Positions 1-64,000 of a stretch of 64,000 nucleotides of DNA are shown here, in pieces. A program made the position numbers and the translations under genes. Location: assembly GCA_040285825.1 (NCBI GenBank), contig JAUPSS010000013.1, positions 186,001-250,000 of the forward strand, in the 5' to 3' direction. How positions within the stretch are numbered: the stretch's first letter is position 1; every line of letters starts with the position of its first letter. Under the pieces are notes generated by a model. It saw only the letters and a list, made by a program, of their open reading frames with translations, had not been told where the DNA came from and did not search any database. Origin of the DNA: Eukaryota sp. TZLM1-RC. Lineage: Eukaryota; Protista; Metamonada: BaSk clade.

Positions 1-1362
1 ATGCCCAGCATGTCAAAAAACGGCACATGTGCCTAAAAAAGTCATTGAATCATCTGGCTCTCTTTGGGCTGATCTACCTTTTGCACGATTAAACGCAGAT
101 ACTATTGGACCATTACAACAAGATGATAATGGATCCAAATATTTAATAGTTTTTGTAGACTCGTTCACCAGGTATACGATCATTTGCCCTGTAAAGGAAT
201 TGAATGCAGTGGAGGCAACCAATCACCTCCTATGGAGTGTAGTATCAATTTTTGGTATCCCACTGTTGATTCATAGTGACAATGGTATTGAATTTGCAAA
301 TGCCATATTCAAAGGGTTATGCGATTTATTAAACATTGAAGTAAGTCGTTCACTAACTAGCTTTTCACAAAGCAATGGTTTAGTAGAAAGACGACACAGA
401 GACATTTTACAAAGTCTAAGAAAGATTTTGGTGGACTCTGGCGATTATAGCAATTGGAGTGAATATATCCCAATTGTACAACTTCAAATCAATTCAACTA
501 CTAGTAGAGTTACCAGTCATTCGCCCTACAATTTAATGTTTGGTAGCGACCACAGCCCTAGAGCTGATCCTAGTAATATGTTTGAATTAATAAAATCAGC
601 AAATGTTAATATTCCCTTTGCTAAAGATCTTGAAGCAAAACTTGAAAGGATTTCAAGAGAGAAGAGGCAGAGCTCAGGCAAGCTCAACAACTGCCTGCAG
701 TTAACAAACATAGGAACCCTTTTAATAAAGGTGACTTAGTTTTGCGATTAAAGACTAATGGTAAACTCCATGGTTGCTTCGCTGGCCCTTTTCTCGTTGA
801 AGAAGTTAAATCCAATAAAAGTTTATTACTCAAGAATCTTGTCACTGGTTCGACGTCTACGGCAAGTATAAATCATTGTAAACTATACCTTTCAGACTTC
901 CCTAAAGAAGATCTTGATTGGCATAAGAATATTGCTGCTGGCGATATGGAAGAATCTGTAATCGTTAAAATTATAGATCACTTTGATTACGTAGATTCGA
1001 ACAATAATAAAGTTCCTTTTTGTACCGCAGTTTGGTATGGCGGCGAGACTTAGTCTGTCCCAGTTGCTGACGTCACAAGCACTGAGGCATATCAAACATA
1101 TTTGCGCTCCATTAGTCCTCACACTACCAGAAAAGGAAGGTATCTTCTAATTCCAAATCTAAGACTAATTTCTCTGCAGTCAGTACTCGTAGCTTTCGTT
1201 CGAGATCTAAGAAAGGGAAAAGGTAGTGTTGTGCTGTGGACAATTAGTCTAGTACATTTATATTTATATAACATAGTTCACTAGTGATGGCCTTTATAAG
1301 GGCCGGTGATATTCTAATAAATTATTCCTTATTCTTTGTTATCATATATGGATAAAGCATCA
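1..1362 (+). mobile_element. 3' end of a Ty3/gypsy-type LTR retrotransposon (integrase + GPF region + chromodomain-like tail, PPT, 3' LTR), degenerate
   Basis: ORF 29-739 has rve integrase motifs (LNADTIGP, VDSFTRY, IHSDNG.EF, SNGLVERRH). After a frameshift it continues with KGDLVL...AGPF and IVKIIDH...AVWYG (chromo-like, in-frame stop at 1051). PPT AAGAAAGGGAAAAGGTAG lies at 1209-1226, followed by TGTTGT...GCATCA. Confidence 0.88.
1227..1362 (+). repeat. 3' LTR (136 bp, TG...CA)
   Basis: It starts with TG directly after the PPT, contains TATAA and AATAAA, and ends GCATCA like the LTRs at 31419/32384. Sequence after 1362 resumes a non-LTR element (matches 8964 onward). Confidence 0.75.
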
Positions 1363-1712
1363 ATAAACCCGTATCTCAGCTAGGACGTGTTGAGCATGTC
1401 AAGTATCAGCTGGTTCCATTTGCTGTTTCTCTTTTTGGTAACATTGGAATATCTGGCATTAAATTTCTTGAAAGTTTCAGAAGTTTAATAAAAGAAAGAG
1501 CAGGAAAAGAATTGAACTTCAATTTCTGGCACAATAGAATTGTTTTTAGTATTCTTAAAGCAATTCCAGAAATGTTGACCAAAGCACTGTTACAATTAGG
1601 AATAGAGTATGAAAATCGCGAGGTGAAAAGATTGGATGATGTTGATGCGTGTATTGAGGATATTGAGTTCTAGTTTTTTCTTTAATGTTTTGTTAGCGTT
1701 GAAAATAAATTT
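1363..1712 (+). mobile_element. Non-LTR retrotransposon 3' fragment, subfamily C
   Basis: Near-identical to about 8964-9312 (...DDVDACIEDIEF*). Confidence 0.85.
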
Positions 1713-1719
1713 CAATTTA

Positions 1720-2910
1720 TTCCAGTTTATCTCCCGAATTATGACAATCATGTTTTCCCATATCCATTCAAGAAATTCCAGACAGAAGTTTGTATTCATT
1801 AAAATTTGCGTTGAAAAAGCTCCAACGACATCTTTTGCAAAAATTTGAAAGCAAGGATTTTATTGTTCGACTTAGCACGGCTAAGAAAAAAATCCTGCTT
1901 TTGCAAATTTTTTGATTGATTTGAAGGACAGTTCATCTGCAGTTTTGATAAATCAAATTCCCCAGATTAATGGCCTATTTTTGAATGACGACCAATGGAC
2001 CACTGCTATGAGAATGCGTTGTTATTTATGGCCTTTTAATTTGCCCAATGATTTATTTTGCAAATGTGGAGCTAGTTTGACATTATCACATTTATTTAAT
2101 TGCAATAGATTTATTTCCTATCGTTCTACGTTGCATGATGCAGTTAGAGATCAAATCCATGCAATGTGTAATTCTTATCATATTGAATCTTTTGTAGAAC
2201 CTTTGTTGAGGTCTCTTGATATAAATGAAAGCGTAAGAGATTCAGAATATTGAAAATGACGTGCTGATGTTGTTGTGCCCTCGTTTGATGATGTCATGAA
2301 TGTTGTTGATGTCGTAACAGTGGATGTTTACAAGAAAAATGCCTTGAAAAATGCTCAATCCGAAGTATCCCCCCTTGATGACTCCGAATTGTACAAACGG
2401 AAAAAATATTTTTTTAAAACTGGAATAATTATTGAGATAAAAAACCCATCTAGAATTCAATATCCTCCAAACAAGCGTCACTATTACTGAACCTACTCAC
2501 AGCATTACGTTCATATTCTACACCAATAGCTAAAAGTGCCTTTGAAATCATTGTTGGAATAGACTTGAAAATGCAAAAAACAATTCTATTTAACCAGAAA
2601 GTGGAGTTCATTGTTTTACCAGACCTATTCAGTAACACTTTTTTAAAATTTTCAAAAAAATGCAACCCTGAAGGTCCAATATTGCCAAAAAGAGAACAAA
2701 TATGCAAATCCTTTAAAAGAATTGAAACATGTTCGCCATGTAGATTACCAAATTTGCCCATTTGCTATATCGTTGTATGGTCGTCTTGGAAAAACTGCTA
2801 TGAATTTTATTGATGATTTTGAAAATCTTGTGAAAAGAAGAATGAATAAGCGTTTTGATCGTCGCTTGTGGCTAAATCGTATTGTTTTTACTATTTTCAA
2901 ATCAATTCTT
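1720..2910 (+). mobile_element. Non-LTR retrotransposon 3' part, subfamily D (CxC..HxxxC, HDAVRD, RAD..D..K..KY RLE motifs), interrupted by an inverted insertion
   Basis: 1720-1860 repeats 4870-5008. ORF 1912-2253 and 2722-2928 carry the RLE domain, with stops. Confidence 0.85.
2410..2697 (-). mobile_element. Inverted 5'-truncated non-LTR insertion, subfamily C2
   Basis: Encodes ...NSDACLEDIEF* on the minus strand. Flanked by AAATAT at 2404-2409 and 2698-2703. The host frame (ELYKRK-KYANPL) rejoins on removal. Confidence 0.85.
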
Positions 2911-2999
2911 AAAATTTTTCATGCTTAATATTTGCTACACTGGGAGAATAACCCACATTTTGAGATCTTGTGCTCCATCCATAGCTAATTTAATTTAAT

Positions 3000-5008
3000 T
3001 TACCTCCCAAAGATGAGTGCACTGCAGAAGACAATGATGCAGTGATGTTAGATATTCCCCTTGAAGCAAGTCAAATCGATAATTGTGCTATTTGTAATGA
3101 AAAAGCTGAAAGATATATTTTAAAAAATAATTTATATGTATGCCATGTTTGCTCCTCGCTTGATACATTACGGCCTCCATGTAAGATTCCGAATGTTCTC
3201 AGTCCCAAGGCTTCCATTCCCTTTTCTGTTGCGTTTAGAACATTCAGTCTTGCTTTGAAAAAAGGAGAATGGGATATATTTTCTATTTGGAAATTCTTCC
3301 TTGAACAAAAAATCAGGTTCTCGTCCCCAAAAGGTTTTCACTGCAAAGAAACAACCCAAGAATAAGACTGTACGAAAACTTTTGCTACGTGGGAGATATG
3401 GTTCAGGGAAAGACGCTCTGTTCTCATCTGATCTTGCTCCTGTGACTGATGAAACTGTAAATCAATTAGTGGATCTGCATCCAGCTGAATTTCTTAATTT
3501 GGATAAACCATCTGCTTCACAATTTTGGAAACAAAATCCACTTTCTGAAAAAGAAGTTGAAACTGCCATTTTCCGTCTTCCATCTGGAAAAGCTCCAGGT
3601 CCATCTGGAATTACTTTTGATATGCTGTAATCTGTGTGCCGCCAAAATGCCTTTATTATTCAAGATTTATGTTCCTTTTTGCAAGATGTTTTGACAATGA
3701 AAATTGTTCCACCCAAAGAATTAAGTGCATCACGGTTAGTGGCTTTAACTAAACCTAATGGAAAAGTTCGCCCAATTGCCATTGGTGAAGCCATTTATCG
3801 CTTGATGTCTTCAGTAATTTTTAATCGAGTTTCAACAAAAGCTAAAGAATACTTTTCTCCATTCCAATATGGAATCAAAACTATAGATGGAGCTTCAGTT
3901 GCAGCTTTGACATCTGATCTGTTTTTCAATTGTCACGAAAATAGTTGCATTTTTAATCTTGATTTCAAAAATGCTTTCAATTCAGTGAAAAGAGATTCAA
4001 TTTGGAAAGAAATCAAATCAAATTTTCCTGAACTCGACTTTTTTTTATAGGTTTTATGGTAATTCATCTGATTTAATTTTTAATTCTTTTAATCTGGATT
4101 CTTTATCAGGAGTTAAACAAGGAGACCCTTTAGGTCCTTTCTTTTTTTGTCTTGCAATTCACCCAATTTTGAAAAAATTAAAAGAAGAAAATTCTGACCT
4201 TCAAGTGGTAGCTTACATGGATGACATTTCTTGTATTGGTCCAGAAAGTACAATTAATAGGGTTGCTAATGAAGCTGCTACATTATACCAATCCGTAGGT
4301 CTTGACTTGAATGTTCAAAAATGTTTTTGTATTTCTAGAAAAAATGTTAAGTTAATAATTAATTCCATCGAAGTTCCATATATTGATTATACTTCAACTA
4401 GTTTCTGCTTTCTGGGTTGCTATTGAGGTTCCGCCGAAAAGACACTTGACAGCCTTGAAAATTATTTAAATTCAATTAAAAAAGAGCTAGAAGTCATAAA
4501 AACTCTTGAATTGGAAAAACATCTTAAGTTTTTTCTTTTGAAAATTTGTTATGCTGGAAAAATTACTCATTTACTGCGATCATTACCTCCATCCCTAACT
4601 TACAATTTTTGTAGACAATTTAACAAAATACGTACCCAATTTTTGGCTTATTTAATGTCTGTTGATCCATCAATTTTGAAAAATCATATTTTTTCGGATG
4701 TTCAACTTGGCGGTGTTGGATTCAATTCATCAAAATATTTGACCAAAGCTGCAATTATTGGTGGTGGAAAAAATTTTGTATTTGAATTCTCTAGAAGATA
4801 TCCTTTTGCCGAAAATCTTCTTGAAAATACAAATAGCATATTCCTGGATAACTTAAGACAAGAAATATCCAGTTTATCTCCCGACTTATGGCAATCATGT
4901 TTCCCCATATCCATTCAAGAAATTCCAGACAGAAGTTTATATTCATTAAAATTTGCGTTGAAAAAGCTCCAACGACATCTTTTGAAAAATTTTGAAAACA
5001 AGGATTTT
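3000..5008 (+). mobile_element. Degenerate non-LTR retrotransposon subfamily D (Zn-finger N-terminus + RT)
   Basis: CAIC/CHVC, GKAPGPSG, RPIAIGE, QYG, LDFKNAFNS, GVKQGDPLGP, YMDD. Several stops and frameshifts. Confidence 0.9.
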
Positions 5009-5009
5009 T

Positions 5010-8000
5010 TTTTCTCCCTCCCTTAGTCAACCCTTTCATATTTCACTTTCTGTCAAGGCGTCAAAGTCGTACTGTTTCTCTGTCAAAACGATGCCTTTGG
5101 CTGATAGTGAATCTGATACTGATTGGAACGCCCAAGCAAAGATTCTACCAGTCAGATCAAGCTCATCCACTCCACTTCCCCACTCTCCCCACAATACAAG
5201 CTATGCTCGAAATTCATCTCAAAAAAATTTTCATTCAAAAACTGATCATTGTACCAGAAAAAACACAGAAAAACCACCATTACGTTCCTTGCGTTCTGTT
5301 GCGCGTTCTATTAACAACTCCGTTTCTCGAAATTTGTTTTCTCCAGCTGAAGCTGCAAAAAGTCAAAAGTCTATTTCTACTTTTAACTCAAAAATTGACA
5401 AAATTGAAAGAACTGAAAAAATGAAACCACTGCCATTAAAAGGTTCTAAAAAATGTTCGATTTGTGGTATCAGTGGTCATAATTCGAGAACGTGCCCTGA
5501 GAAACAAAAAAGAGAATTTGATTTAAAATCTGCTCAACAAATTCTCAAATGTTCTGTTCCAGCTGTTGCCGTTGTGAAAGGTGCTGAAAATGATGTTTCT
5601 GACGATCAACAGTTAAATGCTTCTAGTGTTTCCTCTTCTTCCTCTTCTGAAAACAGTAATTTTTGTTGTCCATTTTGCAAAAAAGATGTTGCAGATTCAC
5701 GAAATGGTCGAAAACTTCTGTTTTGTACGAATTGTAAAGCCGTTGATACCGTAAGACCCCCGATCCGGATCCCAGTAGAAATAAGTCCCGCCAGCACAAT
5801 CCCCTTCTCAATGGAAATGAGAAATTTTACTTCCGAATTGAAAAATAATAAGTGGAATATTTCATCCTTCTGGAAATATTTTGCTAGAAAAAAACAAAAA
5901 TTGTTTTAAGAAAAAATTTGGAAATAGAAAAATTGTAAAATCAAAAATTTGCCGAAAATTGTGCTTACGTGGTCGTTATGGTGCCGCAAAGCAGTCTTTG
6001 TTTTCCTCTTCTTTGGCTGATGTAAACTCTGATACCCTTGAAAAACTCCAAAAGTTGCATCCTCAAGAAAATTTCAAGTGCAGCAAGCCTGAAGTGTGTC
6101 CTTTTTGGATTGAAAATCCTATTACTGCAATTGAGGTTCTTAAAGCTATTCAAAAATTACCTAAGGGGAAAGCAGCAGGCCCATCTGGAATTTCTTTTGA
6201 TCTCTTAAAAATAGCGTGTTCCAGTGCTCCCGAAATTGCTGATGATCTAGCCCACTATTTTCAACAATTAATTGTTTTGAAAATAAATCCTCCATTTGAA
6301 TTACTCGCAGCACGTCTGATTGCTTTAGTAAAGCCTGGAAACGGAATCAAACCTGATGGAATACGCCCAATTGCTGTTGGTGAATCTCTTTCTCGTTTGC
6401 TAGCATCAATTGTCTTCGATCGTGTCAAAGACAAAGCTTCTACATTTTTGAATCCTCATCAATTTGGAATCAAAACAATTGATGGTGCTTCTGTTGCTGC
6501 TATTGCCTCTGATACCTTTTTTAATGCAGAGGGAAATAATTTTATTTTTAATCTCGACTTTAAAAATGCCTTTAATTCTGTAAAGCGAGAAGCAATTTTT
6601 GAAGTTATTAAATATGATTTTCCTGAGCTATCGAGTTTTTTCTACCATTTTTATGGGAAAGAATCGGATTTAATTTTTAATTCATTTGGTCTTAAATCAT
6701 CTTCTGGTGTGAAGCAAGGTGATCCTTTAGGCCCATTATTGTTTTGTTTAGCTATTCACAAAACTTTAAATATCATTAAGCAAAAATACCCTTCTATAAA
6801 AATAGTTGCTTATATGGATGATATATCCTTGATTGGTTCATTTGATTTACTAGAATTGGTTGCTCAAGAAATTGCCGATTCATATGAAAATATTGGGCTT
6901 CATCTTAATGCCAGCAAATGCCTTCTGATTGGCTCTTCTGCTCAAGACCTCGTGATAAACGATTCTATTGTCCCTTTTACTAATTATAGTAGTGATGCTT
7001 TTAAGTTCCTTGGTTGTTGGTTAGGAAATGTGCCTCAAATTCAGAATGAATTGCAAGTTATTTTGGAAAAAATGAAAATTGAACTTGATTCAATTTCTTC
7101 TTTAGATATAGAAAAGCATATTAAATTTTTTATGCTTAAAATTTGCTACACTGGGAGAATAACCCACATTTTGAGATCTTGTGCTCCTTCCATAGCATTC
7201 GATTTTTGTCGTTCTTTTAATTCATTGAGAACAGAATTTTTTGCTGATTTATTGGATGTAGAACCAGGAATGTTGAAAAGCCATTTATTTTCTTCAGCAA
7301 ATTTGGGTGGTATTGGTTTTACTAAATCTTCAATTTTGTGTCAATCAGCATTCTTGGGTGGTGGCAAAAATTTTATTTATGAATTTTCGCGTAGATTTCC
7401 TGATGATTCTCATCTGTTAGTCCCCAATTGTAGTCCCTATTTGTATGAGTTATCTTGTGAACTTGAAAAATTACCGCCACAAATTTGGACCAAATGTTTT
7501 CCTCAATCAATTCAAGAAATTCCAAACCGATCTCTTTTTAATTTACAGTTTTGCTGTAAAAAGCTTCAACAAAAATTGTCAAAGATTTTTGAAAGCTTGG
7601 ATTTTGATGTTAGACTTGGCTTGGCCAAGAAAAAGAATCCCGCTTTTGCAAATCTTTTACAAGATATGTGTGACAGTACTTTTTCTGCCTTAGTAACAAC
7701 AATTCCACAAGTTTATGCTACTCTCTTATCCGATTCTGCTTGGACTCTGAATATGAGATTTCGTTCCTTTATCTGGCCTGATAATTTACCTCATAATTTA
7801 ATTTGTAAATGTTCTCGAAAAATTACAACTACTCATTTGTTAAATTGTAAACATTTTATTACTTTTAGAAGCAAGGTTCATGATGCTGTAAGAGACCAGT
7901 TATATTGTATGTGTAAATCTCATAGAATTGAATCCTTCTGGGAACCTCTGTTGTCAAATCTGTTTGATGCTGAAGATGATTTTCATAAGAATAATAGAGG

Positions 8001-8495
8001 TGATGTTATATTACCTGGATTAGATGGAAGCTTCATTTTATTGGATGTAATGTCTGTTAATCCTTGTAATGCCTCAAATGAAAGGCTTGTTAATTCTGAA
8101 ATTCATAATCCCCTTTCAAATGCTGAAAATTTTAAATTCAAAAAATACAATGAACCTTTGTCCAAATTGGCCAGTCTACAGCATGCAAAATACAATTTGT
8201 ATCCATTTGTATTTTCCCTTTTTGGTTCACTTGCACCAACTGCTTTTCGTTTTTTGGATGATTTTGAAATGATTGTAAAGAGAAGAACTGGCAGAAATTT
8301 CAACAGATTGTTTTGGCAAAATAGAATAGTGTTTTCTATTTTTAAGGGGATGTTGAAGATGGTTTCTGATGCTTTGCTTTCTCTTGGATCTCACTATGAG
8401 AGAGTTGCATCTAGTGTTTTTGTTTTGGGAGAGATGGATTTTTTGGGTGTTGATTTATAGGTTTTGAATAAAATTAAAATTTTGGTCAAAAAAAA
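5010..8495 (+). mobile_element. Apparently full-length CRE-like non-LTR retrotransposon, subfamily A
   Basis: Short 5' UTR, ATG at 5091, CCHC knuckle CSICGISGHNSRTC, C4 motif, RT, RLE, 3' UTR ending in an A-run at 8488-8495. Confidence 0.92.
5091..8460 (+). CDS. Polyprotein: Zn knuckle + reverse transcriptase + restriction-like endonuclease (one +1 frame change near 5880-5909)
   Basis: RPIAVGE, QFG, LDFKNAFNS, GVKQGDPLGPLLF, YMDD, KFLG, CKC..HLLNC, HDAVRD, RGD..LLDV..KFKKY. ORF 5881-8460 is uninterrupted for 859 aa. Confidence 0.88.
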
Positions 8496-9315
8496 GTTGT
8501 CTTATTTCCCAGATTCCAAATGTATATGGTCTATTATTAAATGATCATCACTGGACAACTGCCTTCAGGATGAGGTGTTTTCTGTGGCCATGTAGTGTGC
8601 CAAATGATTTGATTTGTCGTTGTGGTCAGCTCATTAATCTGAATCATTTATTTAATTGCAAATTTAATATTACATATCGCTCGGTTGTTCACGATGCTGT
8701 TAGAGACCAACTATACGCTATGTGCAAAAGTCATCACATTGAAGCTTTTGTTGAACCACTTGTGCGAAGGTTGTCATCTGAAAATGAAGATGAAAATACT
8801 TTTGGGAAACGCCGTGCTGATTTAATTACCCCTGCGTCTGATGGTGTTATTAAAGTTGTTGATGTTGTCACTGTTGATGTTTGTAAAGACTCAGCAATTG
8901 ATTTTGCTAAAAGAGATGAAACTCCACTTTGCTTTTCTGAAAAGAGCAAAATCAAAAAGTACAATGAACCCTTATCTCAGCTAGGACGTGTTGAGCATGT
9001 CAAGTATCAGTTGGTTCCATTTACTGTTTCTCTTTTTGGTAACATTGGAATATCTGGAATTAAATTTCTCGAAGGTTTCAGAAGTTTAATAAAAGAAAGA
9101 GCGGGAAAAGAATTGAACTTCATTTCCTGGCACAGTAGATTTGTTTTCAGTATCCTTCAAGCAATTCCCGAAATGATAACCAAAGCACTGCTACAATTAG
9201 GAATAGAGTATGAGAATCGCGCATTGAAGAGGTTTGATGATGTTGATGCGTGTATTGAGGATATTGAGTTCTAGTATTTTAGTTTAGTTGTTTTGCTTGC
9301 GTTTCAAAATAAAAA
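8496..9315 (+). mobile_element. 5'-truncated non-LTR retrotransposon, subfamily C (RLE domain)
   Basis: ORF 8570-9274: CRCG..HLFNC, HDAVRD, RAD..VDV..KIKKY. Confidence 0.88.
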
Positions 9316-9485
9316 GTCCTGGAATTAAAATTTTTTGTTGAGAATCAGTATTATAAATTTTGTTAGTTTAAAATACAGAGCAAGACACAGTAAGACAATA
9401 AAAAAATAAAATATATAAAATTAAAAATAGATATAGAAAATAGTAAATAAATATATATCGACCACAGTTTATAATACAAAAAACA

Positions 9486-12400
9486 CTATAATTGGGCAGA
9501 ACTCTTGATAGAATCATAAACTTGACTAAACAATGCCTTCAATTCTTGGGTCAAATTGATGAATTCCTGATCCCAAAAGTGATACCGCTTGTTTTTGACG
9601 AGTTCAATAAAGGTGATCAGCAGCCCCCAGGGATGTGGTCTATTAACAATTAATCTCTCCAACAACACTCTAGTAATTTGTTCCAAAACTACTGAGTTTG
9701 TCATTTCACCAAAGATATAAAGGAGCACACGAGAGAAGTAGTGTGTGTGTGCATTGGGGTATCGAAGTTGATTAACAATTGCATTAATGAAATAGTACCT
9801 GCCTTCAGAGTCCAAGTCTTGGATCAATCTAAAGAAAATTAACATTGAGCTACTACCCATATCCAAAGTTCTTGAGTTACCTTGACTTTTTGTCTTTATT
9901 CCGTGATTCCCAACATGCAGTACCAACGCATTGATCAATGAAATGTTGTATTTCGTGGCCATTGTGGAAACTTGATCCAATGGTAAAAGGAGCTTATCAA
10001 TAAGATTGAATGGGTAAGAGGCTGGTTCTTCAGTAGTTAGGTATTGATTCAAATCATCAATCATTCCACACTCAGTTAACAATCTTGTGTAATCAGAAGA
10101 AATTCTTGGTATTTCGCCAATGGAAGGTAACAGATCTACCTTAAGATTTGGGGTAAATGGATCAGGCAGCCTAATTGTTCTTGGAAATGCAGACAGGATC
10201 AAATTACGCATTTGAATACACGTTGAAGGAATAACATCACAAAAAGAAAAATGAAATTCAGCAAGAAATTCAGGGAAATCATGCAAAAGCACCAATAGAA
10301 TTCGGAGCAACCCCTTGTACAAAACTTTCGAAGCACTGTCAAGTTCAACTCTTTTGAGGAAAGGTTCCAAGAACTGCAAAAGCAGAATGATCAGCTTTTC
10401 TAACATGAGCCAACCATTCTGTTCACGATGGTTAAGTAAAGCTGGCATTAAAGATTTGTGGGAGAGGAGCTGGACCCAACTCAAGGCAAATGCAGGAACG
10501 ACAGAGGGACGAATGGTTCGGAGAGATTGGAAAAACAGTGTGATTACGTTCCAATAAATACTATCCAATACTGGATCAGGACTGGTCAGTTCGACTAACA
10601 AAGAACTAAACAATCTCAACCAAGGACGCTGATCCACCAAGTTGCCTCCAACAAAGGAACTCAGCATTCTTTCAGTGACGCCAGCAACGACTCTTTGAGC
10701 AAGTTTAGCGGTGCACGGGACGGATGACGAACTTTGAGAAGCTCCAACCCTACGAATACAATAAGATAGTAATAAAGCACACGAGTCAAGTGGAGAGGGG
10801 TTGTATACACCATCGTTTGCTGTTGGAAGGGCTTGCTCAATAGCGACGTCAATCAAGTTTTTGATAAATTGGGCATCTGGGAACATTTGTTGAGCAGTGA
10901 CGTTGTTCTGAGGTCGATTCGAAGAAGGCAAGTAACCTCTTGCGAATAGTGAATCAATAAACAAGTCAATTTTACCACCCAATCTGTTATTAAAAGCAGA
11001 TCCACTAACTTCCAAGTCATCAAGGACCACTTCAACTGAAGGAGGTGTGGCAAGTAAGGTGATCCATTTAGCGAAAACAACCTCAACTGCACGTTTCCAT
11101 TGGTTTTCAGAGTGAATTGGAAAAGCTGAAGAGAGTTTGTTTAAGATGGAAATTACTTTGGGAGTTTTGATGGTTTCAAGCTTCAAAACCAGAGGTAATG
11201 CTGCAGAGTAGGGTTCAAGACGCTCTTCAAGGACCAATTTTTCAATAATAAAAATACTAAAATCAACAGCATTTTCACAATTTTCCATTTGTGAAGCAAT
11301 ATAAGGGAAAAATTCCAAAGAGTCGACTACCTTGTATGCCAAAAGTGGAGGAATTCTCAGCCTAGAGGACTCAAACTCCTCACGACGCTCGTTCCAACAC
11401 AATTGCTCAGTGTAAGCCTTGAAAATGGTGGGGCTACAAGTTTCTTTTAGGATGGACAAAACTTTAGCCAAAACATCAATTCGAATGCTGGGATGGGTCT
11501 CTAAAGTTTCAAGGAATCTTCTAACAGCAGCACTTATTGCACGGTGCACAAACGTAGGAAACTGGCAATGTTTCTTGGCTATTGCAAAAACACAATCCAA
11601 ATTCCGTGTAATTGGATGAGATTCAGTCAACCCTGCAACAGAACTTGTCAAATCTGAATCCTTTGTGCACAGTGAGCATATCTGGTTTAGCGAATCATCA
11701 AATTTGACAAAAGCATAATCTCCACCATCCTGACCACGAGTATCTACAACCTTGGTTCCAATCTTGGGTAATTCCAAAAGATTTGAATAGACTTTCTGCT
11801 GGTCCTCTGTGAGAGCAAATCCAGCACTGGTATCCACCCACTTCAGGGCAGGAGGAAGGGTTAAAGTTTGTTGAACTCTGGGGTGATGGGTTGGTGGAAC
11901 CAAAGTTCCGTTAGAGCGGGATGTAATTTCAGCATGGCAAGCTTGTTTAATGTTTTGAATAGCCATTTCTGATGAAGCAGATTCAATAATAGTGGAGCAC
12001 GTGTGAACGATATCGCTATAAAAGGCTTGAATAGTCGACTGTACCACTTCACGATGTTGGGGTTCAGCATCAACAAGCTCCTTGTTTAATTGGTTGTGCA
12101 AAGAATACCTTAATGGTTCTTTACACGTGACGCTTGACAAATGACTGGCTAGAATAGACACAGTATTAGTGAGGGTGTTCTGATAAGTAACTAAATCAGT
12201 TACAACAGAGAAATCCTTATTTACCAATACTTTTGAGGTATTGAGGGCAATCTTGACTGCTCTATCCACCACTGGGGAGGTAGTTTCACGAAGAGAGTTC
12301 TTGATTGCATTAATTATCATCGTTCTTTCTTTGGGAGACAGTTTGCATCCGTCTAATAACTCAGATACTTTAGCAATGCCAGTAGAGACAACTGAATCAA

Positions 12401-15400
12401 TGTCAACGTGTTTCTTGGCTGATGACGTCATCAGAAGCTCTTGATTGGGGGGTTGAGTGACTGGTTTCTGTTTCTTATGGGAAACATCTGGTGTTTGAAT
12501 AGCAGGTGTAGGAGCAGGTGGTTCATTATTATCACTAGGGGTAGTGACAATTGGAGCTGGGGTCTTGTTGTGAACAGCAGGTGTCGGGGGATCAGGCTCA
12601 ATTGGCTCAGGAGTGTGATTTGCTAGAATGTTATAACAAACAACATCATCAAATTGAATAGAAAGAGTTCTAAATAAGGATTCAATTTCAAATTTAATGT
12701 TCAATTTAGACTCTGGTATTTCATAAATCTCCAACAACATTGCCAAGATGTACATAGTCCAAGGACAAGGAGGCCTGAACAGTTTGCCATGGAGACAAGA
12801 TTTTAACACGTGCGAAACAAAAGGAACCACAGCGATTAGTCTATTTTTAACATAGCCTTCAATCAAAACACCACGAATGTACAAATCTCTTCTCATTAGA
12901 GGAGTGTCCCGACCTAATGTAATCATTCCCAACCAAGAGCCCAAAGCTTTGAGTGCTGATCGAGGTTCGAAATTGGAGGCAATGGAGCTATCAGCGAGGA
13001 GTCCTTTGATGTGGTGGGTGGTGGTATCAAGTATAATCGACCAAACTAATTCTCCATCCATTGCTTGATCAGTGCCTCTTGCTTCCACAATGCCTTCTAT
13101 AAGTTTAAAGTAAAGCTCGTGATTTTTAGGCTCAGTGACTATTCTCCGAACAACCAAATGTTCAGCAAAAAACTCCAAAACATCTCTTCTGAATAACAAG
13201 AGTGGTCTTATGTCTTTATAACCTTTAATCTTGGCAGTATCGAGCCTAATGTTGTTCAAAATGAATTGCATATGATCAGTAATTGACACTTCAGGCACTG
13301 CGACTACCCTTCTCCTTGCACTCTTTAATAAAGCATCACATGAACCTTGGAGCATGGAGCCTCCGGGTAGTTGACGGGGTTTCTGTTGTTGGGCAGAGGA
13401 AGAATTAGTGGTGGAAACGGCATCATCAGCAACTAAATGTGGTTCAAATGGCAGATTTAATTTGTCAGGTAATTCGTAATATTCACCATCAAGTTGTTCA
13501 AGAGCAAAACCAATGCCATGCGACTTAACTTGGCGAAGGAAACCAATAATTTTGGTTTTGAATGTGGTATATCTGGCAACAGCTGATAATTCAAGCACAA
13601 ATTCAATAAACTTGCTCCAATCATCCAAGCGATGGACGAATTGAGCTACAAAATGCCCAACAAAGATTTCTACTTGTCTATGCGGATAATTCGTGGTACT
13701 ATGCTTTTGCAAGTCCAATAACAACTGCATTAACTGTCGTAAAGCAAGTCCAGCATCAGAATTTGTAACCACATCACATGCAAACAAGACACCCAAGACT
13801 CTGGCAAATATTCTGAGTGGAACAGGAGGATAAAGGTCTATAAACCTAATCTCATCAAGCAAGTGATGTAACATCGAACGAAAGACAAGGTAATCATTGG
13901 ATTCTTGAGGCGCTTTGCTTAAACGTTTAAACAAGATTACAACCTCATTTAAGCTAATTGAACCATCAAAAATACTGGTGAAATGATCATTAGCAATTTC
14001 GTCAATATGAGAGGGGAATGTTGGTGGAGGTTCAGGTGGTGAAGTTAAATCAATCTTACTTGGTCCTCGAGTTGTGTCATTCAAGACTTGTTGTTTTAAA
14101 ACTTGTTGTAAGGAAGCGTCAGTGGTACCGTCAACAGAAGGCTCGTGTTGCATGGCTGTTCGGCAATAATCAACTAGTAATTGACCTACTGAAGGATCAA
14201 TAAATTCGTGAAATTCTTGGAAAGTTTTGAGGAAAATTGTTCGAATTTCGGAAGTGATAGGAACACTCTTGACTTCTGATGACTTTTCTTGACTTGGAGA
14301 GACTGTCACGTCATCAGGGAGAGTGCAAACGTCAACAGTAGTGCGTGAGGTTAAGAACTTTACTGCAGCATTAGCAAAAGTACTTCCTTCAGACTGCATT
14401 TTATCAGTCAGCCATATTTCTAAATTCAAATATTCTCTTCTTGCTGCTAATGAAGCCAACCCCAATGCAAAAGACAAATCCTTACACTTAAGCAAAAACA
14501 TTAGTGATCTCAACTCATGAGCAATATCAATCAACCTACTGATAGAACTAGGTTCCTTGTGAAAGGTCATCACCATTGCATTAGTTAGCATTGAATAGTT
14601 GGCTTCCCATAAAGCGTAGAGAACGGGTGAGGCAGCAGGAATTGATCGCAACACTGCTGGGAATAAAGTTGATTGAATATCATCATATAGAGAAGAAGTG
14701 AACAAACCCCTATCAAGCATTGACAGTCCCAACAAAACAACTTCTGGAACTAATTTAATTGGCTTTTGAAGTAGCTGACCTACTCTAGGTCTGACATGAG
14801 TATCCCCAAGCAACAGAACAGTACGTAACAGGTCCAAACTTAACCATGGCTCCATCTCAGCAGGGGGTACAGTAGTGGTATGGTGTTGGTTAGCCCTACC
14901 TGGGGGAGGAGGGAGCTTGTCAGGAGATGGAATTATTGAAGAAGACACAACAGTAAAAGAAGGTTGTTCTGATTGTGGTAGGGAAAGGGTCGTTTCAAGC
15001 AGCTCAATCTGGGCCTCTACATTAACCCAGATCATACCACTAGTCAAGGCTGCTACAAAACTATCAGTTGACTTACACATTTGAAAAACAAAGTCAGACA
15101 AAAACAACGATAATGACTGTAACGATACAGGAGGTTGAAGCAGAGGTGTATCTAATGCAAACAAAACCTCTTCCCAGTTGAGCGGTTGGTTTAATGAAGG
15201 CTTAGTGTACGTTGAGAGAACTTCTGAAACCACAGACAAATTCCAAGGATTGGCTTTATCAATATTGGTACAGAGAATGACTGCAAGGAGTTCCCCAACA
15301 TCATGCTCCGAAACGTCACCAAAATCAGCCAACAACCGAGAAAAAGAATCAGCAGAGGCAGTACACGCAGGGCCATGTTCAGCGACCACACCAGCCAAGG

Positions 15401-16064
15401 AGAGAGAAGAAGCGACAGAAGCTGATACATTGGTGGTGAGGGTAGTGAGGTCAGCGCCAGAGGATGATGCAAACAGAGAATCAGCAAATGCAAGGAGGGC
15501 ATCGTCGGTACTGCAAGTGTGGTGAAGGAGGTTATCGAGGATGGGGAGGAGGGTGGAGAGAGCAGGGTGATTGGACAGTACAGAGCGTAGTTCCATGAGA
15601 TGGTGACATTGAACTGTGGAAAGAAGGTCAGGGGTGAGAGATGGGAAGATTGAGTTCATGAGGGTCACGCCTTCCTGTGACAGCTTCTTGATGGGTGAGT
15701 GAAGGAGACCGAGTGCGAGAACAAGGCGTTGAACAGGGTTGAATGAGGGGTAAGCGAGGAGGTTGACGATAATGGAGTGGTCGAGGGGGCCAAGGATGTG
15801 GAGCAGAAGGGATGAGGAGTTGGGAGACTCGAGGACAATGGAGATTTCCTGGTCAAACAGCTGGCGACACTGGCGGAGGTCTTCCCGGCCCTTTTCAGGA
15901 GAGAATAGCTTGGAGTTCTTGAGGAGAGTTTGAAGAACAAAGGCTCTATTGTCATCATTGACGAGACCATTCAACTGTTGTGAGTGAGAGTGCATTAAAC
16001 ATACCGCAGAGTGTATGGTATCTGAAAAGTGGTTGACAGAGTATTGTATATGATGAAATAGCAT
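9486..16064 (-). CDS. CNOT1: CCR4-NOT transcription complex subunit 1
   Basis: 2192 aa with hallmark NOT1 motifs: LASLAARREYLNLE.WL, LGSWLGMITL, PPCPWTM.IL, LLVLLHDFPEFL, LPDPFTPNLKVDLL, NQLRYPNAHTHYFS, RPHPWGLLITFIEL. Confidence 0.97.
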   Translation of the reverse strand: MLFHHIQYSVNHFSDTIHSAVCLMHSHSQQLNGLVNDDNRAFVLQTLLKNSKLFSPEKGREDLRQCRQLFDQEISIVLESPNSSSLLLHILGPLDHSIIVNLLAYPSFNPVQRLVLALGLLHSPIKKLSQEGVTLMNSIFPSLTPDLLSTVQCHHLMELRSVLSNHPALSTLLPILDNLLHHTCSTDDALLAFADSLFASSSGADLTTLTTNVSASVASSLSLAGVVAEHGPACTASADSFSRLLADFGDVSEHDVGELLAVILCTNIDKANPWNLSVVSEVLSTYTKPSLNQPLNWEEVLFALDTPLLQPPVSLQSLSLFLSDFVFQMCKSTDSFVAALTSGMIWVNVEAQIELLETTLSLPQSEQPSFTVVSSSIIPSPDKLPPPPGRANQHHTTTVPPAEMEPWLSLDLLRTVLLLGDTHVRPRVGQLLQKPIKLVPEVVLLGLSMLDRGLFTSSLYDDIQSTLFPAVLRSIPAASPVLYALWEANYSMLTNAMVMTFHKEPSSISRLIDIAHELRSLMFLLKCKDLSFALGLASLAARREYLNLEIWLTDKMQSEGSTFANAAVKFLTSRTTVDVCTLPDDVTVSPSQEKSSEVKSVPITSEIRTIFLKTFQEFHEFIDPSVGQLLVDYCRTAMQHEPSVDGTTDASLQQVLKQQVLNDTTRGPSKIDLTSPPEPPPTFPSHIDEIANDHFTSIFDGSISLNEVVILFKRLSKAPQESNDYLVFRSMLHHLLDEIRFIDLYPPVPLRIFARVLGVLFACDVVTNSDAGLALRQLMQLLLDLQKHSTTNYPHRQVEIFVGHFVAQFVHRLDDWSKFIEFVLELSAVARYTTFKTKIIGFLRQVKSHGIGFALEQLDGEYYELPDKLNLPFEPHLVADDAVSTTNSSSAQQQKPRQLPGGSMLQGSCDALLKSARRRVVAVPEVSITDHMQFILNNIRLDTAKIKGYKDIRPLLLFRRDVLEFFAEHLVVRRIVTEPKNHELYFKLIEGIVEARGTDQAMDGELVWSIILDTTTHHIKGLLADSSIASNFEPRSALKALGSWLGMITLGRDTPLMRRDLYIRGVLIEGYVKNRLIAVVPFVSHVLKSCLHGKLFRPPCPWTMYILAMLLEIYEIPESKLNIKFEIESLFRTLSIQFDDVVCYNILANHTPEPIEPDPPTPAVHNKTPAPIVTTPSDNNEPPAPTPAIQTPDVSHKKQKPVTQPPNQELLMTSSAKKHVDIDSVVSTGIAKVSELLDGCKLSPKERTMIINAIKNSLRETTSPVVDRAVKIALNTSKVLVNKDFSVVTDLVTYQNTLTNTVSILASHLSSVTCKEPLRYSLHNQLNKELVDAEPQHREVVQSTIQAFYSDIVHTCSTIIESASSEMAIQNIKQACHAEITSRSNGTLVPPTHHPRVQQTLTLPPALKWVDTSAGFALTEDQQKVYSNLLELPKIGTKVVDTRGQDGGDYAFVKFDDSLNQICSLCTKDSDLTSSVAGLTESHPITRNLDCVFAIAKKHCQFPTFVHRAISAAVRRFLETLETHPSIRIDVLAKVLSILKETCSPTIFKAYTEQLCWNERREEFESSRLRIPPLLAYKVVDSLEFFPYIASQMENCENAVDFSIFIIEKLVLEERLEPYSAALPLVLKLETIKTPKVISILNKLSSAFPIHSENQWKRAVEVVFAKWITLLATPPSVEVVLDDLEVSGSAFNNRLGGKIDLFIDSLFARGYLPSSNRPQNNVTAQQMFPDAQFIKNLIDVAIEQALPTANDGVYNPSPLDSCALLLSYCIRRVGASQSSSSVPCTAKLAQRVVAGVTERMLSSFVGGNLVDQRPWLRLFSSLLVELTSPDPVLDSIYWNVITLFFQSLRTIRPSVVPAFALSWVQLLSHKSLMPALLNHREQNGWLMLEKLIILLLQFLEPFLKRVELDSASKVLYKGLLRILLVLLHDFPEFLAEFHFSFCDVIPSTCIQMRNLILSAFPRTIRLPDPFTPNLKVDLLPSIGEIPRISSDYTRLLTECGMIDDLNQYLTTEEPASYPFNLIDKLLLPLDQVSTMATKYNISLINALVLHVGNHGIKTKSQGNSRTLDMGSSSMLIFFRLIQDLDSEGRYYFINAIVNQLRYPNAHTHYFSRVLLYIFGEMTNSVVLEQITRVLLERLIVNRPHPWGLLITFIELVKNKRYHFWDQEFINLTQELKALFSQVYDSIKSSAQL

Positions 16065-16122
16065 GAGGGGAAGAAAAATGGGGTCTTCAAAATTAAATAA
16101 AATGTGTTTTGTTTATTATATC

Positions 16123-16355
16123 TGTTTTTAAACTGAAATATTTATTGAGATAAGAAAAATCTATCTAGAATTCAATATCCTCCAAACAAGCGTCACTATT
16201 ACTAAACCTACTCACAGCATTACGTTCATATTCTACACCAATAGCTAAAAGTGCCTTTGAAATCATTGTTGGAATAGACTTGAAAATGCAAACAACAATT
16301 CTATTTAACCAGATTATGGAATTCATTGTTTTACTAGACCTATTTAGTAACACTT
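16123..16355 (-). mobile_element. 5'-truncated non-LTR insertion, subfamily C2, about 60 bp upstream of the CNOT1 ATG
   Basis: Homologous to 2410-2640. 11-bp TSD TTTATTATATC at 16112-16122 and 16356-16366. Confidence 0.88.
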
Positions 16356-16835
16356 TTTATTATATCCTATTTTTTCATTTAAGTTAATGAAACAAAACAG
16401 CTGTGTATCTGAAAAATTCACTAAGGACAGACCCATTCATCTAATCAGAAGACTCCACTGAGTGGCCACTTTGTAAGTTCTGGAGGCGATTGAAAAACGG
16501 TAGTAGGGATATTCATTAAAATTTGTGTGAGATTTGTGAATTTATTGTTTCAGCTGCCATTAAACAATAACCAATTGCCCCATTCACACAACAATTAAGT
16601 TTTTGTGTGTCATGAAACACTTTCAATGTATTTCAAACATCTTCAACTACATTCTTACACGATGTTTATGCTTGTTTTTATAGTTATTTTATATTATTTG
16701 TATATTTTAGGTTTATTTCTAATCAATTAACATAAACCATTTCAAATGAAAATGATTCTTCATCGATTAGTTCTCGTCACTTCAACAGTTGAATTTCAAC
16801 TATTATTTTTTAGTTTTTTTATTAACAACAAATAT

Positions 16836-17132
16836 TCACAAATTACCAGAAAGATATAACAGACAGTGGTTTATGTCATCATAGTCTATTCTTGATGCTG
16901 CTGCAATGAATGCTAAAAAATGATCCCAAACCTGTTCTCCGGACGATTCTTCTGAGAACTCCCCGCGCTGACACATCCGCTGACACATTTTTCTTAGACA
17001 GTGCTTCTTGGCCCAGCGATGATGAGGTGCTGAGGTAAGTGAATGTAACAACGAACATTTGACACAGGCGGACAAAACCATGCCTGTTGAGATAATGAGA
17101 GAACTGAGTACAATGGCAGAAGAGATCTTCAT
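16836..17132 (-). CDS. Small protein with an N-terminal hydrophobic/signal segment, unknown function; probable in-frame 27-nt intron 17030-17056
   Basis: ATG start and hydrophobic N-terminus. The intron candidate GTTCG...CTTACCTCAG matches the local consensus. Confidence 0.45.
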   Translation of the reverse strand: MKISSAIVLSSLIISTGMVLSACVKCSLLHSLTSAPHHRWAKKHCLRKMCQRMCQRGEFSEESSGEQVWDHFLAFIAAASRIDYDDINHCLLYLSGNL

Positions 17133-17299
17133 GAAGTCGGTTTAGAGAGAATCGGATTGCTGTTTGATTGGTAATTGGTTAGCAGGTACCTTTTCAGGCT
17201 CAAATTCTATAGATTATTTAGTGCGAACAATACTTTCATTTCTTAATGGGAATTTCCCATAAATACACGATCAATTTTCGTGTGGAATAATTACAAAAA

Positions 17300-17890
17300 C
17301 TATCTACTACACAGATACTGAGGCCTTTCATTACCACTTATTCTGGCTTCAGCATTTGCATACATATTCAGACAAGCCAGCTTATTTCTATTGAAGAGCT
17401 CTGTTGAGCCTTTGTTACTGATTTTACAACTGTCACTGTTACAAGCTAATAAACCACGACATCTAGTAACTGGAGTCTTTTAGGCGTTTTTTAAGATGAT
17501 TGAAATAATACCTGTCCAGAACTGGTAAAATTCAGGTTTCCTAGTCCTTAGTTTCCTTTATAGGGCTCATCCAAAAAACACTTTTTGCATCAAATAGTTG
17601 ACACAAGCTGCAATTACTCATACACGAAGTTTTTTATGGAAATAAAATGGCTAAGATGAGTGGTAGTCTGATAACCAATTGTGGAGTAGCGATAAAGTAA
17701 TTCCATACCCACCATCAGTGGTGTTTCTTTTGGATGTTTCTGAAATTGTGATGAAATGAAAACTATTGGAGGCAAGAATTAAGTATTGATTGTTCTGTTT
17801 TTGTTGTGAGTGCAGAGTCTTAAGTCTTAGTAATGTGTCTTTATCGGTTTTCATTGGTGACCCATTGAAATTATGCAGCCTCTCATACAA
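17300..17890 (-). pseudogene. Fanzor (TnpB-like) remnant: Zn finger + RuvC-III C-terminus
   Basis: Manual minus-strand translation gives KTSCMSNCSLCQ ... TRCRGLLACNSDSCKISNKGSTELFNRNKLACLNMYANAEARISGNERPQYLCSR* (stop 17300-17302). A TTDGGYG motif lies upstream. Confidence 0.75.
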
Positions 17891-18004
17891 TTCTTAGTCT
17901 GTTTTTATTTAAACAGACATAACTACCAAATAAACGAGTGCTGATATTTTATTTGTTTTATTAAGGCAGTCCTATAGCTCACCAATTCAAAATCCCAAGC
18001 ATCA

Positions 18005-19165
18005 TTACTGAACACCAATACCAATTACTAGTAAATCCTCTTTCACAGCAAGAAACTCTATTTCTCCAGACATAAAGTCAAAACTACTACTTCTAATAGC
18101 ATTTTTTAAATAAGTTACGATTTTCTGGTGCCAAAACCAGTTCAAAAGCTCAAAAATGATGAAGTTTTTTGACTTTTCAAGACTTGTTTCTAGTTTTCGT
18201 ACGACTGGAGTAACACCTCTTCCATCATACAGAAACATGACATCAGAATGGAGGGTTTCATTCATTCCTAAAAGTGAAAAGTGAACGTACAAGGACATAT
18301 AGTTACGACGTAGGTATATCTGTGGAGGTGACAAAAACGACAGTTTTCCCTCTTGGTTAACTAATCCTCGACTATATACGGATGAAAGAAGCGTGGAGAT
18401 GATAGGAGGCAGAGACAGCCGTGCAGGGACCATTGCATTGAGTATGTTGTTGATCATCGTCTCATCAATGATAAATCGGGCTATCTCCCCTTGACACAAC
18501 CAAGAAGTCCATATTACTTGCTCAAGAGCTCCATCATTCAATGCAAAACATATGCCTTGCTTTGTGATGTTGATTGCAGATACTTTCAAAACTAATCCCA
18601 TTAGTGTCACCTCAGGAAGGTCGTCAACATGAATCCCATTAATCTCTCCCACTGATGACTCGAGTTCTCTCACAATCCTAGCCTTGATTACCCCTAAGAG
18701 CTTTTGTATTATAAAGTTAGTCATTCCTTTCCTTTGAAAAGAAACTTCAATGTTGTTAATGGCAGATTCGATGTGAGAGATGTTGATTATGCCATTACTA
18801 ATGTTTACAAAGGCTGATACAGATACGTTGGAAATTGCAATTTCAAATTCTGTTTTTTGAGAAAGCAAAAGTGATTTAAACTGCTGAATTCCGCTGATTT
18901 TCATAGAAAAAGAAGTTTCAATGAACAAGGAGTCAACTTTGTAAATCATAAACGGTGTAAACTGATTAATGGAGAGTGAATTATAAGAGAAGGAACTTCT
19001 CCCCAACCAGAATTTGTATTCTTCATCAGGAAGGCCTAACTGAAAGGGTTTGAAAGACACAGAAGCCATTTTATACGCCATCTCGTATGGAACGAAGACT
19101 GCAGATTCAGCATAGGCAGTGGAGATGAGAATGAACAACAGACTGATTATGATGTAATGATACAT
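18005..19165 (-). CDS. Secreted ~386-aa protein, possibly BPI/LBP (TULIP)-like lipid-binding protein
   Basis: Signal-peptide-like MYHYIIISLLFILISTAYA. Two halves of amphipathic beta-strands plus long helices. The fold call is impressionistic. Confidence 0.45.
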   Translation of the reverse strand: MYHYIIISLLFILISTAYAESAVFVPYEMAYKMASVSFKPFQLGLPDEEYKFWLGRSSFSYNSLSINQFTPFMIYKVDSLFIETSFSMKISGIQQFKSLLLSQKTEFEIAISNVSVSAFVNISNGIINISHIESAINNIEVSFQRKGMTNFIIQKLLGVIKARIVRELESSVGEINGIHVDDLPEVTLMGLVLKVSAINITKQGICFALNDGALEQVIWTSWLCQGEIARFIIDETMINNILNAMVPARLSLPPIISTLLSSVYSRGLVNQEGKLSFLSPPQIYLRRNYMSLYVHFSLLGMNETLHSDVMFLYDGRGVTPVVRKLETSLEKSKNFIIFELLNWFWHQKIVTYLKNAIRSSSFDFMSGEIEFLAVKEDLLVIGIGVQ

Positions 19166-19324
19166 ACGCCAATCGGAGAGGATACACGATACCCGATCAG
19201 TGATACCCCACAAAGTGTTGAGACATCAAAGATACAAAGGTGTACGACTGTACAAGTTCAGGTCTGGTTCATTCAATTTGAAGTTATGCTCTGCTTGTGA
19301 CATAAGAAAAGTCACATAAGAACT

Positions 19325-19690
19325 ATGAATCATTACACTAAAAATGATAATTATAAAGCAAAGTTGTTATCCGTGAATGCTGAATCCCGAACTCATTATG
19401 TCATTTGTTCACTTCCTTTTTCCCTACATGGCACGCTTGGACCACTTGCTTTATCTTTCTTAGATGATTTTGTTGAAATTTTAAAACAACAAACAGGAAA
19501 TTTTTTGACAAAACATTTTGGCAGAACAGAATTGTTCATTTTCAATTTTTAAAGGTGTCGTACCTTATTTTCTTCTGCTTTATTATCTCTTGGTCGTTTG
19601 TATGAAGGAAAAACTTCCAGTCAATACTTTTTGGCTGATTTGTGATATGAAGATTTAGAATTTAAGTTTGTTGTTAAGTTTTCGTTGGAT
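19325..19690 (+). mobile_element. Degenerate non-LTR 3' fragment
   Basis: PFSLHGTLGPLALSFLDDF..FWQNRI..FSIFKG is homologous to the subfamily A C-terminus. Confidence 0.75.
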
Positions 19691-20238
19691 TCAATTAAGT
19701 TTGTTTGGAAAAAACTAAAAATATAAATATAAATAAAAACAAGAAGAATTTTATTTTAATTTATTTCTTGACTTTTGGAAACCCGAAATACATCCCCATT
19801 TAGTTCTTTCCCATACTTGGATGGAATAGCCCTGTCCTTGCATTGCTTCAGAATTATTTCTTTCACATCATACTTTTATGTCTTAAAAAATACTTTATTG
19901 CCGATGCTCTAACAGATGTCTTCCTGTTTAGGGTAGATATTGAATTGTACATGTAACGATAATCGTTATTGATAGGACAAAGCACTTGATTTCTCTCTAA
20001 ATCATGTTTTGAAAAGTATGTTGTAGAGGAAAAATTATGGTTGAAGTAAAAGAAAGTGTCCAACGAATTGATGAACGCATAAAACATATCATAATGTCCA
20101 AGATATACGTACGTACGTATTTATAGTATAAACGAGTATTCAGAATTACACGTTACAAGTGCTCTAACTGAGGAACGAGTATTTATTCCGAGCAGCCAGT
20201 ACAATAGTCATATTTGAAACAATCTTAGTGAAGCAAGA

Positions 20239-21069
20239 ATGGACAATGATGCTTTAACCATTGGTATAGATCTTGGCACCACTTACTCATGTGCTTCCCG
20301 ATACCATAGTTTTAATCAATCAGCCACCCACACTGCTCAACTCCCTGATGAACTACAAGTGGCCCAAGACCCTAGTACAGGCAAGCATCTTACACCCTCT
20401 ATTGTATCTTGGAAGGCCAGTAAGAAGTCTCCTACTTTTTCCACCTTGGTTGGTGAATCTGCTGAAAACCAGCTTGCTCAAGACCCGGCAAACACTGTGT
20501 ATGAGATTAAACGCATCATTGGAAAGAAATATAGTGATAGTTCTGTGCAAGAAGACCTCAAACGATGGCCATTCATGATTGTCAAGGACCCATACCAGGA
20601 CTCTCCCCTTGTCCAAGTCAATCTTCCCAACCCCAACACTAACCCCACTCCCACTACCTTTTGTCCTGAGCAGATTAGTGCCGAAGTTTTAAAGAAGCTG
20701 AAACACACTGCTGAAGTAAGGTTCAATGCCAAGGTAAGCGGTGCCGTCAATACAGTGCCCTACAACTTCAACGAAACTCAGCGTCGTAATACAAGAAATG
20801 CAGCAAGTCTGGCTGGAATCCGGTCTGTGAGACTAGTTAATGAGCCAACAGCTGCTATACTTTCTTATAAATTTATTCATCCAAGCGTGAATAATAAGAA
20901 AATATTGGTATTTGACCTTGGCGGAGGGACGCTTGATTGTACAATTGCACATCTGTATCATGAGGATGACACGTCATGCCCTGTTGTTAAAGTGCTGGCA
21001 GTTGGTGGTGATGCTAGAACTGGAGGAATGGATATTGATAACGCATTGGTAGATATGGTCATTTCTTGA
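20239..21069 (+). pseudogene. Divergent Hsp70-family gene, truncated within the nucleotide-binding domain
   Basis: IGIDLGTTYS, TPSIV, PEQISA.VL, TVP.NF, NEPTAA, VFDLGGGT, GG.DID; stops at 276 aa next to a minus-strand Fanzor remnant. Confidence 0.8.
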
Positions 21070-21222
21070 TGTTGTTGCAAGGAACTGATTCTCCTGAGAA
21101 TTTCAATCAAATGGAAAATCAAAGTGTTGAAATCAAATCTCTTTCTGGGGGATTTCACAGCTTGACAAGATGGACCATTGCCGCCATTGTTGAACCAAAC
21201 TATAGTGTTTCTTCCTTCATAC

Positions 21223-22081
21223 TAGAGATGGGCATCGTCCGCACTAATCGGACTACGAATTAGTCCGTTCAAACGAACTGCTCTGAAACTAAACGGACGA
21301 ACTACGGACTAGACTAGCCAGTCAACGGACGAGAAACGAACGAACTAATCTCTAGTCCTTAGTTCATTCAAACGCACTACGGACTACCTCGTGAAACAAC
21401 TCAGTTGACAATAAACTTTATTAACCATATGGAGAAATATGATGAAAGATGAACCATGTATAAAATGTATATAATATGTTAGTAGGCTTTACAATCAACA
21501 TCAACCCTCCCTTCTTTGATAGGAAAGTGAGAGAGAAACACATTCTAAACCACATTTTTTACATAATCAACATAAGAAAAGATCTTTATTTTGTAATAAA
21601 CAAACCACACTAAAGCTGGATAACATACATAAATTAATTCGTGTTCTGCAGAAAAAATAATAAACTTTTATCAATGATTAATCAAGTTCTAGCTGCCAGC
21701 CATTACCAATCCAAGATTGGCTTGGAGACAGAGGGACCAGATCAACTTTAGCCTCATCAACATTAGGTTTTTTGGAAGGAGGAGAAGTCATTAGGTTGAA
21801 AGATGTAAAACACTACGAGAATGCAACAGTGCTGAATGTATTCATGTATATTTATATAAACAGAAGATTTATTGACGTACTGATTCTATATAAGTATAAA
21901 CGGACGAACTACGGACTAGACTAAATCCACTTGAGCCAACTACGGACTAGTCTGTAGTCTAGTCCGTAGTCCGCTTAAAAAACTACAGACTAGAAAAAAA
22001 TGAACGAACGAAATACGGACTAAACTAGTTTTTAGTCTAGTTCGCAGTTTAGTCCGAAGTTTAATTTTTTGCCCATCTCTA
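21223..22081. mobile_element. Non-autonomous hAT-superfamily DNA transposon (859 bp)
   Basis: 12-bp TIR TAGAGATGGGCA (21223-21234) / TGCCCATCTCTA (22070-22081). 8-bp TSD CTTCATAC/CTTCAAAC. Clustered subterminal ACGGACTA/TAGTCCG repeats. No transposase ORF. Confidence 0.9.
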
Positions 22082-22922
22082 CTTCAAACAAGCGTTTAAT
22101 TTTGTTAATAAAACTAGTTAGTCTCTTTTGTCTTCGTATGAAAAAATCAAAGTTAATTTTTCTAAGTTTTTTTCTTGCACCACGCTGCAGGTTTCCACAC
22201 ATAATTGAAGAATATTCAGGCTCTTCCTGATATTCAGGAACATAAGGTAAACTGATTTCAATCAGATACTCTTGGAAGCTTTGAGCGGAATAAGTATTAG
22301 GAGTTGCTTGAGTGAGAGAAGGCGGGTGATTTGATTTGCGTTTTTTTTGGGTTAAGCAGCAAGTCAGAACCTTGAAAACATGTGTAGAATTTCAGGAAAA
22401 ACCAGTAGTCCAACCACACAGATTGCTGTGGTTGCGATCAATGACTACAAAAAAACAAATTATCATCAGGATCTCAAAAATTGGGCTTTTCATCCACTGG
22501 TAACCGTGGTCTTTGCTGTGGATTTGCTTTTCTGTGGACATTACATTTTCTTTTCCTAACAGAGTTATGAAAATCATAATTTCCGGAGACATGTCTCAAC
22601 TCAAATTGCGCTTCAGTCGGGCGACTATATGCTTTCCTCGCTTTCTGGGTGAACAAGAGCCGCAAAAAATCACCATTTAAGAAAAAATGTTATAATTAAT
22701 AAATTTAGATTTATCAAAAAACTGATAAGGGTTGTTGAGCAGCTCTTTGGTTTCATTTAGCTTTCTGAAATAAGATTCGGTTATTTCATCCAAACTGCGG
22801 AAGCATGGAGACCAACTGGATAAAGGCGAGAGAGAATGCCTTTTTATAACCTCAGGGAAATTATCTTCTGGAAAAGATAAAATATTCGGTCCTGACTGAA
22901 AAATTGTGGCTGCAATTTCCAT

Positions 22923-25900
22923 TTTAAGTTCCTTGGTTGTTGGTTAGGAAACGTGCCTCAAATTCATAATGAATTGCATGTTATTTTTGAAAAAATGAAA
23001 ATTGAACTTGATTCAATTTCTTCTTTAGATATAGAAAAGCATATTAAATTTTTCATGCTTAAAATTTGCTACACTGGGAGAATAACCCACATTTTGAGAT
23101 CTTGTGCTCCTTCCACAGCATTAGATTTTTGTCGTTCATTTAATTCATTGAGAACAGAATTTTTTGCTGATTTATTGGATGTTGAACCAGGAATGTTGAA
23201 AAGCCATTTATTTTCTTCAGCAAATTTGGGTGGTATTGGATTTACTAAATCTTCAATTTTGTGTCAATCAGCATTCTTGGGTGGTGGCAAAAAAATTTTT
23301 TATGAATTTTCTCGTAGATTTCCTGATGATTCTCATCTGTTAGTTCCCAATTGCAGTCCCTATTTGTATGAGTTATCTTGTGAACTTGAAAAATTGCCGC
23401 CACAAATTTGGACCAAATGTTTTCCTCAATCAATTCAAGAAATTCCAAACCGATCTCTTTTTAATTTACAGTTTTGCTGTAAAAAGCTTCAACAAAAATT
23501 GTCAAAGATTTTTGAAAGCTTGGATTTTGATGTTAGACTTGGCTTGGCCAAGTAAAAGAATCCCGCCTTTGCAAATCTTTTACAAGATATGTGTGACAGT
23601 ACTTCTTCTGCCTTAGTAACAACAATTCCACAAGTTTATGGTACTCTCTTATCCGATTCTGCTTGGACTCTGAATATGAGATTTCGTTCCTTTATCTGGC
23701 CTGATAATTTACCTCATAATTTAATTTGTAAATGTTCTCGAGAAATTACAACTACTCATTTGTTAAATTGTAAACATTGTATTACTTTTAGAAGCAAGGT
23801 TCACGATGCTGCAAGAGACCAGTTATATTGTATGTGTAAATCTCATAGAATTAAATCCTTCTTGGAACCTCTGTTGTCAAATCTGTTTGATGCTGAAGAT
23901 GATTTTCATGAGAATAATAGAGGTGATGTTATATTACCTGGATTAGATGGAAGTTTCATTTTATTGGATGTAATGTCTGTTGATCCTTGTAATGTCTCAA
24001 ATGTAAGGCTAGTTAATTCTGAAATTCATAATCCCCTTTCAAATGCTGAAAATTTTAAATTCAAAAAATACAATGAACCTTTGTCCAAATTGGCCAGTCT
24101 ACAGCATGCAAAATACAATTTGTATCCATTTGTATTTTCCCTTTTTGTTTCACTTTCACCAACTGCTTTACGTTTTTTGGATGATTTTGAAATGATTGTA
24201 AAGAGAAGAACTGGGAGAAATTTCAACAGATTGTTTTGGCAAAATAGAATTGTGTTTTCTATTTTTAAGGGGATGTTGAAGATGGTTTCTGATGCTTTGC
24301 TTTCTCTTGGATCTCACTATGAAAGAGTTGCATCTAGTGTTTTTGCTCTGGGAGAGATGGATTTTTTAGATGTTGATTTATAGGTTTAGATGCTCAAAGT
24401 GTCGACAACAGGGACATAATGCTCGAACATGCCCCAATGTTGGAAAAAATGATGCGGCAAATTCTGAAACAAAATGTAAAAGAAAATTTATTAGAAGGAA
24501 AGAGTCTAAGGTAGAACCCATAAATAATGCTCCACAAGTTGTTGCAAAACCAGTTAGCAATCGATTGAAGCACAAAACGTGCAACACTTGTGGTATTTCT
24601 TTTAGAAAAAATGCAAAAGGAAAAACTTCTGATCGCTGCTTGAAATGCCGCATAGTTGATAACTACCATCCCCCCATAAGAATACCTCAAGAAATTCATC
24701 CGACCAAATGCAATGAATTTGCTCTCGTTTTTCAAAGATTTTTGGATCAATTATGTAAAGGAAAGTATGCTATCAATATTATTTGGGAATTTTTTGGTTC
24801 TTTTTGTCCTCCTTTTGCACAAAATTTCGTTAGTAATTCCGAAGATTTAACCAATATAGCACCGAGAAATCAGTCATCCGAGAAATTAAGTAAAATTTTT
24901 GAAGACAAATGCTTTGACAACAAATGGTCCAAGGCTTTGTCAGCTTTAAGTCCCGGAGTTAAAGCACCGAACAATGAAAATACAGTAGATAAACTGAAAA
25001 TACTTCATCCTTATGAAGACCCTGTTATGGATCAAAATTTTTACGGCACATACTGGGAAAATTATCCATTGATGCCATCAGAAGTTTTTTCGGTTATCAA
25101 AAAGAGACCTCGTGGTAAGTCTGCCGGACTTTCTGGTATTACTATTGATCATGTAAAAGCCGCGATTATTTCTTCAGAAGATTGCCTTGGTTTATTGACC
25201 AAATTTTTCAACCAAATATTATCTGGTCAACGCAAGTACCCAGAAGAATTAAGAAGTTCTCGTTTGACTGCACTTGTCAAAAATTCAAAAATGGATGTTC
25301 GTCCTATTGCAGTCTCTGAGAGCTTACATAATATTTTTTTCTGCGTGTTGCTTAAGCAGGTTCAATGAAAAAGCTAAAAAGATTTTATTACCCTTTCAAT
25401 ATGGTATAAATACTACAGATGGAGTCTCTTCAGCGATTTTTGCTACTGATGTCTTATTTCGTCAAAATGAATCCAATGTTTGCATGTCATTGGATTTTTA
25501 GTAATGCTTTCAATTCGCTAAGTCGTCGCAGTATCCATGGTGCTCTATTGCAATATATGCCAGAATTAATACCATATTTTCAATCAACATATTGCACATA
25601 TTCTAATTTACATTTTGGTAACAACATTTTGATTTCATCAAGTGGCGTAAAGCAAGGAGATCCGTTAGGACCTCTTTTTGTTTTGTTTGGCCATTCATCC
25701 TATTCTACTGCAAATTCAAGAGATGTTTCCTTCACTAAAAATGATTGCATATATGGATGATGTTGTGCTGATTGGTGAATTAAATATTGTGAAAAAAAGC
25801 AACTGTATGTTTTAAAGAATTATTTACCAAAATTGGTCTCCGACTTAATTTACTTAAATGTGTTTTGTTATCGAATTCTCCAGTTTCCACAATAATTGAT

Positions 25901-27484
25901 GATATTGAAATTCAAGCCAAATTATATTCAATTGATGCTATTCGTCATTTGGGTTCGTTTTTAGGAAATAATGATGAAATTACCAAAAAATTGTTTGAAA
26001 AGTTGAACTCAATTTCTGACAAAATTGACCGAATGATGAATTTAGATATAAAAAAACACATCAAATTTACCATTATAAGACTGTGTTTTAGTTCCAATTT
26101 TAATCATATATTTCGATCTACAAATCCTCTCGTCACTAGACCTTTGGCTCAAAAAGTTTAATGAGTTACGTGCAAAAGTTCTGTCTCAATTACTGGGATG
26201 TAAAATGTTTCAAATTCCAGATCATGCTTACCTTAGTCCACAATATGGTGGTTTAGGGTGGACGAAGGCTTCTATTCTTACCTCGTGTGCTTTTTGTTGG
26301 TGGATGCAGAAATGCAATCTTTGAGTTCTCCGAAAGATTTGCAGATTGGGAAGATTTATTGATGACAACGCAAAGTTCCACTGTTTTTGCATTAAATGAA
26401 GAAATTTCAAGAATTGATGTAGAAAAATGGGGTCGATGTTTTCCCCAATCATTCAATGGCAATATTCCAGAAAAAAATGTTTTAAATTTGAAGTACACTC
26501 TTCGAACATTACAGAAAAGATTGACTGGAATGTATGAAAAAGATCTTTATAATAATATTTGCAGCTCGGCTGTTTTAAATCAAGATCTTCACTCATTGTT
26601 ATTGGAAAAGGGTGTTTGTGAAAACAAGGTGTCAGATTCTTCACTTTTTGTAACCATTGTACCACGAAGATTTGGATTGTGTGCTACTAATGAAGCATTT
26701 GTAACAAAAATGAGATTATATTTGAACATCCCCATTAACCAATTATTATCAAAAGAAAAATGTATTTGTTCGAATTCACCTCAACTCACTTTGCGCCATG
26801 CTCTAAATTGCTCTAAATTGATAACTTATCGTTCTTCATTACATGATGCTGTTAGAGACACTGTTTTCAATATGGCACAAACTGCAAGGATATCGTGTAT
26901 CAAAGAGCCCCTGCTGAAAGAAACACTTTCTCTGAATAATTTTGGTTCTGATGATAGAGGTGATGTATACTGTGATTGGATTGATAATTCTGAAGCTATT
27001 GTTGACTTTGTCTCATGTAATGTTGCAAACGATACTTTGGTTCACAGAAGAAAACTTAATCCTGGGGCTGCTCTGGATTTTAAAGCAAAAGAAAAACATA
27101 GAAAATATGATAAAGAAATTGAAGATGCAAATATCGATAGAAATACACAGCTGGTTTTTATTGCTTTTCCATTTTCGATAAATGGAAGATTATCAGTTGA
27201 AGCAGAAACTTTTTTGGATGACTTCCAAAAAGTGGTGAAGGAAAAAACAATGAAAAGATTTGATATTTTTTTATGGCGTTCACGGATTCAATTTGCCATT
27301 ATTAATAGATTACCGCGGTTTTTCAATCGAATTAGAGAAGCTTTAGCTAGACAGCAAGCAAATCAAGATTTTGTAGAGGAAATCTTGGTTTAATGATAGT
27401 CGTCCCATTAGTTATGATTTAATTTAATCAAGTGTGCAAATTCAATAAATTAGGTTTTGAATAAAATTAAAATTTTGTAAAAAA
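22923..27484 (+). mobile_element. 5'-truncated subfamily A non-LTR copy carrying a nested subfamily B element
   Basis: 22923-24387 is near-identical to 7000-8464. Its 3' UTR resumes at 27458. TSD AATTTCCAT at 22914-22922 and 27485-27493. Confidence 0.92.
24388..27450 (+). mobile_element. Near full-length non-LTR retrotransposon, subfamily B (frameshifted)
   Basis: CSKCRQQGHNARTC, RPIAVSE, GVKQGDPLGP, YMDD, RHLG, CICS..HALNC, RGD..VDF..KHRKY. TSD TAGGTTT at 24381-24387 and 27451-27457. Confidence 0.92.
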
Positions 27485-28209
27485 AATTTCCATATTGATG
27501 GTAAATCATTCATTTCTGATTGAGGTTTCCAACGTATTTTGACCCCCACCAATACTAGCAAGAACTTGGAACTGGCGTTCTCTAGCTTCTCGTGCCTCTG
27601 AGTTAAAGAACTGGTCAACAGACGCTCTCACAGTTGTGTTTTGTAGAGCGTTACTCATGACAGTAAACACAGAAGGGAAACAGTTAAAAATGATTAAAAA
27701 TTGGTTTCCTTAATTTGAAAATTTGATGAAATCAAATGTTCATAATTTTCCACATCAAGAACAGCAGAGAATAAGTGTACGAAAATTGATTTCATCATTT
27801 CCTTTGTGACTACCAAAAAAGTATTGAAACCCAACAAAATGTTCACTTCCATTGCGATGTAAAAGGAACATTTCTTCCACACTAATGTTACACACATTGG
27901 GGAATACAAATAATAACAAAGCACATAAAAAACTGTATCAATTCGAACAAAATGTGTCAATTACAACAATTACTAACATTTGGTAGATCCAAATATAATG
28001 GATTTCATACACGTTTTTTCAACTTTCATTACATTTTTCTTTTAATTCACCAGATCGTATTTTATTTATTTTGCTTCAAGATGACAGCAACAATTTTAGA
28101 TATTTTCAACTGATGTCTCCTGGACAAAATCCAGTCGCTACTGAATTTTTACTTAAACTAATAGACAAACTAATACACTTTTATTAATCTGTACAAAAGA
28201 AATGGTCAA

Positions 28210-28812
28210 TCAACAGCTACAAGCTCCAGTTGGCTCACATTCAGAACCAAGATTGTTGTTTTTGGACATTCCTTCGATTTTACCAGATTCAACCTTGTCA
28301 AAAATAGCTTGTGCAGTGTTAATAAACAAGTCATCTACATTTACATTATCCTTGGCTGATGTCTCTACAAACAACAGCCCATTATCATCGGCAAATTGTT
28401 TTCCTTCTTCCATGGAGACGGCCCTATGTGGAAGATCGTTCTTATTGCCAACAAGACATATCACACAGTCAGGGTCGGCTAAGTTGCGTGCATCGTTTAA
28501 CCACATAGTGATATGTTCAAAAGTCTCTCGCCGGGTGACATCATACACCATAATCGCACCAAACGACTGTCGGAAGTAAGAACGTGTGACACTCTTGAAG
28601 CGCTCTTGGCCAGCTGTGTCCCAAATCTGTAGTTTTATAGTCTTGTCATTTAGGGAGACAAGAGATGTACCAAACTCAACACCAATGGTGGTGAGTTTTT
28701 GGTCATCAAACTTGTGTTCTATGTAGCGCGACAGAAGACTAGATTTGCCACATGCGGTATCACCAACCAAAACTATTTTGAAGATGTAATCATAAGTTGC
28801 TTTGGACACCAT
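28210..28812 (-). CDS. Rab GTPase, Rab2/Rab4/Rab14 group (most Rab14-like)
   Basis: GDTACGKS, TIGVEFGT, WDTAGQERFKSVTRSY, GNKND, ETSAK, C-terminal CSC prenylation motif. Confidence 0.93.
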   Translation of the reverse strand: MVSKATYDYIFKIVLVGDTACGKSSLLSRYIEHKFDDQKLTTIGVEFGTSLVSLNDKTIKLQIWDTAGQERFKSVTRSYFRQSFGAIMVYDVTRRETFEHITMWLNDARNLADPDCVICLVGNKNDLPHRAVSMEEGKQFADDNGLLFVETSAKDNVNVDDLFINTAQAIFDKVESGKIEGMSKNNNLGSECEPTGACSC

Positions 28813-29450
28813 TGGAGCCGGATTAAGAGTATGTGAGTGGCTGAATTAAAATCTTTTTACGGATTTCTGTTATTAATTTTTTCATCAATGATTTTGGTCT
28901 ATCCATTGTCCTTAATGAAGATAAGAGAGTGGTGTTTCAGAGGATGAGTTTTAAAATGTAAGGACGAAAACATCTTGTTTTGGTTACTCGTTGTTTTTGT
29001 TTACTAATAGTGAAGATTGTGAAGAAGGACATGTTGAGTTACGTTTTTGAGACAACATCTTATTTGAAAATCACTGCCTTCTTCAACTGATTTAACCACG
29101 TCTCAATTTGATCATGTATATGCAATTGAATCTCTTGTTTAATCCGAAAGCCATAGTATAATATTGCTGATGACAAATTGGATTCGGAATCGCTCCTAAG
29201 GATATACAAGTGCTTCTCATTGTGGTCGTTGAACCATTTTTAAAACGTTGTTTAGATTAATTCCGCTTCAACTAACAGTCATCAATTTACAGCAAAGTTG
29301 AAAGCAATCAAGACAATCTCTAAAGACAATCACTGTTACAACTTAATATATAAATCACCAATGACCCCTCACCAATAAAAACAACAAATAATACAAAAAC
29401 CATTTATCCCTTCAGAAAATACAAAACTTTGTTTTAAAAAACCGCCACCA

Positions 29451-30648
29451 CTATTTTTTAGATTTCAAGAGGCTACTCATGCGACGATCTCGGTCAATCC
29501 TATCCAACCTTCTATTAGAATTTCTCTTCGAATTACTCAAATAATACCAATCCAGCGCCCCTGATTCTTCTTTCCTCGTACTGACACGTGGTGCCACGTC
29601 AGCAGAAGGTTCATTTAAACGGAAGTCATGACGTTCATGACGGTCGGGGGCCTTTGGTGGTTGGTGTTGTTGCGGTTGAGCCACTTCTTCTTGAGGTGAC
29701 GAGCTCTTACTACGGCGGTCCACGTCATCTCGAGACAACTGTGTCCAATCATAAACATAATCATATTGGAAACCTTCACGATGAAATAAATCCCTAAACA
29801 ACTTTCGCAAATAAGCATAATCTGGCTTGTCGTCAAACCTTAGAGCTCGGGTGTAATTTAGATAGGTGCAAAACTCAGTCGGAAAACCTCTACAGAGTGT
29901 TTCCACTGGAGTCGACATCTTCCTCTCACTAATCTTCTCATACTTTTCTCTCTTTGTTGTAGCTTTAAGACTCTGCCAGGGAAGCGATCCACGAATGAAA
30001 TAAATCAAGACATAACCTAGAGTTTCCAAATCATCCCTTCGTGATTGTTCTATTCCCAAATGTGTATTAATAGAGGCATACCTGGCAGTTCCGGTCAAAT
30101 TCTTGTGCTCTCTGTACGGAATATGTGCATGAGTTTTGTGATCTCTATACTTCTTTGCTAGACCAAAATCAACGAGGTGAACGATATTCTGCTTGTTACC
30201 AGTGCCCATGAGGTAGTTGTCAGGTTTAATATCACGGTGGAGGAAGTTACGTTGATGAACGTATTCAATCCGTGAAATCATTTGGTCAGCGAGCATTAAT
30301 ACTGTTTTGAGGGAGAAGCGGCGTCCACAGAGTGTAAAGAGGTCTTCAAGAGAGGGTCCAAGGAGATCCATGACCATGACGTTGTAGTCTCCTTCTACTC
30401 CAAACCAGCGCACATGTGGTATACCAACTAAAGTGAGAGGACTGTAGGTGAAACATACTACCCCCTGCTAAAAGGCGGTACAATTTAGATTCATATATCA
30501 GTTGCGGATGGGATGTCTTGAGAGTTTCAAACTTTATAGCGACCTCTTCGCCTGTTGTGATATTGGTGCCAAGGAAAACTTCGCCAAAAGAGCCAGTTCC
30601 TATGCGTTTAGCGACACGGTACTTGTCTCCAACAATTGTAGGAACCAT
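29451..30648 (-). CDS. Casein kinase 1 (delta/epsilon-like), one 31-nt intron 30428-30458
   Basis: [65 protein letters not shown]. Splicing restores LAGGIGIPHVRW. Confidence 0.96.
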
Positions 30649-31418
30649 TGGGAAGGGAAAGTCAGAAGAGCTGAAGAGGGTGTAAGTAGAAGCTGTTCAG
30701 CGGTGATATTCCAGTGTCTGAAATGATTTTTGAAGGAATTGTTGAAAGGCTTTGTCACTTCTATTTTGAACTCTTGCTTCATCTATTTTGGTTATCATGA
30801 TGTTTCTACATGAAAATGATGGTGTTGAAGTTTTGGTGAAAGATAGTGGTCTTAGATTTAGTTGATTTTCCAAAATTTTTATAATTGCAACTTGTACTGT
30901 GGATAATATACATAAGGCAGTCATTTTGAAGCCTTATAATTAATTGTTTTATAGAAAATGGTGAGATGGTGTTATTTCATTCAATATTCAACAAATACTT
31001 ATTTTAATTGAAAAATTAAATCAAATCCTTCTACTTCAAACAATGAATCTCAACACGTTGATCCACTCACAAGAACACCAATCAAAAGCAATCTGAGCTA
31101 AAGTGATTTAATAACAGTGTTTCTGGCCTACTTATGTTGAAACTTCAGAAAGTCTCTCTGTCTATTACACTGCTAACTAAAATTTGAGAAGTAACTTTTT
31201 TCTGATTTGTTGACATTCGATTATCTTCATCAATTATGATAAGTATTGATGGTAAAAATATAATTTTTCCTCTATTACCCATGAAAGGACACCCTGCTTC
31301 AAACAACGGCGCAACAAGAGTTCATTAACATCATCAACAGGTTCAAGTGAGTCAGGTAGAGTTGAAACTGTTATTGCAATATTATTATAAAATATTATTA
31401 CTAAAGAATGTTGGCAAC

Positions 31419-32525
31419 TGTTGTTGTTGAACTCAAATTGAATTAGTAGGTTTCTTTGTATTTCGAATGATGACGTGATACTCATTTATGAATCAGTTTT
31501 ATTAATAAACAACAGATTTCTCTCTCTCCCCTTCGTGTGTTCATCTGCCTAACGGCATCAATAATTATTGGCCCTTCTTATTTCAGATGACTGTTCCTTC
31601 TGTCAACCTCCCGTCTCTTTCTTCCATGAAAGTTGAAAGTGTTCTCTTGTTCCTACAAGAGTGGAAGATCTATTCTTCTGTGACTTCTAAGAAAGAGCTT
31701 GTTCCAGCAAGACCCTTGGTCGATTCTTTTCTGTTAGAGTCCCTATCTCTCCAGAAATCCGACGTCTCTTCCAGTGATGATGTTCTTCTTAGACATCTAC
31801 AATCTGTCGTATCGTTCGCCACGTACGAAGATTTTAGTCTGGCTATGTCAGAGCTGAAGCTTGATGTCCGAATTGGTGACGTCCGAGAACGTATGTCCTG
31901 TTACCTGCGACGTTTCCTCCAGGTAAAGAGTAGGGCTTCCGGACTGAAGTTACCAGACACAGCTTTTCTGAATCGACTTGCCAGACGAATTCTTCCCGTA
32001 GGTTTTCAACGTTCTCTACTAGCGAGAATTCGAGATGATGTATTCCCAGATCTTCACTCTCTTGTCGAAACCACTACTGATGAGCTGTTGGACTGCTCTA
32101 GGGTTGCTTCATGGACTCGTGGTTTCAAAACCTCAGTGAATGATGTGGAACGTACGGCTGGCACTAAAACGAGGTCCTCTTGGTGCTCTCAGGATTTAAA
32201 AAATCAATCGTGCTTCAAGTGCCACAAGCCTGGACACATCTCCCGCGATTGTCCAACTAAAATCAAACATGAGGTAAATTATGTGTGTCACACAAACGAT
32301 GCACCAAAGAGTTTAACAAACCCCATATCTTCCCTCTATTGAACCAGTACTGTATTTGTCCTCAGAAAAGTGGGAAAAAGTAGTGTTGTTGTTGAACTCA
32401 AATTGAATTAGTAGGTTTCTTTGTATTTCGACTGATGACGTGATACTCATTTATGAATCAGTTTTATTAATAAACAACAAATTTCTCTCTCTCCCCTTCG
32501 TGTGTTCATCTGCCTAACGGCATCA
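31419..32525 (+). mobile_element. Gag-only (non-autonomous) LTR retroelement, 1107 bp
   Basis: 142-bp LTRs at 31419-31560 and 32384-32525 (2 mismatches, TG...CA). TSD CAAC at 31415-31418 and 32526-32529. PPT AGAAAAGTGGGAAAAAGTAG at 32364-32383. Confidence 0.95.
31587..32342 (+). CDS. Gag-like protein with CCHC zinc knuckle
   Basis: Intact 251-aa ORF between the LTRs containing CFKCHKPGHISRDC. Confidence 0.85.
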   Translation: MTVPSVNLPSLSSMKVESVLLFLQEWKIYSSVTSKKELVPARPLVDSFLLESLSLQKSDVSSSDDVLLRHLQSVVSFATYEDFSLAMSELKLDVRIGDVRERMSCYLRRFLQVKSRASGLKLPDTAFLNRLARRILPVGFQRSLLARIRDDVFPDLHSLVETTTDELLDCSRVASWTRGFKTSVNDVERTAGTKTRSSWCSQDLKNQSCFKCHKPGHISRDCPTKIKHEVNYVCHTNDAPKSLTNPISSLY

Positions 32526-34064
32526 CAACAGCAAAACATCAATTTGTCCTTCAAATACACTTTTTTATCTGGTTACAGTTTAGTATTATTCTTTTTTTCA
32601 GAAGTATGTGTTCTAAAAATTTCAGAAATGCTCTTGAACAGTTTTATAACCATAGTTACAGTTTTCGGTAATCAATATTTGCCTAGATTTTATGTACAAC
32701 CCATATCCAGTCTAGTCCTGTAGTGTACTGATTTCGATTCGGGTCCAGTCAAGTTAACTTCTCCAACTTCTCAAGTCATTCTTCTGCAACTCAACTGGAC
32801 AAATAAATTAAAACTGAAACTGTATGTCAAAAATAATTAAACAACAAAATACAAATCTACTCAATTAAATACAATCTCACTATCCATTTTTTTCTCGAAA
32901 AGTGGAGATATAAGTTGTGAAGCAACAACTAAATTACTTTATCAATTTGTCCAAAAATGACATATTCGAACCAAAAGCACAGGTTGAAATGTGGTTTATG
33001 AAAATCATCAATTTGTTTCATCAACTTCGACTCAGTTCAGTCCAATTGACACAAATTGGATTCGTAAATATGGATGATTTATTTTCTATTTACAGAATAT
33101 GAACCTTTGCTGACCATCATTTCATTCGGATAGCTCATCCAATTTTAGTGTTGGGTGCTTTTAGTGGAAAAACGGTTTTTGCATTACACTTACTATTTCT
33201 CCGTTTTTATGGCAGCTAAAGATCCAGCAACAGAGGATAACGTAGAAATTGAATTTCAATTCAGTTCAATACTTAGGTTGTGAACTTCTAGTCTTGGATA
33301 GTCTTTCTAAAATAACAAATAGTAAATGATATTGTTTACACCAAGCGGTACACCTGATTGTCAACCATTTTCGTAAATTATGAAGAAGTGCTGTTGTTTT
33401 AGAACATTTCAACATGTGCTGCCACGTGTAATTCCGAACAATGGGATAGCATTATTAAACTAATCAGTTGACAGTATTCTAGAAGCGTGTTGTTACTCTT
33501 CATCGATAAGTTTATTCAGATTAGGCAAGACTGGTCCATTATCTACCCTATTCATTTAACTTTGCCTGAAAGTACAAAAAAATGATTTGGTAGTACCAAC
33601 GATGATCCACATTACTTTGAACATCAAAACAATTGTTCAAAAAGATATAAAAGGGATAAAATAATCACACTGAACAACCTTCCCGAGATATCTGATTGAT
33701 GAATTTGTATATAATAATAACTATGCTGTTGATGAAAAGTTCAGGGTGGCAGGTATATTGTTATGTTGGTTTGTAAAAATGTCTGGCATTGATTCCCGGA
33801 AATTCTGCGGTTTGTATTTGGGTGATTACAGTATAGTTATAACTATGCTGATGGTTACCAAGATGTCATAGAAGTTGTACCGAATGATTTCTTGTTGAGT
33901 GTCTGAGAAGCTCAATTAGAATGAAACAAAAAAAAGTTAAAATGAATGAATGAATGAAGTTAAAGCAAATTTCTCCATTATGCTCTACTTTATGCTTATT
34001 TACAATTCTTACTAAAAACAATCTAATCACAAAATCCAAGGACACTTAGTCTTTTAGAAACCAA

Positions 34065-36963
34065 TCACCCACTAAGATACTTGTTTAAAATTGTTATAAG
34101 TTTTTGCTTAGTAACAGGCTGGTGTTAGTCGATGAAGGGACATACTTTGGGTAGAAAGTCTTGCATAATACTCAAACAATCCTGAACAGTGGAAATGCTC
34201 AAATCTGCAGTTAACGCTATAATGTCCGTCCGAGGAAGAGACTTTGTCTGTTCCAAAAGGCGTATTTGTTGAGAGGTTTCCACTCCATTAAGTGGCTTCA
34301 TGCGGTAATCCATCAATATAAGCGAAATCTGTTGGTGATTTGTTTTGTACACAGCAATGGCTTCTGGGCCGGAGGATGCGGTCAATACTTTGACACCCAT
34401 AAGTGTCAATAACTTTGAGACAGAGCGTAGGTTCAATATGCTGTCATCTACCACCATGACTGTAAGATTCCCCACAGCTAATTGTTCTTCTACATGAGAG
34501 ACTGAAGGTTGTTGTGCCCAAGCCAGTAGCTTCCTAAGTAGCGTGTAGTAAGTTGTGGGAAGAAGCAGAAACTCGCCCGAAGAAATAGTGGTGCACGAAA
34601 GCTGCATCTCTCCCTTGTTTTGAATGATCAGAAGCAGCCTTGATACCGGTAAACATGACACAGCACTCAGAATTAAGGACATTCTAACATCAATCAATAC
34701 ATTGGTTGGACTTAAGGAGTGCAAATAGTTCCTAAATGCTACTGGATTGTCTTCAGTAAAAACATCAACATCACATGTAAAGAGACGTAGCTGCTCCACC
34801 AGGTTTTGAACAAGGAAACACGTTGTATCTCCAGCGAGAACAATCTTGATATTACAACAAGCAGACAAATAGGTTCTTCTCGTTGGGGGATGGCGTGCTC
34901 TGGTTAACTCAAAGTCAAACCAGAATCTTGAGCCTGGACATCAGAGTAACTAAAACCAAACAAACCTCGTCCTTCAGTAGATTCTACATTGATCTTAGTT
35001 TTCAACTTATCAGCCATTTTCTAGGATAAAGAAATGTAAACCTTCATACTTGGCTGAGATAGAGACCCAATCCAGCTCCTTGTACCGTCTTTTGTGGATC
35101 CTCCACCTCAAATGGTTCAAATACGTTGGCCATAAGCTGTGGACTCATTCCTATTCCTGTATCAGTTAGTTCAAACCTTATGTGTACCTTTTCTGCCAGT
35201 TGATGCAAGCATGACAAGCCTAACTTGATAGTTCCAGAGTCTGTAAACTTAACAGCATTGGCAACGAGGTTGAGGACAATCGTCTTTACTGCCCTTTCCA
35301 AACCGATAAAGTTGTCATCCAAACAAGGATGAATTACCTCGCTGAATAAAACATTCTGTGATGTACGTTCCCGATACATGTCATAAATAGCATCTACCAA
35401 AGAGACCAAATTAAACTCTGCAGGGGGAATGACGCTTGAAGTCTCCACCTCCACAGTCTCCAGCATATTAGATATGAGATTCTCCAGAATGTGGGAAGCG
35501 TCTTGAATAGCCTTCACGTTCTCCTTGACAGTTTCAGTGGTCATTGTTTCCATTATTAGTTCTGTGTTTGTTAGGATGGATGATATTGGAGTCCTCAATT
35601 CATGACTGAATAGTGCAAGCAGCTGTTGTTTCGCTCTTTTGGAGACCTTGGCTGATTCCAGAGCTGCCCTGAGTTCATGTTCTTTCAACACTCTTTCACT
35701 TATGTCTGTTATACAAAGGGCACGGGTTCGTTCAAGCTCGTCACTAAGAGGAAAGGATAACACATCCACTGTTCGCCCGTCTTTCAACAGTGCCCTGGTA
35801 ATATGGAGGATTCTCGGTGAGTCTAAGTCCAGCTCCATAAGTACCCTAATTGGCGCATCATCCATAAATGAATTACAAACAATGTTGAGAATCTTGGTCG
35901 TCTCCATCTCTTCAGTACAGAAAGCCTGATCACAGAATAGCTCCCTCATCTTTTCGTTCATGCAAAAGATGCTGTCTTTGTTGTAGAGAATGATTGCTAT
36001 ATTAGCCACGAATGAAACTTCCGATAATGCTTCCTTGAAACGCCACATCCGAAGCTCTGTACTGAAAAGATCTTCACGAACCTTTTGAGTCTCTGGATTA
36101 TCGGTAATGTTAAACAATAAAATGGTGGGATGATCTGGTGGTAGAGGTACCTTTTTGAAGGAAACGGGAATGGTTTTCCCAGACCTTAGGCGAGAAAGAC
36201 TGTGCTTGTTTACCGAATCAGCTAGCTCCCACAAAGCTATGTTCTCCCTTTCTGATCTCTCGGCAGTTTCCCTATCTAAGAAGTCATATAAGGAACACGT
36301 TGGAGAAGAAACTCCTACCGTCTCTCGCATTTGTCTGTTCATAAACTCAATTTTGCTAGGGGAGCAGTGTATTCCAATTGAGAAGGGAATCTCATCAAGT
36401 ATTTGTCGTATAAGGTCAGCTCCTTCAAAAACAACCTGCCGCACTCTAATGTATCCTATGACAGCCCCATGAGTATTCCTTTGAACACGTAAATGGAAGT
36501 GTGTGGTATGTGGATCAAACTCACCAATGCTGAAGTACAATGAAGTACTCTTTTGGCTGGCTTTTTCAATCATGCCAGCTACTTGGTGTTGGATGTTTGC
36601 ACGTTTAATCTCATCAAATTGATGTAGAAAGGTGGAATCAATCCAGGAAATGTGACATTGCTTACAAAACAGCACAGGATATACATCTTCTTCCATTAGG
36701 TGGTGAATAAAAGGATCGTTGCCAACCATTACTGTTTGGTCTTCAGTGGAGCAGATGTGATTCCATATCAGGGGTTTGTTGTGGAGAAGGCTACAAAAGG
36801 TTGTACTGTGGCCACTCTCTAAAATAGGGTTGAGTTTCCGAAGAGAATGGCCAACCAGATCACCACTAACTCTTGCCAGACTTTGTGAGTTTTCAAGTAC
36901 GCAGAATGTTTTATGAGAATAACTCAGTGAGTAGACGTGGGCATCTTTGTTGATGAGATCCAT
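34065..36963 (-). CDS. Hybrid sensor histidine kinase (PAS-like sensor, HisKA, HATPase, pseudo-receiver, receiver); introns 35021-35049, 34934-34965, 34119-34145
   Basis: SHELRTP, NLVANAVKFT, DTGIGM, FEPF, GAGLGL, spliced EGRGSRFWF, VVDD, LMDYRM, ALTA, spliced FLPKPV. Confidence 0.93.
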
Positions 36964-37826
36964 AACTGCAAGTGAGTTTTAGTGAGCTTCTTAACTTAAG
37001 TCTACAATTTACAGTACAAAAAGAGACGTTTACAGTCGCCTATATTAAATAAATTTGGTGCAATTTACTTAGTTGTTGCATTTTTGTATTTTTTAAATTA
37101 ATTTTTGTTTTTTTGTGTTTTACTATAACTTATTTTTTTAACTTATACCACATCAATTCACATTACTTAACAGCAGGTCCTTCTGAAAACATTAATGGAG
37201 AAACTTATTATCGTAAAAATACCTTTAATAGAATGTGCTCCACATGTTGATGTTCATTAATAGCTCTTGTCTTTAACTACGTTTCATTGAAAACTGTGCA
37301 AATTTTAATTAGCGACCATTCACAGAAGCTTTTATCAACTATCATAATTTGTTAGTTTTTTATTAATAAATATGCCAAAACAAATAGCAAATTGCTTATA
37401 ACCACTCAACAACAAACTGAATGTTATGGCAAATCGAAAAGAAAGTTTATTTTGAATTTAAATATATGAATAAATGAAATAGTATATGAACAGTTTTCAA
37501 TACTCAGCCAGCGAAAAGGAAATAATTACCCCTACAATACCACCATAGTTTATTGAAATATATTCCTTTATTAATGCTTATTTATTTATTATTCAAAGTT
37601 TATTACTGACTTTTCAAAATTACTATGATGACAGATTCAAACTATTCGCACAAGCCCATGGGAAAACATAAGATTCTTGGTTTATACTGATATATAATAA
37701 TAATTAACTAATATAGAATTACAGACGGGTTAAGCCCTACTTCTTTGTCAATAAAGGCTATGTATGACTTGAGAAAGAGCGTTTTGTGGGGTGAGTGAAA
37801 ACTGAGTGAGTAAAAAAAGTTTGTAC

Positions 37827-38818
37827 TCACAACCCACTCAAAAAGCGATCCTCAGTATACACACCATAATAATTTTGTACAACATTAAAGTTAACGATAG
37901 ATGAGTGTGAGGGGGATACATTATGGCTGTCTATGGGAGATGGGTTATGGCTAACATCTTCTGGGATTGTATACTTTAAACGACGAGGATCAAGAATTTG
38001 CTTGACAAGATTGACGAAATTAGTTTCATCATTGACTGAATGTTCACACCATGAAACTGCTAAAAAGTCCTTCAAGTGCTCTTCGTCACTAAAGAAAAAA
38101 GCAGATAATATAATAATTAATTTATGGGAAAGGGGAATTGGTATTGTCACCTGGGAGTCCATGTTCTTTTCAGGTCTTTTTTGGAAGGGTTAATCATTTG
38201 TTGAAAAGAATTTCCCAACACATGTAAGTGGTTAGAAGAATGAGAATGATATTGAGGAAACTTATCCCATATAGACTTCATCATTGTATCAAACATAATC
38301 TCTTGTCCAAAGTACTCTTGTGGAAAAAACCCTTGGATAATTGATACACATTGTGCTCACAATTCAGTACCCTGCAAAGGAAATTCCAAAAACCTTTGTC
38401 CCAAATGAAAATTTGAGACATTCAGCCAAATACCCTTGCCTCCAGGAACAAAACAAGGTGTCATTTTGTTCTGATCGATCAGAAGCTTATATACTTTATC
38501 AGGATGTAAATTGAAACGCTGCATATAATGTGGAATCTTCCAGGAAGAGTATTGATCAATGCAACGGATGATGTAGGATGACCATGGAGTAATTTGTTCA
38601 GAAGTAAAGACTAAAGAAGAATCTTGAAGTGGTACGGTTGAAATAACGTCGTTGTCCTGGAAGAAAGAGATTGCATAAGTAGCAGAAAATAAATTAAGGA
38701 GGACAGGGAACAGAGCAATGAAGGTGGATGAGGGTGGTAGGTGAGAATTCAAAATTAGTTTTGTCAAGTTTAGATTTTCAGATCTTCGTGGCAGGACTTT
38801 TCCCAACTGTTTTTCCAC
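37827..38818 (-). pseudogene. Interrupted ORF of unknown function
   Basis: Two adjacent coding-like ORFs (153 and 111 aa) separated by stops and a frameshift; no recognised motif. Confidence 0.25.
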
Positions 38819-41549
38819 AACTTAAAAATGTACTAAACAAAATTTAAACTATACAGTCTGTCTTTGTGTCTGTCCATCACTCAATCTATCAAGTAATGTA
38901 TCACACATTTAATCTATCTATCATTCTATCATTCTAATCATCAATCTATCATTCATACATTTAATTGACTGTTTTATGAGACAGAGATATGAATTTCAGT
39001 TGAAGTGGTATACTCGTCAAAACCATTTCAGAATCATGTATATATAGACTGATTAACAATAAAATTACATCAACAAAAGTGGTTTACGTTAACAAGTGAC
39101 TACAACTGCAAGTTTCACAAATAAACAATCAACAATTATAATGAATAGTTGGAATTCAGAAATATGAACAGATTCAATAAAATGAAATAAAAATTTCAGT
39201 TGATGTATTTGTTGTAATAAAACGAAACATGTTTTTATTAAATAATTTATTTCGTTCTTGCTTACTTTGTTGTAGTATATTTGCGTTTTTTCCTTCGATG
39301 GCCACATTGTGAAGGTTCAGTAGAGAAAAAGTTTTACGTACCTCATCAAGAGATGCAAAAATTTCTAAAAGGTCTTTCAGTTGTTCAGAATATTCGAAAT
39401 TCTTCTCGCAAAAATTAGGATTGTGGTAAAAATCAGCTGCAAAACCATTAACCAACCTCTGCACAATGTCACATAATATCCATCGACAAAATAATGTGTT
39501 GCCTTGCTGGAACACATTACAATGTTGAATATTGAAGAGGAGATCAGACTAAAATAAACTCCGAAATCACAATTTAACATGATTCTCGATGTAAATATAT
39601 CTCTTATAATAATCTTCATCAAAACAGTAGTTAAAGAAGACGATCCAAATTGATTTAGAATTGCCGGTCACTCTCAATAGCCACCATTGACCAAAAAATT
39701 CATGCTGATGTGTGCTACAAACAGGTACTAGACACTGCTGATTTGATAATAATGCAGTCTTCAGCTGTTCACCAATGTTTTCTGATATGACTCTGTATGC
39801 CACTTCAACAATTGATTGGCCCACAGCAGTGGGACAATTTTGAAAATTGGTTGTGGCGATTTTGTCTTTATAATTTGCAACAAAGGAGCCATTGATGATA
39901 TCAACATTGCTTCAAAAAGAATTATAGAAACTATTTCACAAACTTAATGTCTTTTAAGAATATAAAAAAAATAAAAAATAAAAATAAGAAGTAAAATGAT
40001 GTACTTGTTGGAATCCACTGGCCATTGTAAACACCATGACTAGTGAACGGTATTATTACAAAAGTAATATATATATATATATATATAAATTTGCCACATT
40101 ATATCAATCAACAGGCGATATATGTTGATATATTGCTGAAATCTACTTTTTATACATAGTAAATCAAACTCAGTTGTAAAAGCCAAGTCCAACAAAAGCT
40201 CTGAAGGAGAGAAACATAGTATTTGTTGAGCTTTACTGTTGCATGTAACGCTTTGTTCTCCATAGAATGAACTTGTTAACAAGTTTGAGCAATTTATCAA
40301 CATCTCTTAAGTCAATAGCATCTGATGTAAGACGTTTGGGGCGGTTGTCTCTATCTCTTGATCCTACCATAGAAGATAGGAGAAGGTTAGTATCGAGAAT
40401 ACCTGAGAATGCTGATTGTGACGAGCTCACCATCGAAGGTGTCGGTTGAACAGAAGGTTGGGTGTTAATGGAACTAGTAGTGGGAGGTGTGGACGGTACC
40501 ATTGGATGAGAATTAGGTTGAGCTGGTGCTGGAATTTGTTGGACTGTGGGAGTTTTGGATTGTTGAACTATATCATGAGTGGGCGTGGGAGACTCACTGC
40601 TGACTTCAACAACTTCGTCTACAACATTATGGCCAATTGGAGGTTAAATGGCAGTTTCCATAGGTTGGTCAGAGGAAGGTGGAACTTCCCTCTGTTGACG
40701 TTCAAAGGAAGGTTGGATTTCTTCAATCTGGGCTGGCACCTGATATGAAGATATTGCTGGTTGGACCAAGCAAGTATTTTTGATACAACTTTCAACCATC
40801 ACCCATTTTAACATTCTGGACTCAATACATTCACGGAAGATTGCGACGATCTCGAGAGCTCTTTGAAGATTTCCTGATCTTCTGTGGTCAGGACCACATT
40901 ATGAAGCGATATGGTCAGGACGTCTGTTGTAGAGAAAGAGTCTCTCACCATATGTGCTTTCGGTGAACCACTACCCTGTTCCGGAATCTCTATCGATAAA
41001 AATATCGAAAGAGGCGTTATATTCAGGGCTGAACCTAGGGTATGGGCAAGATTTGTAAATGTTAATGAAGAGGATATCTTCGTCTTCAGCGAAGCGTCTG
41101 AAGACACCCTTTCTGGTTGTTCTCATAAACCTAATTTCAGGTCTGGATTCATAGGTGAATCCGGGATCAACTCTAGTGTTTTCTGGGGTAATCCTTTTGT
41201 CCGTTAGATAAGGACCAATCCTGGGAGTGATCCATAATCCTAGATTGTTGCCATATCTAGGTCCAAAAACAGGAGGACCTCCCCTGCTCATTTCCGTAGG
41301 AAGAATGGTTTCTGGATCATTGGGATAATATTAATCCGATTAACCCTAGACTCACTGCGTTGAACGTTGGGATCGTGTTGACAAGAAGCACTGTGTTGGT
41401 GAACACCATTACTAGCATAGGAGTCAGAGTACAGGGGTACAGAGGGTACAGTTTGGACTGTTCCTTGATGAGTAAATGTGGATGTTTTTTTCCTTGTATG
41501 AATCTCTCCACCCAATCTTCTTCTAGTTTTTTTGTACTTCAACAAATGA

Positions 41550-41893
41550 AATTTCATCATTTAAAGCAAAAACAGTGACACTTTGTGTTGTCATTAATAA
41601 ATCTTCCCAATCGGCAAATCTTTCACACGACTGAAATTTTGCATTTCTGCATCAACCAATAAAAGCACGTGAACTAAGAATAGAAGTCTTTGTGCAACGT
41701 AAACCGCCATAATGTAAAACTAAGATAAGCATGATCTGTAATTTGGAAGATTTTACATCCTAGTAATTGTGACAAGACTTTTGCACGTGATTCATTAAAC
41801 TGCTGGGCCAAAGGACTAGTGATAAGAGGATTTGTAGATCGAAATATATGATTAAAGTTGGAACTGAAACATAGTCTTATAATGGTAAATTTG
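41550..41893 (-). mobile_element. Internal fragment of non-LTR subfamily B
   Basis: Reverse complement matches about 26060-26405. Confidence 0.82.
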
Positions 41894-42366
41894 AATAAAA
41901 GTATAATTGTTGTGTTATAATTGAATATTTCAGCAATTGATTTTCCCGAGTTCTGTTAAAATTGTGCTTTTTGAATTGAAAAACAAACCACCTAGATGGC
42001 TACTTCGAAGTTTGTTACCAACTTCTCATTATGTATGGCTGTCATTGAATGTCATTATTGATGACATTGAGCCAAACATTTCAACTCAACTATGTTCCAA
42101 TTGTTGTCCCAGATATAGATTGTTTTTGTGGTTTTCCTAAATTTATTCCTTTGATGTCTGTCGGTGCAAATTTTAAAGACATTGGTTTGATATCGTGTCA
42201 GCTTGTTTTGATGATATTGATCTTCAGATTGTTTTTGTAAAAACATATTTAGTATTTATAAACAGGATTTAGTTAAAATAGATTGATCAATGAATTACCA
42301 AAATTTAATCAAAAATTGCTCACGTGACATACTTCCATTTCGGTCTCTGCCACATCACCACACCTC

Positions 42367-43116
42367 ATGTTCTCTGCATCTGTTTTCCCAAAAGTTGGAA
42401 TCTCTGCAGCTGCCGTCTCTATTCTATTCTGTCTTTTCTTTGGTAACTTCTATTTTGATGATCTGCAAACAATCCCTTACATCTCCTATGTGTCTGGGAG
42501 ATACCCCTTTCTTCCTATTTTCAGTGGCGGACTCACTGTCACTGGAACTTGTATTGCCATCATGACCAACTTGTACGCTTCCATTGTTGGTTCTCGGAAT
42601 CCAAAGCTCTTCCCTTATGTGGGAGTTGTACTCGCTTTTATCTCAACAATGTCCATCATTGGTGGTTTCTCACTAGCTGCACTTTCTCTGGTCTCCGTTT
42701 ATGATTCTGTTATTCTCCACACAGTGTTTGCCCAAGTCTTGTATGTCCTTTCCTCCACTGATCAAAGTTTCTGGACCAATCTCTTAGCTAGTCTTGCTGT
42801 CACGATCGTTTCCTTCAAGGAGCACAAGATCCTCGTGTACAGAGATGATTCAACAAGGAAGAGGGCAGTGTTTTGGCTTCGTTACAGGTTTGTAGTAATC
42901 CTTAGTCTGCCAATTGTCACCATTCCCTATCTTCTACTCCCTGCTTTTGTAGATACTGAAAAGAATCCCTGGGTTGATTCTCTTTCTGCCCTATTACAGT
43001 ACATCTCTGTGACACTTGTCATTATGTTCTTTTTGTCAATGTCGTTCGACCTTTCCCTATATGAATTGAACATGAAACAAAAGGAGGATAGCGGGGTTCG
43101 ATCTCAGGTTTGTTGA
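42367..43116 (+). CDS. Frag1/DRAM/Sfk1 (TMEM150-like) multi-pass membrane protein; probable in-frame 27-nt intron 42741-42767
   Basis: IPYISY...P..PIFS.G, H.VFAQVFF after splicing, LQY; about 6 TM segments. Confidence 0.7.
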   Translation: MFSASVFPKVGISAAAVSILFCLFFGNFYFDDLQTIPYISYVSGRYPFLPIFSGGLTVTGTCIAIMTNLYASIVGSRNPKLFPYVGVVLAFISTMSIIGGFSLAALSLVSVYDSVILHTVFAQVLYVLSSTDQSFWTNLLASLAVTIVSFKEHKILVYRDDSTRKRAVFWLRYRFVVILSLPIVTIPYLLLPAFVDTEKNPWVDSLSALLQYISVTLVIMFFLSMSFDLSLYELNMKQKEDSGVRSQVC

Positions 43117-43504
43117 TGTTTGATAACAAGTGATGACGTGGCATTTCTGCAGACAATATGTTTGTTTTGTTATAAAGTAATGTGTTTGATTTTTGGATCT
43201 TTTTATAACAATTTGACTTGCCATCAATTCACCCTCTGTCAAGTTGTTTCAACCTCAAGTGGTATTTCTGCAAGTGGTAAAGTGGATAATATTCACCAGA
43301 TAAGTTTTTTGAATCTTTAAATTTGCAATGACCAATGTTACAGAAGGTCCTTCCCAAATTGTGATTGACTGTTTATCAAGTGATGTATTGAGATGTAATG
43401 TAGCCAAATGACAGGTTTAAATAGTATTGTGACTAAATGGTTGAAGATAGAATTTTGAACAAATAAATGAATTCAAAAACAAAAAGTTTATACAGAAAAC
43501 CAAC

Positions 43505-46179
43505 CTAATCCAGACGAACACTATCTACAAATTGTGCATTCTGGGATGCATTCTCAATGACTTGGGGAATGGTAAACTTCATGGATGGTAAGTTTCTGGC
43601 ACTAAAAAAGGCCTTAACCTCTTCAATGACATCAAAATCAGAAAGTCCTTCAAACAGGGAAGAAAAAGCCGATGAAAGAAGAGAAGAGGGGATAGTCTTG
43701 ACCAACTCGTCAAATTTTTCTGAAAATTTCCCCCACAAGTACTTCTGAGCCCCACTACGTTGACCCAGTCCACGTGTCAAAATGATCCAATCTTGTCTCC
43801 TGACACCATCACTTAAGCCAAACTCCCAAGCTTTTTCCAATTTTTCAGATGTATTTGCTGAATAACCAATTGATCTCAATAATCTTGAAACTTCAATTGA
43901 ATCATTTTTGGAATCAGAAACCATTTGAATCAACTGCTCAAAATTTTCCATTGAGTGCAAGCCGAACGCCGTGTAAATCGGAGTTTTTAGCTCCGAATTG
44001 ATTGATCCTTGCTTGAAAATTTCGTCACATTGCCCCAAAATTTCGGCATCTTCCAGCAAAACCAAACACAATAAAGTCGAACTTCGTACAAGACCAGCCG
44101 TCGAAGAACCTCCCGTCCATCCGATAACGTCTAAAAGCTTCTTGAGCAATTGTACAAAATGATTTTGTAATAATTCTCTTGGTAAAAGACCAATTAATGC
44201 TAATAATTCAGAAGTTATTGTTTCAATAGTCGAATGGAACCTAAAAACGTCATTTGATTGAATCACGTGTTCCAAAATTTTGGAAACGAGCTTGACATAT
44301 GTCGAAAAAGCACGTGCAGAACGCTTGCATAAGTAAAACGTGTCATCAACAAGTGACAGCAGATCAATAGGGCTCAAGAAGTCAAGAGAAGTCAAGAGCT
44401 GTTGATTTAGATCTGGAGCATATTCCACTCTAACAAACGAAGCCTTATCAGGATTAACAACGAAAACATGATCATCATAACCAGAAAAGTCAAACAAAGT
44501 CAAACTGTCCTTGAAAACCAAAGACCGAGTCTCCACTAGGGTTCCAGACCTATCAAAAACAGAAATCTGGAGTGGGACGTGCCATAATTGTTTCTCCAAT
44601 GTCAAACAGAAAGGCTCCTGACGAAGACACATTCTATGGGTAAGTTTAGATACCTTGATCAAAGGGTACCCTTTTTGGTGTACCCAACCATTCATAATAG
44701 ACTCCAACTCTTCAATTCCCGAGACTTCAGCGAAAACTGACCATAAATCAGAAGAAATAGTATTGCCCCATTGGAATTTAGCCAGATATTGTCTCAAGCT
44801 CTCCTGAAACTTGTCCTCCCCCATAAATGAAGAAATCATTCTAACAAGTCCAGCTCCTTTGAGATAAGTCTAATGGTAAGCAAAGTAAAGATCACACATA
44901 CGACATGGTCAAAAATTTCATCAATTTGACGAGGATGGTCTAACTCAACTTCAATAGAATGTGTGTTTTCCAATGAATCCAACTTCATTCCAGGAATAGT
45001 TGTTTCTGACACAGCTTGAGACATGTAGTCCCATTCAGGAAACAGAGAGGAAGTGCATAGATATCCCTAAGGTTAGTCGTGAAGGAAGATCCCAAAAACA
45101 TACAAGATATTCGGCAAAGGCCTCATTAAGGTAAAGGTATTTGAAACTGGATAGTGTGACCAAATTTCCAAACCATTGGTGAGCATTTTCATGAGACTAG
45201 AGTAAGTAAGGGTATCAAAAAGCAAAACAAACTATCACCATTGCCACTCGTTGTAGGGATTGAATTGAGGGTGATTCTGGTTCTACCAAAAGACAAGTAT
45301 CTCTGTAAGTTACCAATCCACTGTTCTCCATTGCTCCAAAGCCTGAGGTTAGAAGAAGTTAGGTGACTCAAAACAAACTGAAATCTGAGGTTAATTAGTT
45401 AAGTGAATCAAACCTGGAATAGCTACCAAGTCCATTTTGGGCAGGTAGTAAGGGATACCCAGAAAATCCTCAAACCATTCCAAACTCTTTTTAGCCATTT
45501 CCAATCCAAACTTAGCCCTACTACAATCACCCTTCCTACAATACACTCTGACAGGCTTCCCGTCTGAGAAGGTGTCTTCAATGTAGTCAAACTGGCCAAT
45601 AACCAAAGCAAAAAGGTAAGTCGCCATTGGTGGAAGCTCTTCAAACTCAAAGTATTGATGATCTTGTCTTGCTTCGTGGTATTTCACAGGCATGTTTGAA
45701 AGGGCAGTGAAACCAACGGGGGCCGTACAAGAGATGTTAAACTTGGCCTTCCTACCAGGGTCATCGATGCAGGGAAAAGTACGACGACAGTCAACGGCCT
45801 CGTGTTGCGTGGTTGCGATCCACCGTTTCTCCCCGTCATGCATGTAAGAGGATTTGTAAAAACCCACCATCTGATCGTTGAGTACACCCTTGCAGGAAAG
45901 TGTAATGGTGAGATCAGAAGGAGGTATTTCTTCTGGAAGAGTGATGGTGAGGGTTTCTTGGTCATTATTAGTGGATGACGTGCAATCGAGAGTTGCGGAG
46001 GTAGAACCCACTTCTATGGTTGGTTGCTTTGTGACAGTGAGATCAAGTTGGTGGAATGTGAGGGATGTTGTTGATTGAGATGTGGAACACTCTATAGTGA
46101 CCATTACATCATATTCAAAAGTGGAGAAGTTTGGATCAAAGAAGGCGTTGTATCTATGTGGGGTTATGAAGGAGGACAT
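43505..46179 (-). CDS. M1 zinc aminopeptidase (puromycin-sensitive aminopeptidase-like), 5 introns (45385-45413, 45343-45378, 45197-45232, 45067-45103, 44870-44901) and a 6-nt microexon
   Basis: GFYKS, TQHE, R.TFPC.D.P..KA.F, PPMATYL, spliced [24 protein letters not shown]...LNE, YLKGA. Confidence 0.95.
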
Positions 46180-47467
46180 GATGAAGAATTGGGTTTAATT
46201 GACTATCTGTAATTTCAAATCCAATTCTGTCGTGCACACGGTTGCACGCATTGCAGGACTTGAATGGGTTACAACAAAATCAATGATGTTCTCTGTGAAT
46301 GGCAAAAGATTTGTTCGTCGTCATAGAATGGTTGAATTTAAATTCAACTCAAGCATAAAGAAACTGCCATACAAATAGAATTCAAAAAGGTAATTAAGTT
46401 ACTAAATGAATAGCCATTGAAAAATTCTTATGGTCATTGCTCAATGGCTTGATTGTATTTAGCTCTCAGCAATTTCATTAACTCTTCAATTACAGAAAAT
46501 CATTCTATAGGTAAGATTTATGATTCAATACTCACTCCTAAAGCCATCATAATCAAGTAAACTCAACAATCAATGACTTGCCGAAACTAGAGAGGAAGTT
46601 GACTGGGTTAAAATTGTTAAGTATAATCATCAACAATCACGATTACTTTCAGCACTTACTTACATCATTTCATTGTTGGAAAACATTTTAAGGAAAGTGT
46701 ATGATAAAAATTGAAGTGTTCTTATTATCATAAATGAACAAGAAATTAAGAAATTAATTAAGAAAAAAAGAAATTAAAAATTAATTAAGAAATTAATCCA
46801 TCAGCAACTTTTTGGTTTGTTTTGTTTATCAGTATTTTAAGTTTGATTATTTTCAAAATAATATTATTTTATTTTTGAAAATAAGATTGCAAAAACAATT
46901 TGTTTCATCCATTATATGAAAAACCAACTTTTCTAGTAAAATGAACACAAAAACAAGATTCAACACTAGCTACTCAGTCCGGTACCTTACATCTGCTGGT
47001 GAAGAAGATGAAGTTTGAGAGATGCTGTGCTCATTCCATCAACTAGCCATGTAGTAGCCACTTTTAGCACATTGAATGCTTATATTGTCGTACTAAACGT
47101 CAGAAGCAGTACCTGTCGAGAGGTGAGTGACACTATCCGAATTGAAGTAGGAATCATCCATTCCGAATCTCAAGAACACGTGGTCATTGACATATCCCTT
47201 CCAGTGAATATCAAGACAAAATAAACCTAAGTTGAAATGGTTAAGTTGATTGTCGCGCAGAAATGCCTTCAGTGCTCACCAGCGTCTTAACGTTGAGCAA
47301 TCCAATGATAGTACACAAGAGAATGACAAGATAAATAGTAATAGTTGTAGGTGAGATTGACAATGGAAATTTTTGAGTTTTTTGACTGGCACGTTGCAAT
47401 GAAATGAATTTTAAAGAATTCCAAATAATCTTCCAACTGCTTCATTGGAGGTGTTTCAACGGTAGTA

Positions 47468-48520
47468 ATGCTGCTAGAAGCGGCCATCCATGAGCATCTG
47501 ATGCCATCGCTGGTTGAGTATAACATTTTGGTGGATTTTTTGCAAAAACCACTCTCCTCAACCACACTGCTCTCTGATGAAGTTCCTGCAGTGTATTCGA
47601 TAGCAACAGCTCCGTTCTCTCCCATCGCCTGCGTATCGTGTGCTGATCACACATTGTATATTTTGCATTCTCAAGGGTCTACGGATAACTCTATCATGGC
47701 CAGGGTTACAGGGCATCATAGATCGCCCCTTTTCATCACTTGGCACAACTACTTACCTATTGTTGGATCAGTTGACTTTTCTGGAGTGGTTATGAGGTCA
47801 CACATAGTAAATAAAACCACAGAGACCCTGCATTTTGGATCGTTACCACTTTGTCTAGCGTTTTTGTCTTCGCCAGCAACACCTACTCTTCTATTGGTGG
47901 CCAATTCTGGTATATTCACCTGGTCCAGTAGTTCAGAAGCGACTTTTGTCTCTGATTTCCCGGATACACGTAATGTACGATCTGCTGCGATTTCAGTTCT
48001 TCCTAATGATGATCTTTTTTTGGCCACATGCCATGAATCAATTTTACATGTATACTCCTGGTCATTCGCAATTCCTGGGTCTGAATGGAACCATATCTAC
48101 ACTGGTTTCTGTAATCTGTTGACCTTCTTTCCTTGTGTGTTTTCTTCTAGTGGTACTCGTCTTGTTTACTTTGATAATCAGGATTCCATTGTGTCTGTTG
48201 ACCTTACACTGTGTAATAACGTCAAACCCTCCACCACTTTTCATTTTTCATCACCCCTTAATGGTCACAATAGCATTAGTGGTGGATCTTTTATCAAGAT
48301 GTATCCATTCGCTAACGAGTCTATTGCTACTGCTGTTTTGCATCTACCACCTAGCATCTCTTCCCCAAAGGGAACGTCTTTGCTCTTTGTGTTGGATGTT
48401 GTCAGAAACTCTGTCATTTTAAAGGTAGAATTCGTTGGAGAAATTAATTGCTGTCAATTGTTCGGAAATGGTGTCTTGATTGTTGGTTTTGCCAATGGAC
48501 AGTTGATAAAACTGTCCTGA
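47468..48520 (+). CDS. Beta-propeller (WD40-like) protein, weakly AMBRA1-like
   Basis: DHTLYI...GHHRSPLFITWH resembles GHRRTP..V.FH. The C-terminus INCCQLFG..LIVGFANGQL is blade-like. Confidence 0.5.
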   Translation: MLLEAAIHEHLMPSLVEYNILVDFLQKPLSSTTLLSDEVPAVYSIATAPFSPIACVSCADHTLYILHSQGSTDNSIMARVTGHHRSPLFITWHNYLPIVGSVDFSGVVMRSHIVNKTTETLHFGSLPLCLAFLSSPATPTLLLVANSGIFTWSSSSEATFVSDFPDTRNVRSAAISVLPNDDLFLATCHESILHVYSWSFAIPGSEWNHIYTGFCNLLTFFPCVFSSSGTRLVYFDNQDSIVSVDLTLCNNVKPSTTFHFSSPLNGHNSISGGSFIKMYPFANESIATAVLHLPPSISSPKGTSLLFVLDVVRNSVILKVEFVGEINCCQLFGNGVLIVGFANGQLIKLS

Positions 48521-49316
48521 TTGGCCTTTTTTGTATAGTTTGTCCTTTTACTGTATTTTTTTGCTGCATTTTGTACATATTTATGAATTAATTGTAATAA
48601 ACCTTTTTAAGTTTTTTTAGTCCGTTTTTCAGTAAATTGTGTTGCTGTTCACAAGTAGTGATTATGATATGTTAATTCTCATGCATCGTCACTGCCACGT
48701 CATCACTCAGTCTAACCAATTCCAGTGATTATTTGTGAAGTTGATTTTGAAGGTGACCAACAACAAAAACAGTACTGAATTAATCCTTAACCATTTGCCA
48801 TATGGAATTAGTTGAAATTCATTGACTCAGGATTTGGCTTCACGTTTTAAGTTGCTTAAAGTTTCACCAAAAGTAGACAATTTTACTTCACTTGACACTT
48901 TACTGGATCAAAGCTCCCTACATTCCTGATTTGTTCAGTTCCTTGCCAATGCAACTTCTGTTGAGAGTATATGAGGAATAATTGAACAGAAGAAAGAATT
49001 GAATTTGAGAAACTGATATAGGTCCCAAACAATGGGTTTACATTAACTTGAACTCTGTTATGAAAATAATTCACAAATAAAGGCAGTTTCATTTACCAGC
49101 TGCTTTTTGTACAAATATGCACTGCAATAAAGAATCAAATTCCAATTCAACTGGCAATTTGAGTTTCATTATCATTATACAGTTTCGTTTAATGTTTACC
49201 TACACTATTGGAAAAATTACCAAAGGTTCCTGGCCCAAAGTTTTTACAAAAAAATGGTAATGCTTTTCTTCCATATACGCTTCCTGGGTATTTAAGCATT
49301 CCTTGTCAATCCACAT

Positions 49317-49388
49317 GCCGGTATGGTCTAGTCGTATGATTCTCGCTTTGGGTGCGAGAGGTCCCGGGTTCAAATCCCGGTACCGGCC
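49317..49388 (+). tRNA. tRNA-Pro (TGG)
   Basis: Cloverleaf GCCGGTA/TACCGGC, anticodon loop TTTGGGT, GGTTCAAATCC B-box, followed by TTTT. Confidence 0.95.
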
Positions 49389-50925
49389 TTTTACCAAATT
49401 TTTGTGAATTTTGATAACCCTTTTGGAATGTTTGATGCCACTACTGTTGTGATAAGGCATGCTAGCTGTGGTTATATGTGGGAGTTTGTAAAGTGTATTA
49501 AGATAAACACAATTTTATTTAATGTTTCACTGTATAAAGGTACTCACTAGTGAGGTACCTTTTATAAATGTGTGAGCAAATAAATATAAAAAAGAATGTT
49601 GGTGTTGCCTGAGGGCTAGGGTAAGGAATGTCAGACATGTAAAATAGAGTTTATTAATAAGTATTGTAAATAAACACAGCGGGAAATGAGCTATAGCGAA
49701 TTTCAATATCATCACTATTGAGGTCTCCATAAACTGAAATACATAAAACTAAATCCAGATACGAATAGCTAAGTCTAAATACAGTCTAAAATAGTGTAGA
49801 GACTAACATTTGTTCCTCATTACTGTGGGGAAACTGTTTTTGAAACAGATTTGTGTGCGTGGTGTATCTTATTCGAATTTGCATCATTTTCCACGTTGGA
49901 CGTTGTTGCTAGAACACTAGAACGTAAATGTGATGAAAAGTTTGCTGTCGAATTTAAAATGCCCTTGGAACTCATCACATGGCCGCCTATTAATGTAAAT
50001 CATATACTTTTCTCTTTTGTGTTGGAAGTTCAGTGTCTTTATGAAATATTGATAACTGAAGGTGGAGTAAATTGTGCAGGAGCTTTTCAGTAGTCGTAGG
50101 TGTAAGCTCTGTTAATAATAATAAACAAAATAAGCACTATAGTGGGCAATATAACGTAGATACACAGTTTTTAAGAAGTCATGACTAATAATGGTCCTGC
50201 TGAGAATAATTGCTGACAGAAGACTTCAAGATTAAGTATTGTGCTTTATCAAATTCTATGACAAGAAACCAAGCAGATAAGCATTTTTTGGAGGAAATCT
50301 TGGTTCGATCCAAATTCTTAAAAAGGAGCTTATTTCTTTTGGAATTTTAATTAGAATAGTTCAACGAAAAATTGCTTTATCAAACACACTTGTAGTGTGG
50401 TTCTGTTACCAATCGCACCACATTCAACCACTGATTATTGCATTTTTATGAAATATTTGGCAAGGTTTTGTGAAAAATGATATAAATGACAAGATTCACA
50501 ATTTAAACAATTAAAATTAACTTAACTTGATTAATGTTTGCCACTTCAAAATCAAAAAAAAAACAGAGCTTAATCTAACACTTTTATTGTGCTTATTCTG
50601 TCATAGCATTAGTGGAAGCAACCAACTACTTTGAAACCCTTTAACTTCTGGAAGTGGCTTCCATTTTACAAGATCATGTCCTTGATGTTTGTACACAATG
50701 TCATCTCAGGGATCACTGACTAATGTTTGAAGAACTGATGAGAATGGTTTCAAAATTGATTCAGTCACATTGTAAAATTCAACCAAAAGTCCTCAACATT
50801 TACCTAGTAAAAACCCCCATGAATGGAATGACAGGAGATTTTCCTCATTCACCTGAACATCAATTTGCTGATTATGAAACTCTGTAATACTATTCAAAAA
50901 ATTAAATTGTAACAATATAAATATT

Positions 50926-52455
50926 TTTTTAAATAAATAAGGATTTTATTTTCTACGAAGAAACAAAACAAAACAAAAACACATAAGAAACAAAATTTTC
51001 CACACCAACTCTTGACGAATCCTTATACAGCTTGGACATCATTAGATTTAAGTACTTGGAAACACTTCTATACAAAGCAATAATGATACGATTCCAGAAA
51101 TTCACTGCAAAATTCTTACCACTTGAACGACATAAATTATCAAAATCATTGAGAAAATTCAAAGCAGACTGACCAATGTTGCCAAAAATCGAGAAGGCAA
51201 AAGGAACAAATGAAAACTTCAAGTAAAAGTTCTTATTTAATAACTCTGTATTTTTGTCTCATTTACGAACCTCAGCCTTGTTCAAGTGACCATTAGAACT
51301 AACTAAAACATCAACAAGATAAATTGAAGCAAAGGGATCAACTGTAGTAAAATCAACAACAACTTGAGAGGAATCCACAAAAGGAGCAATTGAATTATTT
51401 TGATGTGAATCAAACAAATTATTAACGCTATAATGCTTCAACAAGGGTTCTACGTTGCAACTAAAATTGTAACACTTAAACATTTCATATGTCACATCAC
51501 GAACAGTATTATGAAGAACTGACCGATATTGAAGAAATTTTTTACAACTCACAATATGACGGAAATTGGCAGACGGTTTTTCGTTACAAATACAAACAGA
51601 ATTATCCAAAGGTCCATTTGGATAAAACCCTGATCTCAAACGCATGTTTTGTTTCCAAGCTTCATTTGTTAAATGAAGACCAAATGGCCTCAATTGCTGA
51701 AAAATTAAGCTATTGCAATTTTGGATGTCTGATAAAAAGGCAGCAAAGAAGGGATTATTCATCTTAATCACACTAAGTCGTTTAGAAAAATGCAGGTCTT
51801 CAATACCAGTTAAAACAGACTTCTGTAATTTCACAACTGCAAGATAAGGTTTAGCCAAAGATTTTGAAGGTATAGAAGGCAAACTTGAAGGAAAACACTT
51901 ATTCCACACATCAATAGGTAGTTCTTGCACCACGTTTTCGAGGTGTCTCCTTCAATAAAGGATGTGATTCCTTCAAAGGAATTTGATCAAATCGGAGTTT
52001 CCACTCAAAAAGAAAATTTTTCATACCACCAATGAAAGCACTTTTGCATAAATATTGTGCTTTTGAAAAACCAACTCCAGCAAATTTAGGACTAAAAATT
52101 GCATGATAAGGAATTTCTGATGGGCATATTTCCACCAAATTACCTAAAAAATTGGATCTCAAAGCATTAAATTGACGTGCAAATTCATGTAAAATTGTAG
52201 GGGATAAAGAACGCAGAAGGTGATTAATTTTTAATCCAAAACACACATTCAGGACCGAAAGCGCTAAAAGCTTGTCAATTTTGAATTCTTGACTAGCTTA
52301 AAGTTGGTCTTCAATTTTTTCCAAAATTCCTGTCAAAATCGATTTAATTTGTTCACTGATTTCAAAATAGGAGCCAAGAAAACGAATTGCATCTACTTCG
52401 TAATCAACATATTTGATGAAAGTCTCATTAATTGCTAATTCAACATTCTGATTAC
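50926..52455 (-). mobile_element. 5'-truncated non-LTR retrotransposon, subfamily E
   Basis: RFLGS, KINHLLRS, GVG, CIC..HIVSC, HNTVRD, VDFT, PFAFSIFG. TSD CAATATAAATATT at 50913-50925 and 52456-52468. Short A-tail. Confidence 0.88.
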
Positions 52456-52525
52456 CAATATAAATATTATAAATAAAATATTATAAATATAATTATAAAA
52501 TATTATAAATAAATATTTCGGAAAA

Positions 52526-52597
52526 GGCCGGTACCGGGATTTGAACCCGGGACCTCTCGCACCCAAAGCGAGAATCATACGACTAGACCATACCGGC
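52526..52597 (-). tRNA. tRNA-Pro (TGG), identical to 49317-49388
   Basis: Exact reverse-complement copy, followed by TTTT. Confidence 0.95.
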
Positions 52598-52990
52598 AGG
52601 TTGGCCAAGGTAGACGGTTACACACTTAGATTTTTTAACTTTTTTTAGAAGAGTACTCTAAATAACCTCAGTAACCTCAATAAGAGTCTTCAAATCCTAC
52701 GTATTTTGATGTGAACCGATCATGTCCAAGAGTTTGAGTTTAGACATGTGGATGTGGTTGAAGTATTGGAAATTGACATTTCAGAAAGTATTTATTTTCA
52801 GTGAAGACCATACGCTTTTAAATTTTCTTGTTTAATTTCTCAAATTCCTCAAGTTTATGGTCTTCTTTTGAATACTTAATGAATTCGAGAATTCCAGGAA
52901 TAATGGAATTCAAAAATATGGTGAAAACCATAGACAGATGAAATTTTGTGATTAACATGAATTTGCCTGCAGTACTTATTTGACTTTTCA

Positions 52991-53342
52991 ATGGGTGGCA
53001 AGGCAGCCTACATCGGTTTAGGAAAACTATGACACACTTCATTGATGCTTACTTTAGGGAGGTGCTAAAAATGCCCGTTATGGAAGGAAGAATCTTCGTG
53101 ACAACATTCTTGGCATCACAAAACCTGCAATACGAAGATTGGCTCGTCGTGGTGGTGTTAAGAGACTATCATCATTGATTTATGATGAAACTCGTGCATC
53201 CTTGAAGCAATTTTTACGATCAATACTCAGAGATGCCATAATGTATACTGAACATGGACAAAGGAAAACAATGACGGCTCTAGATGTTGTTTATGCCCTG
53301 AAACGTAATGGTAGAGTACTATATGGATATGGCGTGCTCTAG
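52991..53342 (-). other. Strand check: no feature on the minus strand opposite histone H4
   Basis: No minus-strand ORF with recognisable motifs over this interval; see the plus-strand H4 entry. Confidence 0.05.
52991..53342 (+). CDS. H4: Divergent histone H4; exon 1 52991-53026, 31-nt CT-AG intron 53027-53057, exon 2 53058-53342
   Basis: [12 protein letters not shown]|[36 protein letters not shown]...[24 protein letters not shown]. Confidence 0.92.
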
Positions 53343-53899
53343 TAAATTGTTGGGTTAGGGTTCATCATCAATGATGACGTGGCAGTGATGATGCATGAAT
53401 ATATCACCTTTTGTAGTACCTTTGTTATTTGATTCAGAAAATTGACTCTAAATTGTGTTACAAATGTCACTTCAGTTGCGACACGCACTTTGAGCTCCTA
53501 TTTTTACCCTTATAAAAATGAACATTTAATACACCAAAATTCTACTTCCTCAAACTGCACATCTGCTGCCGAAAGCTTACCTACAGTCTTTTCTTTATAA
53601 TATTTTACAACTGATAACAACCAACTAGGTTCCAAGCTGCACATACCCTCAGAAATGGAAAATACAATTTTTGCCATAAGCTTCGGTCAAAAAAAAACTT
53701 TGCAACAAGACCCACCTTGACTGTGATTTTTCAAACTGAATTTTATCATTCTGCTATAGATTTAGTCGAATGATTGTTATTTTCCAGATTTAACGAGTAA
53801 TCGTTTCTGACGAATATTGATTCCTTGAGGTACTTCACCTTCTAATAAACTAATTGTTCTTTCAGTCATTTGATTAATTATGCTGCTGTTTAAATCCAT

Positions 53900-54195
53900 C
53901 CTTTGTTATTGCTCTTCAGAAGGTTCATAATTGGATAGATCAGTCACTCTACCATTAGACTTACTTATTGTGATAAGTGTGTCTTTCCGCATGCTGTCTC
54001 TTATTGTTTTGAATTTGGATGTTTTTTGACTCAAATCTTCGTTGATTTAGCGTGTACCTGAAATGAACATATTTATCTCTCTCAGTTTTTTTAAAAGAGT
54101 CATTCCAGTAGTCGAATTGGCAGAAAAATAGAGTAGATCAGATTTCCCTGGATCAGCAGCAGCAAGGGTCATATCTTGATATTCAAAAGGATTAT
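53900..54195 (-). pseudogene. Fanzor (TnpB-like) remnant: RuvC-I region
   Basis: Minus-strand LAAADPGKSDLLYF (DPG at 54146-54154), then after frameshifts HFRYTLNQRRFESK.SKFKTIR. Confidence 0.75.
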
Positions 54196-54222
54196 CTTAC
54201 AATTTTTTGCTTCAACCTCCTA

Positions 54223-55221
54223 ATGCCTGTGTGCAAAGCCAATGTCGAAGGTTCAGCCTCGTCTTCCCCAATCACAATAGAACTACCATCCTTTGATCCA
54301 GAACAGTATTCACAATCTGGACTTTCTTCATTCTCATACAAACAAGCAGTTTCCCTCTTTCACTACGTCTCCAAGTACTGTTTCAATTTCTCTCTTATTG
54401 CCGATCACTTTCCAGACTATTCACCTGATGATTTGTTACAGGTGTTTGTATCAATATCGACTTTCTTATTAACCAACTATAAATCACATTATACCAGTTT
54501 CAAATGGCTTGAAAACATTTGCAATTCATACGATCCAACAATTGCCAAACATCACACCTTACTCACCGATAAACTTACAATGGCGATTATAAACCAAGAT
54601 GCGCAACAATTGGATACCATAAGAACTGAGTACATGGTCATTAGCAACCTCCACATCATTAATTGCTCCCCCCAGGATTACATAGCACTTTCTTCCACTG
54701 GTCCCCTCACGCTTCCCCCTCTTCACCCTCTTCCTCCGTTCTCGACTTCAATACCACCACCTCCTGAGATCCCCAGAGTCGTGCTTAACTACATTGGTGA
54801 CGCTCCCAGTGTTGTGTCTCCTCAAGAAAAGGAACAACCAGTTCCAATCACCGGGCCTTATAGTTCTTCTCTCTCAAAGTATGGTGTGATTGCTAAGTCT
54901 GAAACTATATCATTCCCTCAAGCTGATGCCGGAATGGCTGATCATATGGATATACTTAATGTATTGATAAGTGAGGGGTTGCCGATTATTGAAATTTTCA
55001 ATGATGATGTCATCAATCAATATCTTGAGTGTTATGAGCTGGCAATCAAAATAGCTATCCAAGACAAGTTCAACCATGCCCTTTCTGAGAGATTGCTAAA
55101 GCTTAATAGTGCAAAAGTAAAGTTGCGGGATAAGTATTCAAGTCTTTGTGAAGATACGATTAATGTTGGAAAGACAAGGAAAACACCATCTAGAACACCT
55201 TCAAAGAAAAGAAGACGGTGA
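54223..55221 (+). CDS. DMAP1/Swc4-like SANT-domain protein
   Basis: IELPSF..EQY...FSYKQAVSLF..V.KY..NF.LIADHF...SPDDL resembles the DMAP1 SANT pattern. Basic C-terminal NLS-like KKRRR. Confidence 0.55.
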   Translation: MPVCKANVEGSASSSPITIELPSFDPEQYSQSGLSSFSYKQAVSLFHYVSKYCFNFSLIADHFPDYSPDDLLQVFVSISTFLLTNYKSHYTSFKWLENICNSYDPTIAKHHTLLTDKLTMAIINQDAQQLDTIRTEYMVISNLHIINCSPQDYIALSSTGPLTLPPLHPLPPFSTSIPPPPEIPRVVLNYIGDAPSVVSPQEKEQPVPITGPYSSSLSKYGVIAKSETISFPQADAGMADHMDILNVLISEGLPIIEIFNDDVINQYLECYELAIKIAIQDKFNHALSERLLKLNSAKVKLRDKYSSLCEDTINVGKTRKTPSRTPSKKRRR

Positions 55222-55559
55222 TTAATTAAAAAGTTAATTAAAAAGTTAATTAAAAAGTTTTATTAGATTAATTCTTATTGAAAATTATTTTAGTTTTCTT
55301 TTTCAAACAAGTTTTTTCATTATTTATTTTGAAATCATACTCATCCTATTTTATTCCATTCTTTGGGAGTTATTCAATAGTTTGTTTCAGATAGAATGTG
55401 TAAATAGTGGATACCATTTTTCAAGGTGCCTGTCTCATGGATTACATTTAGAAATTATTTCTTCTCTTTTAGTTCATTGTACACGATAAATTGTTGTGAA
55501 TTATTATAAAATAATCTTGTTATTATTATTTGAATTTTATACTATATAATTGGTAATTT

Positions 55560-58500
55560 TTCAAAGGCTATTCGTAATAGTTTAGCTACTAAAAGTCCCT
55601 CAATTTATGGACTTCTTTTGAACAACAATGAAAAGCTTTTGAAGACGCGTTTTCATTGTTGTTTGTGGTCAAACTATTTGCCTAATCATTTAAATTATGA
55701 CTGTGGAAAACCTTTTTTGTTTACCCACCTTTTGAACTGTAAACATTTCATTACATTTAAAAGTAAAGTGCATAATAATGTCAGATATCAAATTTATGTC
55801 ATGTGCAAATCACATCGAGTAGATTGCTATTCAGAGCCTCTGTTATCAAAATTAATTCTCAAGGATATATATCGATAGTACGAGTTATAACAGAACTTTT
55901 ATAAATCTTGCGTGGTGATTTGGTTGTTTCTGGCTTAAATGCAAGCTTTACCATTTCAAATGCTATGTCTATTGACCCTTGTACTCCTTTTAATGAACAT
56001 GTCATTAATTCTGATGTCAACATTTTTCTTCCTGCAGGTGCAATATACAGAATTGCTATACATGCGAAACATATTTCTCCTGTCAATGAAGTCTCTCATG
56101 CCCAGTATAATCAATGTCCATTTGTGTTTTCTTTGCTCGGTTCGTTAGGTAAGACTGCTTTGGCCTTTTTTGAAAAATTCTGTGTAGTTGTAAAGGAAAG
56201 GACCGGAAGAATTTTTTATTGTGCTTACTGGCAAAACAGAATTGTGTTTTCAATTTATGAGGGACTTGGCCTTTGGCCCAGAAGTTTTATGAATTACGTG
56301 CTTAAGTCTTGTCACAATTACTGGGATCTAAAATGTTCCAAATTCCTGATCATGCTTATCTTAGTCCACATTATGGCGGTTTAGGTTAGACAGAAGTCTC
56401 AATTCCTACTTTGTGTGCTTTTATCGGTGCATGCAGAAATGCAGTATTTGAGTTTTCTGCAGATTTGGAAGATTTATTAATGACAACGCAAAATTCTAAT
56501 ATTTTTGCAATAAATGAAGAAATTTCACAAACTGATGTAGAGAAATGGAAACGATGCTTTCCCCAATCACTCAATGGCAATATTCCAGAAAAGAATTATT
56601 TAAATTTGAAGTACACTCTTCGAACATTACAGAAACGACTGACTGGAATGTATGAAAATGATTTTTATAAAAATATATGCAGCTCGGCTGTTTTAAATCA
56701 AGTTCTCCACTCGTTGTTTTTGGAAAAAGGTGTTTGTGAAAATCATTCATCAGACCATTGTGCCACGAAGATTTGCACTGTGTGCTAATAATCAAGCGTT
56801 TGTAACAAAAATGAGATTTTATTTGAATATTCCCATTGATCAATTATTATCAAATGAAAAATGTTTTTGTTCGAATTCACCACAGCTCACTTTGCGTCAT
56901 GCTATGAATTGTTCTAAATTGATAACTTATCGTTCTTCATTATATGATGCTGTTAGAGACACTGTTTTCAATATGGCACGTACTGCAGGAATTTCGTGTA
57001 TCAAAGAACCTCTGCTGAAAGAAACATTGTCATTGAATATTTTTGGTTCTGATGACAGAGTTGATGAATACTGTGATTGCATTGAGTACTCTGAAGCAGT
57101 TGTTGACTTTGTCTCCTGTAATGTTGCAAATGAAACTTTGATTCAAAGAAGAAAACTTAATCCTGTACATGCTCTTGAATTGAATGCCAAAGAAAAACAT
57201 AGAAAATATGACAAAGATATTGATGAAGCTAATGCTGATGGAAATGGAACACTTGTTTTTATTGCTTTCCCATTTTCGATAAACTGAAGACTATCCGTAG
57301 CAGCAGGCACTTCTTTGAATAATTCCCAAAAAAATGGTTGAAAAAAACAATGAAACTGTTTGATATCTTTTTATGGCGCTCTCGAATTCAATTTGCCATA
57401 ATTAATAGATTGCCTCGGTTTTTCAATCGAATTAGAGAGGCTTTAGCGAGACAGCAAGCAGATGAAGATTTTGTTGAGGAAATCTTGGTTTCAATGAATT
57501 TCGTCCCATTAGTGATAAGTTTATTTTGTTCAAGAAATTCCCAACCGTTCTCTTTCTAATTTGCAGTTTTGGTGTGAAAAGCTGCAACAAAAATTGTCAA
57601 ACAAATCTGAAAGCTTAAATTTTGATTTAGACTTGGCTTGGCCCTGAAAAAGAGTCCCGCTTTTGCAAATCTTTTACAAGCTATGTATGATAGTACTTCT
57701 TCGGTCATAGTAACAACAATTCTTCAAGCATATGACACTCTCTTAACTGATTTTACTTGGACTTTGAATATGAGATGTCGTTCCTTTATCTGACCTGATA
57801 ATTTACCTCATAATTTAATTTGTAAATGTTCTCGAGAAATTACAAATTACATTTTCCCCAATCATTCAATGGCAATATTCCAGAAAAAAATGTTTTAAAT
57901 TTGAAGTACACTCTTCGAACATTACAGAAAAGATTGACTGGAATGTATGAAAAAGATCTTTATAATAATATATGCAACTCGGCTGTTTTGAATCAAGATC
58001 TTCACTCATTGTTATTGGAAAAGGGTGTTTGTGAAAACAAGTCGTCAGATTCTTCACTTTTTGTAACCATTGTACCACGAAGATTTGGATTGTGTGCCAC
58101 TAATGAAGCATTTGTAACAAAAATGAGATTATATTTGAACATCCCCATTAACCAATTATTATCAAAAGAAAAATGTATTTGTTCGAATTCACCTCAACTC
58201 ACTTTGCGCCATGCTCTGAATTGTTCTAAATTGATAACTTATCGTTCTTCATTACATGATGCTGTTAGAGACACTGTTTTCAATATGGCACAAACTGCAA
58301 GAATATCGTGTATCAAAGAGCCCCTGCTGAAGGAAACACTTTCTCTGAATAATTTTGGTTCTGATGATAGAGGTGATGTATACTGTGATTGGATTGATAA
58401 TCCTGAAGCTATTGTTGACTTTGTCTCATGTAATGTTGCAAATGATACTTTGGTTCACAGAAGAAAACTTAATCCGGTGGCTGCTCTGGATTTTAAAGCA

Positions 58501-59530
58501 AAAGAGAAACATAGAAAATATGATAAAGATATTGAAGAGGCAAATGTCGATAGAAATACACAGCTGGTTTTTATTGCTTTCCCATTTTCGATAAATGGAA
58601 GATTATCAGTTGAAGCAGAAACTTTTTTGGATGACTTCCAAAAAATGGTGCAAGAAAAAACAATGAAAAGATTTGATATTTTTTTATGGCGTTCACGGAT
58701 TCAATTTGCCATTATTAATAGATTACCGCGGTTTTTCAATCGAATTAGAGAAGCTTTAGCTAGACAGCAAGCAGATCAAGATTTTGTAGAGGAAATCATG
58801 GTTCAATGATAGTCGTCCCATTAGTTATGAATTAATTTAATTAAGTGTGCAAATTCAATAAATACAAGTTAACAGAAATTACAACTACTCATTTGTTAAA
58901 TTGTAAACATTTTATTACTTTTAGAAGCAAGGTTCACGATGCTGTAAGAGACCAATTATATTGTATGTGTAAGTCTCATAGAATTGAATCCTTTTTGGAA
59001 CCTCTGCTGTGGAATCTGTTTGATACTGAAGATGATTTTCATAAGAATAATAGAGGTGATGTCATATTACCTGGATTAGATGGAAGCTTCATTTTATTGG
59101 ATGTACTGTCTCTTGATCCTTGTAATGCCTCAAATGAAAGTCTTGTTAATTCTGAAATTCATAATCCTCTTTCAAATGCTGGAAGTTTCAAAATCAAAAA
59201 ATACAATGAACCTTTGTCCAAATCGGCCAGTCTACAGCATGCAAATCACAATTTGTATCCATTTGTATTTTCTCTTTTTGGTTCACTTGCTCCAGCGGCT
59301 ATACGTTTTTTGGAAGATTTTGAAATGTGTAAAGAGAAGAACTAACAGAAATTTCAACAGATTGTTTCGGTAAAATAGAATTGTGTTTTCTAATTTTAAG
59401 GGATCTTGAAGATGGTTTCTGATGCTTTGCTTTCTCTTGGATCTCACTATGAGAGAGTTGCAGCTAGTGTTTTTGTTTTGGGAGATGGATTATTGAGATG
59501 TTGATTTATAGGTTTTTAATAAAAAAATTA
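55560..59530 (+). mobile_element. Nest of non-LTR 3' fragments: A-like (55560-56265), B (56270-57520), A (57528-59530) with a B copy inserted at 57846-58873
   Basis: Homology to 26140-27450 and 7510-8475. TSD AGAAATTACAA at 57835-57845 and 58874-58884. Confidence 0.9.
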
Positions 59531-59597
59531 AATTAATTTTTTTAAAAAGCAAAATAGAACAAAGTTGACTCTTCATTATTAGACAACATCGTCTCCC

Positions 59598-60590
59598 ATG
59601 AAATACCATCTCTATACAACAATCTCTACTCCCCATCGGGAGTGTAAATGTGTATGCACTACTCCCTCTGGGTCGATTTGGGTAGGTGGTGATTATAGCT
59701 CTCCTACTATCATCGAATACACTTTTGATCCTTCTTTAGGTATGTGGAAACAGTCCCGCACACTCTCTGATGGACACACTAACTTTATTACCAAAATCAT
59801 ACATTTTTCAGCCACATCTGATTATCCAGAACGTCTCTTCACATCTGGAGGTGATGGTAACATCATACAGTGGGATCTGAATACATGTTCTCCATCAATG
59901 TTTTACACTGGACACACATCCGCTGTTTCATCCATTTCGATCCACAACAACACCCTCTTTTCCTCATCGTGGGATCACACCATCTGCAAGTTTGATATCA
60001 TCACTGGCAAATGCCAAGCCGTCCTCAAAGATCATCAGCTCCCCATCAATGATGTACTTGCTCTCAGTGATGATCTTGTTCTCTCCGCAAGCTCTGATAA
60101 GACTGTCAAGCTGTGGTCCAACAACACAGTTCTCGCTACTGCAGGAGGACACCCAGACATTGTCAAAAGAGTCGTTCCTTCAACCGAGCCGGGGGTCTTT
60201 GTTTCCATTTGTAATGATGGTGCAGTAAGGTTTTGGAGTTTGGAGAAGATGGTTTGCTTGAAAAGTTTGTTTTGTCACTCCCATTTTGTTTATGGTCTGG
60301 CTCTTGGGAAACTTGGTGATAGTGAGGTTGCAGTCAGCGGGGGTGAAGATCAGCAACTGATTGTTACTATAAATAGAACCCCAGTTCAAAACTTGGCCGT
60401 CCCTCAGGTTGTTTGGGCTTTAGACTTTCTATACAATGGAGACGTGGTTGCTGGGTTTGCTGATGGTTTTGTTCGAGTTTTTTCATTTGATCAAGGAAGA
60501 AAAGCTAGTGAGGAAGACATTGTTGCTTATAATCAATTGGTTGAGGAGAGTCTAAATAGGAGAGCATTACACTCTAGTGGAATAAACTGA
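59598..60590 (+). CDS. WD40 protein similar to the N-terminal propeller of PLAA/Doa1
   Basis: GH..FI, SSSWDHT, SASSDKTVKLW, GH.D.VK, SICNDG.VR.W, H..FVY, SGGED, NGDVVAGFADG.VRVFS....R.A.EE. Confidence 0.75.
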   Translation: MKYHLYTTISTPHRECKCVCTTPSGSIWVGGDYSSPTIIEYTFDPSLGMWKQSRTLSDGHTNFITKIIHFSATSDYPERLFTSGGDGNIIQWDLNTCSPSMFYTGHTSAVSSISIHNNTLFSSSWDHTICKFDIITGKCQAVLKDHQLPINDVLALSDDLVLSASSDKTVKLWSNNTVLATAGGHPDIVKRVVPSTEPGVFVSICNDGAVRFWSLEKMVCLKSLFCHSHFVYGLALGKLGDSEVAVSGGEDQQLIVTINRTPVQNLAVPQVVWALDFLYNGDVVAGFADGFVRVFSFDQGRKASEEDIVAYNQLVEESLNRRALHSSGIN

Positions 60591-60957
60591 TGTACATGTG
60601 GAATTTATTAATAAACTTAATGGGTTGGGTTGGGCTTGAAAGATTTGAACACCCTAAAAGTTTGACGTATTGGAACCTAAGAATTAGGTAATTTTTGAAT
60701 TATTTAAATGTTGAATTATAAATAAAAAAGCAATAAATAGTAAACAGCAACTGTTTTGCAAACTCTTGAACCCAATACTTGGTCAAGGAGTACATTAAAA
60801 CAAATGATTTCATTTGAGAATATGAATTGAAGTCATTTTGATTTGTTTTTAAAGATTATAAAACAATCTTTAATGTGTGAGAATATATTCAGAAAAAAAA
60901 GTCAAAATTAGACGACTGTCAATTCCACAAATGAGGCGACATTGGAACATTTACATC

Positions 60958-61914
60958 TTAATAAACTTTATTTTCACAAACACAGCCAAGACAAAAGCAA
61001 CGATTGTTATTGTCTTGGACATAAAACTGTCCCACAGCTTTGAAACAACTTCTGCATTTCATTTTGGGTTTTCTCTTGCTGACGTGTAGTTTAAAATTGA
61101 AAAACTGCTTACTACGGTCAAGCCTCTCCTTTAGAGATTCCTGATCCTCCAAGTCCAATATTGGTAGAATAAAATCTTCTATTGTGTTGTTAAACGAAAT
61201 GGATCTTCTTGGACCACTTGTAATTAGTGATCGGCAGTGCGGGCAGGTGATTTCATCTTTGCCATCATTTGTGAGTAACCACATGACGAGACAATTAAAA
61301 CAAAAAGAATGTTGGCAATCGACAGTATGGGCGTCTACCAGAATATCATGACAAATACAACACATGGTTGAGTCAAGATTAGAATTAACTGACTGCTGAG
61401 CTGGCAGTGACACGTCATCATTCTCTTGTAAACGTGATATCTTTCGTGGAGGACTGCTCACTTTGGTGGAAGTTGGTCTCTTTAACCCTGCCACACAAGG
61501 AGTATCTGATGTAGGAGGTACCTGTTGAGAAGGAGCTTGAACTAATAAGGAGAGACTTTCCGATGCATCGTCTTCTATGACGAACGTTGGGAGACCTTCA
61601 CCATTACCATCACCAACATCGCCACAACAAATAGCAATAGTGGAGCCAAACGTAAGAGGGATGGGCTTCCTCATGTTTCTCATCAACTCTCCATTGACAC
61701 GTGTTCCATTTAAAGAAGTATCAAGGAGAACCCATTTAGAATCTTGGTACGAGATGACGAAGTGTCTTCGCGACACTGTTGCGTTATGGTCAGTGACAAC
61801 AAGATCACAAGTATCCAACCGGCCAATTGTGTAAGTTTTTGAATTGTCCACCAAATGGAGCAGAGACTTTTCTATAGTACATGATCCTTCATTGATAAGT
61901 TTTAGAAAAGGCAT
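60958..61914 (-). CDS. FHA + RING E3 ubiquitin ligase (RNF8/CHFR-like architecture)
   Basis: FHA: IGR, VSRRH, DTSLNGTRVN. C3HC4 RING: CCIC...CQHSFCFNC...CPHCR. Extra C-terminal CxxC..CxxC. Confidence 0.85.
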   Translation of the reverse strand: MPFLKLINEGSCTIEKSLLHLVDNSKTYTIGRLDTCDLVVTDHNATVSRRHFVISYQDSKWVLLDTSLNGTRVNGELMRNMRKPIPLTFGSTIAICCGDVGDGNGEGLPTFVIEDDASESLSLLVQAPSQQVPPTSDTPCVAGLKRPTSTKVSSPPRKISRLQENDDVSLPAQQSVNSNLDSTMCCICHDILVDAHTVDCQHSFCFNCLVMWLLTNDGKDEITCPHCRSLITSGPRRSISFNNTIEDFILPILDLEDQESLKERLDRSKQFFNFKLHVSKRKPKMKCRSCFKAVGQFYVQDNNNRCFCLGCVCENKVY

Positions 61915-62317
61915 GGCATTGACAAAGAACACAGGAAGATGAGAAGGGCGAGATTATGTCAATTTCACTTTTTGAATTGCCGGGAAAAATTCTGTTAGGA
62001 TTTCTTCGCCAATTTCTCCAAATAAGAGGTATTCAATAATCATAATCCTTAATCTTCTTCATAATCCGTTTTCTTGACGATTGTTGAATTGGTGGATCAA
62101 TTTTGTCATTCGTTGTATAGGATTTGTCTTTATTTTAATTTAGGATTTGCTCTTCAATATTATGAAAAACTATTTAAGAAAATAGAAGTAACTGCGATGT
62201 ACACAATGCTTTCAATAATGAGGTCAATTTCATTTGAGATCATTCTAACAGACATTTCAAAAGAATAGCTAATTTAAAAACTTTACAAATCAATAAACCG
62301 AAAATTACTAAGAAAGA

Positions 62318-63815
62318 CTATTCAAAGAAAGAGCCAGTCAAAACTCTAACCAAATTAACACCGAAAACCACACTAAAAAAACCTAAAACTAAGAATACCC
62401 AAAATTTGGATTCAAAACTAGATCCCAGAGTATTGAATCTAAAGCTACTAGGAAATTCCAATCTAGCCCGCCTTCGTGCATATAAAACAAACAGGCAAGG
62501 AAAGCCTAGCATAATCCACGAACCAGCAAAAGTACCGACTAAGCTAATAACGGTTTTCAAAGAGGTGGTCATTAAACCAATGGAGAGAGGAACCACTAGA
62601 GAAAATGCATTGCAGAACGGTCTCGACAGTTTGGAATCAGGTTTGAATGGTAAAAACTGTTCCAAATTATTACGCAGAGTCATGACAATCAGGGGATAAA
62701 GCGTAATGAAAATAAACAGTGGGAACAACAACAACATCCATGAGACAAAAGGATGATCATAACTGGCAAAATTTTGTAAGTACAATGTCTGAATTCTGCA
62801 AGGAACACCAGGGGTATTATCACAATGGTCGGGCAAATGGGGTGAGCTGAATGCAAATACAGCAGATGAGCAAAGCAAAACATACGATGTAGCCATCAAA
62901 GCAAAAGCTCTCCGTAAGACAGTGGAAGCATCCTTATGATCTTTCAATGGAGTAATAGTAGATGCTAACGAGTGGTGACCTGTGGTAAGTGGAAGAAACA
63001 AACAGACAAACACATCATAGAGTAAGTGGTGCCTCCAAACAAAAGAGGCAGCTTTTTCCATTTAAACACTGGAATATGTTCTCTGGGTGTACCTTCGCCT
63101 CTGAAAATAAACACAAAACCTAAATAAATCATAGTGTAAAAAGCACAAATTCGCAAAACTAGAGTGATACGTTGCAGTACCTTTGTTTTCTGATAGTCAG
63201 CTAACGACAGAGGGGTGATGATTAGTCCAAACACCACGATGATGAGCCGGTGGAGATTCATTCCAGTAAATGTGAACCCGAAGACAGACACAGAATCTCC
63301 AAAGATTTGCACAACTGCGACTGGTACACCTGTGGCATAGACTACTAGATCAAGAAGGAAGTAGAGTAAAAAAATTGTGGAGAACAACAATCTTAAAAAT
63401 GGGGGAAAGAGAACATCAGAAAGTTTGGAGTACTCAATGCGCCTGTTTAAGTGAAAGGGTTGTTGGTTTTTGACCATCAATTTAGTTATGATATCAACCT
63501 CATCAGCATCACTGTTGAGAGACTGGTGTTTATCGAACAAAGCATTGACAATAGAATTAGATTCTACCACAAAAGTAGAGGTGATGTAAGCGAAGATTGA
63601 CAAAATCATGATAAATAATGAGCCCAGGAGAAAACCAACCTCCTCAAAAACCTTGGGAAGACTCATGGATCCACTAATATCAAACAAAGAATGAAGTCAC
63701 GTACATTCCTACAGCATAAAGTTAGAGAATGGTGAGATTGACACACCATGTTAAAAGTGAATGCCAGAGCACTCAAAGGAGAGATCCGTTGTCCAACAGA
63801 AGTGCCACCCGCCAT
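62318..63815 (-). CDS. Amino-acid transporter family protein (TMEM104-like); introns 63716-63746, 63674-63704, 62980-63011
   Basis: Spliced FNMAVGIGSMSLPKVF..G, T.TFVVES, Q.TK.LQ.IT..LR, FG...YSMMCHHSL. About 11 TM segments. Confidence 0.85.
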
Positions 63816-64000
63816 AAGTAAGGTAAATCAAAAAAGATAGAGAATCAAATTGATGAATTTGCTTTATTGGACCCTGAACAAATATTAAGGGTGTAATTTA
63901 GATTTAGTTTCATTCTTGATGACGTGACACACACTTAAATGAGATGTATTAGTATAATAAATGTCTTTTCCCACATATCAAGGGTGATATCTGATTAATG

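Follow-up and report, generated by a model that had tools for sequence, protein, structure and literature searches.

An intron start of GT is near-universal, and the locus described here raises the question of whether a segment that begins with CT, and that interrupts a histone H4 reading frame, is a genuine spliced intron. The locus belongs to Skoliomonas litria, a soda-lake flagellate deposited as Eukaryota sp. TZLM1-RC (contig JAUPSS010000013.1 of assembly GCA_040285825.1). We analysed a stretch of 64,000 nucleotides of this contig, which is called the window in this report, and all coordinates are positions within it. The features of the H4 gene are the following.

52991..53026, + strand: H4 exon 1, ATG and 12 codons up to the conserved GLGK (H4 residues 9-12)
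53027..53057, + strand: putative H4 intron, 31 nt, phase 0, with CT-AG ends and an in-frame TGA inside
53027..53032, + strand: putative 5' splice site CTATGA, which matches the local consensus GT[AT][TC]G at +2 to +5 and has C for G at +1
53048..53052, + strand: putative branch-site motif CTTAC, with A53051 (position -7) as the predicted branch A
53055..53057, + strand: putative 3' splice site TAG, the intron end reading CTTAC-TTT-AG
53058..53342, + strand: H4 exon 2, from GGAK through the complete H4 fold to TAG; 94 residues, lesion-free

Local translation bore out the boundaries proposed in the earlier note and its observation that removal of 53027-53057 rejoins GLGK to GGAK. If the 31 nt are retained, their second codon is a TGA and the frame is shifted; in the frame of exon 2, a TAG lies immediately upstream and the next ATG is found only deep inside the histone fold. 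The start context of exon 1 is pyrimidine-rich (...TCA ATG) and resembles that of other S. litria genes. Homology searches were conducted with exon 2 only, the 12 residues of exon 1 being too few to search, and exon 2 matched solved H4 chains at E 1e-38; no near-identical protein was present among the best homologues listed. The deposited annotation of GCA_040285825.1 carries no gene call at this locus, which is to be expected if read mappers reject CT-AG junctions and also if the gene is silent.

Several other elements surround the gene. Two stretches in the H4 promoter region, 52826-52873 and 52883-52921, located 70-165 nt to the 5' side of the ATG, match dispersed short repeats in fetched loci L007, L016 and L017 (88-93%), and are probably transposon remnants. 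An identical pair of tRNA-Pro(TGG) genes, at 49317-49388 (+) and 52526-52597 (-), face each other around a retroelement relic, and the second of these, in divergent orientation, precedes the H4 start by 393 nt. About 20 nt past the H4 stop, positions 53362-53377 form a hairpin with 6 bp in the stem and 4 nt in the loop, which is the geometry of the histone stem-loop in a different sequence; shuffled sequences fold equally well (z 0.44). Elsewhere in the window, an 859-nt hAT-like MITE (21223-22081), with terminal inverted repeats of 12 nt and a target duplication of 8 nt that is alike at 7 of 8 positions, is located immediately downstream of an Hsp70 fragment (20239-21069) whose match spans profile positions 2-235 only.

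We compared a 77-codon core of the variant with P0101, the canonical intronless H4 located elsewhere in the S. litria genome, and with P0071, an H4 of Skoliomonas sp. GEM-RC1. Synonymous differences were saturated (pS 0.78 and 0.77, respectively), and nonsynonymous differences were far fewer (pN 0.23 and 0.21). The variant keeps 46 of the 47 columns that are near-invariant among 21 distinct H4 cores, the sole change being V65I, and no stop, indel or other lesion is found across its 321 coding bases. By these measures the H4 variant is old, and selection acted on it at least until recently. It shares with the H4 family the full histone fold, K12, K16, a K20-like lysine and GLGKGGAK, but differs from the canonical H4 of the same genome in that the core is ~74% identical, the N-terminus and basic patch are rewritten, and an intron is present.

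A search for orthologues yielded none that carries this intron, whether through the neighbouring genes, GEM-RC1 or a metagenome pattern. P0071 (L001, 10001-10312) is a divergent intronless H4 that has some derived residues in common with the S. litria variant, namely R at H4 position 63 and a C-terminal VLYGYG; a tree test of orthology between the two gave p-AU 0.377, with long branches. Relatives of the downstream 332-residue gene were sought and none were found. The WD40 neighbour of H4 has a GEM-RC1 orthologue at 52%, and the GEM-RC1 locus of that orthologue is not syntenic and is without H4. The metagenome pattern search, for an H4 with an intron at the same position, returned two chance matches only.

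To characterize local introns we drew on the window and the fetched loci for a reference set of 15 canonical S. litria introns. They were called from sequence, most by comparing the annotated span with the product length and the others by frame repair; for example, five introns totalling 170 nt account for an M1 peptidase of exactly the annotated 834 residues. The 15 introns are 23-37 nt long, and have G at +1 in every case, G at +5 in every case, and A at -7 in 14 cases. The H4 segment is of the modal length for this set, 31 nt, and has TATG at +2 to +5, A at -7 and the AG end; it departs from the set in lacking G at +1. With G at that position its donor would be GTATGA, which is present in two of the canonical introns. 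In the M1 aminopeptidase gene just mentioned, two of the introns, 29 and 36 nt long, flank a micro-exon of only 6 nt (45384-45379) within 45413-45343 (-).

A score matrix covering +2 to +6 and the last 11 bases, with +1 ignored, was trained on the 15 canonical introns. The H4 segment scored 15.5 bits, in mid-range of the leave-one-out values (7.9-19.6), in agreement with the earlier claim that it fits the local consensus everywhere except at +1. Among 8.16 million segments in 272 kb, scanned with positions 52471-52511 of the window masked, 8 scored as high or higher (about 1 in a million), counting those without a training acceptor; these comprise the H4 segment, two others that are probably real introns, and five matches due to chance or repeats. 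When all 425 cuts that restore the frame from the H4 ATG were ranked, 53027-53057 came first, and the runner-up scored 11.0 bits. Together, the matrix score and this first rank make a strong case, on sequence grounds, for the segment being by descent a spliceosomal intron, and we regard the boundaries given above as near certain.

Some other segments in the window are intron-like. High scorers at 16004-15975 (-), 17056-17030 (-) and 42741-42767 (+) have lengths that are multiples of three and contain no stop; their hosts are the 5' end of NOT1, a small unannotated gene, and a membrane protein, and they are candidate introns that ORF-based annotation would read through. Also, an annotated hybrid histidine kinase (1043 residues) whose ORF starts at 36963 seems to be joined over ~860 nt to an upstream ORF, 38162-37827, within 34065-38162 (-), with candidate introns of 29, 23 and 27 nt.

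With regard to class, the H4 segment has the sequence features of a Giardia-type CT-AG intron: CT within an otherwise consensus donor (CTATGA, the C being the base in the assembly) and a branch site at a fixed distance from the end. Other origins were considered and rejected. A U12-type intron needs an RTATCCTT donor and a TCCTTAAC branch site, whereas the donor here is CTATGACA and the branch sequence is GCTTAC. A structured non-spliceosomal intron of the IRE1/HAC1 type is contradicted by folding that does not exceed that of shuffled sequences (z 0.04 and -0.42) and by the lack of any Rfam match over the gene. TTTAGG is repeated 36 nt apart (53017 and 53053), as a transposon footprint might be, but removal of 36 nt breaks the frame, and no flanking repeat pair for a transposon insertion was found. 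An antisense GT-AG intron would read CT-AC on this strand. If the cut is moved by one or two bases, giving AC-TA or AA-TT ends, the protein is unchanged but no consensus is matched. Finally, A-to-I editing could not rescue the donor because it cannot convert C into G.

A second departure from GT-AG ends was observed in the same window. A 31-nt GT-AT intron at 63746-63716 (-) is required for the frame of a 467-residue amino-acid transporter; it is separated by an 11-nt exon from a 31-nt GT-AG intron at 63704-63674 (-). With these introns removed, the transporter extends upstream to an ATG at 63815, whereas the annotation starts at 63666 and gives 438 residues; the extension adds an N-terminal FNMAVGIGSMSLP stretch. 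The four GT-AG alternatives to the 63746-63716 intron all run into a stop within 46 codons, and the Pfam match of the downstream exon starts at profile position 20, which is consistent with upstream exons having been missed. The reading frame thus bears out a GT-AT intron in this window, and the last intron base, which is the partner of +1, is therefore also relaxed in this genome.

In our judgement the probable explanation of the H4 locus is that it is a functional, unannotated S. litria H4 variant whose 31-nt CT-AG intron, with C at +1, is real and spliced. The S. litria spliceosome would then most likely tolerate C at +1, a proposal based on a single base in a single assembly, and on a gene for which a canonical paralogue exists. 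Five observations weigh against splicing of the intron. It is a singleton: a scan for further introns with a non-G first base, of the kind suggested in the earlier note, found none in the 272 kb of S. litria sequence covered, and the one CTATG that drew attention, at 63020, was set aside since a GT donor 9 nt downstream fits the annotated length. An isolated case is compatible with a rare but genuine variant, as in Giardia, and also with an error or a fresh mutation. Second, the locus has no annotated gene in an annotation that was guided by RNA (HISAT2, GeneMark-ET and AUGUSTUS; PMC11316075). Third, a canonical H4 exists and loss of the variant may be tolerated. Fourth, Trichomonas vaginalis spliced the CT intron of Giardia only once its CT had been replaced by GT (PMC1201135), and tolerance is thus not general in metamonads. 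Fifth, pairing at the H4 donor is weak on paper, with C at +1 and A at both +6 and -1.

Some of these same observations enter into an alternative in which the C is real but reflects a recent G-to-C change, as a fixed lesion or a heterozygous allele, that blocks or cripples splicing, so that a dispensable H4 has become a pseudogene of very recent origin or a weak allele. The presence of the canonical intronless P0101 means that the variant copy may be dispensable and keeps this reading open, and the missing gene call, the repeat remnants in the flanks (two of them within the 165 nt upstream of the ATG), and the G found at +1 in all of the canonical introns are compatible with it, as is the impairment of yeast mRNA formation by mutations of invariant nucleotides (10.1101/212811). 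Yet such a change would have to be the first hit in a gene under strong selection, the 321 coding bases being free of any other lesion, and it would have to strike one base among what we estimate to be some tens of possible inactivating changes, in a genome that tolerates another terminal change, the GT-AT intron. We regard a recent lesion as unlikely.

An error in the assembly, with G as the true base at 53027 and an ordinary GT-AG intron, seems to us quite improbable. A single substitution would suffice to produce the GTATGA donor, the base directly follows a run of four A residues, and a genome-wide search for oddities enriches for such errors. The deposited NCBI contig also has C at 53027, with 0 mismatches to the window, but this is the same assembly and not an independent observation. 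The assembly (31.9 Mb in 16 contigs, 55% repetitive) was based on nanopore R9.4 reads at 41x, and was corrected with Illumina reads at 206x (PMC11316075). The H4 site is unique among the sequences compared, with a longest match elsewhere of 12 nt, and the variant has 63% DNA identity to its canonical paralogue; correction with the Illumina reads should therefore have worked at this site, which weighs against an error. The errors left over in assemblies corrected in this way are mainly homopolymer indels and seldom transversions, and no single indel creates an in-frame GT donor here.

Canonical splicing of GT53016 to the AG whose last base is 53061, which would yield an H4 with a shortened tail devoid of GLGKG, is very improbable, for although it keeps the frame with canonical dinucleotides it scores -7.3 bits, has A at +5 where all 15 reference introns have G, is at 46 nt outside the 23-37-nt range, would place the branch A at -11, and leaves unexplained why GGT TTA GGA AAA still encodes GLGK when synonymous sites are saturated. 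The earlier note had held that no canonical solution keeps the frame, and this proved to be untrue: the frame is kept by cuts to 53061 both from GT53016 and from GT52995 (67 nt), and also by cuts from GC53003 and GC53006 to AG53057 (55 and 52 nt). All of these in-frame GT-AG and GC-AG cuts, however, score poorly (-12.5 to +0.7 bits), are longer than the reference introns, and delete GLGK.

If the CT-AG intron is spliced, as we favour, the U2-type spliceosome that handles the 23-37-nt GT-AG introns would presumably remove it as well. The donor may be recognized through +2 to +5 together with the short, fixed intron length, after which the branch A at 53051 would attack C(+1). Pairing in the yeast P complex joins G(+1) to G(-1), A(-2) to the branch A, and U6 to U(+2) (10.1101/212811). 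In the H4 intron, A(-2), U(+2) and the branch A are all present, -3 is a pyrimidine, and the one loss is the +1 partner in the G(+1):G(-1) pair. Possibly, a ruler picks the acceptor six bases beyond the branch A, and would thereby render the G(+1):G(-1) check at exon ligation unneeded; the GT-AT introns of S. litria would then be the other face of the same relaxation. The simplest account would be that introns in this organism are defined by short length, +3 to +5 and the branch-A ruler, and can now do without the terminal pair. The strongest form of this account, in which S. litria has wholly abandoned the pair and both CT-AG and GT-AT introns are constitutively spliced by one major spliceosome using those three elements, is offered tentatively and may well prove too strong. 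Were it true, S. litria would be a natural, culturable system for exon ligation without its most conserved check.

The closest known counterpart is the 35-nt CT-AG intron of the Giardia lamblia [2Fe-2S] ferredoxin gene, which the earlier note had rightly described as starting with CT (PMC1201135). In the Giardia reports this intron is described as spliced, and Giardia introns as having a (G/C)TATGT donor and a branch site fused to the AG (PMC1201135, PMC10711314, PMC3510501). On that description the two introns share CT followed by ATG at +3 to +5, very short length, a position near the start codon, a branch site joined to the AG with constant spacing, and a metamonad host whose other introns start with GT. 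They differ in that the Giardia signals are rigid, namely the donor just given and a 3' motif CT(A/G)ACACACAG with the branch A at -8, whereas the S. litria intron has A at +6, a looser branch motif, CTTAC, and A at -7; also, S. litria has far more introns, with GT-AT ends too, and splicing of its H4 intron is predicted from sequence.

Other systems are more distant. Among the metamonads Trichomonas vaginalis and Spironucleus (PMC1201135, PMC6679479), the Trichomonas introns differ in being 59-196 nt long. U12-type introns resemble the S. litria case in allowing variation at the terminal bases (AT-AN, GT-AT) and in depending strongly on the branch point, but the H4 donor is GTATG-like and not RTATCC, and CT-AG is absent from the combinations named (PMC4176328). 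The same human survey names TT-AG, AT-AG and GA-AG introns, and not CT-AG. Its U2-like examples, ETV1 (TT-AG) and ACTR10 (AT-AG), show that a major spliceosome can process an intron with a non-G first base provided that the rest of the site is good, although these introns are long and lie in an intron-rich genome, and some AT-AG introns are rescued by A-to-I editing (PMC4176328). In the literature that we searched for protist CT-AG spliceosomal introns, only the Giardia reports were found, and the S. litria genome paper mentions introns once, in its methods (PMC11316075).

If spliced, the H4 intron would be likened to that of the Giardia ferredoxin gene, as the second reported lineage with a natural CT-AG intron, and tolerance of C(+1) would not be a Giardia one-off among the metamonads. 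The CT-AG and GT-AT introns would together point to a spliceosome that operates without the pairing of first and last intron bases seen in the P-complex structure. An entire histone variant gene has been missed by annotation at this locus, and pipelines that accept GT-AG introns only may thus undercount genes in the S. litria genome.
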